From the UHGV virus genome UHGV-2156197: DNA of 40,124 bases; one strand, written 5' to 3'. Of the stretch, positions 1 to 40,124 are shown piece after piece. Both the position numbers and the translations under genes were made by a program. Numbering within the stretch: position 1 is the stretch's first letter; the number at the start of each line of letters is the position of its first letter. Origin of the DNA: a virus. The notes below the pieces were generated by a model. That model did not search any database, was not told the origin of the DNA, and saw nothing but the letters and a program-made list of their open reading frames with translations.

Positions 1-141
1 GGCCTGCTTCATTGTCCAGTTCCAGTTAACCTTGCTCAGTTCCTGGACAAACCGTTGCGTGGTGACGGTCTTCCGGCCATTTGGTTCCTGCTGTATCGAA
101 GCATACCAGGCTATTTCAATATCGCTGCGTCGTGGCATCAT
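1..141 (-). CDS. hypothetical protein, 5' part only (gene runs off the window start)
   Basis: ATG-ATG at 141/138 on the minus strand with AGAGGG SD-like motif upstream; 47 codons open to the window edge (MMPRRSDIEIAWYASIQQEPNGRK...); divergent from the dinI-like promoter. Not in the ORF track because truncated. Confidence 0.3.
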   Translation of the reverse strand, partial: MMPRRSDIEIAWYASIQQEPNGRKTVTTQRFVQELSKVNWNWTMKQA

Positions 142-152
142 CACGCCCTCTC

Positions 153-181
153 TTGAATACCGCATAAAAACACAGTATAAA
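153..181 (+). promoter_or_regulatory. sigma70-type promoter of the dinI-like gene
   Basis: -35 TTGAAT (153-158), 17-bp spacer, -10 TATAAA (176-181); AAGAGG SD at 202-207 before ATG 217. Confidence 0.45.
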
Positions 182-201
182 TACTGTATATCCATCCAGT
201 A
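182..201 (+). promoter_or_regulatory. LexA (SOS) box
   Basis: TACTGTATATCCATCCAGTA: CTGT-N8-CCAG 20-mer directly after the -10, same CTGT...CCAG variant as I recall for the E. coli dinI operator. Confidence 0.6.
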
Positions 202-216
202 AAGAGGCAATAAGCA

Positions 217-459
217 ATGTTCGTGGAACTCGTTTATGACAAAAGGAATTTTGATGGTCTGCCCAGTGCAAAAGATATCATTCTGGGCGAATTGACCAGG
301 AGGGTTCACCGGATCTTCCCCGATGCTGATGTCCGGGTTAAACCGATAATGACACTGCCAGCGATCAACACTGACGCCAGCAAGCATGAGAAGGAGCAGA
401 TAAGCCGTACTGTTCAGGAAATGTTTGAAGAGGCTGATATGTGGCTGGTTTCAGATTAA
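217..459 (+). CDS. dinI: DinI-family DNA-damage-inducible protein (prophage moron)
   Basis: 80 aa; alignable to E. coli DinI as recalled (GEL-RR--FPD...ISR-VQE-FEEADMWLVSD); LexA box in promoter. Confidence 0.8.
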   Translation: MFVELVYDKRNFDGLPSAKDIILGELTRRVHRIFPDADVRVKPIMTLPAINTDASKHEKEQISRTVQEMFEEADMWLVSD

Positions 460-587
460 ACGCCTTGAACCGTAATATTGCTTAAGTACAATCCGCCATG
501 ACTGGCAATCATTCAATACTCGCACTATCGAACGTTCGCCAGTCGGCCGCAATCATGCTCTTGCATACGGTGTGGTTGCGGCAACTA

Positions 588-1682
588 TCAATTTTTAACG
601 GCAGATGACTGTTCCAGCAAACTGTCTACTTTTTCATTCAATTCTTTTATTGCCTGAAGACAGAGTGCAACGACGCCAGAATATTCCACCGTATAGCTAC
701 GCTTGCTGTCATCTCGTTTTTTAACAAGATGACGGGTGATTGTCGTCTCGCCGCCCGCATTGATTTCTTCAACAGACTCATACTGATCATGATCTTCAAA
801 GACTGATCCGACAGCCTCCGGCAGGACTTTTATAAGCTCCTGGGCAATCACACCGGAAGATGGCAGGCCGCTGTCCTTCCAGTTGAAGGTTACACCGTTT
901 AGAGCCATCACTTTACCAAGTGCGTCTTCAATGGGTTTTATGTCGTTTTTTTTATCGGCATCTGAAGTCTGGTTCAGCGAGACGCAGGTAATATTTCCTT
1001 GTGTATTGAAATTACCGTTCTGACGCATAGCAAAATATTTTTCTGTCCCGGTATTTGTTGCAACGGTAGTTACAAAAACCAGATCACCAAAATTCTCACA
1101 AAATCCGTAGGCCATCTTTTTTAAAGTGGATGGATAAAGAAATGACCACTCACCATAACTTGAGTCCTGAGTTACTACCCCACTAGCTCCAACGCTATAA
1201 ACTGGGGTGGCAATGGTTCCGCCTGTTTTCCCATTCACAGTACCTAGTTGGGGATCTTTGCTGTCTACTTTATCCGCGAGGTTGTCAGAAAGATATTTCC
1301 ATGACGGCCCGGTGAATGTAGTGCCATCCGGTAACTTCACGGTGATGCTGCCAGCACCACTGTAAACCTGCTGCCAGTTCTGTTTGTCGTAATTCAGGCC
1401 TCGCAGCGCTTCAGCACTTTGCGCCACCAGCGCCGCGGTGACCATATTCAGCGCCACACGAGGAACAGCTGACCAGGCCGCGCCAGATTGTGTTGGCCCG
1501 GTAAAGTTACTGACCAGCGTCAACGCTGTACCACTTTCCACAGATTTAACCGGGAGCGTGTAGGGAATGCCACCGACAGTAACAACAATAAAATCTCCGG
1601 CTGCCACCTCGGTGGTAAACGCGGTCCCGCTGCCAGCGACCGCAGCAGAGTTATTCGTCAGGGTTAAGGTTCCTGCTGACAT
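588..1682 (-). CDS. tail fibre protein with C-terminal intramolecular-chaperone (peptidase S74-like) domain
   Basis: 364 aa; Gly/Thr/Ala-rich N-terminus typical of side tail fibres; C-terminal SDADKKNDIKPI...GVTFNWKD motif block matches the auto-cleaving chaperone domain of endosialidase-type fibres. Confidence 0.7.
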   Translation of the reverse strand: MSAGTLTLTNNSAAVAGSGTAFTTEVAAGDFIVVTVGGIPYTLPVKSVESGTALTLVSNFTGPTQSGAAWSAVPRVALNMVTAALVAQSAEALRGLNYDKQNWQQVYSGAGSITVKLPDGTTFTGPSWKYLSDNLADKVDSKDPQLGTVNGKTGGTIATPVYSVGASGVVTQDSSYGEWSFLYPSTLKKMAYGFCENFGDLVFVTTVATNTGTEKYFAMRQNGNFNTQGNITCVSLNQTSDADKKNDIKPIEDALGKVMALNGVTFNWKDSGLPSSGVIAQELIKVLPEAVGSVFEDHDQYESVEEINAGGETTITRHLVKKRDDSKRSYTVEYSGVVALCLQAIKELNEKVDSLLEQSSAVKN

Positions 1683-1703
1683 GGATATCTCCTGAATTCA
1701 GAT

Positions 1704-1737
1704 AATAAAAAACCCGCCGGAGCGGGTTGTTTTTTGG
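1704..1737 (-). terminator. rho-independent terminator downstream of the lipoprotein gene
   Basis: Hairpin AACCCGC-CGGA-GCGGGTT (1711-1728) flanked by A-run on plus and T-run 1729-1737; read on minus strand gives stem plus TTTTTATTATC. Confidence 0.55.
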
Positions 1738-1744
1738 TAAGGCA

Positions 1745-1981
1745 TTAAGAGCAATTCGAACGGGTGAAGTTATTTTTATTCACCCATCGCCAGTTAAATG
1801 GATAACCGGCTCTGTACTCAGTCTGATTTGCAACTTTTCGTACACCGTAAATCTGCACTGACTGGGGCAGCCCACCAACCACTAACTCAGCCTGACAAAC
1901 AGGTTTCTGTTTCTCCAGAACAGGTCCTGAACATGCTGAAAGCACCAGACAGGCAATAACTGGAATAATTATATTTTTCAT
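1745..1981 (-). CDS. small lipoprotein, possible Cor-like superinfection-exclusion protein
   Basis: 78 aa; signal peptide with lipobox LSAC-S; sits between host-range genes and tail fibre; AT-rich upstream region. Cor assignment is inference from size and position only. Confidence 0.6.
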   Translation of the reverse strand: MKNIIIPVIACLVLSACSGPVLEKQKPVCQAELVVGGLPQSVQIYGVRKVANQTEYRAGYPFNWRWVNKNNFTRSNCS

Positions 1982-2089
1982 TTCGACACCAGAGTTAATT
2001 ATTTAAACAAAAAATAACCAATGGCATTGAATAATAAAAATAGTTTTAATAGATCAATATTCTTAAATTGATCGTTTAAATCGATCGGT

Positions 2090-2764
2090 TTAATCATATG
2101 CGGCTGTGTTTATCGCCGTTATTACAATCCCGCTATTCGTCGTTCCGACTGAAGAACCACTTGCTGTTGTTGATGAAAGTCCTTTTATTCTTGTTCCTAC
2201 ACCTTCATTGAAGCACCCCGTTCCCACATCCACAGGCTGGATTATTGGTTGTCCGCCAGGTGCTGAACCAGCATGCAGAAGAACAGACCCCAGCCCCATC
2301 GGATTTACGGCCCATTTGCCTGCCATGTATGTATCGATGTTAAGCCCACCCGTTGCAGCGCCGGGTGAGCCTATAGTTGTAAGGTCGCTTAATACCCGGG
2401 ACTCATTCGTAAGTACCAGTGTCCCTTCGGCATCCCATATAGCCACACCCCAGGCAGGAAGGGTGAGCGGATATATAGCAAAAAAATACGCCTCCAGCAC
2501 GAAAGCCGAACCTCTGTAATTAGACGCATCAACACTGAACGTGTTGCCACTTTTTGAAGCTGATATCTTCGCCGGGGCGCTGGTTCGTGCAAATGCAATC
2601 CCTCCCTTCTGACCGTCGACAGTCACGGACGCCGAAGCACTGTTAAAATCCCCTCCAAAAGTTGAGTTTACAGTGACTTTCCGGTAAAGCGTCATTGGTG
2701 TGGAATCAGGCGTGATAAAAGGGTTCCCGTTAGGTAATGAAATCAATGCGCCATATTTAGCCAT
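2090..2764 (-). CDS. hypothetical tail-associated protein
   Basis: 224 aa, ATG start, tightly packed directly after the upstream gene in the host-range module downstream of J. Confidence 0.55.
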   Translation of the reverse strand: MAKYGALISLPNGNPFITPDSTPMTLYRKVTVNSTFGGDFNSASASVTVDGQKGGIAFARTSAPAKISASKSGNTFSVDASNYRGSAFVLEAYFFAIYPLTLPAWGVAIWDAEGTLVLTNESRVLSDLTTIGSPGAATGGLNIDTYMAGKWAVNPMGLGSVLLHAGSAPGGQPIIQPVDVGTGCFNEGVGTRIKGLSSTTASGSSVGTTNSGIVITAINTAAYD

Positions 2765-3082
2765 CTACGCAGTCTCCGCAAAAACGATTAACTGCACTTT
2801 GACTGCCGGGTAATCATTAATCCCATCACTACCTGAAGGCTGTATTGTTATGGTGTTTCCAGATGCAATAATGCTTCTTTTGTCTGTATAACTTATTGTC
2901 CCTTTATCCTCCAGAGTACCAACCGCAAAACCAACCTTTAAACCAGGCTCCAGACTGAACTGGTAGCTTCCCGTTTTCTGACCTAAAGCAAGATCGATGA
3001 TACCCACCACGGTTACAGGTTTAATGCCATAGTTATTCGGGACGCCGTTAGTGTCCCATGAGGCAAATCCAAAATCAGACAT
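2765..3082 (-). CDS. hypothetical tail-associated protein
   Basis: 105 aa, ATG start overlapping the J stop by 8 bp (coupled). Confidence 0.5.
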   Translation of the reverse strand: MSDFGFASWDTNGVPNNYGIKPVTVVGIIDLALGQKTGSYQFSLEPGLKVGFAVGTLEDKGTISYTDKRSIIASGNTITIQPSGSDGINDYPAVKVQLIVFAETA

Positions 3083-6000
3083 TGGGAGCCACTCCTGTTA
3101 GTTTACCAATCTGCACAAGCACACGACCTTCCGGCCCCGTAAAGGAAAGATTGTTGTCGGCTTTAGAAAGACACCACCCCCCCTGATTTGCAACTTTGTA
3201 ACCTTCTGACCAGATAGAACCTGAGATTTTCGCATTGTTGATTGCGGCGTTAGCAATTTTGGCGCTTGTTATACTTCCATTCTGAATAAACGCATCGCTG
3301 ATAAACACCTGACCATTAACAACAGCAAAGGGTGAATATTGCGTATCACCGCTGCCACTCATCAGGACGAACTGGTTTGCGTTAAACCCGACACGAGTGA
3401 CCACTGGCTTACCCGCTTCGGCCAGCACCGCGATCGACATCCCGGCGTTATACATCACACCGTTTATTCGAACTCCGGTTTTAAGGGTGTAAATTGCAGA
3501 TGCCCCGGTCGCATCAACCACGGCGGTGAGCTTATCTTCCAGCGCAGCAGTCACATCATTGAACTGCGCCTGCACCTGCGTCGACATTTCAGCCATGGCC
3601 TTATCGACCTGCGCAATGGTCGTTTTAACCACCAGAATATCCGCGCGTACCTCGCCGTACTGCGCCCACTGGTGTTCCACGGTTGCATGGTTGGCCAGCG
3701 CGTTCTGCAATGCGGCTTCAAGATTGGTATCAATGTCGCCGGTCAGGCGGTCACCGTCGGCAGATGTCAGGAAGTCATCAGCAATATCGCCCAGGTAGTC
3801 GTCAGCATTCGCATTAGATTCACCACGAACCCAGTCGGTCCACCCTGATTCATTACCCGTTCTGTCTACCAGCTGCGCGCGGTACCAGAACTCCTGACCA
3901 GCCTTCAAACCCAGTTGGGTGTATTCGGCAGACGGATAAGGCACATCCGACAACAAAAGGGGATTTGAGAAATCACTGTTCGCGGTGTACTGAATTTCCG
4001 TTTTCAGCGTGTCCCCGGTATTAGCCGGGAATCCCCAGTTCAGGCGAATCCCCCAGTTGATCGGCGTTGTCGCAAAGCCGACAGGTTTCGGCGGATTTCC
4101 CACCTTGCCCGTCAGCGTTTTCTCTTCGGAGTAGCCCCAGCCAGAGGAAATTTCAGAGGCATTAATAGCGCGCACACGCACGAGGTAGCGCCCGGCATAA
4201 ATACCCGATACATCAAATGACGTGGTGGAGCTGCGCGGCACGTTAACCCAGTTCCCGTCGTTGCGGCGCCATTGCGCTTCATAGGCGATAGCGTTCTGCG
4301 CCTGGTCCCAGCTCACGCGCATCGTTTCGACGCTAATATTCTGCTGCACCACTGAAAAGGAGCTGATCACGATGTTCGCAGGCGGCGACTGGTTACCCGG
4401 CGGGATCACACTCACCGGCCGCTGGTCAATGATGGCTCCGGTATCAATACGGGCATATTTATCCGGATCGTGCCATGCGCCAGTAATCGAGAAGGTACCA
4501 TCATTGTTATCGGAGACACTGACAACACGATACTGCTGGGCGTAGAGTTCATCTGACTCAACCACCCATACAGCTTCGGCCTGTGGTGTCTCACTGTATG
4601 CCGTGGTGACTGTGACTGATTCCCCGTTAACCGCCTGAATAGTCCTGCTCTGTGACGCACCGGAGGGAAGATTGAGAATAAGGCGATCGCCTGCTGCTGC
4701 ATCAGCTACGCGGTCAAGTTTAATCACGCGACCGTTAACAGCACTGATGCGGCCGCCCATAACTTTGCCGGACAGAAGCTCGTCTGACACGGCGATGATG
4801 TATCCCGGCTGCGGAATGTTTCCGTCCAGGCCAACATCAAACGAAACAACGCGATCCTTGTTGTTGGTGAGAATACCCCAGCGCCCCTTTCGGTTCGCTT
4901 CTGATTGCCTGGTACAGCCGATGGCTGTCATTTCCAGCTGATTAAATCCGTACCGGGCCACCAGAGGCTGCTCAAACACCGGCTCCATCGCATCTGCATA
5001 GGCGTTACCCGGATCAGACCAGGAAACCAGCGCCGTGGTATACCGCGTTTTTGTCGTGCTGCTGGAATAGGTAAAGCGTCCGTCGATAACGTTAGCGCGG
5101 GTGTAAGCGTAATCCACATCTCTCGGCATATCGGCAAGCGCAACAATCTGATCACCGCCCCAGTAGGTCATGCCACGGAAGATAGCAGCAAAATCACGCA
5201 GGACTGTGTAAGCGTCGTTTCGGTCCTGAATGTACACGTTGCAGGTATAACGTGGTTCGGTACCGTTGCCCCCTTTGCCGTCTAGCACCATCTGATCACA
5301 ATACTGGGCAACCTGATAAAGCGTCCATTTATCGATGTTAGCGGCAGTCAAACGGTGACCGAGGCCGAACCGGTCAGAAACAACCAGATCGTAAAAAATC
5401 CACGCAGGGTTATCCGTCCATGCCCACTTAAACGCACCGGTCCATGTACCGCTATAAATACGGGTTTCAGGGTCGTAGGTATCTGGAACGCGGATAACAC
5501 GACCGCGGGGCTCGCAGGAGATCTGCGGGATAGAACCGTTAAACTGGCTGGAATCGAATTCGATGTAGAGTAACGCTGTGTTTGGATAGCGTAACTTGGC
5601 GTCAATCACCTCAGTGAAGCTCTGCAGCGTCATCGTGTCGCCGATCTTCGCGCTGTTGGCGTCAGAGGTTATCTTACGCAGGCGGATTGTCCAGGTGCTT
5701 CCAACCTGCGGTAAATCAATACGGTGGCTGCGCTCGTAACCAGACGTTGTTTTTCCGGTCACGCTGGTATTGAGTACCGTCTGCCATGCGCCGCCGCCCG
5801 TCTGCAGGTCAATCGCATAATTGACCGAGTAACCGACCAGATCACCGTCGTCCTCCTGTTTGAAAAGCGATGGCCATTTCAGACGCAGGCGAACTGCCGA
5901 AAGCTGCGTATTGGTAAACGTTCGCGTCCAGGCTGTGGCGCTTGATACCTCAGTTCCCACGCTGATTTCGTTTTCGGTACCGGGAATACCCTGAATATAC

Positions 6001-6251
6001 TTTTGCGCCTGCGTTCCCGCGCGAAACTCCCACGTCACGCCGCTGAAGTTTTGGGAGCCATCGGCGTTCTCCAGCGCCGTTCCGTCCAGGTAGATATCTT
6101 TGCCGGTTAATTGTCCTGCAAATTCACCTTCGCCAAGCGCAACGAGGATTTTGGCTTTCGCTACAGATTGCAGATCATCAGGCTGTTCGGTAGGGGTTCT
6201 GGAACTGGAGCTGCCGCCCTTGCGGCCCTTTAACACTTTTTCTTTAGCCAT
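3075..6251 (-). CDS. J: host specificity / central tail fibre protein J
   Basis: 1058 aa; long-range similarity to lambda gpJ as recalled (e.g. YPNTAL, NPAW-FYD, YCDQ-V-DG-GG-EPR-TCN blocks). Confidence 0.9.
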   Translation of the reverse strand: MAKEKVLKGRKGGSSSSRTPTEQPDDLQSVAKAKILVALGEGEFAGQLTGKDIYLDGTALENADGSQNFSGVTWEFRAGTQAQKYIQGIPGTENEISVGTEVSSATAWTRTFTNTQLSAVRLRLKWPSLFKQEDDGDLVGYSVNYAIDLQTGGGAWQTVLNTSVTGKTTSGYERSHRIDLPQVGSTWTIRLRKITSDANSAKIGDTMTLQSFTEVIDAKLRYPNTALLYIEFDSSQFNGSIPQISCEPRGRVIRVPDTYDPETRIYSGTWTGAFKWAWTDNPAWIFYDLVVSDRFGLGHRLTAANIDKWTLYQVAQYCDQMVLDGKGGNGTEPRYTCNVYIQDRNDAYTVLRDFAAIFRGMTYWGGDQIVALADMPRDVDYAYTRANVIDGRFTYSSSTTKTRYTTALVSWSDPGNAYADAMEPVFEQPLVARYGFNQLEMTAIGCTRQSEANRKGRWGILTNNKDRVVSFDVGLDGNIPQPGYIIAVSDELLSGKVMGGRISAVNGRVIKLDRVADAAAGDRLILNLPSGASQSRTIQAVNGESVTVTTAYSETPQAEAVWVVESDELYAQQYRVVSVSDNNDGTFSITGAWHDPDKYARIDTGAIIDQRPVSVIPPGNQSPPANIVISSFSVVQQNISVETMRVSWDQAQNAIAYEAQWRRNDGNWVNVPRSSTTSFDVSGIYAGRYLVRVRAINASEISSGWGYSEEKTLTGKVGNPPKPVGFATTPINWGIRLNWGFPANTGDTLKTEIQYTANSDFSNPLLLSDVPYPSAEYTQLGLKAGQEFWYRAQLVDRTGNESGWTDWVRGESNANADDYLGDIADDFLTSADGDRLTGDIDTNLEAALQNALANHATVEHQWAQYGEVRADILVVKTTIAQVDKAMAEMSTQVQAQFNDVTAALEDKLTAVVDATGASAIYTLKTGVRINGVMYNAGMSIAVLAEAGKPVVTRVGFNANQFVLMSGSGDTQYSPFAVVNGQVFISDAFIQNGSITSAKIANAAINNAKISGSIWSEGYKVANQGGWCLSKADNNLSFTGPEGRVLVQIGKLTGVAPNV

Positions 6252-6261
6252 ATTGCGCCCA

Positions 6262-6285
6262 TAAAAAAAGCCACCCGAAGGTGGC
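6262..6285 (-). terminator. terminator-like hairpin in the I-J intergenic region
   Basis: GCCACC-CGAA-GGTGGC with A7 run on plus (T7 on the coding minus strand), 12 nt upstream of the J ATG. Confidence 0.4.
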
Positions 6286-6303
6286 CTGAAAAAGGTGTGT
6301 TAT

Positions 6304-6894
6304 CTACTGCTGATCTTCGACATAAATTCCGGCAGAAATAATCGCTCCGCCGATTCGCCGACGACCATAAAGAAGCGGGACCGGGTAACCCTGAGCTGCG
6401 GTGTTCGTAACTCCACCGAATGCGTAGGATGCACGGTTATCTGCACTTTGTTTGCTGGCTATGCCAGATGGCTGTGGAGAAAGCATCTGTACAACTCCGC
6501 CTAGCATCATTGCAGCACCAAATTTATATAAAAATGGTGAGGCTGCAGCCCATGGGGTGAAGCTAAGCACGGCACCAGCGGCAACCAACACGGCACCTAA
6601 AACTGTTTGCAGCACCCCGGCTTTTTTGCCCCCAATGATTACAGGCACAATTCTGATTACTTCACCTGTAACGGGAAAGCCAAGGTCGTCAACTCCAATA
6701 TTCTTTTTACCTTTGAAGATGGCAAATGTTAGCCCACGGCTTTTACTGCTAATCATATAACTTTCAAAGCCGGGGATAGTTTTAGCGAGGGCCGTTCCAG
6801 CTTCTGATACTTTATTGATAAGGCGATGGTGTATCTTTCCAAAGATCTTACCCGGCTCTCCACCTAGTTCAATTCGCGTCATTACCTCTTGCAT
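6304..6894 (-). CDS. I: tail assembly protein I
   Basis: Similar to lambda gpI C-terminal region (GGVFQ/VLGA, MMLGGVVQML); track start 6912 is TTG, trimmed to ATG 6894 with GAGGG SD. Confidence 0.8.
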   Translation of the reverse strand: MQEVMTRIELGGEPGKIFGKIHHRLINKVSEAGTALAKTIPGFESYMISSKSRGLTFAIFKGKKNIGVDDLGFPVTGEVIRIVPVIIGGKKAGVLQTVLGAVLVAAGAVLSFTPWAAASPFLYKFGAAMMLGGVVQMLSPQPSGIASKQSADNRASYAFGGVTNTAAQGYPVPLLYGRRRIGGAIISAGIYVEDQQ

Positions 6895-6916
6895 CGTACC
6901 CTCGACTTTCAATTGG

Positions 6917-7267
6917 CTATTGTTGTGATTTATTTGCTCTAATCACAATATTACATTCTTTATTATTTAACTCTCCGGACTGACCAATATCCCTTTGCGT
7001 TAAACAATCATTGGCAAGTTTTCTAACTGCTAATCTTGCATATACATCACCATTATTTGAAAGTAATCCAGTGATAAACTCATTATCAGATCTATTATGC
7101 TTCTGTTGTGCTTCCATCATCGCAATCATAAAGGCGTAATGGCTCACATAAGTTTCAGCAACAGAATTTGATTTTATTTCAGAATGACGTTCAAGATAAT
7201 CGTCTACAGTTCCTGCGTATGAATTAAATAATGTCGATAATAACAATAGACTTAATACAAATTTCAT
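6917..7267 (-). CDS. small secreted protein with signal peptide, moron inserted between K and I
   Basis: 116 aa; MKFVLSLLLLSTLFNSYA signal peptide; visibly AT-rich versus flanking tail genes; GGAG SD 8 nt upstream. Confidence 0.6.
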   Translation of the reverse strand: MKFVLSLLLLSTLFNSYAGTVDDYLERHSEIKSNSVAETYVSHYAFMIAMMEAQQKHNRSDNEFITGLLSNNGDVYARLAVRKLANDCLTQRDIGQSGELNNKECNIVIRANKSQQ

Positions 7268-7295
7268 GGTTTCGCTCCTTTGTTTTGAGCAAAGG

Positions 7296-8006
7296 TTAGC
7301 ACAGAGATTTATAACGTAGAATCTTCATCGTTCTTTCTTGCCAGTAACCGCCATACGGCACGCGCTGACTCAGATGACCGTACAGGTGGTGTAGCAACAT
7401 ATTACCCTCCAGCAGGATTCCCGCGTGGTTCCACTTATCAGCCTGGACCTGCATGATCACCATATCCCCTGGTTTCGGTGGCCCGTCGAATTCACGGAAT
7501 CCGCACTCATACCAGCAATCCTGATAGAAGTTGTCCGGATAGTCGTTTTCCCACCAGGGATAATCCACCCGGTAATCATGGAGCTCGATACCATGAGTTT
7601 GCCGGAAATAGCTCATTACCAGCCCCCAGCAGTCGAAGTGACCAAGCACAAACGGACGCTCCAGCAGCGGCAGTTCTCCACGCGGCTGGATGGTACGTAA
7701 ATCCCCCTCCGGCCAGCTCACGATATGCCAGGGTAAAAGCGTCGCATCGCATTGCGCTTTATCCAGTTCGCTCGGTTGCGTCGTGGCATCAGGGTGACTG
7801 TGAGCGATGGCGATCACCGTTCCCCAGTCCTCAGCAGTTGCATAGTCCTCGGGGCAAAGGACAAAATTGTCCTCCGGCGCCGCGGCAAGATTCCGGCACG
7901 GAAAATAACGTTCAACACGGCTTTTCTGCGCCACCACGCCGCAACACTCACGAGGATATTCTGCTGCAGCATGCGCCATAATCGCATCGATGGTTTTCTG
8001 ACGCAT
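7296..8006 (-). CDS. K: tail assembly protein K (MPN/JAB plus NlpC/P60)
   Basis: N-terminus nearly identical in pattern to lambda gpK (MRQ-TI-AI-AHA-AEYPRECCGVVAQK...YFPCRNL), HSHP motif. Confidence 0.85.
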   Translation of the reverse strand: MRQKTIDAIMAHAAAEYPRECCGVVAQKSRVERYFPCRNLAAAPEDNFVLCPEDYATAEDWGTVIAIAHSHPDATTQPSELDKAQCDATLLPWHIVSWPEGDLRTIQPRGELPLLERPFVLGHFDCWGLVMSYFRQTHGIELHDYRVDYPWWENDYPDNFYQDCWYECGFREFDGPPKPGDMVIMQVQADKWNHAGILLEGNMLLHHLYGHLSQRVPYGGYWQERTMKILRYKSLC

Positions 8007-8007
8007 A

Positions 8008-8763
8008 TCAGCTCCTGATCAAAGATGTTCCGGGGAAACCACCATGCGAAAGCTCGTTATTTTCGCCGAATCGGAGTTTGCAGGCCGTCAGCGTGCCGTT
8101 GCATTCATCCAACGACGGATCGCTTACCGGGTTGTTGTTTTTGTCGAAATAGCGGGTGCCGGCATAGTCACAGCCGTCGCCGGTGCGGTATTTATTACGA
8201 ATGCACCAGGTGCATAGCGAATGAAGTTGCCGGGTAGGGATCATTAATCCCTGCAGGTCCATCGGGCTGGAGAGTGTGAACTCAACCACTTCGTTGGTTT
8301 CACCACTCTTTGCATCGATGTAGAAAACCTTCAGCTTTTCCTGAGTCGGATCTGCTGTGGGGTTGCCATCGACAAAGTTATTTGCATCAAGATATTTGCC
8401 CAGCGTGTCATGAATGGTCACCTTCGCCTGCAGCATATCGTCATAAGCCAGACAAAGTGCCGTTATGGAGCTATCAAGGTTAGCTACCGATAATTTTGGC
8501 TGCGCGCCGCTTCCATTGGTAGATGCCTCGATCCCCTCAATCTGGCAGGGCCAGGCTTTATACTCCTCGCCCTGCCACCAGATCGATTTTGCAGGCAGTT
8601 TATTTTCATCACCTCCGGCGGCAGTAATTGCCGCTTCAGTATGTGCCAGGCTGTAGCTGTGAAATCGCAGCACCTCCCCTGTACCAAAGGCCGTTCCGTC
8701 GACCTCGTAAAGCCTGACTTCATCGCCGGGCTCGAGCTTTTGATAATCAGCGTTCAGACTCAT
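8008..8763 (-). CDS. L: minor tail protein L
   Basis: 251 aa, similar to lambda gpL C-terminal Cys cluster region; overlaps K start. Confidence 0.85.
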   Translation of the reverse strand: MSLNADYQKLEPGDEVRLYEVDGTAFGTGEVLRFHSYSLAHTEAAITAAGGDENKLPAKSIWWQGEEYKAWPCQIEGIEASTNGSGAQPKLSVANLDSSITALCLAYDDMLQAKVTIHDTLGKYLDANNFVDGNPTADPTQEKLKVFYIDAKSGETNEVVEFTLSSPMDLQGLMIPTRQLHSLCTWCIRNKYRTGDGCDYAGTRYFDKNNNPVSDPSLDECNGTLTACKLRFGENNELSHGGFPGTSLIRS

Positions 8764-9098
8764 GGTTTAAATGCCTGCTGGAAAGTTGCGGAAAGGGAAT
8801 AGTTCTCACCTCCCATCGGAGTGGGTTTATACTCGGCGCAACGATATAAACCAAGCGGCTCAAGCGGCGGCTTCCACTGGAACGATTTTGTTCCTCCATG
8901 CCTGTCAAGAAAGGTTTTGATCGCCTGAATATATTCTTCCGTACCAACAAAATTCAGATCCCATTGCTGGCTGCGCGGATTGAGTCCGTCGCCAGAAATC
9001 TGCTCGTAACCATCCCCAAACCTGGCGCTTCTCGTTCTGAATGAGACGGTTTGCGTCGGGCTGACTCTGGGGCTCCAGGTAAAAGTTTCGATAGCCAT
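8760..9098 (-). CDS. M: minor tail protein M
   Basis: 112 aa; RFGDGY-Q and HGG-KSF-W-PP blocks as in lambda gpM. Confidence 0.8.
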   Translation of the reverse strand: MAIETFTWSPRVSPTQTVSFRTRSARFGDGYEQISGDGLNPRSQQWDLNFVGTEEYIQAIKTFLDRHGGTKSFQWKPPLEPLGLYRCAEYKPTPMGGENYSLSATFQQAFKP

Positions 9099-9100
9099 GC

Positions 9101-12100
9101 TTATCGGGTTCCTTTCATTGCGTTCCAGATGTCGCCGCCAGGACGGATATCACGCATCACATTCTGCTTGTATCGCTGATCGACGTATCGGCCTACATCA
9201 GAACCGAATTGTTCCAGCCCTGCAGGTGCCTGTGTCGATGTGTTTCCGCTTGAATCGATGGTGATATAAACCTTCGGTGCCGTGTCACCTCCCGCTGCAC
9301 CACTATTTACAGCACGCACACCAAGCGACCCATCCGCGGCTCGGGTTAGCGGCATGATTGCCTCTGGACCAGCCTCCCCCATTACCCCGGCACCTTTTGC
9401 GAAAGCGAAGAATGTAGGGTTATCGACGACCTGACCGCTGTAAGCGCTCAAATCTGATGAGGAATAAACACCGCCTTTAGCGTTGAACTGGAAGTTGCTG
9501 CCATAGTCGGCAATGGCTGTTCCTGAACTGGCTGCCGCGCTGCTACCAACAGCCCCAAATACACTCGAACCTACGCTCATGATGGAGCTCAGAATCGTAT
9601 TGGTTAGCAACGCCTGGGCTGCCATATCGACGAGGTTTTGAATTATCGACTGAGTGAGCGTGGAGAACAGGTTGATCATGCCCTCTTTAAAGGTCTGCGT
9701 TTTAGTCAGCAGCCCCGTCAGGACATTAGTGGTACGCTCACGAGTAGCCTCAACCAGGCCGATAGCCAGATTATTGAAGTCACTCTGTGAGCGATATAAT
9801 TCCAGCGCGGTCTGATACTGTGCATCTGCAGATTCCTTACTGCTTTGCTTCATCAGCATTTCGTACTGGTTCTTACTGATGGCATTACCAGCGTAATACG
9901 CCTGCAACAGCGATTGTCGCTGCGCCAGTTGATTGCGAATCGCAACAAGCGGATCAACATCACCGCCAAGATCAATGCGCGGAGCCGAAAGAGCATCAGC
10001 CTGCGCCTGCAGAATTTGCCGGGAGGTTTCCTGTGACAGTTTCACCCGCGCCGCCATGTATTCCTTCTCAGTGAGCAGGCGGGCATCAAGAAGCGATTTC
10101 AGATCCTGGCTGGCTTCCTTTTCCTGATTGATTGCCGAGCGCGCAGGTGAGTACTGCTCGGCAAGTTCAGCTCGTTGCTTCTGGTAATTCTCAGCATTCA
10201 TTAACAGCGCACGCTGTAGGTCCTGCTGGCTTGCCCCATTTTTACGCGCCGCAGCGATTAGCTTTTCCTGACTGGCTTTCTCCTGGAGATCAATTTTTCC
10301 AAGGCTGGTTGCATGAGCTTCTTCGATTTCCCTGCGCAACTGAAGGTACTGATTAACAGTTTCCTTCTTAGCCTTTTGAGTATCTTCACCGGTCCACGGA
10401 GTAGTAACCCCCTCACCGGCCTTAGCCGTCTCCGCAGTAATAGTTTTGATGTCACTCGCGAGCGATTTGGCTTGATCTGCAATCCCTGTCTGGACCAAGA
10501 AGCGCGCCTTGCTGACGTTCTCAAGATTAGACTGTGTTGTTTCTAACCCCTTATTCACAGATTCGAGATCAGCTTCAGCTCGTTTTTTACTGTCCTCTAC
10601 GCCTTTTTTCTGTCGGAATGGGTCAAAACCTCCGAGGCTATCAAGCCTGCTGTCTGCGTCCTGAATCTCCTTGATAAGCTGGTTACGCTGGGTGACCTGA
10701 TTATCATACTGGTCCTGCAGGTCAATCTGCTTAACGGCCAGCTGTTTATCAGACATCTGCATCAGCGCAGCAGTAGTCTCAATGACAGCATCCTTAAGGT
10801 TAATCGCTGACTGCCGGGCGTCCTTCGCCTGCTGATGAAAATACAGTAGCGCCGAACCTGCCAGCATTGCAGCACCGAACGGCCCACCAACCAGAGCTAA
10901 AGCCCCACGAGCAAGCCCAACTGCAACCGAGGCAGCCCGAGCAGATACTGAGATCTGGCGATTTGCTGCAGCCAGCTGCATTTTCGCTCGGGTTGCCAGA
11001 TTCGTTTGCTCGGTTTCTTCTCGAATTAACCGGTTAAACTCCCCCTGGTAATTAACGTTCAGACCTTGTTGCCTGGCGATCTTCTCCATCTGGCGGTAGT
11101 ACCCAAACTCGGCATCATTTCGCTTAAGTGTGGCGGCAGTTGCTTCAAGCGTTTTGCGTGCACCGTCAGCCTGGGCAGCAGCCGCAGCTTTTACGGCTGC
11201 CTGATTTTGTTGCCAGGCGCTTACGTTTTCGCGAAGACCTGCAGTTAGTTTTGTCGAGAGAACGGGGATCAATGTGTACAAAGCTACGCTTGCAACAGCA
11301 TTGAAATTATCGGTGAGCAGGTTTATTCCATCGGTTACTGACTGAATGCCTGAACGCAGTGGGCCGGTACTGCTTTGACCAATTTTAATGATCATGCCTT
11401 CGAAGGCGCTGGTCAGCCCCATGATGTCGCCATTCAGGTTATTCACGCGAATAGCGGCCTGCTCATGCGCCGTCTGGGTGCCGGTGAGAGCCTGTGTCAG
11501 GGCATCAAGTTTGCTGCGGTTGTCCACCAGCACCGAAGCCGCGTTGATGTTCTCAACGCCGAAGAGCTTCACGGCCTGCGCAGTGGAAAGGTTTTTCTTC
11601 GACAGATTCTCCAGCGCGCCGCTAAGCCCCACAATCGAGGGTTTCAGGGTTTTGTCGGTACCTTTCTCCAGCGCCAGGATCACGTTTCTAAGCGCCGTGC
11701 CTGCTTCGCCGCCTTTGATTTCGCGTTCGGCCAGAACCTGAATTGCTGCATTCAGCGTTTCAAAACCGACTCCTGCCTGTGCAGCGGCCACACCTCCATT
11801 TTTGATAGCTGCGGCGGTATCTGCAATTTCAGAAGCCCCGAACTTGGCACCGGCTGCCAGCACGTTGATGTAGCGATCAGCCTCCTGAGCACCCGCTCCG
11901 AACTGGTTAAGCGAAAGAGCAAGAGTGCGGGTTGCATCAGGTAAAGTTGAGCCTGCGGCCTGAGCAAGCGTAAGCGCGCTCTTTGTCGCCTCAGTAAGCC
12001 CGTCTGCGGTCTGAAGAAGTTCAGGCTTAGCGGATGCCATCAACTTAAGGGCTTCCACCGCCTGACTCGCACTGTATTCAGTGCTTCGCCCCATTTCCTG

Positions 12101-12430
12101 CGCAGCTTCATCAAGCGTCTTTAACTGGGCTCCGGTGGCACCAGTGATAGCCGACAGATCGGACAGGGCCTGTCCATATTCGCGCGTAGTCGTGATGATC
12201 GCGCCGAGCGATAACCCGGCACCGGCAAAGCCCGCCAGACGACCGGCAACTCCCGCGATGGTTTTACCCATTCGGGAATAGGCTTCATCGGTCTTTTTTG
12301 CATCTTCCTGCGCGCTACGATTGAAGCGCCTTGAGGAATTCTCAGCATCACCGTATGCACCCATCAGCTGAGATTTAAAATTGGCTGCGTTGAGATGCAG
12401 CCCGACGGCAAGGGAGGCAACGTCAGCCAT
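9101..12430 (-). CDS. tail tape measure protein
   Basis: About 1110 aa, alpha-helical Ala/Gln-rich, between G/GT and M; track start 12460 is GTG; ATG at 12430 overlaps the T-frame stop (TAATG). Confidence 0.85.
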   Translation of the reverse strand: MADVASLAVGLHLNAANFKSQLMGAYGDAENSSRRFNRSAQEDAKKTDEAYSRMGKTIAGVAGRLAGFAGAGLSLGAIITTTREYGQALSDLSAITGATGAQLKTLDEAAQEMGRSTEYSASQAVEALKLMASAKPELLQTADGLTEATKSALTLAQAAGSTLPDATRTLALSLNQFGAGAQEADRYINVLAAGAKFGASEIADTAAAIKNGGVAAAQAGVGFETLNAAIQVLAEREIKGGEAGTALRNVILALEKGTDKTLKPSIVGLSGALENLSKKNLSTAQAVKLFGVENINAASVLVDNRSKLDALTQALTGTQTAHEQAAIRVNNLNGDIMGLTSAFEGMIIKIGQSSTGPLRSGIQSVTDGINLLTDNFNAVASVALYTLIPVLSTKLTAGLRENVSAWQQNQAAVKAAAAAQADGARKTLEATAATLKRNDAEFGYYRQMEKIARQQGLNVNYQGEFNRLIREETEQTNLATRAKMQLAAANRQISVSARAASVAVGLARGALALVGGPFGAAMLAGSALLYFHQQAKDARQSAINLKDAVIETTAALMQMSDKQLAVKQIDLQDQYDNQVTQRNQLIKEIQDADSRLDSLGGFDPFRQKKGVEDSKKRAEADLESVNKGLETTQSNLENVSKARFLVQTGIADQAKSLASDIKTITAETAKAGEGVTTPWTGEDTQKAKKETVNQYLQLRREIEEAHATSLGKIDLQEKASQEKLIAAARKNGASQQDLQRALLMNAENYQKQRAELAEQYSPARSAINQEKEASQDLKSLLDARLLTEKEYMAARVKLSQETSRQILQAQADALSAPRIDLGGDVDPLVAIRNQLAQRQSLLQAYYAGNAISKNQYEMLMKQSSKESADAQYQTALELYRSQSDFNNLAIGLVEATRERTTNVLTGLLTKTQTFKEGMINLFSTLTQSIIQNLVDMAAQALLTNTILSSIMSVGSSVFGAVGSSAAASSGTAIADYGSNFQFNAKGGVYSSSDLSAYSGQVVDNPTFFAFAKGAGVMGEAGPEAIMPLTRAADGSLGVRAVNSGAAGGDTAPKVYITIDSSGNTSTQAPAGLEQFGSDVGRYVDQRYKQNVMRDIRPGGDIWNAMKGTR

Positions 12431-13031
12431 TACATTAACGCTCTCATTACGGCCGCGCACTGATCGTCAACATTACTGACTGCAGCGGGTGGCGGGTTTT
12501 CAGGAGGTGGCCCACTCTCCTCGCCTGGACGGCTGATGGCACCAGTACGCAGGAAATACGCGCGCCAGTGGTAGAGAGTGTCTACCGGGAGTGAAGCTAT
12601 CTTTGATGGATCGGGCTCGCCCCAGCGGTCAGCCAGCCAGAAAATCAGCTCAAGCCAGGGCGAGTTGGTTAGTTTTTTTCCGCATCCTCAAGTTTACCAA
12701 GGGCATGCTTTTTCACGGTGGCAATAGCTTCAAGCAGCGCCACGTTGTCATGTGCCTGCAGCAACTCCGATGCGGTGGGCTTGTCTTCAACTGAGATTGG
12801 ACTGCCGTCGGGCTGAACCAGACAATCGACAATCAACTGCACGCTTAGTTCTGAGGCTTTACGAGCATCTTCGGCAATCTGGCTGTCACGCAGCGCTTCT
12901 TCATGATCGATGAGTTCACCCGCCGTCATGCGACGAAGATAAACGGTCGTGCCAAAGATTTCGGCAGTAATAATGGCGCTTTTAGGTTTCAGAAGAGCAG
13001 ATTTCAATGCTGAGACATCGATGGCGGACAT
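12430..13031 (-). CDS. tail assembly chaperone G-T fusion made by programmed -1 frameshift
   Basis: After the slip the -1 frame is open for 79 codons (12668 down to stop TAA at 12432-12430) with no in-frame start; hand-translated, no stops. Confidence 0.55.
12669..13031 (-). CDS. tail assembly chaperone G
   Basis: 120 aa acidic protein directly upstream of the tape measure gene; ends GCG GAA AAA AAC TAA. Confidence 0.75.
   Translation of the reverse strand: MSAIDVSALKSALLKPKSAIITAEIFGTTVYLRRMTAGELIDHEEALRDSQIAEDARKASELSVQLIVDCLVQPDGSPISVEDKPTASELLQAHDNVALLEAIATVKKHALGKLEDAEKN
12672..12678 (-). other. slippery heptamer A_AAA_AAC for the G/GT -1 frameshift
   Basis: X_XXY_YYZ heptamer sits on the last sense codons of G immediately before its TAA. 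Confidence 0.55.
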
Positions 13032-13050
13032 AGTTTTTCCTGAGAATTAG

Positions 13051-13076
13051 ATAATAAAAAGCCGCCAGAAGGCGGC
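13051..13076 (-). terminator. rho-independent terminator after the major tail gene
   Basis: GCCGCC-AGAA-GGCGGC preceded on plus by ATAATAAAAA (T-run on the coding strand), 20 nt after the major tail stop. Confidence 0.6.
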
Positions 13077-13095
13077 TAATGAATGGTTTCGGGAA

Positions 13096-13548
13096 TCAGC
13101 TGCCAGCTGCGGTACCCCAGGTGATGTTGTTCTGTTTTCCCTGAACAGTGATTTGAATGACTTCACTTGCCGGGGCAGTAATTTCATTCATCTGCCAGCC
13201 AGACAGGGCCAGAATCATGTTCGCCGTTCGACCATTTGGCAACTCAACGTAAAACTGTACGGTTTCCCGGTTCTCTGCTGCGTTGAGGAAATCAGCAAAG
13301 TCCTGGTTGGCTGGATCGTCAATAAAGCCCAGAGATTTTTCAGGTCCTTCAGGCAGGTCAGAGATAAACTGTTTACTGGTATCGATCAGCGTAGTGCAGT
13401 CCACAAAACTGCCCGTCTGTCCTGTAGCGCCCAGCGCTCTACAGTTAATGAGTGGTTTCATTGTTGCTACGTTGCTGCCCGCAGCCCCCCACATAACGAC
13501 GGTGCCAGCAGGCAGCATCGCGTACTCTGGCGAAGTTTTATCAGCCAT
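13096..13548 (-). CDS. major tail (tube) protein
   Basis: 150 aa; position immediately upstream of G/GT and followed by a terminator, as for lambda V-type genes; call by synteny. Confidence 0.65.
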   Translation of the reverse strand: MADKTSPEYAMLPAGTVVMWGAAGSNVATMKPLINCRALGATGQTGSFVDCTTLIDTSKQFISDLPEGPEKSLGFIDDPANQDFADFLNAAENRETVQFYVELPNGRTANMILALSGWQMNEITAPASEVIQITVQGKQNNITWGTAAGS

Positions 13549-13580
13549 AATTTCTCTCTCTTTGAAGGTGGCAGCGAGCG

Positions 13581-13985
13581 CTACCGGTGGTTTTCAATGC
13601 GATCGCGTATTTCTATCGCAAGGATGCGGAGAACTTTCGCTTTCTGATAATCCAGCGCCGGACGAATGAAGGGACTGGCGACCTGCTTCACGGTGCCCAT
13701 CTCCTGTGCCAGCGCTTTGATGAAGTGTTTTTTGCTCGGGCCAACGCGGAGATAAACAACCGCATTTCCTTTAGCTTTCGAAGAAGAGGAGCGGATTTTT
13801 ATAGAATCGCGCATGTGCTCATCTTTTGCCGATTCGTCATATCCAGCATGCGCTTTCATATCCTCCAGAACAGGCTCAAGAGCCGCTTTCCCGGCATCCC
13901 GCAAAACCTGCGTACCAACCTTTTCACCAAGGGCAAGTAGCTGACGCTCGAGTTCCTGAAGCCCTTTTACTTCCATGCGGATCAT
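13581..13985 (-). CDS. HK97 gp10-family tail component
   Basis: 134 aa starting MIRMEVKGLQELERQL, typical of the HK97 gp10-like family. Confidence 0.65.
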   Translation of the reverse strand: MIRMEVKGLQELERQLLALGEKVGTQVLRDAGKAALEPVLEDMKAHAGYDESAKDEHMRDSIKIRSSSSKAKGNAVVYLRVGPSKKHFIKALAQEMGTVKQVASPFIRPALDYQKAKVLRILAIEIRDRIENHR

Positions 13986-13987
13986 GA

Positions 13988-14371
13988 TTACTCCTCATAA
14001 AAATAAAGTACGTAATCGCGGATTAGCCGATACTGGACCTGGTTACTTGTCAACGTGGTTTTATCCTGCAGGATATTGCCGCGCTGAACATACTGAACCG
14101 GATAGCCCTCAAGTGTGCCGTGGGTAATCTTTTTCCATTCAGCCCAGACGGCTTTATCCAGCTGAACCAGCCCGGTGTAGTCATTCACTTTGTACATCGA
14201 GATTTGGAAGCGGCCAGCGATAAGCCCTGTACGGACCATGCCAGTTTCAATTTCAGGATCAGAGATACGTTGGAACGTCACACCGTTCTGCTCACTATCA
14301 GGAAGCAGCAACGGATAAACCGACATACCAGACAGGCGTTCCAGGGCGGTTTTAATTGCCTGCTCTATCAT
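13988..14371 (-). CDS. hypothetical neck / tail completion protein
   Basis: Track ORF begins further upstream (14518); trimmed to ATG 14371 (MIEQAIKTALERL...), which overlaps the upstream gene's stop by 20 bp. Confidence 0.45.
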   Translation of the reverse strand: MIEQAIKTALERLSGMSVYPLLLPDSEQNGVTFQRISDPEIETGMVRTGLIAGRFQISMYKVNDYTGLVQLDKAVWAEWKKITHGTLEGYPVQYVQRGNILQDKTTLTSNQVQYRLIRDYVLYFYEE

Positions 14372-14696
14372 GGCGGTTATCTCTCTCAGCTGTAATGACA
14401 GTGCGATCGGACTGGCTACAGTCGGCAGCCCGCACGGTATAGACCTCATCACCCCAGACGATTTTCCAGTCGGTTTGAACATCCTTACGGGATCTGATGG
14501 TAAACAGCCAGGTTTCAACTACCTGCTGCTGGTCAAGGGTGCGGATTTTTCGGTTAGATACGTTTTCTGCCTTTGCCCATACAGTCGCAACATCCACCGT
14601 AATTGACGGGAGTGGCTCGCCAAGCGATCCTCGCTGAGTTTCCAGCTTCTCTAATCTGATGCGTTTATTAAGCTCGCCAGCACGTAAAGAACTCAT
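14352..14696 (-). CDS. head-tail adaptor (head-tail joining family)
   Basis: 114 aa, MSSLRAGELNKRIRLEK... pattern of head-tail joining proteins. Confidence 0.7.
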   Translation of the reverse strand: MSSLRAGELNKRIRLEKLETQRGSLGEPLPSITVDVATVWAKAENVSNRKIRTLDQQQVVETWLFTIRSRKDVQTDWKIVWGDEVYTVRAADCSQSDRTVITAERDNRHDRAGN

Positions 14697-15019
14697 AGGC
14701 CATAAATCCTATAAGGCTGAAGAAGGGCTTCGACAGCGAGAGGAACCTGAGCCACAGTTTCACCAATGACGACGGATTCACGATTGGCGTACCAGTGTCC
14801 GATCAGCAGTAACATGGCCGCCTTCACATCGTCATTAAGAAGAATCGAGTCCGGGTCGTCTGCGTAGCCAGGGGAGCTTTGATTTTCATAGAGCGTTCGC
14901 CTTGTCCATGTCTGGACGTACCGGGCTGCCGCACCGGTGTATAAAGTCAGCAGGGCATCGTCTCCGGAAAAATCGGTATCAATGCGGCAGTGCTGTTTCA
15001 CCACATCAAGATCGACCAT
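14693..15019 (-). CDS. gp6-like head-tail connector protein
   Basis: 108 aa; VKQHCRIDTDFSGDDALLTLY... matches the gp6-like connector pattern. Confidence 0.7.
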   Translation of the reverse strand: MVDLDVVKQHCRIDTDFSGDDALLTLYTGAAARYVQTWTRRTLYENQSSPGYADDPDSILLNDDVKAAMLLLIGHWYANRESVVIGETVAQVPLAVEALLQPYRIYGL

Positions 15020-15243
15020 TATTTTTTCGCCTTTTTTTCCGCTTTTACTTCGGGCTGTTCCTGCTGCTGTTCCTGCTGCTGTTCCTGCTGCTGTTCCTGC
15101 TCTGCAGGATTTTCTGATTCATCGAGCATCGCATAGCCTTTTTTGATGAGCTCGCGACCGTGCTGTTCCAGAGTTTCCAGCGGAAGCCCCTCAGTAACGA
15201 CGGTACCGCCGAAATAAATCGGTTTAAGTGCAATCAGTTTCAT
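15019..15243 (-). CDS. small head-module protein with (EQQQ)n repeat
   Basis: 74 aa, ATG start, coupled to neighbours; C-terminal EQEQQQEQQQEQQQEQ plus lysine-rich tail. Confidence 0.5.
   Translation of the reverse strand: MKLIALKPIYFGGTVVTEGLPLETLEQHGRELIKKGYAMLDESENPAEQEQQQEQQQEQQQEQPEVKAEKKAKK
15055..15102. repeat. 12-bp tandem repeat CTGCTGCTGTTC, three full copies with partial flanking copies
   Basis: Perfect copies at 15061-15072, 15073-15084, 15085-15096; in frame, encoding EQQQ units. Confidence 0.8.
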
Positions 15244-15282
15244 TTTCCCACCTGTAATAGCGGCCCGAAGGCCGCTATTTCA

Positions 15283-16494
15283 TCAGCTACCAGCGCCAGT
15301 GCGGAATGCACCGTATACAAATGCTTCAGGGCGTTTGACGGCCAGCGCCAGACGTTCCTCGCAACGGATGGTGATCATGTTTTTCTCGAAGTCGTCGGCG
15401 TTCTCCGTGGAGATAACAACGTTCGCATCTTCGCGGTCGAAGATTTGCGCGCCAGCGTTGAAAGCACCAGTCAGGAATTTACCCTGGAAGGCTGCCGCTT
15501 CCGTGGCAACAACCGGCAAGCCCCACAGCGTCGGACCAGTCAGCGCTGCAGGGTTAGCCAGGATGTAGCGGCCCAGGCTATCTTTCGTCAGCTCGATCCG
15601 TGCCCAGTCAATGAAGTGAAGAACGTGGCCGGATGCCGGGAAGCGCGCCAACTGTGCCTGCAGCATTGCCAGACGCAGATCGTCAATACCGCTCTGCTGT
15701 TCAACAGTAAACGCCGGGTTAAACGCTGACGCCTGAGGAACGATGCCATGCAGATGCACACCGGTGCCGTCACCGAAGAGAATTTCCTGCTCTTCCGCGT
15801 ACTTCAGTCCGTAGCGCATTTCGGCATCAACGGTTGACTGCAGCTGTGCGAAATCATCCAGGATCTGCTTGGAGGCTTTGAACAGGTGAGCGATGGTGCT
15901 GACGCCAGTGATTTTCGGCGTAAACTCAATGTCGCTGTAGGGTTTCTGCGTATTCTCAGGAACCACTTTCGCGTTATTGGTAAAACCCGTCTGCTGCACC
16001 CAGAAAATAGCCGGGGAGGAAGTGCGGCCAGGAGCAATCAGATCGCGAATGAACAGGCGTTGTTTTGGTGCCGTATCGATGCCAGGAATTCGCTGGGGTT
16101 CGACAACACCATCAAGCACATCCGCAGAAGTCAGTGCCGCCTTAACCGGGATACTGATACGTTTTCCACCTTCCACGCCGGAGGCAAAGGTTTTCAGCGC
16201 TTCAGCAGAGATCACCTGCTGGCCGATTGATTCCACAACATGCTTCGCGTTTGCCAGCGGCATCTGGGCAACATGTTGCTCCAGTTCTCCCATAGCTGCC
16301 TTCAACGTTTTTTCTGCCTCACGCAGGGCGTTGAACTCAGAAGCCATTTTATCGACGGCCGCCTTTGTTTCTTCTGAAAGCTTGCCGGACTTCTGCGCCT
16401 CCTTCACTGCTTCTTCTGCTTTCGCGTTGAACTTGCCGGTTGCCTCTTCAATGCTGGCGGTGACTTTTTTCAGAATATCGTTTACTTCAGACAT
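15283..16494 (-). CDS. major capsid protein (HK97 fold, with N-terminal scaffolding delta domain)
   Basis: 403 aa; coiled-coil N-terminus then HK97-type capsid region; follows the prohead protease. Confidence 0.85.
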   Translation of the reverse strand: MSEVNDILKKVTASIEEATGKFNAKAEEAVKEAQKSGKLSEETKAAVDKMASEFNALREAEKTLKAAMGELEQHVAQMPLANAKHVVESIGQQVISAEALKTFASGVEGGKRISIPVKAALTSADVLDGVVEPQRIPGIDTAPKQRLFIRDLIAPGRTSSPAIFWVQQTGFTNNAKVVPENTQKPYSDIEFTPKITGVSTIAHLFKASKQILDDFAQLQSTVDAEMRYGLKYAEEQEILFGDGTGVHLHGIVPQASAFNPAFTVEQQSGIDDLRLAMLQAQLARFPASGHVLHFIDWARIELTKDSLGRYILANPAALTGPTLWGLPVVATEAAAFQGKFLTGAFNAGAQIFDREDANVVISTENADDFEKNMITIRCEERLALAVKRPEAFVYGAFRTGAGS

Positions 16495-16503
16495 AAAGGG
16501 TCC

Positions 16504-17352
16504 TTATTTGACTAACGCCGCCAGGGCGCTTTCAAGTGAATTGATGGTTTCAGGTTTGATATCTTCGGCAGCGCCCGGCGTACCTTCGTGGGTGGTGACA
16601 GCGCCAGGCATGCCACCGGATAAGGCTTTAATAAGTTTTCTGCGCTCAGAGCGCGGGGTGTTGGTCTTGGCCAGCAATGCATCAAGTTTGCGAAGCGCGG
16701 CTGCAGGCGATTCGTCGCCGTCGCTGACCGCATCAGCAGAAAGCAAGCTATCTGCCAGTCCCTTCGCCACAGCATCACTGCCAACGATATAGCTTTCCGC
16801 GTCCATCAGCTTCTGCACGGCGGCCATATCAAGGCCGGAGCGCGCCGCGTAGATGTCAGCCATAGCGGTATCGAAGGGTTCCAGTGACTGTGCCAGTTCT
16901 GCAAAATCATGGCGGTTTCCCATCGCGTATACCCAGCAGTTGTGGATCATCAGGAAGGCACCCCGGCCAATCTGAATATCATCCCCGGCCATCGCAATTA
17001 TCGAGGCGGCGCTGGCGGCAATGCCCAGTACCTTCACCGTTACACTGCCTTCGTATTCGCGGAGCAGGTTATAAATAGCCAGACCTTCGAACATATCGCC
17101 GCCCGGTGAGTTGATATTCACCGTGACGTCGGCGCCGTTCATAGCCCGAAGCGCACCGGCAATACGTTTAGCTGTTACCCCTTCGCCCCAATAGTCCTGT
17201 CCGATCACATCAAAAACAGAAATGCTGTTATCGTCGGTGGCCGCCGCTTTGATCCCGCCGTCCCAGCGGTCCAGTGCAGACGGTAATGTTTCACAGGTAA
17301 CGCGCGCGCAGGGGCGACCCGCCGGTGCTACCGGAAGTTGTTTTTTGCTCAT
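16504..17352 (-). CDS. prohead maturation protease (ClpP-like)
   Basis: 282 aa; INSPGGDMFEGLAIYN and GIAASAASIIAMAGD blocks typical of ClpP/S14-type head proteases. Confidence 0.8.
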   Translation of the reverse strand: MSKKQLPVAPAGRPCARVTCETLPSALDRWDGGIKAAATDDNSISVFDVIGQDYWGEGVTAKRIAGALRAMNGADVTVNINSPGGDMFEGLAIYNLLREYEGSVTVKVLGIAASAASIIAMAGDDIQIGRGAFLMIHNCWVYAMGNRHDFAELAQSLEPFDTAMADIYAARSGLDMAAVQKLMDAESYIVGSDAVAKGLADSLLSADAVSDGDESPAAALRKLDALLAKTNTPRSERRKLIKALSGGMPGAVTTHEGTPGAAEDIKPETINSLESALAALVK

Positions 17353-17365
17353 CAGGAAAGTGCTC

Positions 17366-18670
17366 CTAAGCGGCCTGTTTCAGCGGAGATTGTTCAAAGG
17401 AAATATCGGGGAATACGTGGTTATGCAGCTCTCGCAGGGCCAGGGCCTGAACAGCAGGGTTGCTGCTTTCGAGATTTTTCAGTTGCGTCAGGTTGAGCTG
17501 AACGGTGTAAATATCTCCCCCTTCAATTGGCGGCATGTTCTCAAGACGACGAACGTCATTACGGGACATCCAGCCATTCTGAAGCGCGCTGGTATAGTAT
17601 GCCGCGCGACCGGCACTATCGGCTCGCAGTAGACCTTCAACAGAGAATTCTGCAAACACTTCGTCATCGCTGTCGAGTAAGCACCGGCCAATTTCCTGCT
17701 CAATATTCACCAGCAGCGGTCGAAGAGTATGAGTCAGGAACTGCAGGTTCATACCCTCGAGGCTGGATGCCCAGCTGCTTTGTTTCGTGGTGTGGCCAAC
17801 CATGAAAGGAGGTACACGAAACCAGCGGCAGATTTCCTCAATACTGAAAGAGCGGCTTTCCAGCATCTGGGCGTCTTCCGGATTCATGGTAACGCCCTGA
17901 TACTTCAATCCGCCTTCAAGTACCATGATTTTCCCGGCGTTTTTTGAACCGGTAAATGCAGCCATGTAGCTACGGAGTCTTTCACGTTGTTCGTCACTCA
18001 GCGCATTATCAGCGGAGAGAAAACCTGAACTCTGAAGCCCCTGTTCAAATATCTTCGCAGCAGACTCCTCAACCGCCATTGCTGAACCGATCACATCCCG
18101 TCCGGTTTTCATCGGCATCATGCCGCAAACACCGTCCAGACCGAACCCGCGAATGTGCATGATGTTTTTGACGGAAATGACGCGCTCGCTACCGTTTTCA
18201 GTGTATTTGTATTCCAGCGCCCCGGAAGTGAGACGTTTAACCACCATGTTCTGCGGCAGCAAAGGCACCAGCGAAACCAGGCGATTTGCGATGAATTTCT
18301 TCTCAATGAAGGCGTTCCCGCGCAGGCAGATACTGGCGACCACCATCAACATAAAGCGTGATGGCGTCATTTCTGAATTGGGACGGCGGCACAGTATCGA
18401 ATAGGCAGGGTGATCGGTTGCTGCTTTTCGTGAACCGTCAGGCTGTCGAATGTATATTTTCAGCGGAAGGGTTGAAATAGACTCACTTAACAGCCTTACG
18501 CATGCCCACACAGCCGATAGCTGAATGGCTTTATCGGCCGTTACCACCTTTCCGCTGCTGCTGGTACCAAACCATTCCTCCCAGAACGAGCCGGTAGTGA
18601 GGCTGATAGGCACACCGAGCCAGTTAAGCAGAGCGCTTTTCACCCTGCCAGGCTGTTTGTTTTTTTTCAT
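17366..18670 (-). CDS. portal protein (HK97 family)
   Basis: 434 aa between terminase and protease; HK97 portal family features. Confidence 0.85.
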   Translation of the reverse strand: MKKNKQPGRVKSALLNWLGVPISLTTGSFWEEWFGTSSSGKVVTADKAIQLSAVWACVRLLSESISTLPLKIYIRQPDGSRKAATDHPAYSILCRRPNSEMTPSRFMLMVVASICLRGNAFIEKKFIANRLVSLVPLLPQNMVVKRLTSGALEYKYTENGSERVISVKNIMHIRGFGLDGVCGMMPMKTGRDVIGSAMAVEESAAKIFEQGLQSSGFLSADNALSDEQRERLRSYMAAFTGSKNAGKIMVLEGGLKYQGVTMNPEDAQMLESRSFSIEEICRWFRVPPFMVGHTTKQSSWASSLEGMNLQFLTHTLRPLLVNIEQEIGRCLLDSDDEVFAEFSVEGLLRADSAGRAAYYTSALQNGWMSRNDVRRLENMPPIEGGDIYTVQLNLTQLKNLESSNPAVQALALRELHNHVFPDISFEQSPLKQAA

Positions 18671-20406
18671 CAGAAACCTACCATGATGGGATTATTGAAG
18701 AATCCGGAAAGATCCTGCTGGTCGTTGCCACCGTTAACCAGAACGCGGCTCATTGCTGTGAACAATGCCGCCGGGCCATCAATCTTGGCCTCTGGTGTGG
18801 ACTTGTTCGGGAAAATATTCTCGTTCCTGTCAGGTTTGACGGTTACGTTGGACATCATCCAGTTCATTACCGGGTGATCGCTGTGATGGAAGCGGCCACC
18901 ATATACCAGTGCTTCGACCTCTTTCATCGCCTCAGAGAAATTGCGAACCGTCTGCGGCACCTCCACCAGTGGCAACCCTTCTTCTGCCAGCGCAAGGCTG
19001 AACTGCGTAGCACTCCAGGGATCGAAGCCAATTTCTTTCAGATTCTCGCCAGCAACCCACACCTGCAGCTCTTCCTTAATCTGAGCATGGTCGATTACAT
19101 CCCCGTCGGTAAGGATCAGCTTGTCCAGCTCAGCCCACTTACGATAGAGCTCTGCCATCTGGCGTGAACATTTCTCAAGGCGTCCTTCCGGAAGCCAGAA
19201 TTTAAAATCCGCGTGAACGTGGCCACCTGGCGCGCGCCAGACTTTAGCGGCCGCACAGATATCAATTTTGTTTGAAAGGTCAACGCCCACCCAGGAGGGA
19301 TAGGTTTTAAGTTCGTGCTGCGGGGCGATAAACTCGCATTTCTCCCATTTCATCATGTCCATCCAGGCAGACTCTGCCGTAACCCAGATATTCATGTGCT
19401 TGGTGAAAAAGTTAATCCTGGCCGAAACCTGCTCTTTCGCTTTTTTTGCCAGACGCCGCAAGTCATCCCAGCGCTTACAGATACCCAGCCCCGGATTGGC
19501 CTTCTGCCAGACTTTTTCATCAAATGGATCGTCACCTTCATCTAAGGTGTAGATGATGGCAAAAAACGTATCGTCTTTAACCAGGCCGCGCAGGACCTTG
19601 ATGGCGTAATCACGCAATTCGTAACAGATACCTTCTTTGTTGAAACCAGCGGTGGTGATACCGAAAAGCAGAGATTGCAGGCGCGCGCCGGTGGCCGTCT
19701 CCAGAACGTCCCAGACGTCACGCGTTTTATGAGCATGCAGCTCGTCAACGATGGCGCAGTGGATGTTCAGGCCGTCGAGGTTGTTTGCATCTGATGATAA
19801 TGGCTCGAATTTGGAGGCCGTTTGCTCCTGGTAGATAGCGAGCTTGTTGAATTCGAAGATCCGCCCAAGAGTGGCTTTCGCCTTCTTGACCATATTTTTC
19901 GCGTCTTCAAAAACAATTCTCGCCTGGTCACGGGTTGTAGCAGCGGAATAAACCTCCGCCCCTCCCTCGCCGTCGGCACCAGCCATATACAGCCCTACGC
20001 CGGAGCAAAGCGTTGATTTGGCATTTTTACGGGCCACCTCAACATCTGCTGTACGGAAACGCCGAACCATCACCGGTCGACCGCTGCCGTCGTTACGCAG
20101 GACGTTTTCCCCCGTATCTTCGTTAACCAGCGGGATAACAAAACCAAAAATATTAATCAGGATGAAAACATGCCAGTCCATCAGCTCAATAGGCTGGCCT
20201 GCCAGCGCGCCTTTGACGTGAGGGACAAAATTATAGAAATTCAGAATGTGCTGCGCGCGCGGCTCACTGAAGAAAATACCGCGCTCTTCGCCGTGGGCCA
20301 GATCGTCAAGAAAACGCTGACAGGCAAGGCGCACATACTCACAGGCAATAATTTCCCCCGCCACCACCCTCTCGGCGTAGCGGATGCCTTCTGCAACCTT
20401 AGCCAT
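18670..20406 (-). CDS. terminase large subunit
   Basis: 578 aa; size, position and terminase_1-type pattern; ATG overlaps the small-subunit stop. Confidence 0.9.
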   Translation of the reverse strand: MAKVAEGIRYAERVVAGEIIACEYVRLACQRFLDDLAHGEERGIFFSEPRAQHILNFYNFVPHVKGALAGQPIELMDWHVFILINIFGFVIPLVNEDTGENVLRNDGSGRPVMVRRFRTADVEVARKNAKSTLCSGVGLYMAGADGEGGAEVYSAATTRDQARIVFEDAKNMVKKAKATLGRIFEFNKLAIYQEQTASKFEPLSSDANNLDGLNIHCAIVDELHAHKTRDVWDVLETATGARLQSLLFGITTAGFNKEGICYELRDYAIKVLRGLVKDDTFFAIIYTLDEGDDPFDEKVWQKANPGLGICKRWDDLRRLAKKAKEQVSARINFFTKHMNIWVTAESAWMDMMKWEKCEFIAPQHELKTYPSWVGVDLSNKIDICAAAKVWRAPGGHVHADFKFWLPEGRLEKCSRQMAELYRKWAELDKLILTDGDVIDHAQIKEELQVWVAGENLKEIGFDPWSATQFSLALAEEGLPLVEVPQTVRNFSEAMKEVEALVYGGRFHHSDHPVMNWMMSNVTVKPDRNENIFPNKSTPEAKIDGPAALFTAMSRVLVNGGNDQQDLSGFFNNPIMVGF

Positions 20407-20903
20407 TAATCCCTCGCTTTCATAAACTCGGTCAGCGGGTCAACCGCATCAGGACCTTTTGCATTCACTTTAGAGCGGCTGGCTGGCGTCATACCGAACT
20501 CTCCGAGCATGGCGCGAAGACGTTTCCAGGCATCAGCTTTCATGATGGCCGCCGGGTGAGCCTTGATCATGCGAATCTCTCGCTCTTTGCCTTCGTCTGG
20601 TTCTTCGTCGCTATATACGGCGTAGGTATAGCCTTCTCTCTCCAGAGTATCGCAGTGATGCCGGTACTCGGTGTAAACCTCAACCAAAATCTCAAGCGCT
20701 CTCGCGTCCAGCTGCGACATGACGCCAAGCGCATCGAGCTCTTCAGCCATACGCTTGAACCAGTATTTTCCCTGCTTGTCGAAATGCTTCGGCGTTGGGG
20801 GTACCCCTGCAGCTGGCTTTGGTTCGTTTTCATTAATCGGGCGTTTTGATGGGTTACCCCTCACCAAACGTAGATGGGTCGGGGTTTTCGGTGGTCCAGA
20901 CAT
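20406..20903 (-). CDS. terminase small subunit (P27 family)
   Basis: 165 aa; P27-family-like sequence; TAGGAG SD upstream. Confidence 0.8.
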   Translation of the reverse strand: MSGPPKTPTHLRLVRGNPSKRPINENEPKPAAGVPPTPKHFDKQGKYWFKRMAEELDALGVMSQLDARALEILVEVYTEYRHHCDTLEREGYTYAVYSDEEPDEGKEREIRMIKAHPAAIMKADAWKRLRAMLGEFGMTPASRSKVNAKGPDAVDPLTEFMKARD

Positions 20904-21060
20904 AATCGAAAACTCCTATTAATCATCGAGTGGGGGACCCCATAAAAAAGTTTTCTAACCTGCGGCGATGTGAAAAGAGGTTAGGCGGCGGTCCTTTGGC
21001 GCGTCGTTCCTGAACTTTCAACCCGCCCTCCCCCTCGGTCGATTCAAATGAGAATTGATG
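20904..21060. other. probable cos / packaging-recognition region
   Basis: Intergenic HNH-to-terminase position as in HK97-like phages; palindrome TGGGGGACCCCA at 20931-20942 and G/C-rich GAGGGGGAGGGCGGG block. Confidence 0.3.
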
Positions 21061-21411
21061 TCATTTGAGTCTTTCAACTGCTGTCTTCGCCCTGTGGCAA
21101 GGCTTGCAGAGGCTTTCGAGGTTGGAAAGGTCATCGGTCCCCCCATTTGCTTTGGCGGTGATGTGGTCCACCGTCTCAGCGGGTGTATACCTTCCATTTC
21201 GCAGGCATTCCTGACAAAGGTGTTTATCCCTGTCGAGAACGATTGGCCGCAGCCTGTCCCACTTGCTGCCATAACCTCGCTGATGCCTGCTCTGTCCTCG
21301 CTGATGCTGCTGCCAGCCTTCGTTAAGGTGCTTGGGACAATAGCCTGAGCGTTCAGTGGTTGTGCCAGAGCAGCCACGCTTGCGGCATGCTCTCGGTATT
21401 AACGCAGGCAT
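21061..21411 (-). CDS. HNH endonuclease (packaging-associated)
   Basis: Cys-rich HNH motifs (CPKH..., HITAKANGG, CKPCH); track start 21426 is GTG; ATG 21411 overlaps the upstream stop (TGATG). Confidence 0.8.
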   Translation of the reverse strand: MPALIPRACRKRGCSGTTTERSGYCPKHLNEGWQQHQRGQSRHQRGYGSKWDRLRPIVLDRDKHLCQECLRNGRYTPAETVDHITAKANGGTDDLSNLESLCKPCHRAKTAVERLK

Positions 21412-22001
21412 CAGGCTAACCTCCACGCCCGGCGGCGTTCTGTTCGTGGTGCTGAGTCAGGGTGACGCTCAACCGGTTCGCCGTCTGCGTGGTCCACCAG
21501 CGACCAACAGGGATAGACGACAACGCCACCATAAGCATCGCCCACGGCATAATCGGCAGGCTTACTGCCGTCCCATTGAGACAGCACACGGCTGATGCTT
21601 TGAGGCGGTATGCTGTAGCACACGCCATGTATCAGGCGTTGCAGCATAATGAAGTCAGACCTCACCTTATCCGCATTAATCAGGCGTTCAGCTATCTGCA
21701 TTTGGTATTGCGGTGGCCGCCCGGTGCCCAGATAAAAACTAAGCATGTCGCCAGGGAAACGAGCCAGCCAGCCCGTAAGCTTGTCTCTGAATCCACGTAC
21801 AGGCAGCGCGTCGTCTTCCAGTACCACCACCCGGCAAGGCTGCTCAGCAGCCCATTCGATAGCGCGCCGGTGATTCCAGTTAGCCCCGTGATTCCCTTCA
21901 TCGATAAGAAGGTGCGCGCCAAGTTCACCAGCCAGCAATGCAGCTGAGGCGTAACGGGAATGATGGCCAACCACAACAAACTTCACTTGTGTTTCCACCA
22001 T
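21411..22001 (-). CDS. putative GT-A-type glycosyltransferase (possibly GT25-like)
   Basis: 196 aa; GELGA...VVVLEDDALP block resembles the GE-GC...EDD motif of GT25-type transferases; weak, from memory. Confidence 0.35.
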   Translation of the reverse strand: MVETQVKFVVVGHHSRYASAALLAGELGAHLLIDEGNHGANWNHRRAIEWAAEQPCRVVVLEDDALPVRGFRDKLTGWLARFPGDMLSFYLGTGRPPQYQMQIAERLINADKVRSDFIMLQRLIHGVCYSIPPQSISRVLSQWDGSKPADYAVGDAYGGVVVYPCWSLVDHADGEPVERHPDSAPRTERRRAWRLA

Positions 22002-23440
22002 GCTGCCTCCTTACCGATACCATCAGTTTTGAAAACGGTATGTACCAGAGGGCCGGTGACCAACCTGTCAGCGAATGACTGCGCAACGATACCGAACGCC
22101 AGCATGTCACCCACCGCTGCGCCAGCCTGTTCTTTCTTCCAGAAACGATAACTCTCGATCCGGTAGTAAAGACGGATGATGCCATGAGCGAACGCCATCA
22201 CATCAGCGCGGGTGCCTCCCAGAAGACCAGCATTAAGCATCACATCGCCGCGGTGCGCTTCAATGAATTCCTGATAGATACGCTCAGGATGATTCTGTTT
22301 CGCCCAGGTGTCGGCGTAGATCTTCGGTTCAGAACCGACGTAAACATTCCCGGGCTGCATTTCTTCCCACGGTGCGCGGAGCATTTCGACATCGGTACCA
22401 TCGGTACACCAGACGAACCGGTATTCAGGGTGATCGCGCAGGTGCTGCCAGATATGCAGCCAGCGCCGGAAGTAGACATTCATCTTCACGTCAGGGACGC
22501 GATACAACTCAACGTCTGCCGATGCCGTCTGCAGCTCATCCACCAGCGCAATACGGCCACAATTCCGAAGCGAGGCAGCCCACCTGGTCAGCATGTCTGA
22601 TACGGCCGCCATTTTCGTACCGCGCTGCGGGTCTGGCTGGCTGGTAAGCAACGTTGTGATTACCACGTCGCGCTGAGATCGATATTCGGCATAGCCTGTA
22701 TATCCTGAATCCCGGCGCTGCCCGTAAATTACAGCGTTCTTTTTATAGAGCGCTTCACGTTCAGGCCTCGGTATGCTGCGCGCGCCCTCTTCGTATTCAT
22801 CCATTGAGTGAATCAGCTTTTCAGAGCCAACCACATCAGCAAACGCCCAGGACGTTAAGCCAGCGTTATAAATCCGAAGCGCCAAATCAGGATGCTCATA
22901 CATGCCTCGACCGTATACCGGATCGAATCCGCCAACCTTCTCAATGGCGCTGCGGTGGTAGTACAGCATCACACCGCGCTGCCCGGTGTAAGCGATATGC
23001 TTATCATCCTGGTGCAGGACGGTCATATCGTTTATCTTTCGTGGACCAGCCAGATCGAGAAACTGGTAAGCCAGGTGTGACTCAGGTGATTCGATGTAAG
23101 GCAGGTGCCAGTTATCGGCAACCGGCCATGCGTCATCATCCCACAGGAAGAGATGCTCACATCCGGCGTCCACCAGCGCTTCGAGGCTTCGGTTTTTCGA
23201 GGCCACAATGCCGAGGGATGTTTCATTGCGAAGCAGCTGCACGCCGTCGGGAACGACTGCGGCAGGTTTTGAACCATCATCTATGACAACCACGAGCGCG
23301 CCGGACGGTAAAAATTGATGATGCTGCGCCAGTGTCCGCTTCAATACGTCAGGGCGATTATGCGTTGTGATTGCTATTCCTATGCGTGACACCGAATTGC
23401 AGACAGGCGCGTATGGAACACCATCGATAGTGACCTGCAT
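21983..23440 (-). CDS. two-domain protein with N-terminal GT2-family glycosyltransferase domain
   Basis: 485 aa; IGIAITTHNRP...VVVIDDGS and DDD (FLWDDDAWP) motifs of GT-A/GT2 enzymes; C-terminal about 250 aa of unknown function; overlaps the next gene by 19 bp. Confidence 0.6.
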   Translation of the reverse strand: MQVTIDGVPYAPVCNSVSRIGIAITTHNRPDVLKRTLAQHHQFLPSGALVVVIDDGSKPAAVVPDGVQLLRNETSLGIVASKNRSLEALVDAGCEHLFLWDDDAWPVADNWHLPYIESPESHLAYQFLDLAGPRKINDMTVLHQDDKHIAYTGQRGVMLYYHRSAIEKVGGFDPVYGRGMYEHPDLALRIYNAGLTSWAFADVVGSEKLIHSMDEYEEGARSIPRPEREALYKKNAVIYGQRRDSGYTGYAEYRSQRDVVITTLLTSQPDPQRGTKMAAVSDMLTRWAASLRNCGRIALVDELQTASADVELYRVPDVKMNVYFRRWLHIWQHLRDHPEYRFVWCTDGTDVEMLRAPWEEMQPGNVYVGSEPKIYADTWAKQNHPERIYQEFIEAHRGDVMLNAGLLGGTRADVMAFAHGIIRLYYRIESYRFWKKEQAGAAVGDMLAFGIVAQSFADRLVTGPLVHTVFKTDGIGKEAAWWKHK

Positions 23441-23503
23441 AATTTCTCCAAAATAAAATGGTTCAGGACTCCTATCTGGACATCACTTTTGCTGACACCA
23501 AAA

Positions 23504-23512
23504 TGATATAAT
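23504..23512 (+). promoter_or_regulatory. extended -10 promoter TGATATAAT for the plus-strand moron
   Basis: Perfect TGnTATAAT; AGAGG SD at 23537-23541 before ATG 23549. Confidence 0.5.
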
Positions 23513-23548
23513 CGCAGCTCATTTACACAACCCTTTAGAGGTAATTTC

Positions 23549-23806
23549 ATGACAGATCTGCAGAAACGCATTGATGAACTCGAAAAAACTATTGAAGAGC
23601 TACTTTTAGATCAGCATGCAGCAAGAATTGCTATTACCACGATATCCACAGCTTGGAACTCCCTTGCCAAACAGCCTGGTATGCTTGGCGATAGCTACGA
23701 TAAAGCTTTTAAATCAGCGCCGCCTGTGGAGTTTGAAAACCCAGTAAATGAAGGTTATGCAGAAGAGTTACATAAAAGAGTTGTAGCCCTACTTTCTAAA
23801 TCTTAA
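23549..23806 (+). CDS. hypothetical small protein with coiled-coil N-terminus (opposite-strand moron)
   Basis: 85 aa; only plus-strand gene inside the minus-strand late region; AT-rich; own promoter and SD. Confidence 0.55.
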   Translation: MTDLQKRIDELEKTIEELLLDQHAARIAITTISTAWNSLAKQPGMLGDSYDKAFKSAPPVEFENPVNEGYAEELHKRVVALLSKS

Positions 23807-23842
23807 TCGAATCGTTTGGGCTACCTTTAAGTGGCCCTATTT

Positions 23843-24367
23843 CTAATGTCTCCCTTCCTCAATATCCCTAATCCCTGCCAGTTGGTTGTTACCCTTCTCT
23901 ATCTCTGCAAGTAATGATTGAATCCAGAGAACGGCCTGACAATAGGTTATTGAGCTGGCGGCAGCGGTACTATCATCGGCTGCGTCAGTGTCCCCGGTAT
24001 CGGGGTGCATTGCGCTGGCACGTAAACGGTTCGCGTAGTTGAGCAGCCCACCAGCGACATTAGCAGGAACAGGCAGATCACAGGTTTTTTCACGGCGAAG
24101 AATCTCCCGGTATTCGATAACGGTCTTTTCGGTTCCGGCATCAATCAGCGAGTTCAGGCGACTGGCGTTCTCCGCTACCTGGTTAAACCGGTTGAAGTTG
24201 AACGCCTGGGTAGTTATCACCGTTGCCTGCAGTGCGTTATCGTTGCGCAGTATCCGGTTGTCACTCTCTGACGTGGTCAACGCTGCATTGCTGCGCGCCA
24301 GTAGTACACAGAGCACCGCGATGAAGATGATTGCTGCCATCCCAACAATAACGAGGCTTCTGTTCAC
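23843..24367 (-). CDS. Rz: Rz-type i-spanin
   Basis: N-terminal TMD (SLVIVGMAAIIFIAVLCVLL) then coiled periplasmic domain; GTG 24367 overlaps the endolysin stop (GTGA) with GGGGGA SD; track start 24484 is an upstream GTG. Confidence 0.7.
   Translation of the reverse strand: MNRSLVIVGMAAIIFIAVLCVLLARSNAALTTSESDNRILRNDNALQATVITTQAFNFNRFNQVAENASRLNSLIDAGTEKTVIEYREILRREKTCDLPVPANVAGGLLNYANRLRASAMHPDTGDTDAADDSTAAASSITYCQAVLWIQSLLAEIEKGNNQLAGIRDIEEGRH
23947..24141 (-). CDS. Rz1: Rz1-type o-spanin lipoprotein embedded in Rz in the +1 frame
   Basis: Lipobox LVGC-S, proline-rich mature part; entirely inside Rz; ATG 24141 (track start 24144 is TTG). Confidence 0.65.
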   Translation of the reverse strand: MPEPKRPLSNTGRFFAVKKPVICLFLLMSLVGCSTTRTVYVPAQCTPIPGTLTQPMIVPLPPAQ

Positions 24368-24912
24368 TGGTCTATCCCCCAGCAAGCCAGCGCGCTTTCC
24401 TGGTCTCGCCTTTCTACCTGCCCATAACAACCATTCTTCTGCCCTTTGGTCAGGCGACAATCGCGGCCACCGTCTTTTATCCACCAGCGGATCGCTTCAC
24501 AGGCTCCTTTACGGTCGCCAGCATTAATTCGCTTATAGAACGTAGACGGGAAACATTTTCCGGGGCCGATGTTATATGGGCAGAAAGAAGCGATACCCGC
24601 TTTCTGTGGTTCCGTCAGTGGTACTTTGATATTTCGGTCAACCCACGCCAGCGCTTTATCGCGTTCAATAGCATTTACCTGAGCGCATTTCTCAGCAGGC
24701 AGCTTCATGCCCTGAACTACTGGCTTACCATCAACCATCGTTGCGCCACGACAAATGGTCCATATACCAGAGCCGTCCTTGTACGCTGTTGTGCTGTTAC
24801 CCTCTTTCTCATCCAGAAACTGATCGAGAATTACGGGTGCGGAAGCCCCGGCAAGAATTAACCCAACGACAGCTGCGCTCAGTTTATTCTTCAGCTTTTG
24901 TGGCATAGCCAT
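24364..24912 (-). CDS. SAR endolysin (GH24 lysozyme, P21 R-like)
   Basis: 182 aa; N-terminal Gly/Ala-rich SAR helix (LSAAVVGLILAGASAPVIL) then lysozyme domain; C-terminus CLWGQQ-like (ACWGIDQ) as recalled for P21 R. Confidence 0.85.
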   Translation of the reverse strand: MAMPQKLKNKLSAAVVGLILAGASAPVILDQFLDEKEGNSTTAYKDGSGIWTICRGATMVDGKPVVQGMKLPAEKCAQVNAIERDKALAWVDRNIKVPLTEPQKAGIASFCPYNIGPGKCFPSTFYKRINAGDRKGACEAIRWWIKDGGRDCRLTKGQKNGCYGQVERRDQESALACWGIDQ

Positions 24913-25162
24913 TGCGACGATCCTCCCGTTCTTTCCAGCGGAAATACCAGTTCACTGCACAGGTAATAACGGTGCATGCGATACCGACAATAATTGCCCA
25001 GTCGCTCAGGCTTAACCCTGCAATTCTGTCGGCCAACATCCAGGACACCTCTTTTGCTGTTTTAGCTGTTTCGGCGTATGCCTTCGCTGATACACCGCAG
25101 CCGGTCAGCGTGGTTCCTGTTCCATATGAAAGTCTGCTGTAAATGGTGCTCATTCTGGTCAT
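24884..25162 (-). CDS. pinholin (class II holin, S21-like) with dual-start motif
   Basis: 92 aa; MTRM dual ATG (25162 and 25153); weak TMD1, strong TMD2, C-terminal YFRWKEREDRRN like S21 YFKIREDRRK. Confidence 0.7.
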   Translation of the reverse strand: MTRMSTIYSRLSYGTGTTLTGCGVSAKAYAETAKTAKEVSWMLADRIAGLSLSDWAIIVGIACTVITCAVNWYFRWKEREDRRNGYATKAEE

Positions 25163-25327
25163 AGCCTCACCTCCGATAGTTCGGATGGCGCTGTGTGATG
25201 AAAGGAGGATCAGGCTTCTGGGCTCTTATGCAAAGGTGAAAGTAAGGGTGATTCCCAGAGCCTGAAATAGAAAAGGCCGCCAAATGGCAGCCTATAGATT
25301 ATGTCCCGCGTTTTACTAGAGAGTGAA

Positions 25328-25567
25328 TTAAGCCTCTAGTTCATTTAAATAGCGATCACCCTTTGACGTGATTTCAATCGCTATCCACCCACCTTCATCA
25401 GACTTACTTTGAACAGCATTTACCAATCCCAAATCAGCAAGATCTGAAATGGCAAAATCTACCGTTTTCGCTGGAATGTGAGGAAGATCAGAAGATTGAA
25501 TTGTTTCACGTGGACCAAGTGCATCTGCTCGACGCAGAATTTCGAAATGTACAGATGTGATTTTCAT
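25328..25567 (-). CDS. hypothetical small protein (moron between late terminator and holin)
   Basis: 79 aa; AT-rich; GGAGG SD 7 nt upstream. Confidence 0.5.
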   Translation of the reverse strand: MKITSVHFEILRRADALGPRETIQSSDLPHIPAKTVDFAISDLADLGLVNAVQSKSDEGGWIAIEITSKGDRYLNELEA

Positions 25568-25602
25568 AGCACTGCCTCCGGTGGCTTGTTTTGACCAGCG
25601 GA

Positions 25603-25611
25603 ATTATAACA
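25603..25611 (-). promoter_or_regulatory. extended -10 promoter TGTTATAAT for the 25328-25567 moron
   Basis: Minus-strand TGnTATAAT (plus ATTATAACA) about 36 nt upstream of the ATG. Confidence 0.4.
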
Positions 25612-25645
25612 TATTGATTTTGACGTAGATTGAGTGCCAAAAGAG

Positions 25646-25676
25646 GTTAAAGAAAAACCCGCTCACAGGCGGGTTT
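25646..25676 (-). terminator. rho-independent terminator, tR'-like (downstream of Q-like gene)
   Basis: AAACCCGC-TCACAG-GCGGGTTT with T-rich run on the minus strand, about 95 nt after the Q-like stop. Confidence 0.55.
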
Positions 25677-25768
25677 ATAGAACTTTGGCAACATATCAAA
25701 TATGCTTCAAATATGGCTTATTTTGTTGCATTTTGCAAGCGCGTTTGAAGGAGATAGTGAAATTTACT

Positions 25769-26458
25769 TCACATTTCTGCCACTTTGAGGGCGTCTTCTT
25801 CCTCATAGTATTCAAGAGCCATGGCCAGCGCAGATTCATCAAGCTGGGTAAAAGCGGCCTTTAACCCAGCCCAGTGCCCTGAATAGACACGCAACCATGT
25901 CGAACGGTCAACGCTAACCATGCGGGCCAACGCTGCACCAGCATAGTCTTTATAGGTTTCATTATTTCTGGTTGCGGCAATTTCCTGCCCTGCCAGCCAT
26001 ACCAGGCCAATCAGTTTCTTTACTACGCGCTCCTGAAGGGAATTATCACCCAGGCATTTCTGATAAGTTTTCCAGACGTATTCACACATCATCACCTGGT
26101 GCTTATAGCTAAGGTCAAAACCGTAACAGTACCGCAACCAGGCCTGCTGGTATCCACTAAGCGCGGACACTGCCCTACGCCACGGCGCTGACTCAAATTC
26201 CGCATCTTTTATCGGCGGCATTGGCCTACGGCGGCTGCGTGTTTCCAGCACATACAGTGGCGCGGAAAGCGAGTTAACAAAGCGTGGCCCCTTATCTCCT
26301 TCGAGTTCGACGAGATGAATTCCACGGCGCGGGGTGGCATTTTTATCTGCTGGTGGGTGTTCACTGAAAGCCTCAAGCTGCCCTTTTGTTCCCCCAGAGA
26401 GGTCAGGTAGCGCGCGGCGCAATTCTATTCTGACAAAATTCAGGTCTTGTTGATTCAT
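25769..26458 (-). CDS. putative late antiterminator Q
   Basis: Position immediately upstream of tR'-like terminator and lysis genes; family assignment from memory only; ATG 26458 chosen, alternative GTG at 26479. Confidence 0.4.
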   Translation of the reverse strand: MNQQDLNFVRIELRRALPDLSGGTKGQLEAFSEHPPADKNATPRRGIHLVELEGDKGPRFVNSLSAPLYVLETRSRRRPMPPIKDAEFESAPWRRAVSALSGYQQAWLRYCYGFDLSYKHQVMMCEYVWKTYQKCLGDNSLQERVVKKLIGLVWLAGQEIAATRNNETYKDYAGAALARMVSVDRSTWLRVYSGHWAGLKAAFTQLDESALAMALEYYEEEDALKVAEM

Positions 26459-26479
26459 GCTTCTTTGCGCTCCATACAC

Positions 26480-27475
26480 TTAAGCTTTCGCAATTACGCC
26501 GATCGCCAGCGCCCGATCCATAAAACGCAGTAGCAGCTCAAGCTGCGTACCATGCTTCTGCTCGAATGCCGGTACATCGGCGTGTAACTCGTCGTGGCAC
26601 TCTCTGCACAGAGGGATCACGAAGAGGTCATGGGCTTTTGTTGCTGTACCACCCATACCATGCCCTACGATATGGTGCGGATCATCTGCTGGCCGTCGGC
26701 AACACTCACAGGGTTGTGTTTTAACCCAGCGGGTGTACGTCTCATTTATCCAGCGGCGTCGCTTTGGCCTGAGCATGAAAGATTCTGGAGATTCCGGATC
26801 AACAGAGAGCGTGAGGATCTTCTTCGCCTTCTCCTGCACGAGGCTGGTTGCAGAAGCGGAAGGCACAATGTCGCTTTCCCTCATGACCGAGCGGATCTTC
26901 TCATCCGGAAGGCGTAGCCCCTTGTGCGCAACGCTTTCCGGCATAACATCAGCCAGGTCGTTTCTGACCATCCACCAGCACAGTTCCGGAAGCGTCAGGA
27001 TATGCGACTCGGGAAAACCAGAATCACGCAGAATGACTTCCAGAATCCAGGATACCAGGTTTCCTGCCGCTATACCTGCAAGCTGTTCGGTATGCTGCCC
27101 CGACAAAGTGTGATCGCAATGCCAGCACAGGCGAATACTTCCTGGTGGGTGCCGCATTGTTGTGAAGTTCTTGTCGTGCCACGTTGAATGTGGCCACTGG
27201 CATTCAAATCGATTACTCAACCATTGCTCAAGGGAAGGAAGCCCGCCGGCACGCTGAATAACCCGCTCATTCCCGAAGACCTGCCGCATTACCGGATCAT
27301 CAGCCAGCGGCTGAATGGCGGCGGGAACAGCTCCTGTACTGAATGACGCCATTTCTTCTGGTTCAGGCTCGAGCAGAACGCGACCGCGCATAAAGAGGTG
27401 CATCAGTTCCGCGCCGGGACGAAACAACACAATCCCCATGCGATGGGCGACTTCAGGAGTTAACAAAGCCCTCAC
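26480..27475 (-). CDS. DUF968-like nin-region protein with C-terminal HNH/zinc-finger-like motif
   Basis: 331 aa; C-terminal CECC...HHIVGHG...CRECHDELH; GTG start overlapping the upstream stop (GTGA) with AGGGGG SD. Confidence 0.55.
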   Translation of the reverse strand: MRALLTPEVAHRMGIVLFRPGAELMHLFMRGRVLLEPEPEEMASFSTGAVPAAIQPLADDPVMRQVFGNERVIQRAGGLPSLEQWLSNRFECQWPHSTWHDKNFTTMRHPPGSIRLCWHCDHTLSGQHTEQLAGIAAGNLVSWILEVILRDSGFPESHILTLPELCWWMVRNDLADVMPESVAHKGLRLPDEKIRSVMRESDIVPSASATSLVQEKAKKILTLSVDPESPESFMLRPKRRRWINETYTRWVKTQPCECCRRPADDPHHIVGHGMGGTATKAHDLFVIPLCRECHDELHADVPAFEQKHGTQLELLLRFMDRALAIGVIAKA

Positions 27476-28158
27476 GCCGCCTGCCCCCCTGCAATATGTT
27501 CAGCCCACAAACCACCAATCCAGCGTACTCCCCTGGCAGTGAAACGCGTCTGGCTGAATGCGTGATTGGATGTGCTCGATGTTCCCGTCTTAACTTCAAA
27601 TCTTCCCGCGGAAATGTGCTGCGCCATGGGGGTAAGTGTGCCGCCGAGGCGATACAGGATATTGCGTTCAATAAGGAACAGACGAAACTCAGTTTCTTTT
27701 GCGTTGAGCAATTTGGCTACCTGCCGGAATGACATGGAGCCTTTTGCAGAGCAATAACGATCAACAAACTCCACTTTTGGCGCCGCGGCTGCCAGCTGGA
27801 TGGTCAGTTGCTCTTTCTGCTCGGCTAAATCAGCAGCCAGGCGAAGCGCTTCCGGCAATGAGCGGGGAACACTGACACTCTGCCCTTCTTCCAGTTCCTG
27901 CCAGCGATCGACGACCGCGGCGGTAAATTCAGGAGACAGTCTGGCAACAATCACCAGAGAGTCGCGTTTGTTAAAACGATACTCCTGGTACACATTACCG
28001 TTATGCTCAAAATCGAACTGCGCCAACGGCGCGGTTAAAATTCCCGCAGCAACAAGACGCTCAGCCGAGCGTTTCACGTCACTGTGTTTACTTTGAACCA
28101 GATCCGCAATATCACGGCTGGACATTGTTACTACACCATTCACGATTAACTGGCTCAT
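27472..28158 (-). CDS. Rha-family regulatory protein / antirepressor with KilA-C domain
   Basis: N-terminal Rha-like MSQLIVNGVVTMSSRDIADL...; C-terminal KilA-C-like RQVAKLL...ERNILYR; start trimmed to ATG 28158 with GGAG SD. Confidence 0.65.
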   Translation of the reverse strand: MSQLIVNGVVTMSSRDIADLVQSKHSDVKRSAERLVAAGILTAPLAQFDFEHNGNVYQEYRFNKRDSLVIVARLSPEFTAAVVDRWQELEEGQSVSVPRSLPEALRLAADLAEQKEQLTIQLAAAAPKVEFVDRYCSAKGSMSFRQVAKLLNAKETEFRLFLIERNILYRLGGTLTPMAQHISAGRFEVKTGTSSTSNHAFSQTRFTARGVRWIGGLWAEHIAGGQAA

Positions 28159-28171
28159 ACTTTTCTCCATA

Positions 28172-28558
28172 TCAGGCGGCTGCACCCGCCGGTTCATATC
28201 TGCTGATCGTTATCTCTACCCGACCTTTCGGCACAACGGGTCCCCATTCCACCAGCATGCGCTTAATCTGGCTGTCGTCTTCCCAGACACCCGCATGCGT
28301 CAGCGCGTCAAACAGGGCTTTGTTGTAATTATCGATATCCCGACGGCGCGCATCCGGCGGGTACAGAGTGATTTCTACCGCTGCCAGTTCAGTCGATGGC
28401 TTCGGGAGACGTCGTAATTGCTCAATGATCGCCACGCAGGCAGCGCTCTGGTATTTACGACCATCAGCGCTAATGAGGTGACGACCGGCCAGCGGCCCCT
28501 TGTTAGGGGCGCGCCAGTAAGTGTTCACGCTCGGAGGGAACGGGAGCACAAGTTTCAT
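28172..28558 (-). CDS. rusA: crossover junction endodeoxyribonuclease RusA
   Basis: MKLVLPFPPSVNTYWR...RRDIDNYNKALFDALTHAGVWEDDSQI matches the RusA family; AGGAGGTG SD before ATG 28558. Confidence 0.85.
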   Translation of the reverse strand: MKLVLPFPPSVNTYWRAPNKGPLAGRHLISADGRKYQSAACVAIIEQLRRLPKPSTELAAVEITLYPPDARRRDIDNYNKALFDALTHAGVWEDDSQIKRMLVEWGPVVPKGRVEITISRYEPAGAAA

Positions 28559-30489
28559 GCCACCTCCTGCTGTTGCACTGCACACAGTTCCGGAAGATTT
28601 GCCTCAACCAGCGCCCGGGCGAATGGTGGTGGTACCGCATTACCGCAGCGGGCTACCTGCTTATCTTTTGCATAGCGATTTCCACGGTAGTCCTGATCAA
28701 TAACGTAACCATCCGGGAAGCCCTGCGCTTTGTAGAGTTCATGCGGCTGCAACATGCGCATTCCGATATCAACGATCTGGTATTTAACCCCATCGATCGT
28801 TACCAGCCATTCATCGTCACTTTCCCCGCAATACGTCTCGAGAAATGTGCGTACCTCACCCACGTGTTGGCCACCAGCAGTGATTGTTGGCATTGGCACA
28901 TCAAGGCGTTGCCCGTCGCGGCATGTTCCACGCAGTTTCACCAGATGAGAGGCAACTACCGCATGATGGTCGACAGTGGTCACTGAATGCGCGGGTTCAT
29001 CCATACTGACACCCGGCCCCGTATAGTTACCGCCGTAGTGTTTCGCCAGGAATGCGCTCACCGTCGCAAATTTATTTCCGCCTGCAGTAACGGTCCCCAG
29101 CGGGTTATCCAGTCGCAGCACACGCGGTTCTTGTCCAGGTCGTTCGCCATAACCCATCTGAATCAGCGTAGGCGTTACCAGTTGAGATTTACCGCCACCA
29201 CCAGCGGTGATGGTTGCGCTCGGTTCGTCTGCACGGTGGCCGACGCTGGCCCCAAACTGGCGGGCTATCACTGGCGCAACAAGACAGGCTCGGGATTGCT
29301 TCAGAATGGTATGAGCAGGTTTATTCAGCGGGCGCGGTTTAGCCTGGTATTCACTACCACCATTACCCGCCAGGAATGGTGTCAATGCAGCCTCAACAAT
29401 CCCGAGAGCATGCCCGTTCCCGCCCGGGCGTTTTGACGTGCCAGCGGTTACCGTCGGAACAGGTTCGGTAACGGGCTGCCCGGTTGCGCCAGTGCGGAAT
29501 TTTGTAAGGTGTGGAACGGCTAACGCGTAGCCGAGTTTTTTAGTAATGGTCTGTAATGGCTCATTCAGTGACTGTCCGCGAAAAGCGTCATACGCATTTT
29601 TTGAGCTCGTGTGGTTGCACTTCACGATAAACGGCGACGCACTTTCGATAACAAAGCGCTGTATGCCGCGTGCGATCCGCTTCAGAGTGTTCTCTGCCAG
29701 CGGTTTTTTGCGGTCGAAGATGGACAGAGCCGGAACATTCCAGTCGATACATTCCGCAGCGGTACGCCATGGCATCAGCCTGCCGCTCTGCACCTCCAGT
29801 GACTTGGGATCCCCATGGGTTACAACAGGCCACTGAATAGGGCAACCATCGCAGCGCATAACCATGAAGAAGCGTTTGCGGATCGTCGGCGCGCCGTAAT
29901 CACACGCGCGCAGTTCGCGATAATCAACATCATATCCAAGCCCTTCCACCAGCTGTTTGGCCTGCGTGCTGCCAGGATCAATAGCAAGAAATTCGCAGAC
30001 CTCCGCCAGTGCCGGGTGATCGGCAGGAATGCCAGTGGAAAGCATGCCGACAAAAGCATTGAATGTTTCGCCAGTGCGGGCAGGGTCTGGACGCATTTCA
30101 TCGGCCAGCAGCGGTCCCCACGTTTTAAACTCTTCCACGTTCTCCAGCATCATCACGCGCGGTCGCTTCGCCAGTGCCCAACGCAGAACGATCCAGGCCA
30201 GACCGCGTATCTCTTTTTTCACAGGCTTTGCGCCTTTGGCCTTTGAGAAGTGTCGGCAGTCCGGGCTAAACCATGCCAGGCCAACAGGATTGCCGCCGGT
30301 GGCGGCTACCGGATCCACGTCAAATACGGATTCACAGTAATGCAGTGTGTCAGGGTGGTTCGTCTTGTGCATCGCAATGGCGTTTTCGTCGTGGTTGATC
30401 GCAATATCCACGCTGCGTCCGATCGCCAGTTCAATACCCGTTGATGCACCACCGCCACCAGCAAAGTTATCAACGATAATCTCACGCAT
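28555..30489 (-). CDS. DNA (cytosine-5)-methyltransferase, unusually long, with repeated target-recognition-like segments
   Basis: 644 aa; motif I FAGGGG, motif IV SPDCRHFS, motif VI ENV, motif X GNAV; four TxTAGG repeats in the variable region. Confidence 0.85.
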   Translation of the reverse strand: MREIIVDNFAGGGGASTGIELAIGRSVDIAINHDENAIAMHKTNHPDTLHYCESVFDVDPVAATGGNPVGLAWFSPDCRHFSKAKGAKPVKKEIRGLAWIVLRWALAKRPRVMMLENVEEFKTWGPLLADEMRPDPARTGETFNAFVGMLSTGIPADHPALAEVCEFLAIDPGSTQAKQLVEGLGYDVDYRELRACDYGAPTIRKRFFMVMRCDGCPIQWPVVTHGDPKSLEVQSGRLMPWRTAAECIDWNVPALSIFDRKKPLAENTLKRIARGIQRFVIESASPFIVKCNHTSSKNAYDAFRGQSLNEPLQTITKKLGYALAVPHLTKFRTGATGQPVTEPVPTVTAGTSKRPGGNGHALGIVEAALTPFLAGNGGSEYQAKPRPLNKPAHTILKQSRACLVAPVIARQFGASVGHRADEPSATITAGGGGKSQLVTPTLIQMGYGERPGQEPRVLRLDNPLGTVTAGGNKFATVSAFLAKHYGGNYTGPGVSMDEPAHSVTTVDHHAVVASHLVKLRGTCRDGQRLDVPMPTITAGGQHVGEVRTFLETYCGESDDEWLVTIDGVKYQIVDIGMRMLQPHELYKAQGFPDGYVIDQDYRGNRYAKDKQVARCGNAVPPPFARALVEANLPELCAVQQQEVA

Positions 30490-31363
30490 GGGTTACCCCC
30501 TGCATGCTGCCAACAAGACCACGCGCAATTGTGATAATTTCGCTGGTGGCCGTTCGTTCCAGCCAGAGTTGATTGATGTTGGCTTTCAGTTTGTTCTGCT
30601 GGGCCTCGCTCAATACATCAACGCCTTCCACCTGGTTAAACACCAGACCAACCTCGAGAGGCCAAATTCGTGACTCAGTTTCCGGTGTTGCTGCTGGTTC
30701 CTTAGCTGCCTGCATTGCAATTGTTTGCTCTTTACCAACGGCGAATTGAGCCAAAGCCATAAACGCCCGCCCTTTTTCTTCCAGTTCGGTACGGCTGATG
30801 TAGCTGAAACGCTCTCCGCGCCATGACTTATCAAAGATTGCAATAGCACCAGCAAAGAAAGCACCAGTGGGCTTCTGCTTATCATCAGCAGGAACAAACC
30901 ACACAGGGAGATCGAAGCCAATACGACCGCGGATAAACATGATGTGATCGGCATCTTCCGGCCACCATGTTTCACTTGTCGCCGCTTTAATGAGGAACAC
31001 GTAACGCCCACTCTTTTCACGCATTTCCATTGTGCGATCCATGATGTGGGTCATGCCGGTTATCGCCTGTTTCTCGTGGTACTGCGAACGGCTATATGGT
31101 GGATTACCGAATGCGGCCCCGCCGATTGATTCCAGCATTTCCGCCCAATCTTGTACCAGCGCGTTATCTTCGGCGGTGTACCACACAGGGCACTTAGCGT
31201 TATCGTCATCAGCAAAGAGATCCAGCGTCAGCGGGCCGAACATCGCATTAATGCCCCAAAAAAGCAGGTCCGGTGTCCGCCACTGATCGCCAACTTCTTT
31301 CAATTCGTGGGCTGGTTGGCTACGTAGTGCCACCAGCGCCTGGCAATATTTGTTTAACGTCAT
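30482..31363 (-). CDS. phage-type DNA N6-adenine methyltransferase (Dam family)
   Basis: 293 aa; WRTPDLLF and GNPPY motifs; about 100-aa C-terminal extension. Confidence 0.75.
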   Translation of the reverse strand: MTLNKYCQALVALRSQPAHELKEVGDQWRTPDLLFWGINAMFGPLTLDLFADDDNAKCPVWYTAEDNALVQDWAEMLESIGGAAFGNPPYSRSQYHEKQAITGMTHIMDRTMEMREKSGRYVFLIKAATSETWWPEDADHIMFIRGRIGFDLPVWFVPADDKQKPTGAFFAGAIAIFDKSWRGERFSYISRTELEEKGRAFMALAQFAVGKEQTIAMQAAKEPAATPETESRIWPLEVGLVFNQVEGVDVLSEAQQNKLKANINQLWLERTATSEIITIARGLVGSMQGVTHA

Positions 31364-32217
31364 CCTCTGAACCCCTCTGGAATCGTTGTTTCAACCGGAC
31401 CAAAAGCCATCACATCGCGCTTTTTCGCTCCCCAGTCAGCACGTTTAGGCCGTCCCTTCTGCTCCCAGCGGGTAGCGCTTTGCAGATAGCTCTCGAATTT
31501 CTTCGGGCCAAACAGCGTTTCCGGTCGCATGTACTGGTACTGCTCGTCGTTCTCGTGCCAGTGCTCATGCTTCAGGTCGATAACAAGTTGCAGGTCTGCA
31601 ACGCTGTATCCCTCACGCAGTCGGGCACGGATGTTCTCCAGGGATGTTTTTGATTTCTGATACCGGGATCCGCTGATTTGGTTCAAATGGGTCAGAACCA
31701 AAATTGCCTGATCAGTAATCACGACTTCAGGGTCTGGTTGCGCCGCAACCGGACAAGAGGGTTTTGAAGTTACTTGTGGATCTTGTTTTGATTTTACTGA
31801 CGGATCCCCGCCAGATTCTGACGGGTCAAAACCGCCGTTTTTGCCAGATTTCGACGGGTCAGTTTTTGAGGCGTCAAAATTTGATGCGTCAGATTTTGAC
31901 GTGTCAGAATCTGACAGTTGAGAAAATGCGGCAGCCTGAAGTTTCGCCACATTCAGGCGGTACACGTTCGACGCATTACGGTTACCATTACGGCGCTGTG
32001 TACGCGTGAGCCAGCCATCTTTTTCAAGCTTTGCGATTGCCGTTCTGATCGTGCTCGGCCCTGCGCCAAGCTGGCGAGCAATAGTTTCAATGGACGGCCA
32101 GCACACTCCCTCATCGCTGCTGAAATCAGCGAGGCGAGCCATGATCGCGACACTAGACAACTTCATGCCCGACGCCGCGCAACCATCCCATACGTAGCCG
32201 GTTAATTTAGTGCTCAT
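31360..32217 (-). CDS. replication initiator / replisome organizer (O-like)
   Basis: 285 aa; N-terminal HTH, low-complexity SD/SK linker, C-terminal conserved phage replication domain (LVLTHLNQISGSRYQ...); iterons inside the gene. Confidence 0.7.
   Translation of the reverse strand: MSTKLTGYVWDGCAASGMKLSSVAIMARLADFSSDEGVCWPSIETIARQLGAGPSTIRTAIAKLEKDGWLTRTQRRNGNRNASNVYRLNVAKLQAAAFSQLSDSDTSKSDASNFDASKTDPSKSGKNGGFDPSESGGDPSVKSKQDPQVTSKPSCPVAAQPDPEVVITDQAILVLTHLNQISGSRYQKSKTSLENIRARLREGYSVADLQLVIDLKHEHWHENDEQYQYMRPETLFGPKKFESYLQSATRWEQKGRPKRADWGAKKRDVMAFGPVETTIPEGFRG
31798..31921. repeat. origin-like iteron array inside the replication initiator gene
   Basis: Seven copies of TGAYGNGTCA-like 10-mer (31798, 31819, 31852, 31867, 31882, 31897, 31912); last five at exact 15-bp phasing; AT-rich tract just downstream. 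Confidence 0.6.
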
Positions 32218-32226
32218 GATCGTCCG

Positions 32227-32553
32227 TTATCTCCCTGAACTTTTGCCTGAAATGCTCAAGTGGGCTGAAGCATTCGTGCGGGTAGCCATCACGCAGGTAG
32301 ATAACGCGTTGTGTTTCTGGTTCCCAGCGGATAACACGGACAGACACTCCGCGGTGGTCTTTGAACCTTCGGTTAAGTTCGCGCACAGGCGTTTTGCCCT
32401 CCGGTTATAGACCCCCACAATTGAAACCGCCCTACTGTGGTTACACGGAACCCAGCGGTTTGATAATCTGCGTTCATACCGAAACAACGGAGTACCCGAA
32501 ACCGGGATCATCCTGAGTTGCGGTAGACGGTTAAAAGCCGTTAAACTGCTCAT
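32227..32553 (-). CDS. hypothetical protein (weak call)
   Basis: 108 codons from ATG 32553 with GGAG 11 nt upstream, co-oriented in the pR operon; composition not very protein-like. Confidence 0.25.
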   Translation of the reverse strand: MSSLTAFNRLPQLRMIPVSGTPLFRYERRLSNRWVPCNHSRAVSIVGVYNRRAKRLCANLTEGSKTTAECLSVLSAGNQKHNALSTCVMATRTNASAHLSISGKSSGR

Positions 32554-32558
32554 GCGGA

Positions 32559-33110
32559 TTATTTCTCCATACTCGAAGAGTTGTTCGCCAAGGCGCCCGG
32601 AGCTGCACACTCGCGGGCGTCACTCTTTTCAGCGACACAAAAAACTCGATAAAGAAGCGTTACGTGCTCCTGGAACTTCGCGATAACCTGATAGCTGTTT
32701 TCCTCAATCTGAGCACGCTCATCTGCGTCAATTACCCCATCAGCCGTGGCTTTACGTACAAAATTAGAATGACGACCTATCCATTCAATGGACTCCATCA
32801 GGCGCTGGTTTATATCGGCGTTATCCAGATCATCAACGTCTGCCAGCGGTACAAATACGCCCTGAGAATGGCGCGCAACGGCATCAGCAATATGAGTTGA
32901 ACCACCAGCACGTTGTAAAACCATTGCCCAGCCCAGCGGGAAGATTTGGTCGCCGTCAACACGAAGGCGGTTGAACAATGCGTTCTCTGTCACGCCCAAC
33001 CATTCCGCCGCCTCGGCATAACCACCAGGAAGATCGGTGATCGTTTTTTTTATCGCCGCCACCAGCCAGGCTGGCTGACGTTCGACTTTCCAAATAGGTT
33101 CGTTACCCAC
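32559..33110 (-). CDS. CII-like regulatory protein
   Basis: 183 aa, HTH-like segment; first gene after cro-like; GTG start with GGGGGGAG SD; family assignment uncertain. Confidence 0.45.
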   Translation of the reverse strand: MGNEPIWKVERQPAWLVAAIKKTITDLPGGYAEAAEWLGVTENALFNRLRVDGDQIFPLGWAMVLQRAGGSTHIADAVARHSQGVFVPLADVDDLDNADINQRLMESIEWIGRHSNFVRKATADGVIDADERAQIEENSYQVIAKFQEHVTLLYRVFCVAEKSDARECAAPGALANNSSSMEK

Positions 33111-33120
33111 AGCTCCCCCC

Positions 33121-33348
33121 TTATTCCTGTGGTTTGAGTTTTACTGAAGCATCGCTACGCTTTTCGTAAAGGTCGGGATGAAAAACCAATTTCCCCCCGG
33201 TTCGATATGCTGCTTCAGCTGCACGCCCTTTTGGGATAAGGCGACCAGTTCTATTACGCCACTGGTAAACAGCCTCGCTTGTGATTCCAAAAAATTCGGC
33301 AACCTTCTCAGTACTGCCGAAGTAGTTTTCAATATCATCGGTTGTCAT
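33121..33348 (-). CDS. Cro-like HTH repressor (YdaS-like)
   Basis: 75 aa; HTH FGSTEKVAEFFGITSEAVYQW; divergent from cI-like gene; AAGGAGG SD. Confidence 0.7.
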   Translation of the reverse strand: MTTDDIENYFGSTEKVAEFFGITSEAVYQWRNRTGRLIPKGRAAEAAYRTGGKLVFHPDLYEKRSDASVKLKPQE

Positions 33349-33356
33349 AACGCCTC

Positions 33357-33424
33357 CTTAGCTAAGTTTGATTAGATATTAATAACCAATCTAACTTTGG
33401 TCAATAAAAACTAAGATTGCTTAG
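33357..33424. promoter_or_regulatory. right operator region with three CTAAG-type operator sites
   Basis: CTAAG-TTTG-ATTAG (33362-33375), CTAAC-TTTG-GTCAA (33391-33404), perfect CTAAG-ATTG-CTTAG (33411-33424); plus palindrome CTTAGCTAAG 33357-33366. Confidence 0.5.
33376..33404 (-). promoter_or_regulatory. pR-like promoter for the cro-like operon
   Basis: Minus-strand -35 TTGACC (33404-33399), 17-bp spacer, -10 TAATAT (33381-33376); overlapped by operator sites. Confidence 0.5.
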
Positions 33425-33444
33425 CCTTTTAATTTATTTATGGT
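33416..33444 (+). promoter_or_regulatory. pRM-like promoter giving a leaderless cI-like mRNA
   Basis: -10 TATGGT (33439-33444) ends 6 nt before ATG 33451 and no SD is present; weak -35 ATTGCT inside the perfect operator. Confidence 0.4.
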
Positions 33445-33450
33445 GTTCAA

Positions 33451-34077
33451 ATGGAAACTGTCGGTCAGCGCATCAAAGCTCTCAGGCGCATAACCAAAAC
33501 CTCGCAGAAAGAACTGGGTAAGTTCTGCGGTGTTAGTGATGTGGCGGTTGGGTATTGGGAAAAAGACGTTAATGTGCCTGGAGGCGAGTCACTTGCGAAA
33601 CTTGCAAAGTATTTCAACACATCAATTGATTACATACTTTATGGCACTGAATTTGAAGGCAATCTGATAACCAAGATGCGAAGGATTCCGGTGATATCCT
33701 GGGTTCAGGCTGGACAGTTTACAGAATGTAAAGCAGCAGAAGTTTTCAGCGAAGTAGATAAGTGGATAGAGACATCACTCCGCATAGGGGATAGCTCCTT
33801 TGCATTGGAGGTTAAAGGTGATTCGATGACAAACCCTAATGGCCTCCCGACAATCCCTGAAGGGGCAACAGTCATAGTAGATCCAGATGCAGAGCCACTT
33901 CATGGAAAGATAGTCGTAGCCAGGCTTGATGGGACAAACGAGGCTACTGTAAAAAAACTTGTCATCGATGGGCCTCAAAAGTTCTTAGTTCCCTTAAATC
34001 CACGCTATCCAAACATTTCAATTAACGGTAATTGCCTGATCATCGGCGTTGTCAAAGGCGTTCAGTACGAGCTTTAA
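33451..34077 (+). CDS. CI-like repressor (XRE HTH plus S24 LexA-like autopeptidase domain)
   Basis: 208 aa; N-terminal HTH; C-terminal GDSM...KK catalytic Ser/Lys dyad of S24 peptidases. Confidence 0.85.
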   Translation: METVGQRIKALRRITKTSQKELGKFCGVSDVAVGYWEKDVNVPGGESLAKLAKYFNTSIDYILYGTEFEGNLITKMRRIPVISWVQAGQFTECKAAEVFSEVDKWIETSLRIGDSSFALEVKGDSMTNPNGLPTIPEGATVIVDPDAEPLHGKIVVARLDGTNEATVKKLVIDGPQKFLVPLNPRYPNISINGNCLIIGVVKGVQYEL

Positions 34078-34107
34078 CCCACCTCTAACCTTCCTCTTAA
34101 CATCAAG

Positions 34108-34160
34108 CTAAGAATAGTTTGGTGTTTTTTCTTGATCTAAAAGCTAAGTTAAGTTAGATT
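34108..34160 (+). promoter_or_regulatory. OL/pL-like operator-promoter
   Basis: CTAAG operator-like sites at 34108-34112 and 34144-34157 (CTAAGTTAAGTTAG, 13/16 identical to the 33362 operator); -35 TTGATC (34132-34137), 17-bp spacer, -10 TAGATT (34155-34160). Confidence 0.45.
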
Positions 34161-34165
34161 TTATT

Positions 34166-35349
34166 CATCAACAGCGAACAGGCAGGACGCCCACGAAGTA
34201 GCCGCCGGTGGCATATGAATAACCGGATGATTCGCTGACAGGTGTCTTCGGGAGGGGTAACAGAGGCGCGGCCTGATTAACCGCAACTCGTAGTCAAATT
34301 CCTATAGCTGGTGGCGATACCCAAGCCAGGAATACCAAAACCAGCAGGAGTGTTAAGGGCAAGGGCTAATCACCCCCTTAGCACCCCGCCCGAAGATACC
34401 TACCACCGCGCCTGATGTGGTTAAAAGCAGGCCAAAGCAATAACAAGTAACTCCCTGTTCTGGCGGCCCGGTGTTTTCCCGTTTGTCCGGTAACCGCCAG
34501 CCTTTTTCAGGGAAGATCAGCCGGTCATGGTAAGCATCTCGCAGGATGCTTACCGGGACTGGAAGAGTTACCACTTGGAGACGGTCCTTATAAATGTCCT
34601 GGAGAGTGGCGCTGACGACGGAGCGATAACCGAAGGTTGTATGCCCAACTGGAGGCATTGACTACCTAGAAAGATGGGGAGCATGAAAGGCTAAAGGGGC
34701 GGCTCTTTCATGGTGATCCCGCCCAGTTGGTGAAAAGTCGTGATGCGTCTTCATTCCAACCATGCTGGCTGTAAGGTCAGCACACAACGATGAGAGCATT
34801 GACGAGCAAGGCATAACGGCAGGTTCAATCCCTGCCACCGCTATACAGATAGCGGTGATGGGCAACGAAAAGGTCCGTTCAATTCGGATACCGGCAGTGC
34901 TCTCTTCGTTGTGGTGAATGGCGGGGCTGACCGTCAAACGGTTGAGAAAAGATAAGCAGGCGAAACGTTCTAAGCGAGCATACGGACTGATCGAACGCGG
35001 ATGGAACGGGCGGTTACGATATTGAAACACCGCGCCACTGAGCTGGAGTTCAGCACCAGCAACCACAACCAAATCACGCTGAGGACTGTGATAACCGTAG
35101 TTCCATGTGTGTAGTCTTGGCGGTACCTGGGCCTTCAACCTTATGCAAGGGGGACGAAGATAATGTTCTACCTCGGTACCGCCCTTTTTACGCAACAGAA
35201 AAGAGCATCACCGGGCGACGGGCTCATAACCCAATCCACCCGGGCAAAAAGAAAGCGGTCCCTGCAAGCCGCCGACCAATGCAGGTGCTCTTCTCTGTTG
35301 TGTATGGAGAAAGTTCGGCGGTTGCAGCCGCCTTAACGAGGGTAAAACC
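34166..35349 (+). other. ORF-free, hairpin-rich leader of the early-left operon (candidate structured RNA / antitermination region)
   Basis: No plus-strand ORF of 60 aa or more in the track; stops frequent in all frames; perfect 10-bp hairpin 34529-34554, interleaved stems 34682-34724, twin hairpins 34818-34857, terminator-like stem plus T-run 35120-35189. Confidence 0.3.
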
Positions 35350-35721
35350 ATGAGTAATGACCGCATGACCGTAGTGCCAGATTTTCTTGGCGAACTGGAT
35401 GCCGGCGTGTTCATGAACAAAATCGCGGCAGCACTTAATACCACCGCGCTTGGCGTTCTGAACAACGGCAACAAAGGCAAAGTAGTCCTCACATTTGATT
35501 TTGAGCGCATGGGTAATTCCGTTGAAGAGAAGCGCGTCAAGATCAAGCACAAGCTGAACTACAGCACCCCAACACCGCGTGGTAAAGCCTCCGAAGAGGA
35601 CACAACCGAAACCCCGATGTGGGTCAACAAAGGCGGGAAGCTCACCATCCTGCAGGAAGATCAGGGTCAGTTGTTCGGGATCACTGGCGCGGTGGATGGA
35701 AAGCTTAAAGCGGCTCAGTGA
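35350..35721 (+). CDS. hypothetical early protein
   Basis: 123 aa; ATG with GAGGG SD; first clear gene of the leftward early operon. Confidence 0.55.
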   Translation: MSNDRMTVVPDFLGELDAGVFMNKIAAALNTTALGVLNNGNKGKVVLTFDFERMGNSVEEKRVKIKHKLNYSTPTPRGKASEEDTTETPMWVNKGGKLTILQEDQGQLFGITGAVDGKLKAAQ

Positions 35722-35777
35722 TCCGCAACAACAAACTCACTGATACCACTTCGATCATCAGTTAATAAGGAATTTCT

Positions 35778-36548
35778 ATGTCTCAGTTAGACAGCGGTAC
35801 ATTTCAGCAGGTAAAAGACCTGGTCCTTTCTGGCTACCACCTGAATGATATTCATGGCCTGGCTTGCCCGACCGCATTGCTGCCAGATGGTACTAGCGTT
35901 GAAAGCCTTGAGCGCTTTTCTCTGGAGCGTTTCCGCTTCCGTGGTGCAATGACAACAACCAGTATTGACGATTTCGCACGTTATTCTAAAGGTTACGCCA
36001 GCGACAGTGAGCCAGCACGTTGCTTCATTGACGCTGACAACATGACCGCCCGTTCAGTGTTCAACATCGGCAACCTGGATAATCCCGGTCACGCCGATAA
36101 CGTTGCTTCGATCACCCTGAAGAAAACCGCGCCCTTCCGCGCGTTACTGCAGATCGATGGTCAACGTCTGAAGCAAAAGCAAATCGCCGAATGGCTGGAA
36201 GACTGGAGCGATTACCTGCTGGCGTTTGATGCTGATGGCAATACGATGCAGATTTCCCAGGCAGCTCAGGCTGTGCGTCGTATCACTATTCAGCAAGCAA
36301 CCCAGCAGGACCATGAAACTGGTGATTTCGCTGGTAAAAAATCGCTGATGCAAAGCGTTGAAGCAAGCAGCAAAGACGTAATGCCTGTGGCGTTTGAATT
36401 CAAATGTGTGCCGTATGAAGGTCTGGGCGAACGACGTTTTAGCTTGCGTAACAGCCTGCTGACCAGCGATGAACCCGCTTTGTTCTGCGCATCGTCCAAC
36501 TTGAAGCCCAGGAAGAAGAGATCGCCAATGAATTCCGCGATCTGCTGA
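35778..36548 (+). CDS. DUF2303 / YfdQ-like protein, C-terminus apparently frame-disrupted
   Basis: 256 aa in the track frame; a more protein-like C-terminus ([33 protein letters not shown]) continues in another frame to a stop at 36602-36604. Confidence 0.7.
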
Positions 36549-36616
36549 TCAGCAAGTTCGACGGTGAATCAGTGGAAACTTTCATCGGTAACTTTAAAGC
36601 CTAATTGCTCTGCATT

Positions 36617-36643
36617 AAATCCCCGGCACCGCGGGGATTTATT
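36617..36643 (+). terminator. rho-independent terminator after the YfdQ-like gene
   Basis: 9-bp stem AAATCCCCG / CGGGGATTT with 6-nt loop, then ATT; 13 nt after the alternative-frame stop. Confidence 0.5.
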
Positions 36644-36732
36644 GAAGCGTAATTCCATTAATTATCGCCACCCGGCGAGGGATTCGTGCAACCAAAATCT
36701 GCGCGGTGCAGCGCGCCAATATGGAGAAAACG

Positions 36733-37272
36733 ATGAGCTACATTCAAACATTATCCGGTAAAAAATTTAACTACCTGACCGCCACAATCGACGATATCGA
36801 TGTTGAAGATATCGCGACAGCTCTTTCCAACATCTGTCGATTCGCCGGGCATCTACCAGAGTTTTACAGTGTGGCTCAGCACTCTGTGCTTGTTAGCCAG
36901 ATTGTTCCGCCAGAGTTCGCCTTTGAAGCGTTGATGCACGACGCTGCGGAGGCATATTGCCAGGACATTCCGGCACCACTCAAAGCATTGCTGCCTGACT
37001 ACCAGCGCATGGAAACTTATGTTGATGGTCTTATCCGCTTTAAATTCGGTATCTCTCTTGAACAAGCTGCTGTCGTGAAATATGCCGATCTCACCATGTT
37101 AGCTACCGAGCGCCGTGATCTGGAAATCGATGACGGTTCGAAGTGGGAAATTCTCGAAGGTATTCCCTGCTCTGATCTCGTTCAGGTTATCCCTCTCCGT
37201 CCTGGTCAAGCCTATGGCCTGTTCATGAATCGCTTTAACGAACTGATGGAGCTGCGCCAATGCGCCACATGA
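36733..37272 (+). CDS. yfdR: HD-domain 5'-deoxynucleotidase, YfdR-like
   Basis: Close match to recalled E. coli YfdR (ICRFAGHL..FYSVAQH..FEALMHDA.EAYCQDIPAPLK); start trimmed to ATG 36733 with GGAG SD (track start GTG 36706). Confidence 0.8.
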   Translation: MSYIQTLSGKKFNYLTATIDDIDVEDIATALSNICRFAGHLPEFYSVAQHSVLVSQIVPPEFAFEALMHDAAEAYCQDIPAPLKALLPDYQRMETYVDGLIRFKFGISLEQAAVVKYADLTMLATERRDLEIDDGSKWEILEGIPCSDLVQVIPLRPGQAYGLFMNRFNELMELRQCAT

Positions 37273-37436
37273 AGGTAAAAGAGCTCGTAGCGGAGGCTTT
37301 TGCCTCCATTGCTGAATTACCACCAAAGCATGCACCGCTTATGCGCGAAGTCGCCACCAGACTGGACGCTGCGTTCGCAGCATTAAAAGAGTCTCTGGTG
37401 CAACTGGAACAGGAACGTAAAGGTAAAACGCCATGA
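37269..37436 (+). CDS. hypothetical small protein (55 aa), translationally coupled
   Basis: ATG overlaps the YfdR-like stop (ATGA) and its stop overlaps the next ATG (ATGA); below the ORF-track length cut-off. Confidence 0.4.
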   Translation: MKVKELVAEAFASIAELPPKHAPLMREVATRLDAAFAALKESLVQLEQERKGKTP

Positions 37437-37687
37437 CCGTATTTGAATATCTCCAGGCTCATCCGAATACCACCAGCGGTGAAATCGCCAAAGGTATGAA
37501 CAAAAAGACACCCGCGGTCGCTGGCGCATTATCGCAACTCTATGGCACCGGCCGGATCGTGAAGTCTGGTGTTCGCAAGGGCATTCCAACATACCGTGTT
37601 AACGATATGCCGTTTGGGTGTAGTAACAGCCTAACCATGATGTTTAACCAGCTGTTGAATAGAGCAAGACAGGGAACTGCACAATGA
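37433..37687 (+). CDS. hypothetical winged-helix-like DNA-binding protein
   Basis: 84 aa; HTH-like TSGEIAKGMNKKTPAVAGALSQL; ATGA coupling on both sides. Confidence 0.5.
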   Translation: MTVFEYLQAHPNTTSGEIAKGMNKKTPAVAGALSQLYGTGRIVKSGVRKGIPTYRVNDMPFGCSNSLTMMFNQLLNRARQGTAQ

Positions 37688-38223
37688 GCAAATCACTTGA
37701 AGTGCTGATTGCCAAAATCAAAAAGCAGATTGAAAGCTATGACTCCGTAATTTTGAAGGAAAGTGAAGCCATGGCACTTATCGCAGAACTGGAGGCAAAA
37801 TCCGCGCCAGAATCGTTCAGTGTCATCGGCAAAAACATTTTATCGCAGGATAACCGTATTACATCCGACCCGATGTTTTGCGTTTACCAAAAGCGCGAAA
37901 TCGTTGTTGATGCTCATTACGACTATGACCGCATCGTTTGGATTGATGAAGATGGTAACGAAGCTAATGAGCGCCAACGAATGCGCCTTGAATTGCTCCA
38001 TGAAAACTTCCGTGAACCACCTGAAAAATGGCGCAGAGTTGCCCTGAAAGAAATTGATGATTTCGTTACCTGCTGTTTCACCGAACAGGGATGCAAAGAC
38101 TACCTAGCATGTAATGGCCACAACCTACGACTGCCATTCATCTACGTCAAAAGCGGATTTAGGAATGCTGAGTTTATCAGCGTTCGTAACTGGCTCGCTG
38201 GCATTGGCGTGAAGGGAGAGTGA
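37684..38223 (+). CDS. hypothetical protein
   Basis: 179 aa, ATG start overlapping the previous stop. Confidence 0.6.
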   Translation: MSKSLEVLIAKIKKQIESYDSVILKESEAMALIAELEAKSAPESFSVIGKNILSQDNRITSDPMFCVYQKREIVVDAHYDYDRIVWIDEDGNEANERQRMRLELLHENFREPPEKWRRVALKEIDDFVTCCFTEQGCKDYLACNGHNLRLPFIYVKSGFRNAEFISVRNWLAGIGVKGE

Positions 38224-38226
38224 GAT

Positions 38227-38520
38227 ATGTGGCGAGGAACGAATCGCGGCGGTAGCCAGATGATACTCACTGCCTACGAATACGACCCAGAAACCAAAAA
38301 ATCAAAGTCGGTTTACCTGCTACGGCATCACAGCAAAGTTAAGCAGACCACGCTTGAGCAAAAACTTATTGTTGAGAACGATGCGTTTGGTCGGTTTAAA
38401 CCGATGGTCGAGCTTACCGACTTTCCAGAAAGATTAAGCGAACGAGAAGCGATGCTGAAGCTGGCCGACTGGCTACACCGACTTGGCGTGGCGATTGAAG
38501 ATAACTGGAGCACACCATGA
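38227..38520 (+). CDS. hypothetical protein
   Basis: 97 aa, ATG with GGGAGAG SD. Confidence 0.55.
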   Translation: MWRGTNRGGSQMILTAYEYDPETKKSKSVYLLRHHSKVKQTTLEQKLIVENDAFGRFKPMVELTDFPERLSEREAMLKLADWLHRLGVAIEDNWSTP

Positions 38521-38720
38521 CAACTAACAACCACCCGGCGAACGGTCCTGTATCACTCGATCGCCTGCACCAGATACGCGAAATACTCAGCAAAGCAGCA
38601 GCACAAAGTGACGGCGGTAATCTCGGATACGCAATGGCTGATGCTGTGAAAGTGATTGATGGGGCTATTGCTGCGCTGACTGCCGCTGTCACCCAGGTTA
38701 TCGAAGGAGAAGGACGATGA
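38517..38720 (+). CDS. hypothetical protein
   Basis: 67 aa, ATGA overlap with the upstream stop, GGAG SD. Confidence 0.5.
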   Translation: MTTNNHPANGPVSLDRLHQIREILSKAAAQSDGGNLGYAMADAVKVIDGAIAALTAAVTQVIEGEGR

Positions 38721-39655
38721 GCGAAATCAGCCAAACAGAACGAGTGTCAGACGAAGAACTCGACCAGATGATATGGAAGTTAGAACGTGATGGTATGACG
38801 CCAAAGCAGCTTTCGCTGATGAGAGAGCTGCGGGAGCGAAGGAAGGCTGTGGGTGAGCCGGTGGCGCAGATTGAAATAATTAGCGGTGTTCTGGTTAACG
38901 AGAGATGGATGCATAGTTCACTGCCAAATGGATGGCATGATTTATATGCATCACGGCTATCAGGTAATTCCGAACAACTCGAACCTGTAAGTAATCGTGA
39001 TGAGTTGAAAAAGGGATTGGCAGCCATTCGTAACTCGGGCATAGCAATCGACGGCGATATCTCCGCTTCTGACGCTGATAAGCTTGCGTCGATTATTCGT
39101 AAGTGGGCCGACGCACCAGTGCCTGCTTCCACAGATGAGCGGGAAGCATTTAACGCTTGGAATAATGATATTGACTGCCCTCTGGCTGGGCTTACTACCA
39201 AGCAAGCAGCATGGCTGGCATGGCTTAAACGTTCAGGCACCATCAAAACTTTCGACGCTATAAGTCCGCCTTTCAAGGTGCATGACGAGTTTGAGGTATG
39301 GGCCAAAGCTGAGGGATTAATACATGATTCATATGGCCTGAGAACCATTAATTCTAGTGCTGATGTTGCGAGAAAAGCATGGAACGCTTGCCGCGCCGCC
39401 ATGCTTCAGGCCGATGGTACCCTTACCAATGAGGGCACCATACATACTGGCAACTCTCCGGCAACTCCGGATTGTTGGTGCCGTACTTGCCGTCCCGTAA
39501 CGATGAGTGACATGCGATTTGTCGTTTGCCCTGACTGTGGAAACAAGCGCTGCCCTCATGCCAATGACCACAGGAATGTTTGCGCTGGAAGTAACGAGCC
39601 AGGACAGATTGGTAGCGCATATCCAGCAGCACCGCAGCAGGAGGTGAAGCCGTGA
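38717..39655 (+). CDS. hypothetical protein with C-terminal Cys-rich (zinc-ribbon-like) region
   Basis: 312 aa; C-terminal CWCRTCRP...CPDCGNKRCPH; ATGA coupling. Confidence 0.6.
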   Translation: MSEISQTERVSDEELDQMIWKLERDGMTPKQLSLMRELRERRKAVGEPVAQIEIISGVLVNERWMHSSLPNGWHDLYASRLSGNSEQLEPVSNRDELKKGLAAIRNSGIAIDGDISASDADKLASIIRKWADAPVPASTDEREAFNAWNNDIDCPLAGLTTKQAAWLAWLKRSGTIKTFDAISPPFKVHDEFEVWAKAEGLIHDSYGLRTINSSADVARKAWNACRAAMLQADGTLTNEGTIHTGNSPATPDCWCRTCRPVTMSDMRFVVCPDCGNKRCPHANDHRNVCAGSNEPGQIGSAYPAAPQQEVKP

Positions 39656-39822
39656 CCTTCAACCGCTACGTAATCACCGTAATGCTGCCGAACCTGATTT
39701 TCTGCAAATTAGTCGGCAAGCCAGCCATGGCGATTGAGAAGGTGGCTCGCCGGGTGCGCCTGGCGTGTGGCCGCCGCATGGAGCGCGTCATGATGGATGC
39801 ACCACCCAAGGAGGTTAAGTGA
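39652..39822 (+). CDS. hypothetical small protein (56 aa), weak call
   Basis: GTG overlapping the previous stop (GTGA); stop overlaps the next ATG (TGATG); hydrophobic N-terminus. Confidence 0.3.
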   Translation: MTFNRYVITVMLPNLIFCKLVGKPAMAIEKVARRVRLACGRRMERVMMDAPPKEVK

Positions 39823-40124
39823 TGGCTAACCTGCAGCTTGCAGTTAACGGTGAATACTTCGACCAGATGAAGCGCGGCGAGAAGGTTGAAGAGTATCGCC
39901 TGGTAAACCCTTACTGGTGCCGCAGACTGTCCCATGGCCATAACCAACAATTACCACGTCGCTTTGACCGACTGATTATCACTCGTGGTTATCCAAAGCG
40001 TGATGACCAGAGCAAGCGTATTGACCTCCCGTATAACGGTTACGAAGTGAAGGTGATAACACATCCGCACTTCGGGCCTGACCCGGTAAAGGTCTTCGTT
40101 ATCAAGGTGAATATCGATGCCTAA
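39822..40124 (+). CDS. hypothetical protein
   Basis: 100 aa from ATG 39822 with AAGGAGG SD 7 nt upstream (track start GTG 39819); stop at 40122-40124. Confidence 0.55.
   Translation: MANLQLAVNGEYFDQMKRGEKVEEYRLVNPYWCRRLSHGHNQQLPRRFDRLIITRGYPKRDDQSKRIDLPYNGYEVKVITHPHFGPDPVKVFVIKVNIDA

Follow-up and report, generated by a model that had tools for sequence, protein, structure and literature searches.

We wanted to know whether the array of short repeats inside the initiator gene of this lambdoid prophage could be its origin of replication. In phage lambda, O dimers bind to four inverted repeats of 19 bp, and a 40-bp region rich in A+T comes next, all of it within gene O (PMC5043065, PMC7466680). 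The analysis covered the whole stretch of 40,124 nucleotides, hereafter the window. We consider it probable, at roughly 80%, that this array, located where the prophage's own initiator gene codes for a linker, serves as the origin of replication. Iterons followed by an AT-rich unwinding tract within an initiator gene would make it an origin of the ori-lambda type. We found no prior description of this type of origin, and no evidence for its binding or origin function, in the literature searched; the SfV genome paper was outside this search.

The order of genes in the early region is cI / cro / cII / DUF4222 / O / Dam / C5-methylase / RusA / Ant / DUF968 / Q. Judged by Pfam matches, the order of cI, cro, cII, O and Q is that of lambda, with the operon on the minus strand, and transcription from a putative early promoter would pass through the array. 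Since cro-like and cII-like genes are accompanied by a divergent cI-like gene, the initiator is assigned to a pR-type operon. A scan of 13 ORFs in the interval from 25.7 to 39.7 kb detected no P, DnaB or DnaC gene, and no replication gene other than the O-like initiator. No helicase loader or helicase lies directly downstream; the next genes are those of Dam methylase, C5 methylase, RusA, Ant, DUF968 and Q. Scanning of 31300-32700 for promoters and terminators gave hits at chance level only, and the array has no internal promoter. The nearest DnaA box candidate, AGATCCACA (7/9), was rejected as it is not conserved in homologues.

The initiator protein carries a winged-helix HTH_36 domain at its N-terminus (aa 23-70; Pfam 4.5e-12; 46.0 bits, cut-off 25) and a Phg_2220_C domain at its C-terminus (aa 174-246; Pfam 1.3e-23; 83.2 bits, cut-off 27). 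Both exceed the Pfam gathering scores for the HTH_36 + Phg_2220_C (TIGR02220) class of phage initiators. The PHROGs matches were 'replication initiation O-like' and 'primosomal protein', and an identical protein was found in Salmonella, Citrobacter and E. coli. The two domains are separated by a low-complexity linker (approximately aa 99-160), which is rich in Ser, Asp, Lys, Pro and Gly and lies outside the Pfam domains. The N-terminal domain is presumed to be the module that recognizes the iterons, and Phg_2220_C the module that recruits the host replisome. The protein ends with a conserved (I/V)PxGFR(G/N/S) tail, which is shared by the initiators of sal3, mEp390, Hafnia yong2, Kp4884-3, Kp4882-1 and SfIV despite their differing domains, and is absent from lambda O. 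The initiator had no match to the lambda O family PF04492 (Phage_rep_O) at E <= 0.01; in BLASTP against lambda O we obtained E = 0.74, while lambda O itself matched PF04492 at 5.7e-36. No Rep_3 or RepA-type initiator domain was present among its Pfam matches.

The full-length homologue search returned only proteins that were 98-100% identical, so the alignment was too shallow for structure prediction, and the search with the N-domain only returned mostly truncated or fused fragments. In the single-sequence AlphaFold2 model (mean pLDDT 54.9) only the C-domain was confident (pLDDT 80-90). Residues 103-162 had no secondary structure, but the N-domain was also poorly predicted, and therefore the model is weak evidence for disorder of the linker. 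Foldseek with this model of mean pLDDT 54.9 gave no match in PDB at E <= 0.001, and a sequence search against solved structures gave only marginal matches to the MarR and PaaX winged helices (E about 0.03).

The initial annotation reported seven copies of a palindromic 10-mer inside the initiator ORF, five of them at exact 15-bp spacing, and the listing of positions bears this out. The seven TGACNNGTCA-like copies, all contained in the minus-strand ORF, follow each other at 21, 33, 15, 15, 15 and 15 bp (Table 1), and the outermost two are degenerate. Base matching within the array was 0.50 at lag 15, in comparison with approximately 0.23 at other lags. Clusters of four TGAN4TCA within 130 bp did not appear in any of 500 Markov simulations of the window, so that, by both measures, the array stands above chance. 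We also resampled codons from the window's own usage with the protein kept fixed; TGACNNNTCR, observed 5 times, occurred on average 0.26 times and at most 3 times in 5000 resamplings. Matches to the repeat motif cluster at 31810-31915 only; the remaining matches in the 40 kb of the window stand alone and are no more frequent than chance predicts.

Table 1. Features of the initiator locus. Positions are those of the window; repeat copies are given as + strand match positions.
Feature	Position	Strand	Basis or remark
cI-like repressor gene, divergent	33451-34077	+	Pfam Peptidase_S24 with HTH_3
cro-like gene	33121-33348	-	Pfam P22_Cro and Phage_CP76 (for the cro/cII pair)
cII-like gene	32559-33110	-	Pfam P22_Cro and Phage_CP76 (for the pair, as above)
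O-like replication initiator gene, 285 aa	31360..32217	-	ORF, Pfam, PHROGs
N-terminal DNA-binding domain coding region, aa 1-98	31924..32217	-	Pfam HTH_36, GntR, MarR, DnaD_N
Tandem array, five 15-bp units	31843..31921	.	10-mer and 13-mer registers
Iteron copy TGACAGTTGA	start 31912		2 mismatches to TGACNNGTCA
Iteron copy TGACGTGTCA	start 31897		0 mismatches to TGACNNGTCA
Iteron copy TGATGCGTCA	start 31882		1 mismatch to TGACNNGTCA
Iteron copy TGAGGCGTCA	start 31867		1 mismatch to TGACNNGTCA
Iteron copy CGACGGGTCA	start 31852		1 mismatch to TGACNNGTCA
Iteron copy TGACGGGTCA	31819-31828		0 mismatches to TGACNNGTCA
Iteron copy TGACGGATCC	31798-31807		2 mismatches to TGACNNGTCA
Alternative register, GYCA-N5-YGAS 13-mers	31843, 31858, 31873, 31888, 31903
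Variable spacer, tandem array to distal conserved block	31829..31842	.	diversity and homologue alignment
Near-invariant 45-bp block	31787..31831	.	coding strand = TTTTGACCCGTCAGAATCTGGCGGGGATCCGTCAGTAAAATCAAA
Least stable 40-mer of the gene, AT-rich, 30% GC	31762..31801	.	nearest-neighbour stability scan
Mosaic junction, N-domain/iteron/AT-rich cassette versus C-terminal domain	31765..31778	.	match boundaries
Phg_2220_C (DnaD-like) domain coding region	31480..31698	-	Pfam
C-terminal tail IPEGFRG	31363..31383	-	conserved (I/V)PxGFR(G/N/S)

Three points of the early description had to be adjusted; the third, on the constraints on DNA and protein, is taken up below. Repeats were indeed found, but the part that is conserved is not the 10-mer; it is a core, TCAAAA-NN-TGA, half a period off. 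This core spans what the 10-mer reading takes as spacer; variability is greatest at the centre of the 10-mer. TGACNNGTCA and GTCA-N5-TGAC are each a palindrome, which would suit binding by a dimer, and we lean slightly towards the TCAAAA-NN-TGA core (GTCA-N5-TGAC) over TGACNNGTCA as the binding unit. The AT-rich centre of the GTCA-N5-TGAC unit is also seen in lambda and related initiators. The array had further been called phased. The spacing is regular, but 15 bp corresponds to approximately 1.4 helical turns, and so the sites are not helically in phase; in lambda the units are 20-24 bp apart. Beyond the tandem units, the spacer (gene nt 372-386) has the highest nucleotide diversity of the linker, and the 45-bp block that follows it contains the iteron-like copies TGACGGGTCA and TGACGGATCC together with an invariant GATC.

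The AT-rich tract said to adjoin the array is real and modest, with 30% GC in the least stable 40-mer, compared with 23% in lambda. The stability of this 40-mer was -46.7 kcal/mol, while the mean for the gene was -57.0 (sd 3.3). The 40-mer at 31760 reached the 98th percentile of instability within the window (32.5% GC in 31760-31799). The tract directly follows the last iteron copy on the promoter-distal side and is a candidate DNA-unwinding element. In 9 of the 10 initiator genes compared, the least stable 40-mer likewise came directly after the repeats; these included lambda as a control, in which the least stable 40-mer coincided with the known AT-rich region.

We measured synonymous diversity across 22 non-redundant homologues. 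The values were 0.450 for codons 8-98, 0.074 for codons 99-157 and 0.347 for codons 158-180 (array and N-domain compared by Mann-Whitney, p = 2e-19). In the N-domain coding region codon positions 1 and 2 were nearly invariant at a synonymous diversity of 0.45, which indicates ordinary protein-level purifying selection. The 45-bp block showed diversity of approximately 0 at all three codon positions in the 22 sequences, whereas synonymous sites elsewhere differ by approximately 45%. The repeats are under selection at the level of DNA, beyond that acting on the protein. Ser is always encoded by TCA inside the units, while AGC dominates elsewhere in the gene; the Asp codon is fixed as GAC. Position 13 of the unit is never G, with Lys encoded by AAA, although AAG makes up 38% of the Lys codons of the window. 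The repeats were also said to be translated as a low-complexity linker, which is correct (SDSDTSKSDASNFDASKTDPSKS), and the constraints on DNA and protein were said to coincide. The latter is not simply so: the DNA constraint dominates, as the residue X in D-X-S varies between T, A, P and S, all of them with NCN codons, and the C is kept.

The low diversity of the array could in principle result from recent recombinational spread of one linker segment, but within the array invariant sites are interspersed at intervals of a few bases with highly variable ones, which argues against it. Lambda-type O genes were too little diverged to serve as a control for synonymous diversity (80 IMG/VR loci were 99-100% identical; nearly all GenBank relatives were >= 92% identical). 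Comparison with homologous initiators, which had been set beforehand as a refuting check, showed that they do carry the repeats. The array was present in SfIV, phiNP, YeP1, Phi06_2987 and in 80 of the 80 IMG/VR loci examined, and the 45-bp block was identical in SfIV and phiNP. In 86 genes of type A, that is with this N-domain and array, information content peaked at TCAAAA..TGA, and the number of tandem units ranged from 3 to 8, mostly 5, in steps of 15 bp.

Repeats and N-terminal domain are inherited together. Six types of N-domain (this one and five others) were found on one family of C-domain, and each type came with its own repeat family at the same position; four related types (sal3, Hafnia yong2, Kp4884-3 and Kp4882-1) have a repeat period of 23 bp. 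Conversely, C-domains of two kinds occur with the type-A cassette, and in SfIV it stands on a lambda-O-like one (E = 1e-25 to lambda O). The ends of matches to other phages place a mosaic junction between the two parts: SfIV-type phages match 31778-32217 of the window only, and Salmonella phages 118970_sal3 and F1055 match 31360-31765 only. The repeat family changes with the N-terminal domain, and not with the neighbour on the C-terminal side of the linker.

The repeats might also be a by-product of the linker, in which slippage made a 5-codon D-x-S-K-x repeat that is retained for the length or flexibility of the linker, with no function of the DNA in cis. The amino acid composition of this region outside the Pfam domains, the lack of secondary structure in the model for aa 103-162 and the shift of copy number by whole 15-bp units, as slippage would give, all fit such an origin. 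Yet synonymous sites are six times less diverse than in the N-domain even as amino acids change, the Ser, Asp and Lys codons are fixed, the variable residue retains its middle C, the motif hardly ever reappears when the codons of this protein are resampled, and the repeat family follows the N-terminal domain. We regard this explanation as very improbable. Slightly less probable still is that the element acts as secondary structure, either as a hairpin of the early mRNA that affects translation or stability, or as a DNA cruciform or single-strand hairpin. The 151-nt stretch does fold much more stably than shuffles (z = -4.06 for RNA, z = -5.65 for single-stranded DNA), but palindromic units in repeated copies would be expected to pair extensively in any case. 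Across the 22 homologous arrays we detected no covariation: paired cells amounted to 88.9% and 89.0% in shuffles, pairs changed on both sides numbered 2 and 2.1 in shuffles, and the majority of substitutions disrupt pairs. The RNA or single-strand hairpin was rejected on these grounds. The working of the origin could nevertheless give rise to a transient cruciform.

An explanation that we hold improbable, though less so than these two, is that the repeats are protein-binding sites and the origin lies elsewhere. The array could serve the initiator as a roadblock or operator for autoregulation, act as a decoy that titrates initiators of related superinfecting phages, or bind another protein of the phage or the host. 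Joint inheritance with the N-domain shows pairing and does not tell what the binding does; plasmids with lambda ori iterons are reported to inhibit rep-lambda phages (PMC3349717), and many E. coli prophages retain truncated genes with the N-domain and the array. On the other hand, the least stable tract adjoins the array, in the same order in lambda and 8 other initiator genes, the motif clusters in this one place of the 40 kb with isolated chance singles elsewhere, and there is no second initiator among the 13 ORFs at 25.7-39.7 kb. Autoregulation and exclusion would moreover be compatible with a role as origin, as the case of lambda shows.

If the array is the origin, the following order of events may be proposed. 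Upon induction, leftward transcription from the early promoter on the cro side would cover cro, cII, the DUF4222 gene and the O-like gene. The winged-helix N-domain would bind the five packed 15-bp units and the two distal copies in the 45-bp block, and the resulting nucleoprotein complex would strain the neighbouring least stable 40-mer, leading to melting. The C-terminal DnaD-like domain, perhaps together with the conserved IPxGFRG tail, would recruit the host helicase. The analysis shows the anatomy, selection on the DNA, co-inheritance of repeats and N-domain and an order of parts like that in lambda; binding, melting, helicase recruitment and origin activity are inferred. Since a 15-bp spacing is far from whole helical turns, a wrapped complex like that of lambda cannot simply be assumed; the near-contiguous packing of 3 to 8 units at about 1.4 turns per site may mean that there is no wrapping of the lambda O kind. 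We mention as a tentative and rather unlikely idea that the initiator coats the origin as a continuous helical filament, with dimers on near-opposite faces, and that the host helicase is loaded without a P-type loader through the (I/V)PxGFRG tail. If true, a single protein would here suffice to fire a phage origin, by a minimal route that is mechanistically distinct.

The likeness to ori-lambda inside gene O, already proposed in the initial annotation, is supported by gene identity, operon, synonymous constraint, conservation, module swapping and layout. In both phages dyad repeats lie in the linker-coding middle of the gene (nt 349-433 in lambda, about 297-431 here, with the seven copies at about nt 297-420, between HTH_36 and Phg_2220_C), an AT-rich least stable tract of approximately 40 bp is directly promoter-distal, the gene belongs to a cro-cII-O early operon, and a mosaic junction lies just beyond the origin. 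The number of repeats varies in both cases, with 4 in lambda and 6 in Stx phages, and from 3 to 8 tandem units in the type-A genes. The N-domains have no detectable sequence similarity, and the repeat is TCAAAA-NN-TGA here and ATCCCTCAAAACGAGGGA in lambda. Unlike in lambda, the C-domain has a direct match to Phg_2220_C in Pfam, a P gene is missing and the origin is a predicted one. What goes beyond the textbook case is only the 15-bp packing and the missing loader gene.

Close relatives are the O proteins of SfIV, SfII and related E. coli prophages, which are annotated as 'replication protein O' or 'primosomal protein'. SfIV-type genes share the N-domain and the 15-bp array, with approximately 83% DNA identity over 31778-32217, as well as the operon position and the lack of a P gene; the C-domain of SfIV differs, being lambda-O-like and not Phg_2220_C. 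In the paper on the SfIV genome a replication module is described, but neither an origin nor repeats. Gene 18 of P22 has four repeats of approximately 20 bp, and that of phage L six imprecise 11-bp repeats (PMC8022706). In these phages too, distantly related lambdoid initiators each carry their own repeats in their own gene, but the initiator families and repeats differ from ours according to the published descriptions, and P22 and L encode a DnaB-type helicase (gene 12).

The C-domain family is common to many phage initiators of Firmicutes, Vibrio and Aeromonas, the Phg_2220_C or DnaD-like replisome organizers, and one Bacillus phage record with this domain is annotated as 'replisome organizer and ori-binding protein'. 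Origins placed within the gene of their initiator are a recurrent theme; oriL of SPP1 lies inside the gene of its initiator G38P. Their N-domains and repeats are unrelated to those described here, and they usually come with a dedicated helicase loader, a helicase or both. Iteron plasmids (RepA, pi, RepE; direct repeats of approximately 19-22 bp) likewise combine a winged-helix initiator, a repeat array and an adjacent AT-rich unwinding element (review: PMC4980987). Their iterons lie outside the rep gene, about two helical turns apart, and serve copy control by handcuffing, whereas here the repeats are inside the gene and the initiator has no Rep_3-type domain.

The layout is a standard lambdoid one and the origin type a widespread one, which makes the result valuable for annotation and unsurprising. 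Roughly one in three complete E. coli genomes carries the replication module, which is also present in prophages of Salmonella, Citrobacter, Shigella, Yersinia and Klebsiella, and it now has a concrete candidate origin. Maps of origins are needed for studies of prophage induction, of in-situ 'onion-skin' amplification of host genes and of incompatibility between co-resident prophages. According to a recent report, the Lamassu defence system senses the origin of lambda during replication, at the iterons of the O gene (PMC12663957), and therefore it is directly useful to know the origins of other phages. The dip in diversity at synonymous sites is a general and cheap way of finding origins embedded in initiator genes. 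In the prophages that carry the module, the initiator is often annotated as 'GntR family regulator'.

Motif matching confirmed the seven copies related to the palindromic 10-mer TGACNNGTCA that the initial annotation had described at 31798-31921, and five of them were indeed spaced by exactly 15 bp (starts 31852 to 31912). Base matching in the array was 0.50 at a lag of 15 and approximately 0.23 at other lags. A cluster as large as this one was obtained in none of 500 Markov simulations of the window, and all other occurrences of the motif in the 40-kb window were single and isolated, about as frequent as expected. The array is beyond chance. As had been claimed, it lies inside the minus-strand initiator ORF, where it is translated as SDSDTSKSDASNFDASKTDPSKS...

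The initiator carries an HTH_36 winged-helix domain at aa 23-70, in its N-terminal part, and a Phg_2220_C domain at aa 174-246, in its C-terminal part (both Pfam; weaker matches of the N-domain were GntR, MarR and DnaD_N). The best PHROG families were 'primosomal protein' and 'replication initiation O-like'. Gene order around it is that of lambda, with every gene except the repressor on the minus strand. The DUF4222 gene, which is also listed as a neighbour in the annotation of the E. coli matches shown, overlaps the initiator start by 11 nt. Past the initiator the minus strand encodes, in order, the Dam methylase, the C5 methylase, RusA, an antirepressor, DUF968 and Q. Among the 13 ORFs scanned (25.7-39.7 kb) we detected no further initiator, helicase or helicase loader besides the O-like gene.

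Coordinates of the features (positions in the window unless a compared locus is named)
Feature	Position	Strand	Remark
cI-like repressor gene	33451-34077	+	first in order
cro	33121-33348	-	after repressor
cII	32559-33110	-	after cro
DUF4222 gene	32207-32386	-	between cII and initiator; 59 aa, PHROG 1343 (unknown function)
Initiator gene	31360-32217	-	285 aa
Dam-type adenine methylase gene	30482-31363	-	directly follows initiator
C5-cytosine methylase gene	28555-30489	-	follows Dam-type methylase; 644 aa
TGACNNGTCA-like copy	31798	+	2 mismatches
TGACNNGTCA-like copy	31819	+	0 mismatches
TGACNNGTCA-like copy	31852	+	1 mismatch
TGACNNGTCA-like copy	31867	+	1 mismatch
TGACNNGTCA-like copy	31882	+	1 mismatch
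TGACNNGTCA-like copy	31897	+	0 mismatches
TGACNNGTCA-like copy	31912	+	2 mismatches
TCAAAA-NN-TGA cores (starts)	31843, 31858, 31873, 31888, 31903, 31810, 31789	+	seven sites
Conserved 45-bp block	31787-31831		both distal copies inside
Least stable 40-mer	31762-31801		30% GC
GATC sites	31667, 31710, 31779, 31803		four in 150 bp (31654-31803)
Break of DNA similarity (mosaic junction)	31765-31778		at conserved peptide PSCPVAAQPDPEV
C-terminal tail IPEGFRG	31363-31383		aa 279-285
Arrays differing in copy number	L036 1785-1995; L064 1785-1940		IMG/VR loci, 8 units in one and 3 in another
12-bp CTACAGAGATTA repeats	L090 1430-1465; L089 1456-1491; L003 gene nt 517-556		three copies
GATCCGTCATTA repeats, Kp4866-6	L088 1459-1494		three copies, third imperfect (GATCCGTCATCT)
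misc_recomb, lambda record	39157 and 39165 (L084 1158-1167)		just past lambda's AT-rich region

We looked for homologous initiators without the repeats, and all those examined (SfIV, phiNP, YeP1, Phi06_2987 and 80 IMG/VR loci) had them. The number of tandem units ranged from 3 to 8, most commonly 5, and always changed by whole 15 bp (5 codons). Conservation peaked outside the tandem array, in a 45-bp block that follows closely in the direction of translation and in which all codon positions were nearly invariant. Right behind this block is the least stable 40-mer of the gene (-46.7 kcal/mol; gene mean -57.0, sd 3.3), which bears out the AT-rich tract reported next to the array.

Since the repeats are also a peptide repeat, the key question was whether the constraint acts on DNA or on protein. 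We aligned the codons of 22 non-redundant genes that share this N-domain and 15-bp array (type A; pairwise less than 97% identical). Synonymous diversity was 0.450 in the N-domain (codons 8-98), 0.074 in the array and linker (codons 99-157) and 0.347 past the linker (codons 158-180), while diversity at codon positions 1+2 was 0.065, 0.117 and 0.194, respectively. The N-domain thus showed the ordinary pattern of a folded protein, with diverse synonymous and almost fixed replacement sites, whereas in codons 99-157 the pattern was reversed (fall in synonymous diversity, Mann-Whitney p = 2e-19). Inside the units Ser was encoded by TCA without exception, whereas the rest of the gene mostly used AGC; Asp was always GAC, and the codon preceding it ended in T irrespective of the amino acid. 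The X of D-X-S was restricted to T, A, P and S, which are precisely those amino acids that have middle-C codons, so that the nucleotide is kept and the amino acid is not. G never occurred at unit position 13, even though Lys is encoded by AAG in 38% of cases in the window. When synonymous codons were resampled with the protein fixed, TGACNNNTCR arose on average 0.26 times per trial, with a maximum of 3 in 5000 trials, compared with 5 observed. The synonymous-site dip and the fixed codon choice therefore place the DNA sequence of the array itself under selection, and the synonymous-site data contradict a repeat maintained purely as a protein linker. A recent recombinational sweep is an unlikely cause, since positions switch between invariant and highly variable within a few bases throughout the array.

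Selection on DNA could also reflect a hairpin in RNA or single-stranded DNA, and the stretch does fold stably (z = -4.06 and -5.65, respectively). However, the alignment of homologous arrays showed no covariation (paired cells 88.9% versus 89.0% in shuffles) and substitutions break pairs, so we rejected this candidate. The repeats may instead be binding sites for autoregulation or for exclusion of related phages. They may well serve in such a role and as an origin at once, but two points favour an origin: the adjoining tract is prone to unwinding, and no alternative was found. A candidate prophage origin at 31762-31921 is the best explanation of these sequence features. The N-domain would bind the repeats, the AT-rich tract beside them would melt, and the C-terminal domain would recruit the host replication machinery.

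The lambda origin comprises four 19-bp inverted repeats, the binding sites of O dimers, and behind them a 40-bp A+T-rich region; the whole lies within gene O, and transcription from pR runs through it (PMC5043065, PMC7466680). Other repeats lie within gene 18 of P22 and L (PMC8022706). The anatomy and selection pattern observed here fit this lambdoid paradigm, as the initial annotation had proposed. We found all testable structural features of ori-lambda, although the initiator does not belong to the lambda O family by sequence and two secondary features, spacing and the P gene, are absent. The O-P-DnaB route does not apply as such, because there is no helicase loader gene. The arrangement is textbook lambdoid; mechanistic novelty might lie only in the 15-bp packing and loader-less design. 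The literature searched, which did not include the SfV genome paper, contained no account of this origin type, and the SfIV paper mentions a replication module and nothing beyond.

We analyzed the information content of 54 distinct units, picked by positions 1-3 and 8-10 and not by 11-13. It was high at TGA (1-3), TCA (8-10) and the following AAA (11-13), and low in the middle of the 10-mer (4-7). Therefore the conserved core is TCAAAA-NN-TGA, that is, GTCA-N5-TGAC around an AT-rich centre. Lambda iterons and the 23-bp repeats of Hafnia yong2 and Kp4884-3 similarly have short arms flanking an A/T-rich centre. On structural reasoning, a helix-turn-helix dimer would fit a half-site distance of 9 bp better than one of 6 bp, and we lean towards the shifted GTCA-N5-TGAC, rather than the 10-mer, as the putative binding register. 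The array had been called phased. Its spacing is regular, but 15 bp is approximately 1.4 turns, so neighbouring sites lie on nearly opposite faces, whereas lambda and the 23-bp relatives are helically in phase.

The similarity of the DNA to that of other phages is interrupted just beyond the AT-rich tract; the lambda record carries misc_recomb features at the equivalent spot. Matches to SfIV-type phages are confined to the N-domain, the array and the AT-rich side, and those to Salmonella phages 118970_sal3 and F1055 to the C-domain side. In SfIV, the type-A N-domain and 15-bp array are joined to a C-domain homologous to that of lambda O (BLASTP E = 1e-25). Phg_2220_C phages with other N-domains each have their own repeat family at the same gene position, with a 23-bp period in 118970_sal3, Hafnia yong2 (ATTCCATTGGGACAAATTGTCC), Kp4884-3 (GGTCAAAATGAC) and Kp4882-1 (GGGAAAGTCCATTCCGGGAAATG) and irregular spacing in mEp390. 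The least stable 40-mer was right behind the repeats in 9 of 10 initiator genes including that of lambda, where the scan recovered the known AT-rich region past iteron 4. Given the swaps on both sides, N-domain, repeats and AT-rich tract behave as one exchangeable unit, placed like the ori-specific half of lambda O. In the relatives from Klebsiella and Salmonella, a 12-bp tandem repeat, read as TEITTEITTEI, forms the least stable tract behind the iterons and is a second repeat class of their candidate origins; the type-A relative Kp4866-6 has a tandem repeat of its own.

The C-terminal motif (I/V)PxGFR(G/N/S) was also found at or near the C-terminus of SfIV gp41 (L001) and in five other compared loci (L003, L085, L086, L089, L090). 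Its carriers are initiators of phages without a visible helicase-loader gene and comprise two unrelated C-domain types, Phg_2220_C and lambda-O-like, whereas the motif is absent from lambda O, the partner of P. This peptide may serve to dock a host replication protein.

GATC sites at or beside the AT-rich tract reach the maximum density of the 40-kb window (at least 3 occur in 2.3% of 150-bp windows), and the one at 31803 is invariant in homologues. Methylation may influence origin firing, with a Dam-type gene directly after the initiator. Two DNA methylase genes follow the initiator in direct succession; the best Pfam stretch of the C5 methylase is limited to its first ~120 aa, and the protein seems to bear a large insertion or extension.

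The identical initiator protein occurs in Salmonella enterica, Citrobacter and E. coli, frequently as 'GntR family transcriptional regulator' or 'conserved phage C-terminal domain-containing protein', and both names obscure its likely role in replication initiation. Of 5426 complete E. coli genomes, 1850 contained DNA related to the N-domain and array. Truncated or fused versions of the initiator occur in the prophages of many E. coli genomes (proteins P0015, P0050, P0060, P0096, P0103). An N-domain without C-domain, with or without iterons, could dominantly inhibit related phages that enter the cell. In some versions a deletion has joined RusA, terminase or other genes to the N-domain after ~aa 79, and a 168-aa form with 329 member sequences goes out of frame at the A-run site of the AT-rich tract.

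Follow-up and report, generated by a model that had tools for sequence, protein, structure and literature searches.

The stretch of DNA analyzed here, referred to as the window, is the 40,124-nt viral genome UHGV-2156197. It contains a segment without a credible gene (positions 34166–35349), which is flanked by a CI-like repressor gene and by yfdP/yfdQ/yfdR. The CI/LexA-like repressor gene (33451–34077) is directly followed by a terminator-like hairpin, and operator-like repeats at 34105–34129 and 34141–34165 resemble the pR/pRM operator at 33360–33389. A putative pL promoter can be read from a −35 hexamer TTGATC (34132–34137) and a −10 hexamer TAGATT (34155–34160); it is absent from a consensus promoter scan because only 8 of the 12 hexamer positions match. 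The pL predicted in the initial annotation is supported by the operator-like repeats and by a TTGAC hexamer that is aligned among relatives just 5′ of the first leader module, and it is treated here as a predicted promoter. The first gene after the leader (35350–35721) belongs to the yfdP family and matches phrog_204. In the hairpin upstream of its start codon, two pairs covary (156–167 and 157–164 in the alignment). The features of the region are listed in Table 1.

Table 1. Features of the early-left leader region in the window
Feature	Position	Strand	Description
Terminator-like hairpin and T-run	34099..34131	+	12-pair stem 34099-34126, then TTTTTCTTGAT
Operator-like repeats and putative pL	34105..34167	+	Repeat families D7 and D12; hexamers read from sequence
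Module A, conserved 74-nt 5′ leader	34168..34241	+	Outer stem around two hairpins
Module B, long-stem module	34233..34408	+	26-nt arms 34233-34258 / 34383-34408
Module C, intrinsic terminator	34460..34507	+	CTGGCGG...CCGCCAG, then CCTTTTT
Module D1	34513..34782	+	Hairpin 34521-34562, conserved core, H-type pseudoknot, small hairpin 34764-34781
Module D2, tRNA-like cassette	34783..34913	+	131 nt, cloverleaf-like; 19-bp closing stem P1
Module D3, conserved non-coding spacer	34914..35105	+	Hairpin GGCGG-GGCTGA-CCGTC 34920-34935
Module D4, sRNA-like unit	35106..35189	+	13-mer TGTGTGTAGTCTT 35106-35118, then terminator GGCGGTACC/GGTACCGCC, CTTTTT
Module E	35190..35303	+	P1 ACGCAACAGAAAAGAGCATC 35190-35209 / GGTGCTCTTCTCTGTTGTGT 35284-35303; paralogous to the stem of D2
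Hairpin, SD and start	35317..35352	+	GGCGG-TTGCAG-CCGCC 35317-35332; GAGGG 35338-35342; ATG

The initial annotation had stated that no plus-strand ORF of 60 aa or more is present; this does not hold, as an 82-aa plus-strand ORF is found at 35105–35353, in addition to several plus-strand ORFs of 34–57 aa and to minus-strand ORFs of 101 and 177 aa. For the ORFs of the segment, there were no Pfam matches and no credible PHROG match, and the weak PHROG matches to tiny ORFs were confined to stretches conserved at the DNA level. The region covered by plus-strand ORFs shows indel variation among relatives, and the indels in the variable arm of module E have lengths that are not divisible by three. 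The 35-aa Arg/Lys-rich ORF at 34918–35025 was considered as an N-like protein and rejected, given that its changes occur mostly at codon positions 1 and 2 and that stops interrupt the frame in the relative L013. This is the sole Arg/Lys-rich ORF and it is not kept as a frame; a small Arg-rich N-like first gene was thus not found. Where conservation is present, it tracks base pairs rather than codons.

The GC content of 0.52–0.55 across the segment agrees with the earlier remark that it is not AT-rich, and there is a G>C skew over 34500–34950. We compared folding energies with those of dinucleotide shuffles for five sub-segments and five coding controls. The z-scores were −2.78 for A–C, −2.89 for D1, −5.99 for D2 and −3.13 for E, compared to values between +1.02 and −1.56 for the coding controls; D3–D4 had no excess folding (−0.12). 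The local structures noted before were recovered. The perfect 10-bp hairpin (GGTAAGCATC, 34529–34538, with GATGCTTACC, 34545–34554) extends to 18-nt arms (34521–34538 and 34545–34562), the interleaved stems 34682–34689/34705–34712 and 34697–34702/34719–34724 form an H-type pseudoknot, the twin hairpins (34818–34858) correspond to H1 and H2 of module D2, and the long-range stem with T-run (GGCGGTACC, 35119–35127, with GGTACCGCC, 35175–35183, followed by CTTTTT) is an intrinsic terminator.

None of Rfam, ARAGORN, Pfam or PHROG accounts for the segment. An Rfam scan had been proposed in the initial annotation for 34100–35400; with Rfam 15 at the gathering threshold, no family was found in the whole window, and a permissive scan of 33900–35600 (E up to 10) returned only chance miRNA-type matches and a weak DicF match. 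In the window together with eight related loci, nothing exceeded the threshold except tRNA, C4 and isrK elsewhere. The Rfam tRNA model had no match in the window, and ARAGORN reported 0 genes at default settings; at a threshold lowered to 80%, it gave inconsistent partial tRNA and permuted-tmRNA calls, which we treated as noise. No description of these elements was found in the literature, and neither the Pas sRNA preprint nor the ST64B transcriptome paper covers this region.

Comparison with related loci places the segment at the front of the early-left (pL) operon, as its predicted untranslated leader, in a YmfL/YfdP-type lambdoid prophage. The leader is built as a chain of putative self-folding modules in the order A, B, C, D1, D2, D3, D4, E, with C and D4 as the terminators. 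Examination of related loci for covariation, as suggested earlier, revealed compensatory changes in A, B, D1, D2 and E. The idea of a large structured leader RNA is therefore upheld with respect to a structured leader, covariation being present in these five sub-segments; it fails with respect to one large fold, which is replaced by a mosaic of exchangeable modules and two terminators.

Module A begins about 7 nt after the putative −10 hexamer and contains the near-invariant stretch GAACAGGCAGGACGCCCACGAAGUAGCCGCC. In its alignment, 96.8% of the cells are paired, compared to 21–46% when the alignment is slid, and three pairs are changed on both sides, all in the hairpin 38–42/55–59. Mean identity is 89% among phages with different repressors, and the covariance model of module A (R2) finds a single copy in the window, with 102.8 bits. 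Two terminators lie downstream, and in most relatives a small first gene has module A as its 5′ UTR. Homology to HK022 put was rejected, as blastn of module A against the HK022 immunity region gave only chance 9–13-mers and the R2 model, in the putL/putR similarity test, had no match in L110. There is no second copy of A downstream of pR, with one R2 copy in the window and no inverted repeat in 30000–36000. A search for boxA (GCUCUUUAACAA-like) with up to two mismatches found no match in 34100–35400, and neither boxB nor an N-like gene is present in the window. In 12 related loci, an exact boxA (GCTCTTTAACAA) follows A, always on the plus strand and with a hairpin before it, which suggests that antitermination there may depend on Nus factors rather than on RNA only.

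The stem of module B encloses about 124 nt of hairpins; it contains a GC↔AU compensatory pair, and four more such pairs are found inside. In relatives, the slot of module B is occupied by a small first gene, e.g. for a ClpX-type zinc-finger protein, or by a hairpin and boxA. Terminator C abuts module E directly in relatives without D (L001/L002, with 34512 joined to 35191), and the same arrangement is found in L127/L128, Citrobacter; positions 34513–35190 thus represent an insertion, the pieces of which recur in unrelated phages, adjoining tRNA genes. Within this insertion, the pseudoknot of D1 shows three compensatory changes relative to L003/L090 (AU to CG in S1 and two G-C to A-U in S2), and D1 is 89% identical to its copy in Salmonella phage PAT1, where head genes flank the ORF-free gap that contains it. 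The hairpin of D3 covaries among relatives (GGCGA/TCGCC, AGCGA/TCGCT), and D3 also holds the 35-aa ORF and a 37-aa ORF, neither of which is conserved. In D4, the single-stranded 13-mer is found with two or fewer mismatches in 101 of 199 loci, and the terminator hairpin varies in sequence among loci with complementarity kept. The DicF model RF00039 scores 16.5 bits at 35106–35184 and 29.1 bits on the related copy in L036, both below the gathering score of 48.

Module D2 comprises a T-arm hairpin H1 (GGCAGG-TTCAATC-CCTGCC), a variable hairpin H2 and a second T-arm hairpin H3 (GTCCG-TTCAATT-CGGAT), the T-loop sequences (GTTCRAWYC) being closed by covarying stems. It has no D-arm-like hairpin, and H2 has no anticodon-like 7-nt loop. 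Pairing reaches 93.5% in the alignment, compared to 38–55% when slid; nine pairs with 102 cells carry double changes, the covariation score is 0.215 versus 0.105 (0 of 500 shuffles), and the D2 model finds a single copy with 173 bits. RNase III processing hairpins such as those of the lambda N leader and the T7 early sites comprise about two helical turns (20 bp or more), sometimes with a small internal loop; stem P1 of D2 has 19 pairs with a 2×2 loop. In P1 there are 81 G·U cells versus 4 mismatches, an asymmetry that points to the plus-strand RNA as the molecule that probably folds. In all cases, D2 is encoded on the same strand as the repressor, with the repressor gene on one side and the first early-left gene on the other. 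Relatives in E. coli IHE3034 and APEC O78 bear both D2 and E. D2 adjoins tRNA-Arg(UCU) in L018/L022, and in epsilon15-like phages it is located inside a separate plus-strand unit, again adjoining tRNA-Arg. It is found in 86 of 5,426 E. coli genomes, compared with 1,538 genomes with another leader part, i.e. it is optional and therefore not essential for expression of the pL operon.

In module E, the arm P2 (35211–35243) carries GGG-CTCATAA-CCC at 35220–35232, and a variable third element follows P2. Fourteen nucleotides of the arm are identical to the anticodon stem-loop of E. coli initiator tRNA, as verified with the tRNA-fMet sequence; eight pairs show double changes, and GGG/CCC and CAT are invariant. 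The consensus fold of P1 has 22 pairs, five of which are a possible extension in which GGAGAAA pairs with the terminator U-run. E is immediately preceded by a T-run in about 125 of 135 loci and lies before the first gene of the operon, whichever this is (yfdP, rdgC and others); two relatives have the motif in the interval from the Q antiterminator gene to the holin gene. The last terminator precedes E, and the first start codon follows it at a distance of 46 nt, so that E would be made on read-through transcripts only. Pairing of the CAU loop with the start codon was considered and dropped: it extends beyond AUG for yfdP (AUGAG) and fails for other first genes, and there is no covariation with loop variants.

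D2 and E are members of a single cassette family, in which a closing stem of 17–22 bp (5′ CACAAC..RAGAGCA / UGCUCUY..GUUGUG 3′) surrounds interiors that vary and are assembled from tRNA parts. Cassettes in relatives contain a D-arm together with a T-arm or adjoin real tRNA genes, arrays comprise up to four copies, and in L036 a tRNA-model match lies between two cassettes. The CACAAC...GTTGTG arms surround unrelated interiors, and the stem is nearly alike on both strands; the cassettes are always oriented as the operon. In L111, the entire cassette stem is swapped for a different complementary pair, so that the pairing is kept and not the sequence. The first 7–8 nt of the 3′ strand of the stem (UGCUCUU..) match rrn boxA; we dropped the notion of a hidden boxA, as invariance is about equal in the two strands of the stem. 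Integron attC-like sites (CAAC...GTTG) were likewise rejected, as the core motifs do not fit, there is no integrase and the G·U asymmetry favors RNA. Each of the modules occurs alone in other phages, with swap junctions right after terminator U-runs, and some part of the leader is present in 1,538 of 5,426 complete E. coli genomes.

Our best explanation of the segment as a whole, to which we assign a probability of about 55%, combines this modular leader with processing of its transcript. The transcription start at pL, read-through, processing, stability of the products and the function of the modules are features that we infer. Transcription from pL after induction would run through A, which, or in relatives boxA, is the likeliest element to let RNA polymerase pass the terminators C and D4. 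Strong folding and the G>C skew may keep Rho off the long untranslated RNA. RNase III and RNase P might cut the long cassette stems and tRNA-like junctions, as helix length and tRNA adjacency suggest. Such cutting would release stable small RNAs, namely D2 as a tRNA mimic and, with its end at D4, a DicF-like sRNA; the mRNA downstream would be left with a short 5′ end that begins close to the conserved hairpin (35317–35332). Module E would then control how the first cistron is processed and/or loaded with ribosomes. A direct action of the tRNA-mimic cassettes on the translation or tRNA machinery, from their place in the leaders of antiterminated operons, is a tentative idea that we consider rather unlikely; the cassettes might occupy the 30S P site or interact with IF3, thereby loading ribosomes on read-through transcripts, or alternatively might serve as decoys for tRNA-targeting nucleases such as VapC-type toxins and anticodon nucleases.

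Several other explanations have to be weighed against processing of a modular leader. Module A, alone or with downstream modules, might be a cis-acting antiterminator RNA like HK022 put, folding as it leaves the polymerase and making the polymerase resist terminators C and D4, with the rest of the leader as cargo. Its length of 74 nt, its beginning at the predicted transcript start, its conservation (89% mean identity) in phages whose repressors differ, the covarying hairpin, the position upstream of two intrinsic terminators in a window that lacks an N-like gene and the precedent of put (PMC9378689) all fit this explanation. On the other hand, the blastn and covariance-model searches revealed no similarity to HK022 putL/putR, a copy downstream of pR is missing, A is mostly a plain 5′ UTR of a small first gene in relatives, and the boxA found after it in 12 loci suggests dependence on Nus factors. 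We regard a put-like A as a possibility to be taken seriously, albeit an unlikely one. The RNA-based antitermination module put forward in the initial annotation is accordingly narrowed to a possible role of module A, the only part of the leader for which it is possible, without put similarity or a twin at pR. The least probable of the alternatives is a coding origin of the segment, from early genes that have decayed or from small proteins that escaped annotation. The plus-strand ORFs of 34–82 aa, the minus-strand ORFs of 101 and 177 aa, the weak PHROG matches to tiny ORFs and the real small genes in slot B of relatives could be cited for it; yet protein-family matches are lacking in Pfam and limited to DNA-conserved stretches in PHROG, the best ORF changes mainly at codon positions 1 and 2 and has stops in a relative, the indels in E are not multiples of three, and conservation follows base pairs, which makes a coding origin highly improbable.

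The cassettes could also be trans-acting tRNA mimics that are made first after induction and form an RNA-only island for counter-defense or host takeover, acting as decoys or inhibitors of anticodon nucleases, of VapC-type initiator-tRNA cutters or of tRNA-modifying or -binding proteins. Anti-defense functions are typically encoded at the front of the early operon, and the position of the cassettes would fit this. The conserved mimicry of the T-arm and of the initiator anticodon arm, the exchange of the optional D2 in the manner of a moron, its recurrence next to tRNA-Arg in a separate plus-strand unit of epsilon15-like phages and the arrays of up to four cassettes are consistent with such a role; however, the analysis turned up no defense system or target, D2 H2 has no anticodon-like 7-nt loop, and the strict position of E after a terminator and before the first gene fits a role in cis better. 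A role in trans therefore appears doubtful. A further alternative is that the inverted repeats act as DNA, either as recombination boundaries or as hairpins in single-stranded DNA, the RNA folds being incidental. Module junctions do coincide with short sequences shared at terminators, and the near-identity of the cassette stem on both strands around unrelated interiors speaks for this alternative. In contrast, the frequent G·U pairs of the plus strand (81 cells, versus 4 mismatches, in D2 P1) would read as C·A mismatches on the minus strand, compensatory changes keep the pairing in interiors and in P1, up to the full stem swap in L111, and the orientation is always that of the operon; we consider an action as DNA very unlikely.

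Among known systems, put suppresses terminators independently of factors, through the β′ zinc-binding domain. The put elements of HK022 are cis-acting antiterminator RNAs (PMC9378689), and module A resembles them as a folded element of about 70 nt directly after the early-left promoter and upstream of terminators in an N-less lambdoid phage. Unlike put, which has two long stems, A consists of an outer stem with two inner hairpins, is present in a single copy without a pR twin, lacks sequence or model similarity and has a putative antitermination function. With the nutL and N-leader of lambda/P22 and with rrn-type boxA, the region shares an untranslated leader that separates pL from the first gene and contains terminators that have to be passed; in twelve relatives, A is directly followed by a hairpin and an exact GCTCTTTAACAA boxA, and the long helices may serve as RNase III sites, like those of the N leader. 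In contrast to nutL, the window has no boxA, boxB or N-like gene, and the leader is about ten times longer and made of exchangeable cassettes.

Bacterial Y RNAs of the YrlA type have a stem that joins their two ends and a tRNA-mimicking interior with a canonical T-arm (PMC4201824). D2, with about 130 nt, has both a long 5′/3′-end stem and a T-arm interior, each with covariation. It differs in having two T-arms and no D-arm, and in its flanks, which are cI and yfdP/yfdQ/yfdR with no Ro60/Rsr (TROVE) gene among the neighbors. The hosts of D2-bearing phages include E. coli, which is not known to encode Rsr. No Y RNA-type match was found with Rfam 15 at E up to 10 in 33900–35600, the YrlA model being assumed to be included. 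DicF, which is encoded in the dicB operon of prophage Qin and released by processing with RNase III and RNase E, may be compared in architecture with the putative sRNA unit D4, which combines a conserved single-stranded stretch with a GGCGG...CCGCC terminator and U-run, likewise embedded in a pL-type operon of a lambdoid prophage. The two differ in that the model scores (16.5 and 29.1 versus 48) are below gathering and the 13-mer of D4 is unlike the 5′ region of DicF. ROOL, GOLLD and phage tRNA arrays share with the leader the character of ORF-free structured prophage RNA, associated with tRNA genes in some relatives; the leader differs from ROOL and GOLLD by having no Rfam match, by being a mosaic of 70–270-nt modules instead of one large fold, and by its fixed position in operon leaders in Enterobacterales. 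It differs from a tRNA gene in that no complete cloverleaf with an anticodon arm was detected in the window.

Few stretches of DNA have been studied as thoroughly as the immunity regions of lambdoid prophages; here, about a kilobase of conserved, covarying RNA has been left blank or placed under spurious ORFs by annotation pipelines. A, B, D1, D2 and E are candidates for new RNA families that can be defined from alignments. E, flanked by a terminator and the first cistron in early-left leaders and in the late-operon leaders of two relatives, is a possible new cis-element; its placement suggests that processive antitermination and translation start are linked in a way not yet described, or that tRNA mimicry is directed against the host. 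These results bear on how N-less phages of this group pass early terminators. If the cassettes act on the translation or tRNA machinery, they would constitute a previously undescribed RNA-only regulatory or counter-defense layer in lambdoid prophages of Enterobacterales.

The segment at 34166-35349, between the predicted pL and the yfdP-family gene, is non-coding. None of its ORFs has a credible match in Pfam or PHROG, and the initial annotation, which had counted no plus-strand ORF of at least 60 aa, was slightly off because an 82-aa ORF spans 35105-35353. The hairpins and stems it had named were all found where it placed them, and the sequence is not AT-rich (GC 0.52-0.55), as it had stated. 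Folding energies compared with dinucleotide shuffles gave z scores of -2.78 for leader modules A-C, -2.89 for D1, -5.99 for D2 and -3.13 for E, with five coding segments as controls (+1.02 to -1.56); D3-D4 showed no excess over its shuffles (-0.12). Tiny ORFs over D2 and E (34762-34917 and 35163-35336) match phrog_36558 and phrog_33599, families of unknown function that were probably made from ORFs mis-called on conserved RNA.

The window contains a lambdoid immunity region. The predicted pL was accepted because two operator-like repeats bracket the hexamers TTGATC-17 nt-TAGATT and because a TTGAC hexamer aligns at this site in relatives whose operators are unrelated; a simple promoter scan did not return it. 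Judged from the sequence, the transcript would start near 34167-34168. Six direct repeats of ~19 nt (GYCAGATTYTGACGKGTCA) at 31810-31964, within the O-like replication gene (31360-32217, minus strand), are probably origin iterons.

Coordinates of the leader modules and neighbouring genes, with the number of related loci sharing each module
Feature	Position	Strand	Remark
YmfL-like gene	32559-33110	-	
cro-like gene	33121-33348	-	
CI/LexA-like repressor gene	33451-34077	+	
Operator-like repeats	34105-34129, 34141-34165		similar to pR/pRM operator 33360-33389
Module A	34168-34241		48 of 102 related loci
Module B	34233-34408		8 loci
Module C	34460-34507		10-17 loci
Module D1	34513-34782		4-13 loci
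Module D2	34783-34913		served to collect the locus set
Module D3	34914-35105		2-5 loci
Module D4	35106-35189		24-43 loci
Module E	35190-35303		~75 loci
yfdP-family gene	35350-35721	+	right of segment
yfdQ-family gene	35778-36548	+	right of segment
yfdR-family gene	36706-37272	+	right of segment

The segment is modular and horizontally shuffled. No single database record covers more than 44% of it, the covered parts differ between records, and the modules were resolved by local alignment to fetched loci. In two loci from E. coli (L001, L002) and two from Citrobacter (L127, L128), position 34512 is joined straight to 35191; compared with these loci, 34513-35190 has thus been inserted, with both junctions directly after a terminator T-run. 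Among 5,426 complete E. coli genomes, 1,538 match some part of the leader and only 86 carry D-region sequence. The nearest loci for D4-E and C-E lie in Citrobacter genomes (L117, L127, L128), which makes Citrobacter, or a close relative of it, the probable host. The 'Chryseobacterium sp. 18061' assembly (L130) has a D4-E-yfdP stretch of typical enterobacterial kind, probably through contamination or mis-binning of the contig.

What selection maintains in this segment is RNA pairing, on the plus strand. A nearly invariant 23-mer of D2 pulled out 96 viral stretches, in which D2 shares the strand of the repressor and is found 335-2400 nt past the repressor gene and usually 300-600 nt upstream of yfdP or another first gene. 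The consensus structure, built from 46 distinct sequences, comprises a closing stem of 19 bp and three hairpins: one reads GGTTCRATYCC over its 7-nt loop and closing pairs, the next differs wholly in sequence among lineages while its pairing is always kept, and the last is a second T-arm-like hairpin, GTCCG-TTCRATT-CGGAC. In this structure 93.5% of cells are paired, compared with 38-55% when partners are slid; nine pairs show double-sided changes (102 cells), and the covariation score is 0.215 versus 0.105 in shuffles (0/500). The closing stem has 81 G·U cells against 4 mismatches, an excess that fits plus-strand RNA because the opposite strand would have C·A mismatches. That the inverted repeats act at the DNA level, or that the segment consists of decayed early genes, as the initial annotation had considered, is disfavoured because of these pairing data. 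With a D2 covariance model, a single copy is detected in the window and nothing near pR.

Similar evidence was obtained for E, whose consensus rests on 33 distinct sequences. Its closing helix has 22 consensus pairs: 17 belong to P1 proper, and the rest to a possible U-run/GGAGAAA extension. Four pairs carry compensatory changes, and one GC/CG swap is seen in 12 sequences; two more covarying pairs support the arm, which terminates in GGG-CUCAUAA-CCC. Fourteen nucleotides of this arm (CGGGCUCAUAACCC) match exactly the anticodon stem-loop of E. coli initiator tRNA, whose sequence was verified against annotated tRNA-Met genes (median four copies per genome); neither the GGG/CCC pairs nor CAU vary in the alignment. 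When one genome per species was scanned, the 21-nt E motif turned up in 18 Enterobacterales species records. Far outside that order, an Acidobacteriaceae MAG (L112, ~5560-5680 of the oriented locus) carries it enclosed by two helices, a perfect one of 8 bp and an outer one of 10 bp, directly upstream of the Shine-Dalgarno sequence and start codon of a 95-aa ORF that has no Pfam match. In a Pantoea MAG (L111) and in Raoultella (L124) the stems are swapped for other complementary sequences with the same pairing, and the motif lies between the antitermination-protein-Q and holin genes, past a tR'-like terminator. A T-run stands directly 5' of the stem in ~125 of 135 motif-bearing loci, and the gene after E varies (yfdP, rdgC, holin and others).

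The D1 pseudoknot is supported by one AU-to-CG and two GC-to-AU changes, and D1 shares 89% identity with an ORF-free gap in the epsilon15-like Salmonella phage PAT1, flanked on one side by the portal ('head to tail connecting') protein gene and on the other by a small plus-strand gene and then the terminase large-subunit gene. D3 is conserved and non-coding: its 35-aa ORF differs from L007 at 12 positions, mostly codon positions 1 and 2, with loss of the stop codon, and has in-frame stops in L013. The 13-mer of D4 is kept in 101 of 199 loci and is followed by a terminator hairpin of variable yet complementary sequence; its likeness to DicF is weak (16.5 and 29.1 bits; gathering score 48). Epsilon15-like phages (L018 8300-9000, L003 2520-3647) carry, on the plus strand between the genes for portal and terminase, a unit with an operator-like palindrome, leader hairpins and D2 or a short-interior variant; it also has a DicF-like terminator, a second terminator and then a gene for a ~140-aa protein, which we read as a putative membrane protein. 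In L018 and L022 a tRNA-Arg(UCU) gene abuts the 3' end of D2 in such a unit.

Besides two terminators, the segment carries two tRNA-mimicking cassettes of one family, the stem of E being a paralogue of the cassette closing stem. The D2 model also matches loci with the same closing stem and other interiors, and a pattern scan found up to four cassettes per leader and at least eight length or interior types; an interior in L103 can be read as a D-arm-like hairpin and a T-arm. Wedged between a long-stem cassette and D2, L036 5935-6060 scores 40 bits on the Rfam tRNA model: its acceptor, D and T arms fit, and 68 nt take the place of the anticodon arm. ARAGORN run with its default settings does not report it. 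The cassettes could act in trans, as decoys of tRNA. L009 carries, on the minus strand, C4 antisense RNA (111-198, 80.7 bits) and isrK (223-299, 58.9 bits) beside the ash/ant genes of an E. coli IHE3034 prophage, known families unrelated to the leader.

Module A could be an antiterminator like put, the antiterminator RNA of HK022. It averages 89% identity among phages with different repressors, 96.8% of its cells are paired, and three pairs of a hairpin have changed on both sides; a model search finds a single copy in the window and no match in HK022. In most relatives A leads directly into a Shine-Dalgarno sequence and the beginning of a variable small gene. Twelve loci (including L001 3168-3179, L036 4952-4963 and L023 7216-7227) have a small hairpin and then an exact boxA (GCTCTTTAACAA), always on the operon strand and ~25 nt past A. 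The window lacks this boxA, and module B occupies the position instead, with a closing stem of 26-nt arms; its support is a single GC/AU swap plus covariation at four other pairs. What lies between A and terminator C varies among relatives; in L002 this slot holds a gene for a 121-aa ClpX-type zinc-finger protein (3109-3474), and in L001 a minus-strand hypothetical gene (3341-3841).

The segment would be the leader of the early-left operon, its terminators being passed by means of A or of Nus factors from the host. Processing may occur at the long stems and at the tRNA-like junctions, releasing small stable RNAs, and on read-through transcripts E would work in cis on the first cistron.

Follow-up and report, generated by a model that had tools for sequence, protein, structure and literature searches.

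Is the yfdQ-like gene of this prophage broken by a mutation, misrepresented by a sequencing error, or read in two frames by the ribosome? The window, i.e., the whole stretch of DNA that was analysed (40,124 nucleotides, UHGV virus genome UHGV-2156197), carries on its plus strand a truncated yfdQ-like (DUF2303) open reading frame (35778-36548), and the ORF list and its translation give a product of 256 amino acids that ends at a TGA codon (36546-36548). The original prediction had described a frame discontinuity at the 3' end of this gene, and had pointed to a second frame, open from 36473 to 36604, which has no start codon and encodes a more protein-like tail; it had proposed a single-base indel, a sequencing error or a recoding event, lying between about 36473 and 36505. 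Both frames are indeed as described. The second one, in -1 relative to the start codon, opens just past an in-frame TGA (36470-36472) and runs to a TAA at 36602-36604. We found no usable start codon in it, as the sole candidate is a GTG at position 36572, ten codons before the stop, and independent translation of this tail was rejected on that ground. A terminator had also been placed after the TAA; a terminator-like hairpin with a 10-bp stem and a 6-nt loop is present there on the plus strand (36616-36641), although it starts 11 nt past the stop codon and not 13. This hairpin is far more stable than expected (-20.6 kcal/mol, z = -4.5, with 0 of 200 shuffles equally stable by fold energy), is kept in the aligned homologues, and marks the original end of the gene.

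The protein can be assigned to the YfdQ/DUF2303 family by profile match, since Pfam PF10065 recognizes the 256-residue product with 196.6 bits (cut-off 26.6) over profile positions 28-228 of 269, and PHROG 210 matches it at 5.7e-90 over positions 2-237 of 274. A complete domain in one frame, reaching profile position 269 in a protein of about 265-288 amino acids, is not found in the window allele. Repair of a single base yields a protein of 275 amino acids that matches PF10065 over positions 28-269 of 269 with 227.4 bits, a gain of 31 bits. When this repaired protein was compared with 5.8 billion proteins, matches of 275 amino acids were returned at 97-99% identity, most of them named by NCBI as YfdQ family protein of Citrobacter freundii, C. 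meridianamericanus or Salmonella. Residues 1-233 of the window product are thus authentic, while residues 234-256 correspond to 23 residues of out-of-frame read-through. The displaced remnant of the original coding sequence lies on the plus strand at 36479-36604 (codons F235 to A275 plus the TAA), and the tail encoded in the -1 frame is 100% identical to the tails of four intact homologues (P0004, P0010, P0015 and P0021) in the protein alignment. None of the homologues ends with the tail of the annotated frame, so that the alignment that had been suggested as a check speaks for the original observation. An open stretch of 44 codons could have arisen by chance, but chance does not account for a match, residue by residue, to the end of intact homologues, and the -1 frame encodes the true C-terminus of the YfdQ/DUF2303 family.

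This C-terminus is a conserved part of the protein. Its conservation was assessed in the best 150 representatives of clusters at 50% identity, among which 142 are at least 255 amino acids long; residues aligned at or beyond position 270 are present in all 142 of these full-length representatives. Glycine 271 is invariant in this set, and R238 and P233 (91% each), F253 (89%), E247 (87%) and E243 (86%) are strongly conserved, whereas no column of the region is less conserved than position 234, where the top residue reaches only 18%. The intact homologue P0010 was modelled with AlphaFold2 from an alignment of 108 sequences (mean pLDDT 90.3, pTM 0.84), and the model predicts a strand (233-239), a helix (242-260) and a second strand (266-270) in the tail, with block-mean pLDDT values of about 90-98. 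It was used instead of a model obtained from a shallow alignment, which was discarded (pLDDT 53.8). According to the deep-alignment model, the deletion would remove three ordered elements together with the most conserved residue of the region.

The position of the lesion could be determined exactly, and falls within the proposed interval: one T, present in intact homologues, is missing between 36476 and 36477 (plus strand), and DNA alignments show a single gap at this column. A 1-nt deletion is thus the alternative that proved right. Intact homologues read GAACCC-T-GCTTTG at this place, where the T falls in codon 234 of an ancestral gene of 275 codons; the window has GAACCCGCTTT where they have GAA CCC TGC TTT (E P C F). 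The site takes two forms among homologues, GAA CCC TGC TTT GTT (E P C F V) or GAA CCG GTG TTT GTA, and the window sequence there is GAACCCGCTTTGTT. The missing T sits between a C and a G, outside any homopolymer, and belongs to neither of the two runs that had been suspected (CCC at 36474-36476 and TTT at 36479-36481). In complete E. coli genomes, a megablast with positions 35700-36680 returned nine matches, all annotated as 'YfdQ family protein' and each with 982 bases for 981 query bases. The single gap is found in alignments to E. coli ECONIH4 (93.8% nucleotide identity), E. coli LR881940 (77%) and phage Phi06_2987, and again in those to four loci (L008-L011) encoding YfdQ proteins of 275 amino acids named Citrobacter freundii by NCBI. 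The aligned intact homologues from E. coli, phage and Citrobacter, at 77-95% nucleotide identity, therefore all have one extra base in the same column, and those from E. coli and phage translate in one frame to 275-276 residues. The gene thus shows a feature expected of a frameshift pseudogene, namely an indel that is not a multiple of three, past which the homology is picked up again in another frame. An exact look-up of the repaired protein in the collection, which would have retrieved the immediate intact ancestor, gave no match, and the closest intact DNA retrieved differs from the window gene by 38 substitutions.

We consider it highly probable that this is a genuine single-nucleotide deletion in a prophage yfdQ, which gave rise to a young frameshift allele and most likely a pseudogene. 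One T would have been lost between 36476 and 36477, in codon 234 of the 275-codon ancestor; ribosomes would then read 23 out-of-frame codons and stop at 36546-36548, producing 256 residues without the conserved C-terminal strand, helix and strand of the family, and 41 ancestral codons with the original stop would be left untranslated in the -1 frame ahead of the terminator hairpin. The new tail corresponds to the acidic helix region read out of frame, where GAAGCCCAGGAAGAAGAG is read AAG CCC AGG AAG AAG AGA, i.e., KPRKKR.

A first alternative is that the T is present in the real DNA, the gene being intact and its interruption a product of sequencing or assembly. Single-base indels are a common sequencing artefact, and the 256-residue product has no NCBI protein record, whereas its exact neighbours do; this missing record would fit a pseudogene call by the annotation pipeline, and would fit the rarity of the allele as well. 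Yet the exact-sequence look-up recovered the same frameshifted product on 13 contigs from independent assemblies, among them ENA ERZ28657050 and ERZ27277669 and Logan SRR34348976 and SRR11402676; the cluster look-up gives JGI/IMG, Logan and ENA as its sources. The four carrier loci that were fetched (L004-L007) represent three structural contexts, and over the 827 nt of the gene all four have the sequence of the window, with 0 differences. The place of the missing base, away from any homopolymer, also speaks against an artefact, as do the aligned intact relatives with the same local sequence, which are read with the T, and the repaired protein sequence, which occurs nowhere in the collection. 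At the level of assemblies, the lesion lies in the DNA and did not arise in a single assembly. Judging from these assemblies, a sequencing error, whether one-off or systematic, is very unlikely, and we regard an intact gene hidden behind such an error as hardly credible.

The carriers also inform on the surroundings of the allele. Over 7.6 kb, locus L006 and the window are 100% identical, while L004 and L007 differ from the window by a 3-nt indel at 38526-38528, and L004 by one further substitution at 38541. Three of the loci (L004, L005 and L007) follow the window no further than 38582, with one small gap each; L007 already ends at 38558. Past 38582, the right arm of L004 and L005 is different and carries genes for a dATP/dGTP pyrophosphohydrolase, an exonuclease and an integrase beside a DUF72 gene. 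This change of the right arm (38582-40124 in the window) is a mosaic module exchange downstream of the frameshift allele. Locus L005 (Logan SRR34348976_16) is moreover without positions 27573-34924 of the window, a block of 7.3 kb reaching from the DUF968 gene to just upstream of yfdP and holding methylases, replication genes, cro and the repressor; this is probably a defective prophage that has undergone a deletion, or else a misassembly. The allele is rare: its cluster at 90% identity comprises 919 distinct sequences, of which it is one, and the listed members are nearly all 275 amino acids long.

A second alternative is recoding, in which the deletion is real and some ribosomes slip by -1 within 36473-36548, the interval in which a shift must occur in order to reach the tail. 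Such slippage would most plausibly take place on T_TTG (36479-36482), the sole X_XXZ tetramer of this interval, where it would restore the whole conserved tail; the resulting product (...DEPALVLRIVQ...) would have 275 residues and would be unlike its relatives only at positions 234-235. That position 234 is so poorly conserved, and that the protein sequence of the tail is still intact, would both be compatible with this idea. The intact tail is nevertheless explained by the youth of the allele, and the sequence offers little of what a programmed site requires. As had been noted originally, there is no classical slippery heptamer at the junction, and we found no X_XXY_YYZ heptamer in the whole yfdQ gene. 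No Shine-Dalgarno-like motif was detected in 36440-36500, and the 78 nt that follow the junction have a fold no more stable than that of shuffled sequences (-18.5 kcal/mol, z = -0.63); neither an upstream nor a downstream stimulatory element was thus found. Runs of at least four identical bases, as expected for transcriptional slippage, are absent from 36440-36560. A +1 route through the rare AGG and AGA codons of the out-of-frame tail was rejected, as the +1 frame has stops. The surrounding sequence is the same as in intact genes that need no shift, which argues against an evolved slippage site.

The distribution of the break points in the same direction. A scan of one genome per species detected 45 yfdQ loci at 53-97% identity, from Citrobacter, Erwinia, Mixta, Klebsiella, Kluyvera, Serratia, Kosakonia, E. 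coli and others. The match continues in a single frame to residue 273 at least in 43 of the 45, and to residue 271 in one more, so that 44 of the 45 are unbroken at the site; the only broken locus, that of Serratia symbiotica, is interrupted elsewhere, by several frameshifts. Single-frame proteins of about 275 amino acids also make up the 120 closest homologues listed. The break is therefore not conserved in diverged homologues, being common to none of the 45 species loci, of the 120 closest homologues listed or of the 142 family representatives. The recoding that had been suggested among the possible explanations consequently finds neither a slippery site nor a stimulator, nor any other homologue with the same break, and we hold it to be most improbable.

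The window itself provides a positive control for this comparison. Upstream of the tape-measure gene, a tail-assembly-chaperone pair is encoded on the minus strand by two ORFs (13046->12671 and 12687->12432) that overlap by 17 nt. The first ends in ...KLEDAEKN and the second, in the -1 frame, starts with GCGKKLTNSPW...; within the overlap lies an in-phase A_AAA_AAC (12678-12672, minus strand), which has the canonical form of the programmed -1 sites known from G/GT genes of phages. This overlap thus looks like a G/GT programmed -1 frameshift. The yfdQ junction has nothing comparable, and a canonical heptamer at what seems a true programmed site of the same window weighs further against recoding in yfdQ.

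A weaker form of slippage may be envisaged, in which tRNA-Leu would slip by -1 on T_TTG (36479-36482) at a low level, in an unprogrammed way, and partly compensate the deletion. We give this very little chance of being true. If it were, a lysogen would make a little full-length YfdQ in addition to the truncated form, which could explain the persistence of the allele; in a variant of this reading, the truncated form would act as a poisoning subunit of the YfdQ oligomer.

Returning to the deletion as the preferred explanation, the allele is young, because its stranded tail shows no decay and has the same residues as intact relatives, and because the four carriers are identical, which implies no substitutions since the deletion. 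Most likely the gene has become a pseudogene, and a crippled protein is the most that it would encode: the truncated product would be non-functional or unstable, since the strand, helix and strand as well as the invariant G271 are missing. The expected loss of function is judged from these conserved residues and from the modelled elements. Against such a loss stands the persistence of the allele, which occurs in several samples, has come through at least two rearrangements and is thus at least tolerated.

The mutation could thus be real and the 256-residue protein nevertheless retain or acquire a function. After all, 233 of the 275 residues and most of the domain remain, and the allele has been found repeatedly, having survived both the module exchange and the 7.3-kb deletion. 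The product might be a partly active form or, via its basic tail KPRKKRS, a poisoning subunit of a YfdQ oligomer; the 36 chains in the YfdQ PDB entry may, by inference, reflect a large homo-oligomer, and a defective subunit could matter in such an assembly. On the other side, G271, the one residue of the tail that is invariant, is lost together with three core elements that were modelled with confidence, and the new tail is an out-of-frame reading of EAQEEEIA... that occurs in no other protein found. The carriers being identical, there is no sign of selection either. We consider a functional 256-residue protein unlikely. In terms of mechanism, a deletion of this kind is an ordinary lesion for a prophage accessory gene.

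From its sequence, the window appears to be a lambdoid prophage, with an early-left operon related to those of ST64B, phiNP and LLS. A 53-mer across the junction had no exact match in a DNA search of species-representative genomes; the allele is therefore absent from the species representatives, and we inferred the host from exact neighbour proteins. Three of these are named Citrobacter freundii by NCBI, namely an HD hydrolase (36733-37272), a protein of 179 amino acids (37684-38223) and one of 312 amino acids (38717-39655), and the element looks like a lambdoid prophage of this species. None of the complete E. coli genomes has the region at more than 94% identity. The genes are arranged in the order yfdP, yfdQ, terminator hairpin and HD-domain 5'-deoxynucleotidase. 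The yfdP-like gene (35350-35721, plus strand, 123 amino acids, PHROG 204) is intact, with PF27127 (YfdP) recognized on the same gene in L004, and its exact sequence is widespread in Enterobacteriaceae. The yfdR/yfbR-like gene for the HD-domain 5'-deoxynucleotidase (36733-37272, plus strand, 179 amino acids, PHROG 318 at 1e-94) is intact as well, its exact protein being named HD family hydrolase [Citrobacter freundii]. Because this gene comes after the terminator hairpin, the premature TGA in yfdQ is unlikely to have a polar effect on it. The function of yfdQ and yfdP is not known (PMC12315714), and fold searches gave no functional lead for YfdQ. [quoted passage not shown]

Upstream of yfdP, a stretch of about 1.27 kb (34078-35349, GC 0.52-0.55) separates this gene from the LexA/cI-like repressor gene. 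It contains no ORF matching Pfam or PHROGs, and Rfam scans of the whole window and of this ORF-poor region gave nothing credible. Pieces of it are 85-92% conserved, and unannotated, in many lambdoid phages (Salmonella PAT1, 65FD, Stx2 phages), and phage phiNP has an unannotated gap of about 990 bp at the equivalent place. The stretch could correspond to a leader or antitermination RNA, or to unannotated small genes.

For annotation, the gene is best labelled as a frameshifted YfdQ-family pseudogene with its ancestral end at 36604, and not as a protein of 256 amino acids with a novel basic C-terminus. Screens for recoding may also use it as a clean negative control, since the tail-chaperone genes of this window contain what looks like a true programmed -1 site with a canonical heptamer. 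Given an assay for YfdQ, the allele would also serve as a natural C-terminal truncation to be compared with intact alleles.

When compared with known systems, the window gene is closest to the intact YfdQ proteins of the Citrobacter freundii complex (P0010 and P0003, 275 amino acids), which are 97-99% identical to it over residues 1-233 and whose residues 235-275 are identical to its stranded tail. Their loci have the same order (yfdP, yfdQ, HD hydrolase), but they possess the T at 36476/36477, whereas the window product stops at 256 amino acids after 23 unrelated residues. The E. coli chromosomal yfdQ loci are only 56% identical to P0010 in the genome scan. The yfdQ of E. coli K-12, in the cryptic prophage CPS-53, belongs like the window gene to a yfdP-yfdQ-yfdR cluster. 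The only solved relative is PDB 9o7m ('YfdQ Protein', 274 amino acids), with 36 chains of one sequence, which may form a large homo-oligomer. It is homologous to the repaired query over the full length (E = 2e-41, 34-273 versus 33-272), including the part that is lost here, and is intact but distant (145 bits versus about 600 for the Citrobacter proteins). The fold search did not return this entry, and a literature search for 9O7M found no paper.

Programmed -1 sites such as those of the tail chaperone G/GT and dnaX types likewise show two overlapping frames, one protein-like sequence and a -1 shift. These sites have an in-phase X_XXY_YYZ heptamer that is conserved across homologues. Unlike them, the yfdQ junction lacks a heptamer and a stimulator, and its break is confined to one allele. 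A parallel in kind is the yfdQ remnant of the aphid symbiont Serratia symbiotica (L057, 1501-2278), where the gene is split over three frames and in advanced decay. It is likewise a prophage gene broken by indel with intact neighbours, but the Serratia copy has diverged and accumulated several frameshifts, whereas the window allele carries a single lesion without further decay and is thus much younger.
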